From Catajapyx aquilonaris (lineage: Eukaryota), in NCBI GenBank assembly GCA_000934665.2, contig JYFJ02001947.1, positions 45,881 through 65,880 of the forward strand: a stretch of 20,000 nucleotides of DNA, given 5' to 3'. A program made the position numbers and the translations under genes. The notes under the pieces were generated by a model. It was not told the origin of the DNA and ran no database searches. It saw only the letters and a program-made list of their open reading frames with translations. Positions within the stretch are counted from its first letter, which is position 1. Each line of letters starts with the position of its first letter. Positions 1 through 20,000 of the stretch are shown here, piece by piece.

Positions 1-84
1 CACTGTTTCCACAGAAGAAATCCTTTTTCCGATTCGGGGATCGAACTCGGAGCCTCAGAGCCACTATACACCATGTCGCCCTCC
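1..84 (-). mobile_element. tRNA-derived SINE head (partial; body runs off the window start)
   Basis: Minus strand reads GGAGGGCGACA-TGGTGTATAGTGG (A-box-like)-CTCTGAGGCTCC-GAGTTCGATCC (B box)-CCGAATCGG. The A-B spacing is too short for a full tRNA (no anticodon arm) and there is no acceptor-stem closure. Confidence 0.6.
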
Positions 85-1602
85 TATCCGAATTTACACG
101 CTATACCAGCAGCCAAAAAGCGGAGCATAATGGTAGGCTAATCCTTAAAAAAAATTCAGATTAAAACAAAACACCGCCGCACCCTGGGGTAAGGATCGGC
201 TAGTGATTTATTGACTTCCACTTCCAAAGCTTCGAAAAACACAGCAGTAAGCTGATTAATCAGGCAGCTTATTAAGCTTGCTTGCAACTTGGCACAATGC
301 AGCACAGTCGTTGAAAAGTTCAACTTATTAAATTGCTCGATTAAAACTTTCTAGAGAAACTTACAAAATGCATGGCGGGCAGCGAAAATGCATCACGATA
401 AGCAAATGAATTTATATTTCCGAGTCACTAATTTCGTACTGAGCGGCGCAATTTACACAATCGATCCTGGCACATGAAGCTATTTAAAAGGATAACGCCG
501 ACCAAACGCGTGTGTTTGCGTTCTTGGACTATCAGGAGGACAAAACAATGTGTGTGACATGCCAATCTTCCCTCATGCACATGCTGCCTCTGCCCCCACG
601 ACACGAACTCAAATTACTCAAGCCAGGATATAACGTATAAGAGGTCAGATATGCCTCGGTAAATGGTCATGGAAATGACTGTAATATTCCGAGCTTCAGG
701 AAACTCCACAGTCCAGTTTCACCGGTCCAAATAAACAGCTGGATATTAATATTAGATATGAAGGTGTGAGAGCCACAGGTTCACTGCCTGCTTGGAAAAT
801 GCCAGAACATTCAAACCGAGGCCCTCTCACGAAACTCAGCCCCGGAAGCAATGAAGTGACGTCAGCGTTAAGGCATGACCTTTGTAAAGCCCCATTTTTA
901 GGAGCTGAAATAAGGGGAGTGCGCAACAATGCTTGTCTCACAGTATTGACACAATCATATTCGACTACAACATGTTTTAGATATCTTCTCTTCTCATAAT
1001 TACTTCGGGAAAAAATGTTGAAAAACCAATCAAATCATGCTCACAGTGCAGAAGTGCTCGCTTCTTATTCGTACAGCTTGCACTATTCTAAGTCTGTTGA
1101 ATCCTGTCCTCCAATTCATAGAGGGCACTTTTCAAGCATACGAGCCCGCCTGCATTGAATCATTTCCCATTTACATTCCAGCAAATAGGATCGCTGTATT
1201 TGTGGAGCAGGTGGACACAAGGTCACTTATCTATCGATTGTACAAAATGAGATAATGCTATCAATGTTTTCATCTGGGTAGATCACGTCATCTCAAGCAA
1301 TTTAACTTACAGTACATTCAAAAGGGGACGTCCCAGCTCTGCTGTATACTGTACCTAGTAGTAAACTGCGCAATAATTTCGTTTTGTCCATGCAAGTAAT
1401 AGCTCTTGACAATACAGAAAAATTAAACAAAATGCCTGTGACTTTTTAAATGTAGTCTATTGTAAGAAAGCAATTGAAAACAATGCTATGCATCAACTTG
1501 TCTGCCAGTTAATCTTACTCGTATTATTTAATAATCCCAGCACCGAGATATTTGCTAAATGAAGCCCGTCATTATTATGGTTTTTATGAATCAAACGTTG
1601 CA

Positions 1603-1943
1603 GGGGAGGTGTGGTGGCCGTGATGGGAACGTCTCGGCTTGCTGTGTGAAAGGCCCCAGGTTCGATCCCCGCCTGGGGAACTTTCCTTTCACCTGCGTCA
1701 GGAGGGTCTCTGACCTGCACCAAGGAGGTGTCTGGCAACCTAACCTCCTGGGGAACAGCACATGACCCCTTGACAGATCTTGCACTTGCACCTATGTTCC
1801 CTCCCCAAAAAATCCCTACCCCTACCCTACATCCTTGTCTCCTTGCACCGGTGTATGAAGTTAATTCAGAAAATGGAGTGAAATGGTGGTATTCCACCCC
1901 CCTAAAAAGGCTCAGCCTTATCACGGGGTAACGTAAAAAAAAA
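1603..1943 (+). mobile_element. Full-length tRNA-derived SINE (family A)
   Basis: Starts GGGGAGG, with A box TGGCCGTGATGG and B box GGTTCGATCC. About 340 bp long, ending CCCCCCTAAAAAGGCTCAGCCTTATCACGGGGTAACGT plus an A-run. Flanked by a perfect 17-bp TSD ATGAATCAAACGTTGCA (1586-1602 and 1944-1960). Confidence 0.95.
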
Positions 1944-2664
1944 ATGAATCAAACGTTGCATAATAGTCGTACAATGGGCCATATAAAAGGTTTCCAGCAC
2001 CAAATGGCCCCTATCCATCATAAATGAGATTGGATGGTTACTTGGGCCAAAGGGCACATACCGTACATATCATCGGTTACAGGAAAATCATAGGCATCAG
2101 CACATTTGCTCAACTGTCAATTTCATCAATGTCAGAATCAGCCAAATTGTGAATTTTAATGTCATTCTGTCTTGTGGAATTCATCTAAGTTGATTGCCAT
2201 TCCTTCCAAACTTCTAGAGAGGATACGTGACCTTTTGCTCAATTGCTCTTCATCTGTCCATGCGGCTAAGATGCCGATCGCGAAAAGTCCCTGTAACTTT
2301 GGTGCAAGAAATCGAAGGCAAGGCAAAGTGTCCTTCAACCGAACGAGTAGCCCGTGGCTTCCTTACATCTAGGGACTTGGACAGCACAAAGAAGAGCACA
2401 AAGGCGGTCCAGGTGTGCTGCCAATGGTATTCCCATGTACGCAATTACGCGGATGGCTCCTCTGCACCGTCGATACTTGACCTTATTTTTGCCCCCTATC
2501 CACACATCCGCCATTGATCGTAAGTGGAGGTGGTGGTGGAGCTGGCTCTACTGCATGGTATAGAGGCCCCAAAGCTATATGTAAAGGACCTCGGTGTTGG
2601 TTGGTGTGTCAGGTGGCAGTGTAGGTCCCACAGTGCAATGCGGTGGAAACACGATTGCAGATAG

Positions 2665-3202
2665 ATGCCAAGGCGCTCCGTCGACCGCTCTCACACAAAA
2701 TCGATCTTTCTATCAATGGACAAGCTTCCTGACATTACACCAACGCCCCACCGAAACCTTCAACTTTCATTACGTCGACTCGTGACATTATTCCACCTCT
2801 ACACATTTCATATTACCAAAAAGACATGGAGTGGTGAGACTGATATTATATAATCCGTCATCTTTCTAACTCGAATTAATTCAGACGAAATGATCAATAT
2901 GTGAGAAGGCCTGACAGAAAGTGACATAGTACTCATAGGCATGCTGTGCTTTATGGTAGAATCCATACCTAGAGAGTATGTTAAACAGACTAACAAAAAG
3001 TGTGAATAAAACCAGGTTAGTAGTGAAGAAATTGTTGGTGTCTTTAGCCAAGTTTTGATGAAGGCCATTCGACTGGCTTTATGGATTCAGTACTACAGTT
3101 CGGCAATAACTTGACGGGAGTTACCGTTTGGCATTAAGCCTAAACCAGAAAGTCAACCCTTATCGCTAAATCGCTGCTGAACGTAACTTTTAAATATTTA
3201 AA

Positions 3203-3261
<59 letters not shown>

Positions 3262-4269
3262 CCAACAACAACAACAACAACAACAACAACAACGTCATTC
3301 CCTTTCACCAAGTCATTGTACTCACCTAAGACCCATAAATAAACGGAATTTTTCCTTTAATCAGCAATTCTTCAGGACATGTCCGCATACCTTGACCACA
3401 TTATCATGTTTACCAGAAATATTCGGATTTCAGTTGTAAAAACAGTGGCACAGCTGTATAATATATGCAACTCTACGTAGAGTTAGGCCGATATTTTTCG
3501 TGACCAATTAATGCATAACATCCAATTTGATGATGTGCCACATCATTCATTTCTTGCTAGAGCAGAAACATTTTTCACAATCACTCAATGTCTCATGCAT
3601 ATGTATACCCTCAGAGATGTGTCACTCATACTGTTTAATTTCATGCTCATGCGATCAGTTCATCATCTAATGGCCATACCTGTAATTTTACGGAAATGTT
3701 GAATTTCCTTCACAGGTGAAGTGCTGTCTCACATCATTTCAAATATTCTTAGACCGAGCAGCATTATGACTCCTAATCTTCTTCCGGAACAGTTGCAACT
3801 TTCGCCAAGACCTTTGACCCAAGAGCCCAGTTACATCACAGAAATAAAACTGTGGCCCATATCGCGATCAAATTTCTTCCGCTTGTTCCGCATTGCCTGC
3901 ATCAGGGTCTGCACCATGCCCATAAAATGCCTCTATCTTCTTCGGGTTTAACACTCTATAAATAAATTCCAGTCCTTGCCTCAGTTCTTCATTCAATCAG
4001 AGTCCATCTGAAAAGAGAGGTTTTATCACTTCATGACTCTTTGTGATAATTCCCGAGTCGATAATCCTTCAAGAGAGTGAAACGGCATGAACTATACTCC
4101 ACGCCCCCTGCATGAACAGGGTGATTCAGAACTCCAGGTCAATATCCCACCAGTGTTCTTGACTGCTATAGAAGTGCTGCGATTCGATGTAACAACCACT
4201 TCACCTACTATTCCCACTCTCATAGGACAGATGTCATTCTTTTGTCACAGATCATTGGTGCCTCAATAA
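2665..4269 (+). pseudogene. Putative decayed long reading frame of unknown family (possibly TE- or virus-derived)
   Basis: ORFs 2665-2853, 3511-3702, 3721-3951 and 4087-4269 all lie in the same + frame. Hand translation across 535 codons needs no frameshift and gives 15 internal stops, about half the random expectation at this base composition. The microsatellite reads in frame as D19-P-T10. No domain recognised. Confidence 0.4.
3203..3292 (+). repeat. Compound trinucleotide microsatellite (ATG)19 + (CAA)10
   Basis: Perfect ATG repeats at 3203-3259, then ATC, then perfect CAA repeats at 3263-3292. Confidence 0.99.
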
Positions 4270-5025
4270 CATGATCAATTACGAGGGTAAAGCCTTTAAA
4301 AAAGGAGCACAAAGTGAGGCAAACTTGTCTTATAATATAAAATACGTAAAATATATTGATTTTTCACTGATTTATTTATCTATTCCATTTTATTTCGTAG
4401 AACAACTTAAAATATTGTTACAATATGGAATGAGCCAAGGGTGAAGCAGACTTGGCTGAAAGCGACACCTTTTCACTGGAGTGAAATAACTGGAAAAATC
4501 TGCTTGCCACTGGCAATTTTTTAAAAAAAATATCATGAAACTTGGCTGCTGCAAAACAGATTTTACCAACTATTTTGCTCCAGTGGAAATCGGGCCTTGC
4601 ACGCCCCACCGCGTCGGGTGGAAGAGGATGCTCTCACAACCCGGCTAACAGGAAAGAAATCCCTTTACTTGTTATATTGCGGCTGCGCCCGGTTAGATGC
4701 CGCTAACCTCCCTGGCAACACATGATATTAATGGTTTCCGCACAAGATAGTGTATACGATCCACTATTGGCATATGGAGGTCACTATGGCCAATCATAAG
4801 AGAAAATAAAAACATGCGCGACTAATAATTATTATTGTATGGGTGTGTCCAATGGCAAGAAAATGTTTAGGTCCGCACTTTGCAAGAAACATTGTTTTCA
4901 TAGTTTTCAAGAAAAGTCGTCGAACTTAGTAGCTGAACAAAGTATGGTCGTCTCCATTAGTTAGTCCATTTTAAACTACAGTGAGCTATCATAAGGGAAG
5001 GGACGGGGCCATAAATGAGTAGATT

Positions 5026-5130
5026 ATGGAAAGGAACTTGCAGAGTTCTTGCATTGCATACAAAACTCTAGTCTCACATGAGAGAGCGCAAGTGGAATAT
5101 GGAGCTTTGGAATCGATCACTTTATATGGC
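5026..5130 (+). mobile_element. Possible ancient LINE (CR1/L2/Jockey-like) ORF2 remnant
   Basis: Translation RNLQSSCIAYKTLV(SHE)RAQVEYG resembles the post-RT motif 'AYKxLVRPxLEY'. Short and degenerate. Confidence 0.3.
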
Positions 5131-8100
5131 CATTCTTTATATTTATTTCAGAAGATTTCACATAGTGTTATATATAGCAGCGGCAAAATTCTTAACGCCT
5201 GCATATGTTCATGAGAAGCAATATTGTACGTAACAAAAATTACATAATAGTGTGTCGATTATTCGAAAAGTTTCATCTAGTGTAGAAAGCGTTTGGGTGA
5301 TAATTGACCATTTCAAATGAAATAACCAGATGGCATGAATAGAACGATTCATTTCCCGACGAAATTCACTTTACTGGAAATTGTCCCTTGAAAGCCTTTT
5401 CGTCTTTGAGACACTTCTAGTGTCAGGTATGACATCGCACATAACTTTTCCACTAAAAAAAAAAACTCATTATATGGAAGCACTTTCCCACTCCGCATCA
5501 AAGTTTTCAGCTTCGCGTGGTAGGAGGGAAAAAATCAGTTCACTAAACTTTCCCTATTTTATCGAGAGCTCCCAGCTTTTCTTTTTCTAAGGAGTTCTAA
5601 CAGTTTTCCTCCAGCCTATAGATAAGTGTGAATTCCATTTTGTGATGTTTCGCAAACTTACAGACACCCAGCGCCGCAGTTCGTCCTCTTTCCTTTTTCC
5701 TTGTACAGTATATCCAAATTGCTGAGGGGTACCTTGTGTTATTATAAGTACGAGTATGACTTCTCATCATGAGCATTACTGTATAATTAATGTTCCTACC
5801 ACTTTTTATAATATGAAATTTTTATAATCTACACTAATATTGCAGCGCAATGAAAAGACAAAATTAAATTCTGCGTGAAAACATATTATCCATTTTATTT
5901 TTGAGAAGACTTTTGCATGTGATTTTGGAAACTTCTCTTTCGTGTCAACTCCTTCGCGAGCCCATCTAGATTTTTTCACGTTCATCACGCGATTATAAGT
6001 TTTTTTTTCGCCCACTCACACAGTCCATTAGTCCCTTGCATTCATGCCCTTCCCGTAATATTATGAAGCCCAGAAATGTGCACACTCCTCATTTTTGATA
6101 TGACCTGCAATGACCTTTCCAATACCGCCTATCACGCAACGCCTATAGAAGCCGGTATGAAACAATACTACGGGATATAGAGTGTCTCTTCAAACTCACT
6201 GTTCTGGCAACTTATTGCGACAGATACCAGGGCTTCTTAGAAAAGTCCTTCTCACATCTCCCACTTTTTACAGTTCCTATTGATTACAGTCATTCGAGAC
6301 CGAATGCCGTTCCGGAACAAGGGAAAAGGAGGACATATATATTGCCATCTTCAACCTCTTTGGTCACATGGGATTCATATAAATAATGCGACTTGAATTC
6401 TTCGAAATGGCAGATCTATTTACTGCCGCCATTATTCTACCCAATACAGTCAATATTCGAGATAACTACGACGCGACATCTTACAGTACAGCGCAGCGTA
6501 GTGAAAATAATGTGCGCAGCTCTTGCAATGAAAATACAGAGGAGAAAATATGGCCTATTTTTGCCATCATACGATATAGCCATTCTGGCAGTGTGTTGTT
6601 CATAACTACACGTGAATTCGGGTACAAAAATAAGGTGTAGCATGAGCTGGAGAACAATATATTACCTTTCGTGTTCAACTCTGTCAACGTGATTAGAAGC
6701 AGGGGGAGAATGTCCTGCATTCCCAGAAACGATTGATTATTACGTACTGCAGGACTACATGTGAGGCGTACCATCGTTTCTCTCTCTAGCACGCATAGAA
6801 ACGACTTCGGAGTCACAAATCAAACGGAGTTTTGCATAATTTAGTCTCTAAGGACACATTAGTATTGATAGGAATTACTATTGCTAGGACTAGAGGTCAT
6901 TTCGGTATAACTTTACTGCTGTACAGTACGATACTGGTGCATCATAAGCCTATAAGGTTATCACATAATTGTGAATAATCATAAATACTTTTATCGTTTG
7001 TTCGTTTCAATTCTATGCTCTATTATCGATTAAGTGTTTTTAAGCACTCATGACACGATTATTCAGCAAGACTGATTGAGGCCAGTCTGTATAAAATCAA
7101 ATGAAGGAAAAACCACGCGTTTGTGTTGCATTGTGTGCCAAGAATTGGGTCAGTTTCAATTTATTTGAGTTGACACAGGTGGGCTTTAAAGGTCTAAAGA
7201 AATGAAAGCCTGAAATGCAGAACTGTCCAAGACACAATTCAATGATTTGAGATATGAAGGTCTGAAGATTGCATTTTCCCTTATGGGAGTACTTTTTCAA
7301 ATATTTCTTTGGATTGGATGAACACTGAATTGACCATTAAGAAGTACAGGTAAATGTCAAAGGATCGTATTACAAACTGTACAGTGTACAGTATAGGCTA
7401 ACTCAATTTTGACCCAAATTTAACAATGTTCGTTCTGCATTTTATGTTTTCAGATGCTGTTATAATTTTATAAGAATGGGAGCATGCAAACTACTTGCTT
7501 AAAACATTTTCAGACCAATAACTGAATTTTATCACATATCATAGCATGTAGGCTATACCTTTTCCTCAAATTGCTGAATGTCAATTTACAACAAAAAAAA
7601 ACTTGACAATGCAATATTCTTGACGACCGTAATTTCAGATAATGACATAACTGTTATTCTTATTTTTAATAAGGATTTTTAAACGGACACATTTAATAGA
7701 CACACCCTTTTATAGACATTAGAGGAGAAGATGCTGATGGGGGCGGAAATGAAAGGCTCCAGGAGCAAGGTTTGAGCATAAAGAAATGTCTCAAATGATA
7801 TGGAACATAACTTTTAATTTTATCACTTTGCAAACTCAGTCATAGCCCAATCGCATTGATCAGCGCCTTATAAGTTCCAGAAACTGTTAAATACGACAGT
7901 ATGAGGAATTAATATCGCAAATAAAGAGATAACGAGTATAAGGTGGGTGGGTAGGTGGAATTGTCTCAGAGAACCTCTCATGTTTAAAAAGTCCGGTTAA
8001 ACGGTATAATTATTACAAATTACTTTGCCGCTAGATAAGCATTCTTGGATAAAATAGGCCTATTTCGTGAGCAGGCACATTTCGCACAAATTACTGTCCG

Positions 8101-8935
8101 GTATAAACCTTTTTACCATGTGTATTAACAATCCAAGGAACAAAATCATCCAAGCTTTAAAGAATGACACTTGTAGTGTAACTTGTACCCTAGTCCAAGT
8201 TCTTGGCACAACATCTGTACTACGTAAAATATGGGAGACTCATAACGCAATAATGAGTGTAATGGGGGAAAAAATCCGACCGTTTCATCCCGGCAGCAGT
8301 AAGCAGCGGTACTATGCATATTTAACTATTAAAGCAGCATTTCACTGTTATTTTTTAAAAGCTCGCGTATGTCAACGATAAATATTGATGACCACACCTG
8401 GTAAAAAAATTCATTCTATAGAAATACCGTCCAGCATGAAATTTTTAACTCATCAACAATAGCATCTCAAAAAATTCTGCAAATGTCGTAATATCATCAG
8501 TTTCTTGGCTGCACAATTCTGAAAGCGGCAAACGTAAAAAGAATCAGGGTTGCTTACCACGTCGCGCATGTTGCACGTGGGACGGCAATGGAATGGGAGC
8601 AGAAAATTCCCGTGTCGGGCAGCACGTCTGCTCGCCAACTGAAAATATCTCATCTTGCGGGACACGGCTTTGAAATCGGCGCCTGCGCAGCCCTACAAAG
8701 CCTCACCTGCGCCCTTCGCAAAATCTATTTCTTCACTCTTTAACTACCCAACTAACGTGCTCATTTTGGGGACATACTTACATTACGCGGCAACATCTTG
8801 CTTACCATTGAAATGGGATCTTGCAGGGATCTTGTGACGATCCCTAAGAGAGTATATGCTATTGGTGCCAGTGAGAACTCCCAGGGAGAGATCAAAGGTT
8901 GCTCATGAACACCAGAGACTGTAAATGTCAAAGTT

Positions 8936-9040
8936 TCGAATTTTCGTCCTACTGCTAGTTACTGCTAACTTAGCAGTACCACTGACAAACACTGGTACTG
9001 CTCAGTTAGCAGTAACTAGCAGTGTGGGGAAAATTCGACC
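8936..9040. mobile_element. Small palindromic MITE, PIF/Harbinger-like
   Basis: Left arm TCGAATTTTCGTCCTACTGCTAGTTACTGCTAACTTAGCAGTACCA pairs with right arm TGGTACTGCTCAGTTAGCAGTAACTAGCAGTGTGGGGAAAATTCGA around a short loop. The right end ...CGACC is followed by TAA, matching Harbinger GG..CC termini with a TWA target. The left terminus is degenerate. Confidence 0.7.
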
Positions 9041-9264
9041 TAAGATCTTTTAGAATCACTGTATAGTTATTAAACATAAATACAGTAAGTCCACAAGCTG
9101 CAAAACGCAGAGAGAAGGATTACATTGCCCGAAGGTGAAGTAACGTGTTTTAGTGGCGTAAATCAATGCAGATGCCAGTAGCCTACATAATTAGATAGAG
9201 GAACTTAGGCAACAAAGTCGGACCACTAATTCGGTTTTACTTTCTTCGTATTAAAGTTACAATC

Positions 9265-9647
9265 GAATCGAGCAAAAGAAGAACAGCACAAGTCCATTTT
9301 TTGCGAAAATGAGATTATCGTGGGATGTGGTAGTCCTTGTCCATGTGCATCGTTTGATGGAAAAGAAACACATGTCACTTGCATGAGTAAGGCAGGAGAA
9401 CGGGACAAAGTTTGTATGTGTGCTGGAAGAACAGCACATATCCCCGGATTTGTGCTGTTTTTCCGTCTCAATAGTTAATTAATGTATTGAGTACCAAATT
9501 ACATTTCTGGAAGCGTATATGCCTGTCTGCTAATATAGCCGAAAGTATGAACTGTCAGTCGTGAACGGTAAGCTCTGTAATCAGTTTTTTGTCTCTCCTG
9601 AAAAAGTTGCATTTTGTGACATGTGCTGTTCTTCTTTTGCTCGATTC
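9265..9647. mobile_element. Non-autonomous DNA transposon (MITE), Sola-like
   Basis: 30-bp TIRs GAATCGAGCAAAAGAAGAACAGCACA(A/T)GTC (29/30 identical) and a 4-bp TSD AATC (9261-9264, 9648-9651). Partial copies of the TIR motif lie inside at about 9361, 9426 and 9449. A 4-bp TSD with GA termini fits Sola, but the superfamily call is tentative. Confidence 0.8.
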
Positions 9648-10101
9648 AATCATATTATTGATTTCTCAATGTCGAGAGATTCTTTCATTAGTGGCCTAAG
9701 AACTATCTATACGTTATGGAATCCATGTAAAGATTAAAAGCAAAAGGCATTTTGAGTTTAGAAAGAAGTGTCATAATGATGCTTTTGAAAAAGTGCTGCA
9801 AATTCGGACCCCCCACATTTAAGTAATTATTCAGTGGAAAATGAAAACAAATTTAGGTTATGCAATTGAATTATTTATGGAAAGACAATTTATTCTAATA
9901 TTGAGAACATTATAAAAACCTTAGAAACTTGGTATAAAAAGATAAAAATACCGCATTGATTTAAGAGAAGGGAAAAAATTTTTAGCGCGAAAAGTTTTGA
10001 TTGGTTCCACAGTATATAGTGTATGTAAGTTACTGTACTTTTTTCCAGTTTTCCAGTTTCCTAAATTCTGACCCTTCCTCAATACTGTTTGAGTGAATAC
10101 C

Positions 10102-10396
10102 ATAATAATCATCACAGAATGATCAAACTCATACGTGATGAGAACTACTCCCACTGGTAACAGCACTGGTGTACCATTCAGGGCAGGACAGTTTGTTAGT
10201 TCATACCTCTTCACAGTGATGATTCAGTTGTTGCAAACTCCCCTGGGTGGCTTAGTCTGTCGGAAATTGCCACCCGAAATGAAGCCAGAGATGGCCCAAC
10301 TCTGCACGGATAAAGGTGGGAACCCCGGGTGGGGATTGAACCCGGGACCTTAATATCCGTGGGCGCGCGCGTTACCGCGGCGCCACTTCATCTCCC
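10102..10396 (-). mobile_element. tRNA-derived SINE (family C)
   Basis: Minus strand: GGGAGATGAAG-TGGCGCCGCGG (A box)-TAACG...AAGGTCCCG-GGTTCAATCC (B box)-CCACCCGGG. The body is unrelated to families A and B. It probably ends in TGATGATTATTAT near 10102. No TSD found, so the 3' boundary is uncertain. Confidence 0.75.
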
Positions 10397-10829
10397 TTAT
10401 TCATTGGGAATTACCTCCTGCATTAGCTTTGGTCTTGGCATATTAATCTCCTTGTGCTTATGGCAGCACCCAAATCCTACCCCATCACTTGGAATAGTGG
10501 ACAATTTTTTTGTTTTACATCCGCACCACTGATACTGTGATTCACCGAGGTCCCATGGAGATTCGACTTATAGAAGTTTTACTGTAGGTCGTAATATGAT
10601 TTACGAATATGATGTGTTCAGATATGGGCTGGCATGACTATACCACTGAAATTTGCAACAAGAACCATTGCTTCGGGCATTCAGTTGCCAAAGGGCCCAA
10701 CTCCACTGATTTTGACCTCCAATAGACACTGACCTATTGCTTTCTAGTATATGAGATCTATGGCACTAGGTGTGTAGCATCATAAACCACGAAACTCTAC
10801 ATGGAGCAATATACGCATGCGGTTTTTCC

Positions 10830-10997
10830 TTTTTGTCTCTCCTGAAAAACCGTTCCAAACTTTAAAACGATATATCTCAAAAGCTGTGCCTGAAAAAAAC
10901 CTTCTGAGCAGATATTCGGATTCAGCGCAGAAAGTACAATAGGAATCACTATTCAAATCTTCAGAAAAGAGAAAAACTGTTATTTTGTGGAACAGCG
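10830..10997. mobile_element. Possible terminal fragment of a DNA transposon (Chapaev/CMC-like)
   Basis: Ends TTTTGTGGAACAGCG|TTA, which reverse-complements to a near-CACTG terminus with a TWA flank. The subterminal GATATTCGGATTCAGCG resembles such elements as I recall them. No partner end found. Confidence 0.3.
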
Positions 10998-11884
10998 TTA
11001 CCAATCATATTCGGAACACGGAGCAGACATTTTTCCCTGAGCTAAAATTCAAACACATGTATCTTAAAAAGCTGAAGCAATACTGACCATGTTTGAACTT
11101 AGATCATTAGCTGTGACTCAACTGAGCCCCCGTGACTAAGTACTGCCAGTTATTTAGCAGCAGCAGAACTAGCGCATAAAATTAAAATGCAACAACTGTG
11201 CAGGTGTCCCTTACAGGGGACACTAGGCCAAGGTTAGCAATAAACTGAAAACTCCACTCTGAGGCTGTGATTGTAGTACAGCTATACGTAAACAAAACTG
11301 TAGATTAGTTATAAAAACAGGTAAAACCGATGGTCAACATATAATGATATATGATGACAAGTGCTTCATTTTCTGAAATTGGATTTACTTATGTGAAATG
11401 ATCAATAATACATACACTTTTGACTTGTTGTCCCCAAGATTGTCTCTTTATTACTGTATTAGAGAGAGTTTTTGTAAGTTCCTTCTTCCAAACGCATCTG
11501 CTTGTCCTTGATAAGCTGTTACTGCCACCAGTGCACCAATTGTTCACTTTGGTTTTGGTACTGTCCTCCCCTCTCACATAGCCATTTGTAAATAAAATAT
11601 TGTTCAGCCCAAAGCAAGGGACTATAATACCACCATAACCACCATCTTACGTTAATCCCCACCACCAACCCACCAGCCCCCACTCCTCTCTCTCACACAT
11701 TCTTTTACTAGGTATCTTGGTCTGCAGGTGTCTCAAGCAGAGTTGACATGCAAGAACTGGTACAGTAAAATCCACATTATTAGGAATTATCACATACTCC
11801 AGGTATTTGTCAAGCATGGCCTAATCACAAATTCATACTACCTGTCTGGGCTCCAACCAAATTATCACAAACAATTCACCAGAA

Positions 11885-11985
11885 TGTGAGTTATGGAAGA
11901 GGGCAGATTCCAAGCAGATTCCCTTGCATTTGTACAGTGATGGAAAAAACAGCACTGTGTACCCCCACAGGTTCTGCAAAGATCA
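11885..11985 (-). mobile_element. Possible CR1/Jockey-like LINE ORF2 C-terminal remnant
   Basis: Minus-strand translation LCRTCGGTQCCFFHHCTNARESAWNLPSSIT resembles the 'RT...SFF.R...WNSLP' C-terminal motif. Confidence 0.3.
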
Positions 11986-12218
11986 ACTTGAACCTGATAC
12001 ACTCACTGTTCAGAGGCACTAACTGTAAGACACACTAACAAGGGAAGGCCGTGAATGTGGCACTAAAGGTCCATTCTCATATCCGCGAACAGTCGACTTC
12101 TTGCGCACGAAAACGGGCACTTTTTGACTCATGCGAATTTGTCTTCTCGCAAGCGGTGTTTTCATTAGTGCGAGCAAGAGCTAATAACTGTTATTAGCTG
12201 TTATTAATAACAGTTATT

Positions 12219-12360
12219 TTTTATTTATATATTTTTTTCATTACCCCAGAAGGGCTTTATATAGCCATATGGGGGAGACAGTTCCAGTAGACACACAATC
12301 TTTATCCTAGGGTAGATATAATTTTACAATAGGAAGTTTATACGCGTGTTTACATTATTC
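12219..12360 (-). mobile_element. 5'-truncated non-LTR retroposon 3' end
   Basis: Perfect 16-bp TSD ATTAATAACAGTTATT (12203-12218, 12361-12376). The minus strand ends CCCCCATATGGCTATATAAAGCCCTTCTGGGGTAATG plus an A-rich tail. Confidence 0.8.
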
Positions 12361-12654
12361 ATTAATAACAGTTATTAATAACCACAAGTGGACATGTAGG
12401 CAAAATGGACAAGTCCCACAGTCGGGGCCAGCACTGCACCTACTCAATGAGCTTCCTCCGTGTCCCTTCACCTTCTGCTCTTACTGCAACGTTATTTTTT
12501 TCCTCGACATTCCAAGGCCTAAGCTTCGACATACTAGTCACAGTTGTTGCCATCTTTCTGAGGCTTGTTGGCACTTCGGAAAACTCAAATTTCAGAGTTT
12601 TCTGACGTACCAACAAGCCGTAAATAAATATTAATTTATTATGATAATATTAAT

Positions 12655-12939
12655 GTTCCCTCTTTTCCCCCTGACCGCACTCATTGGCTCTATGCTGGCA
12701 TAACAAAAGAGGCAGCATATAATCTGTACAACTTTTTTGAAAATGTCGTAAAAAGAATCAACCTCTGCACGAACTGATGTATGTCATGGAATTGTATCAT
12801 AGTTTTGTACTAACCACTCTTTCCTTTCCCGCTCCTATCTCTTTCAACTATTCTTTGTATCCAGAGCGGTCCCCCCTAAAAGAACCCAGCCCTAAAATGG
12901 GGTAACGTAAATAAATAAAATAAAATAAATAAATAAATA
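12655..12939 (+). mobile_element. 5'-truncated LINE-like 3' end (ORF C-terminus, 3' UTR, (TAAA)n tail)
   Basis: 11-bp TSD ATAATATTAAT (12644-12654, 12940-12950). An open frame runs from the left junction: VPSFPPDRTHWLYAGITKEAAYNLYNFFENVVKRINLCTN* (stop near 12777). A pyrimidine-rich UTR follows, then CCCCCCTAAAAGAACCCAGCCCTAAAATGGGGTAACG and TAAA/TAAAA repeats. Confidence 0.7.
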
Positions 12940-12963
12940 ATAATATTAATATTTAATAAGTTT

Positions 12964-13062
12964 GGGGGAGGCACGGTGGCTGAGATGGTAACGTCTCGAC
13001 TTGCTATGCGAAAGGTCCCGGGTTCAAATCCCCACCCGGGAGCAAACCTTTCGCTTGCGTCA
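12964..13062 (+). mobile_element. SINE family A head only (3'-truncated copy)
   Basis: Aligns to 1603-1700 at roughly 75-80% identity by eye, with A box TGGCTGAGATGG and B box GGTTCAAATCC. Homology stops abruptly after TGCGTCA. Confidence 0.9.
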
Positions 13063-14049
13063 TTCCCAGATCTGGTAATTATGGCTGTTATTATTGGGCA
13101 ATTCCACGCGTTACGTACAGACAATCGGAAGCCGTGTTGAGGTGTTTAGGAGTCCACCGCGGCTAGGTACTTGCCGTAATAGATTAACTGTTATGAAAAT
13201 CAGATGCAGCGCAGAAATGTGAAGGTGAGGGACATCATGGAAAGGACCTGTTCAAGGTTATCCTGGCAAAGAAAGGCCACCCACAAGGCTCAATGATTCG
13301 TGTCATTAGATTGGAGCAGATCACTGAAACTTGGCAACGCAGGGGAGTTGGATCAAAATGTTGCTGTCCAGCCACTCTAATATATGTCATTCAATGGAAG
13401 AATGCTTCTAAAGGGTGACCTTCATCAGTTTGGAGAAAGAGTTCGCCCTTGCTTTGCCAACGAACGCCATCCTGAGTCCGTCCCTCGCTCCTGTCTCTCT
13501 TTTAGGGGAGAGTGAGAGAGAGGAGAGGGAGAGAGGGTGAGATACGCGATTGGGCAAACGCGTGATATCTCGATGGGGCTTGCATTTCGCATATTGGTTC
13601 CCTGAGGCGGCATTTGTCTCACACGAATATTCTTACAACATTTTTACGGGGTAAAAACCACACGAGTTTTCCTGCCTCTAAATCAACTAATAAACACTAA
13701 TAAAAAACTAATAAACAGTTCACCACGTGACAACATGTTTTGATTCCTACCAAGGCCGCTAGGTAGCAACCCCTACCACATCAAAGACACAGTCAGTGGC
13801 GAACCTTTAGCGTAAAACGAGGTGCATACATTATACACTACAAGATGCGCAAGATGGTTGCCGTTTAGGTAGCAGGGCTAACAGGTCCTTTCATTCGATG
13901 GCCATCCACGCGTGTGCGATTGTCTGAAATCTCGTTACGTACAATCCGTCATTGGACACCAGTTTCTGGGGTATATGCAACTAGGGGGAAACTCTGCGAA
14001 ATTTGACAGCACAGGTTTCGAAGCTCAAGTGCATGTGGGGCAGTAGGGT

Positions 14050-14700
14050 GCGAGGAACCTCATCATGCCATTAGATTGGGAGAATTCTCATTTTGAACGT
14101 GAAAACATTTGAGATATCCACCCGTTACGTATGTACCACCTACAGCGATTTACTGGGAGTAGCATAAATTTTTGGAGATTGGAATGTCTGTGAATTCATA
14201 ATCTTATAATGGCTCCGCTGCACTGAAATAGGAACTAGGTCAGTTTTTGCCCTTTGGATACCTTTTGGTGTGGCTGTGGAAGGTCACACATTCATGAATA
14301 CAGCAAAGTGATTGCACAGGTCGATGTTGCATTTTGTGCCCTTGAATTATATGAAAACGTCTGTCTCTCTTCCTTTCACATATCGCTACAGCGAATAACC
14401 AGCTGGCAATGTGCATTAGCCGAACGGATATCACAGAGCGCACGCTTAGATACTCTGGGAATAATACTGTGTTGTTGGGAATGATACTGTCACAAACTAA
14501 CATGTCTAAGGAAACCATGGTCCACATGCTATCGGTTTTAGTCACTCAGATTCCAACTGCGTCAAGATGTAAGAACCGCACCCCATGTCCGCTCTTTCGT
14601 GGAATTTCCCTATTGGTAAAATACTTTGTCCGTATCTTCGGAGTAGGCGTAAGCCGAAATCTACGTGGTTCGGGGTCGGGCCTATGTGGTAGCGAGGGGG
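14050..14700 (+). mobile_element. Possible piggyBac 3' remnant
   Basis: Ends ...AGGGGG|TTAA (TTAA at 14701-14704). Upstream degenerate translations IRLG...PVTYVPPTA and C-T-G/DVAFCALELYENVCLSSFH resemble the piggyBac C-terminal Cys-rich region. No left end identified. Confidence 0.35.
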
Positions 14701-14965
14701 TTAAATCCTTTCTTGGCCAATTGTACCTGTCACCTGTTTAATATCATAATAAATCAATCAGACAAGAAAACTTTCACAAAAACCTTTAATCATTGTCATA
14801 GTATAAGATACATTATTCCAGACAGGAAACGTAATTCCCCGATAATTTCTCAGTTTTGCAGGTTACTAGACACCCTGATGTACACAATTGAATAGGCAAG
14901 AAGAGAAGTGACCCAACTCTTTAAAAAATGCGAAATGCATCGTTTTATGATTTATCCCTATAGTG

Positions 14966-15691
14966 CAGGGCTATTCAACTACTACAAGGTCCAGTATTTG
15001 CCTTTCCTGGGCCATTGAAGGTCCGGACCCCCCCCCCCTCCCCTCCCAGTAAATATGTGGATTTTATATGGTACCACAGGGTTCATTTTCTAAAATAGAA
15101 ACATGTGCAGCAAGGGTAGAAGGGTCTATCAAGACTGGACATATTAAGACATTTTCGCCCTTTTATGATGTCCTGTACAGGCGCATAATAGGCAGAAATA
15201 ATTTCGTCGGGGGGCCCATTTCATAAGCACAAGCCGTAAAGGGTGGGGATTTGGCGGGGGGGGGGGGTTAAGGTCACACGAGCTTAGGTGAATGTGGGCG
15301 ATTTGAATGGGTGTGTATTTGATGAAATTGGTAGCACTTTTTCCCAGAAAAAATAACATGAATTAGTAATTTAAAAAAAAAAATCCCTGTGATAGGGCGG
15401 AAACGGGCGGAGCCCTTTTAGGGGGGAAGGGGAGGTTCCCAAGGGAGGGCACTGTAATTATAGTCATTTCTGACTTTCTGAAATACACCAGACCTTTTCT
15501 CCTGGCCTTGGGCAGAGTAGGGAGTGCAATTCTGCCCTGGCATGTCGGGTGAAAAGCGGAAAAAGACCCGGCCAAGCAGAGGTGACGGGGATGAATTAGT
15601 AATTTCAAATGCTGTTTCAAACTGTCCTGTATATCGTCGCACTCCGGACAAAATTGCGTCTGGACCACGGTCAGCCAATTGAATAGCCCTG
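14966..15691. mobile_element. hAT-superfamily MITE
   Basis: Perfect 13-bp TIR CAGGGCTATTCAA / TTGAATAGCCCTG and an 8-bp TSD CTATAGTG / CTATATTG (7/8; 14958-14965, 15692-15699). Subterminal GGTCC(A/G)G motifs at both ends. Contains a nested SINE. Confidence 0.88.
15373..15590 (-). mobile_element. SINE family B, 5'-truncated copy nested in the hAT MITE
   Basis: Perfect 15-bp TSD ATGAATTAGTAATTT (15358-15372, 15591-15605). About 150 bp align closely to 19071-19214. The 3' end reads CCCCCCTAAAAGGGCTCCGCCC..GCCCTATCACAGGG. Confidence 0.9.
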
Positions 15692-16476
15692 CTATATTGC
15701 ATGTCTGTAAGTACCTGCACAACTAATACTACCACTCAACTCCACCCTTAAGGAGGTAAAGAATCATGTAAATAGATGCACAGTAACCCTACTCCCTGGA
15801 GCGGGGTTACCCTGAATCTTGTACTTCCACATTATTTGGTCAGAGGAGGCCTTTTATTCAAAGTCTTTCTTCTCCAGATGTTGATAATGTGACATGTGAT
15901 GATATAAATATAGTATTGTTGTACCAATGATACTGAACCAATAAATGTTGGGGGATTTTTTAGATGTCATTTGTGTCAAAAATGCTGGCAAGACAAGAAA
16001 CAACCCAACTCCATTTCCTACAAACATTCCTACACGCTACACCTTGCATAACACCATGTTTTATCCAGACCAAATATTTTATGAACTCTAACATGCATGT
16101 AGTATTTGTGAAAAATTTTATATGCTAATACTCCAAATATTATGGTCCCTGCATGGTTTTTCATCAAATATTTGCCTCACTGGAGTTGGGTCACTTCCCT
16201 TCATACCTATTCAATTGCATCCAACTTTCATCATACTTTCAAATAAATGGTGATGTGAAATACAACCCCCCTGACAGAGGTCAAGGTCATGGATTTGACT
16301 TATCACAAAAAATTAAAATAACTTGCCCATAAACTACTTCCCCCTATTTGTTCCTCTCGTGATGTATACCATGGTGGTTCAATACATAAGTTTTCTGGAT
16401 CTGGCATACCAATAAAACAAAATAACAGTTATGAGGTGTAGGCGTAAAACTTAGCCGCATATTTCAGGGTCACATA

Positions 16477-17014
16477 CAGAGTGATCAGAAGTCAGTACCT
16501 ATTTTTATTTCAGAATAATTTTCCGAGTATACCTACAAAAGTGAAACTTGATTCAAAATGTGCGGGAATTTATGAGATTTGAGCTGGGTGACACCTTGCT
16601 ACTGCAGCACTGCTAGCGAGCGCAGCTTGACACTTCTTCCACGGTAGCGGTGCTAGTAGGGTCACCTTTGAACAAAATGTCGGACCACCTGTCTATGATA
16701 TCACAGGCCAGCCCCCAAACACTCCTACCCCATCCTTATGTCACAGTCAGGTGGTCCAACATTTTGTTCTAAGCTGCTCCTGCTACAGCCCCACCACAGC
16801 AAGAAGTGTCAACCTGCGCCAGCTAAAAAAGCCACCATGGAAGAAGTGTCAAGCTGCGCTTGCCAGCAGTGCCGCAGTAGCAAGGTGTCACCCAGCTCAA
16901 ATCTCATGAATTCCCGCACATTTTGAATCATGTTTCACTTCCGTAGGTGTACACATGTACTCGTTGGAAAGTTATTCCGAAATAAAAATAGGTACCAACT
17001 TCTGATACACCCTA
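16477..17014. mobile_element. Tc1/mariner-type fold-back MITE nested in the mariner
   Basis: Termini TA|CAGAGTG...CACCCTA|TA (consensus TA-CAGGGTG). Long inverted arms (about 16477-16700 versus 16738-17014) pair almost throughout around a ~40 bp spacer. Confidence 0.92.
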
Positions 17015-17439
17015 TATTGTGCATTATTGCTGTTCTGGTGTGACTGCTTGAGCCTGTGCATCTGTCATCAACAAAAGCTTGAAAAAAAAAGTGGGCTCGT
17101 GTCCTGCCTAATTTTCTGGACGCAGGGGAAATTACCATTGCTATTCCTTCTTGCTGAACAGTGGACAAACTGGACGGTGTGTTATGCAATAATTTGTCAA
17201 CCCACAAAAATGTCAAAAATGAGTTAAGCCCAGAAACATATACCCAAAGGATCATACTTCATTCAGTTAAAATCAAGCTGGTGAAATCTGCATACTTCTG
17301 CCATAAATGATCAAAAAGGACACTGAATTAATTTCACAGGTGTGACATTCAAACCCCTTTTTCTCAAAACTGTTCTCGTGGGGTGACTCATTATTGCATA
17401 ACACAGTCCAACTGAAATCTCTGAATTCTTCACAAGAGT

Positions 17440-17759
17440 ACTGGTCTCCTCACCGCTGGTGTGATTCTGCTTGAAACAATGCCCACCCCCACTCTGCCCT
17501 GCTGACACAAGCCATTGCAGATTTTGGCTGGGAACACCGTGCCCATCCTCCATACAGCCCTGATTTGACCCCTAGCACCTTCCACATGTTTTCAAGTTTG
17601 AAGATGGAAGGTCACTGTTTTCATACCAACGGCCAGGTTCATGAAAAGATGAGCCATCTGAGGGCCCAGATCCCTACTTTCTTTGCTGGGAGTTTCGAAA
17701 CATTGGTGAATCTTTGGGACAAATGCCTTAACATTGAAGGTGATTATGTTGATAAGTGA
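17440..17759 (+). pseudogene. mariner transposase C-terminal fragment (inactive)
   Basis: GLLTAGVILL / frameshift / NNAHPHSALLTQAIADFGWEHRAHPPYSPDLTPSTFHMFSSLK...FFAGSFETLVNLWDKCLNIEGDYVDK* matches the mariner HDNARPH, YSPDLAPSD and WxKC...GDY motifs. Both visible catalytic Asp positions are disrupted. Confidence 0.93.
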
Positions 17760-17907
17760 AGAAACAGTGTGGCTAACTGTAAATGTAAATTTCTTGCATT
17801 AAAAAGAGTTTCTACAATATGTCTGAGCCAGGAAACTTTTATATTGAACCACCCTCGTATATGGGCCTAGTTTCTCAAGCCAATGACATTAATCAATTTC
17901 CTTGCCA

Positions 17908-18063
17908 TTACTCTCTGCCTCTTGCTCGTTCACGAAGCTGATGGATGTGCTCTTCCTTCACAGGCTCATATCCTATAATGACAGGTTTCGCCAAATCTGG
18001 TGCCATCTGGATCTTCATGAATCCACTCAACTTCTGGACTTTGCTGGCAATTTCTTCACAGCT
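17908..18063 (-). CDS. Candidate host-gene coding exon (internal or terminal), product unknown
   Basis: Minus-strand acceptor TTGTTTATTCAACAG, then only one open frame: SCEEIASKVQKLSGFMKIQMAPDLAKPVIIGYEPVKEEHIHQLRERARGRE. Composition is protein-like and GC is raised. It ends either at TAA (17908-17910) or at a weak donor GA|GTAATG (exon end 17912). Confidence 0.55.
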   Translation of the reverse strand, partial: SCEEIASKVQKLSGFMKIQMAPDLAKPVIIGYEPVKEEHIHQLRERARGRE

Positions 18064-19037
18064 CTGTTGAATAAACAAGTTATTAATCAACAGGATATAC
18101 TGTATTATTGAATCTAGCTACAATAAAATAATTTCATAGCTCCTTACAATGGGGGCCGTAACATGCAGATGTAAAGAATGGAAGTTATTAATTTGGTGGA
18201 GGCAATTTCTATTTCCATGGCCATGCAATCTGTTTGGAGACATTCAGATTCAATCACATTATTTTACTCACATATTCAGCATCTAAAACCATCTTATTAA
18301 CCCTTTGTCTCCAGGGGCCATGTTGGTTGTATGATCATATGATCACATATAATATGTTTTTAAAATTCATTGGAAATTTCTTTGACCATAGTCTTAGGAA
18401 AGGTTTGTAGTTTACATGTTCAAGAGTATTTACGCCACTCGTGTGATATTTGTAATGGCATGACCAGGGCTGTATTTATACTTGAGTCGTGGGTAGGCAG
18501 TTGGTCATCTGCCGCTCCCCTCCCCCACTCCTGAATACAGTATTGAATAATTTAACATTGACTGCATATACAATGCAAGTATACAATACAATACAAAGAA
18601 ATTCACCTTCTGTTCGAACAGCAGTTGAATTTAGAAAATGTTTAATACGGATAGGGAGCAGTTACACTAGAAACGAGGTGGGAGCGTGTTCCTCGAAACA
18701 CGGTTTTCCCAGACGCAGTCGGGAGTGCGTTTGGGGGGAGTGAGACGTGGTGCGGGTTCTGTATCTCGTTACCGTAGTCTGGGCGCTGAGGCAAAGGTGC
18801 CTCCGCAGGGTCAGAGAAAGAGACGAAGGATGTTAGCGCGATGCATTTCAGAAGCAGCAGCGACAGTTGCTTCTTTTCTTTGCTTTTCAGTGCAATAGTC
18901 GAAAAAGTACAACATAGCAGGGTCTTGGGCTTCCCAAACACCGGAGCTATTATTTTTGCGTAGCTTGTTACGCCCCGATTCAAGTGACTAATTTACTCCT
19001 AGGCGTGCTCCATAAGGTTGTCGAATGTGGCAGTTTT

Positions 19038-19273
19038 TTAAATATTATTTTTATTATTATTTTTTAAATACCCCGTGATAGGGCACAGCCCTCTTAGGGG
19101 GGAAGGGGAGGTTCACAATGGAGGGCGCTGTAATTTTTAGTCATTTCTGACTTTGTGAAATACACCAGGCCTTTTCTGCTGGCCCCGGGCAGAGTAGGGA
19201 GTGCAATTCTGCCCCGGCCTCCCGCTTGGCTGGCCAGTGGCGTAACCACTCGACCACCATGCCTCCCTAGCTG
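19038..19273 (-). mobile_element. SINE family B, copy with tRNA head and internal deletion
   Basis: 13-bp TSD ATGTGGCAGTTTT (19025-19037, 19274-19286). The head GGGAGGCATGG-TGGTCGAGTGG (A box) joins the body directly with no B box. The tail reads CCCCCCTAAGAGGGCTGTGCCCTATCACGGGGTATTT followed by an A/TAA-rich run. Confidence 0.9.
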
Positions 19274-19975
19274 ATGTGGCAGTTTTATAATATAATAGGG
19301 CACCTGGGTGGAGGCGCAGCACGCTACACAAAAATAACAGATTCAACTAAAATGACCCGCATGCTTGGAACACCCTGTATATTATTCCATTCATTGAATA
19401 TAGTTTAATATTTAATCCCTTATATTTAATATCATTCAGTGCACAATATTATCCTGTAAATCCATACCGGGTACTGTACTATACTTGGTGTATTACGATT
19501 CAAGGAAATTAATGCAAGCATTTCAATCTATTCAGGGGCGGATTCTCGTGGACTCCCGTAAGTCTGCGGGCCCGCAAGTCCGTCCAAGATGGCGACGGAT
19601 GCGGGACCCTAGAAAAGTGGAATACATGTGGTAGCCTGTAAGTCCTTACAAGGAAGAATTCAAAGTAGGGGGGAGATACGGGGGTTCTTGGAGCTCCGCC
19701 CACCGGAAAAGGACAGGAGCCAATGGCAGAGGAGAAAAGGGTGCATTCCCACCGCCGTACAATGGACAGCGACGGGATTAAACGCTATTGAGAAAAGAAC
19801 AGCGAGAACTCTGCCACCGATCGTACCACCTCCACCTGCATTCGAATTCAGGTTTTTTACTATGATTTAGGCAGGGAGTTCGGGCAAACGTCGCGAGAGT
19901 GTGCAGTAGGCAATCGAGTCTAAGGTCAAGGACCTTATCGAGTCTGGAGTGTCTGCTGCTAGCGAGGTGAGAGCG

Positions 19976-20000
19976 CAGGGGCGGATCCAGGGGGGGGGGG
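19976..20000. mobile_element. Probable left end of a hAT-like MITE (continues beyond window)
   Basis: CAGGGGCGGATCCAG followed by a G-run. A similar CAGGGGCGGATTC occurs at 19533. The partner end is not visible. Confidence 0.45.

Follow-up and report, generated by a model that had tools for sequence, protein, structure and literature searches.

In the eel, the L2-clade LINE UnaL2 and its partner UnaSINE1, a pair of the stringent type, resemble the elements analysed here in that a short 3' stem-loop sequence, followed by short terminal repeats, is common to a tRNA-derived SINE and another retroposon; the eel partner is a full-length LINE with a reverse transcriptase (RT), and mobilisation has been shown experimentally, as set out in parts of PMC3747384. 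Stem-loops with compensatory changes are described for such stringent-type LINE/SINE tails in sections of PMC3747384 and PMC4824008, and according to the former LINE copies are mostly fragments of 100-1000 bp that have lost their 5' part. In bivalves, where HCD-SINEs go with CR1-Zenon, Nimb, L2 and CR1 LINEs, SINE/LINE tail homologies extend over 35-61 bp at 72-95% identity, and one CR1-Zenon LINE has a tail matching those of Meta, Deu, V and Core SINEs (sections of PMC11481361). The LP-SINEs and bipartite non-autonomous LINEs found in molluscs also lack a tRNA head and have tails common to tRNA SINEs (passages of PMC4758252 and PMC5786205), and the I element of Drosophila, of the I clade, is a LINE with TAA-type repeats at its end instead of pure poly(A) (a section of PMC3747384).

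The stretch of Catajapyx aquilonaris DNA considered here (the window, 20,000 nt) contains a retroposon-like insert at 12655-12939 whose last 41 nt recur at the ends of two SINE families. Compared with UnaL2, the insert is linked to no RT, the inner stem of its module is broken, and the terminal repeats differ among the window elements. Its 41 nt at 80% fall within the range of the bivalve tails, but the bivalve LINE partners are known as consensus sequences of more than 4 kb with an ORF2 encoding RT and endonuclease in the sections of PMC11481361 that present them, against one 285-nt copy and no consensus here. LP-SINEs and bipartite LINEs carry a recognisable piece of LINE 5' UTR, as the relevant passages of PMC4758252 and PMC5786205 have it, whereas the 5' part of the insert matches nothing searched. 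The likeness to the I element, the insert ending in TAAA/TAAAA, is one of description. Since one LINE tail is common to several SINE superfamilies in bivalves, a layout of one LINE and two SINEs would not be new; it is already documented as a kind, and such a system in the window would at best be a further case.

A 3' module common to four retroposed elements

The elements concerned are three SINE copies and the insert.

1603-1944, plus strand: SINE A, with a tRNA-like head, a body, the module at 1897-1937 and an A10 tail; target-site duplication (TSD) of 16-17 nt at 1586-1602 and 1944-1960
19038-19273, minus strand: SINE B1, with an A-box-like motif in its head, a body, the module at 19102-19062 and an A/T-rich tail; 13-nt TSD aaaactgccacat
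15373-15590, minus strand: SINE B2, with the module at 15426-15384 carrying a 10-nt insertion, and a T11 end; 15-nt TSD aaattactaattcat
12655-12939, plus strand: headless retroposon-like insert, with a body, the 3' module and a (TAAA)n-type tail; its 5' limit could be 12650
12871-12911, plus strand: the insert's copy of the module, with the outer CCCC/GGGG stem kept and the inner stem broken
12912-12939, plus strand: TAAA/TAAAA terminal repeat run, read directly

All three SINE copies are genuine products of retroposition and have TSDs: 16-17 nt in SINE A, 13 nt in B1 and 15 nt in B2. The body of B2 is that of B1 from gggcagaattgc on, the two copies aligning over 138 nt at 90%, and the 5' end of B2 differs over 53 nt.

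Ungapped comparison of the insert module with that of SINE A gives 33 identical positions out of 41, and the same pair is recovered as 48 nt at 79% in a repeat search of the window and as 45 nt at 80% (E 2.3e-6) by in-window blastn. When the insert module was scored against all 41-mers of the window on both strands, the highest values were 41 (itself), 33 (SINE A) and 28 (SINE B1), above a background made up of a single 41-mer at 25 and the rest at 23 or less. The B1 module matches that of SINE A at 32/41 positions; in B2 the module is interrupted by the 10-nt insertion. In the sequence 5' of the module, the insert and SINE A have nothing but chance-level words in common (blastn with word size 7, E at least 0.6), and in-window blastn found no similarity between the insert and the SINE bodies; homology between insert and SINEs is confined to their 3' ends (33/41 and 28/41). 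The first-pass annotation had reported the terminal match to SINE A, the unrelated sequence upstream of it and the recurrence of the module at the end of both SINE B copies, and all three observations are borne out, the last with B1 at 28/41 to the insert and B2 bearing its insertion. In all four elements the module lies directly 5' of the terminal A/T-rich run, and both are followed by the downstream copy of the TSD; this is the position expected of a LINE-derived tail. The 3' module common to these four retroposed elements is real and far above chance.

A degenerate pattern of the tail had no match in viral, metagenome and prokaryote-genome contig collections, nor had a 27-nt stretch of SINE B in metagenome contigs, and nothing resembling the module tail appears among the bivalve SINE alignments in the portion of the supplement of PMC4824008 that was covered. 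The idea of a Deu domain was set aside, a motif from a published primer for a bivalve Meta/Deu SINE having no match in the window at three or fewer mismatches.

RNAfold predicts the same two-tier hairpin for the modules of SINE A, B1 and B2, consisting of an outer CCCC/GGGG stem of 4-5 bp, an inner stem of 5 bp and a loop of 3 nt that is longer in B2. The second pair of the inner stem, A-T in SINE A, is G-C in SINE B; the two sides differ together, making one compensatory pair. The insert module has GAACC as its 5' arm, lacks the two middle pairs of the inner stem, and is predicted to fold in its outer stem only. Two G-to-A transitions would account for this, and the broken stem may be decay of this single copy. 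A two-tier 3' stem-loop conserved in both partners was accordingly not found, being present in the three SINE copies and lacking its inner tier in the insert. The terminal runs are unlike as well, namely A10 in SINE A, mixed A/T in B1, T11 in B2 and TAAA/TAAAA in the insert, all read from single copies with no consensus.

The insert and its open frame

Three further features bear on what the insert is.

12655-12777, plus strand: 40-codon open frame ending ...KRINLCTN*, with its TGA at 12775-12777
12644-12654, plus strand: upstream copy of the putative TSD ataatattaat, 11 nt exact
12940-12950, plus strand: downstream copy of the putative TSD ataatattaat, 11 nt exact

ARAGORN found no tRNA gene or Pol III head in the insert, and blastn no likeness to the SINE heads of the window; a 5'-truncated SINE copy would also be headless. 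The open frame, which translates as VPSFPPDRTHWLYAGITKEAAYNLYNFFENVVKRINLCTN*, had led to the insert being described as ORF-bearing and to the frame being put forward as a possible C-terminus of an ORF2. The frame is indeed there and ends as claimed, but its length is that of chance: open frames of at least 39 codons start at 37% of sampled window positions (any of the three forward frames), and 82% of 261-nt window tiles contain a forward open stretch of at least 40 codons. The insert even has a longer open stretch, of 54 codons in a different frame (12741-12902), which runs across the supposed 3' UTR.

Nor did protein searches supply relatives that would identify an ORF2 end. For the 40-aa peptide a word-indexed search gave no candidate among proteins of 71-2000 aa, phmmer gave no match at E <= 0.001 among 1.84 billion representatives, and Pfam gave none at E <= 10; in the ESM Atlas it had no usable neighbour and a recognition of 1244, where 2300 is reached by 91 in 100 known-family proteins. 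A query of 40 aa has low search power, and by our estimate close relatives alone would score, so these results remove support for a LINE and do not refute one. The 54-aa alternative frame had Clr5 as its sole Pfam match (E 0.19), which we took as noise. RT and endonuclease families had no Pfam match among the 84 open stretches of at least 65 aa in the window. The 40-codon frame is no evidence for a LINE and is not to be counted as the end of an ORF2; a LINE fragment of 260 nt could be all 3' UTR, needing no coding segment, and this one may be just that.

The claim that the insert is flanked by a TSD fared only somewhat better. The repeat is exact over 11 nt; it sits in AT-rich DNA beside a TAAA-type run, and its length is reached in 105 of 3000 resamples drawn from a Markov-1 model of the AT-rich flank (3.5%, p about 0.035). 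Among 22 AT-rich tiles from other parts of the window, 1 shares an 11-nt word with the downstream flank of the insert. The TSD of the insert is marginally above chance.

Copies elsewhere in the sequenced sample

Contigs from four runs, all of one sample and one study, were matched to 12555-13004 at a likeness of at least 80%. Such contigs show presence, not absence, and the comparison skips repeats at 12901-13004, giving no cover there for the tail of the insert or for the SINE next to it. De Bruijn contigs also break at repeats and can mislead there.

The contig of the locus itself has a depth of about 17-29 over the compared stretch. Over 12750-12794 the depth equals exactly that of this contig in all four runs (summed, 19-29), with no other contig equally alike. 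On either side of this interval parts of the insert occur elsewhere. Among the matches listed, 12650-12710 is found with 1 difference in contigs of 431, 294 and 176 nt (three of the four runs) and 12683-12734 with 1 difference in a 152-nt contig (all four runs); together they describe a second place alike over 12650-12734 (2 differences), both flanks of which are unlike the window. Its similarity begins within 5 nt of the proposed start of the insert at 12655. For 12807-12897 the matches listed hold only one to two further contigs at a likeness of at least 80%, these being of 301-343 nt and at 87% (12 differences) in three runs; in the fourth the match spans 12807-12870, with 7 differences. 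No empty-site joint for the insert is among the matches listed, and the 8-letter loose end that the comparison shows behind 12654 is too short to be informative. Neither a longer collinear copy nor a truncation series was seen in the contigs of this one sample, which cannot exclude such copies.

Taken at face value, the contigs suggest that the insert family is very low-copy. Because sub-segments alone of the insert are found elsewhere, it is possibly also mosaic, and the history of its 5' 85 nt may differ from that of its 3' ~110 nt.

Just upstream of the insert, at 12562-12640, lies a multi-copy short repeat that is found in up to 12 contigs, with a summed depth of 530-850 at 12570-12599. 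The loose ends of its other copies resemble terminal inverted repeats; it looks MITE-like, and the window copy is seemingly without its left end.

Origin of the insert

The insert had been proposed as the 3' end of the LINE that moves both SINE families, or of a close relative of that LINE. The step from a shared tail to a LINE rests on the open frame, and as that frame is of chance-level length the data cannot tell whether this is so. The present copy is not the driver itself, being truncated and having a broken inner stem. Our preferred reading, held tentatively, is that 12655-12939 is a 5'-truncated, low-copy copy of a non-LTR retroposon, most likely from the end of the 3' UTR of a LINE akin to whichever gave the SINEs their tails. 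The apparent low copy number is a better fit to a LINE lineage than to a SINE family. On this reading the last ~41 nt of the insert would be the same 3' recognition module as ends SINE A and SINE B, and the SINE tails would derive from a LINE lineage akin to that of the insert. The LINE reverse transcriptase would bind the terminal stem-loop module and A/T-rich run, on its own RNA or on SINE RNA, and prime on nicked target DNA; early stops would be common, producing 5' truncation and leaving a target-site duplication behind.

A somewhat less probable origin is a third non-autonomous retroposon with the same tail, possibly 5'-truncated, which could be a SINE family, an LP-SINE ('LINE-promoter SINE') or a bipartite non-autonomous LINE. 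The insert shows no coding signal of any kind, and SINE-like heads abound in the window (that of SINE A and those from 12966 on the plus strand and from 10392 and at 26-55 on the minus strand). Homologous tails are common among different SINE families in the sections of PMC11481361 and PMC4824008 that treat them, and parts of PMC4758252 and PMC5786205 deal with headless short retroposons whose body or tail recurs in tRNA SINEs. That the second place starts at 12650 may also indicate that the 5' end is a fixed one and not the product of truncation at random. This origin sits poorly, however, with a very low apparent copy number at a likeness of at least 80%, when the neighbouring short repeat is in up to 12 contigs, and with an insert that has no Pol III head; and the second place stops short of the tail, unlike the full-length copy that would be expected.

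It is unlikely, though the contigs hint at it, that the insert is a mosaic or has been wrongly delimited, so that only its 3' ~110-130 nt (about 12807-12939) are a retroposon with this tail and 12650-12734 is a separate low-copy sequence, an old flank or a template-switch piece. Copies of one LINE made by target-primed reverse transcription should reach the 3' end, and the partial copies seen are what hints at a mosaic: among the matches listed, contigs of the same sample carry 12650-12734 (2 differences) without the downstream part and others carry 12807-12897 (12 differences) without the upstream part, while no other contig runs over 12750-12794, and the TSD on which a start at 12655 depends exceeds chance by a small margin only. 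Against this, the breaks to which De Bruijn contigs are prone at repeats could imitate such a pattern, the contig evidence being that among the matches listed; no alternative TSD is visible by eye at 12735 or 12807; and the 11-nt repeat coincides with the start of the second place (12650 against 12655), which favours a real boundary.

That the tail likeness is merely a chance match of C-rich, A-rich low-complexity sequence deserves hardly any credence, for although the module has C6, an A-run and G4 and the compared stretch is a mere 41 nt, the blastn E of 2.3e-6, scores of 33 and 28 of 41 where nothing else in the window, on either strand, is above 25, and the same placement relative to the terminal run in four elements all speak against it.

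Should the insert be the end of a LINE, this would identify what drives at least two SINE families of an animal whose genome is poorly catalogued and define a stem-loop of ~41 nt for mobilisation assays. The present value of the locus is mainly one of annotation, in the form of four window elements with one 3' module and one compensatory stem pair.

Other features of the window

The 5' end of SINE B2 (15538-15590, minus strand), 53 nt unlike the B1 head, lies within the clean 15-nt TSD. Its reverse complement aligns weakly to the B1 head, with a score of 19 that is equalled by 8 of 2000 shuffles, and twin priming, with inversion of the 5' end, could account for it. At the other end of this copy a T11 run (15373-15383, minus strand) directly precedes the TSD in place of an A-rich run; it might be a read-through Pol III terminator.

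Further tRNA-like heads akin to that of SINE A are present at 12966 to about 13060 (plus strand), 10392-10310 (minus strand) and 26-55 (minus strand). The shared module was not found downstream of any of the three, so other tail types are probably present in the genome.

Both SINE B copies are matched in antisense by the Rfam model WT1-AS_5 (RF02207), a 79-nt model without structure that derives from a mammalian lncRNA, at 19087-19165 and 15411-15488 (plus strand). The matches span all 79 model positions with 27.5-27.7 bits (E 0.006-0.007 for the whole window), against a gathering score of 80, and take in the first ~16 nt of the shared module. Either a retroposon domain of ancient common origin or a chance match of purine-rich sequence could lie behind them. 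The boldest construction, according to which the module and the ~60 nt before it in SINE B are an ancient bilaterian retroposon domain, fossil in the mammalian WT1 antisense locus, and the insert is the 3' end of a putative uncatalogued LINE lineage with this tail, we consider very improbable.

The only Pfam match among the 84 open stretches of at least 65 aa was RMI1_C, to an exon-like stretch at 17911-18117 (minus strand; E 2e-6, 28.1 bits, cut-off 27). Longer homologues were looked for and none appeared at E <= 0.001; the window is probably part of an RMI1-like gene or adjacent to one. At 8936-9038 there is a near-perfect hairpin with 49-nt arms, 88% complementary, and a 5-nt loop. It gives sub-threshold matches to Rfam miRNA precursors (mir-624, 35.6 bits, E 5.5e-4, gathering score 100) and is probably a small foldback repeat. 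Nested long inverted repeats occupy 16484-17006, with arms of 122 nt at 92%, 88 nt at 75% and 41 nt at 90%, and look like a foldback or MITE-type element.
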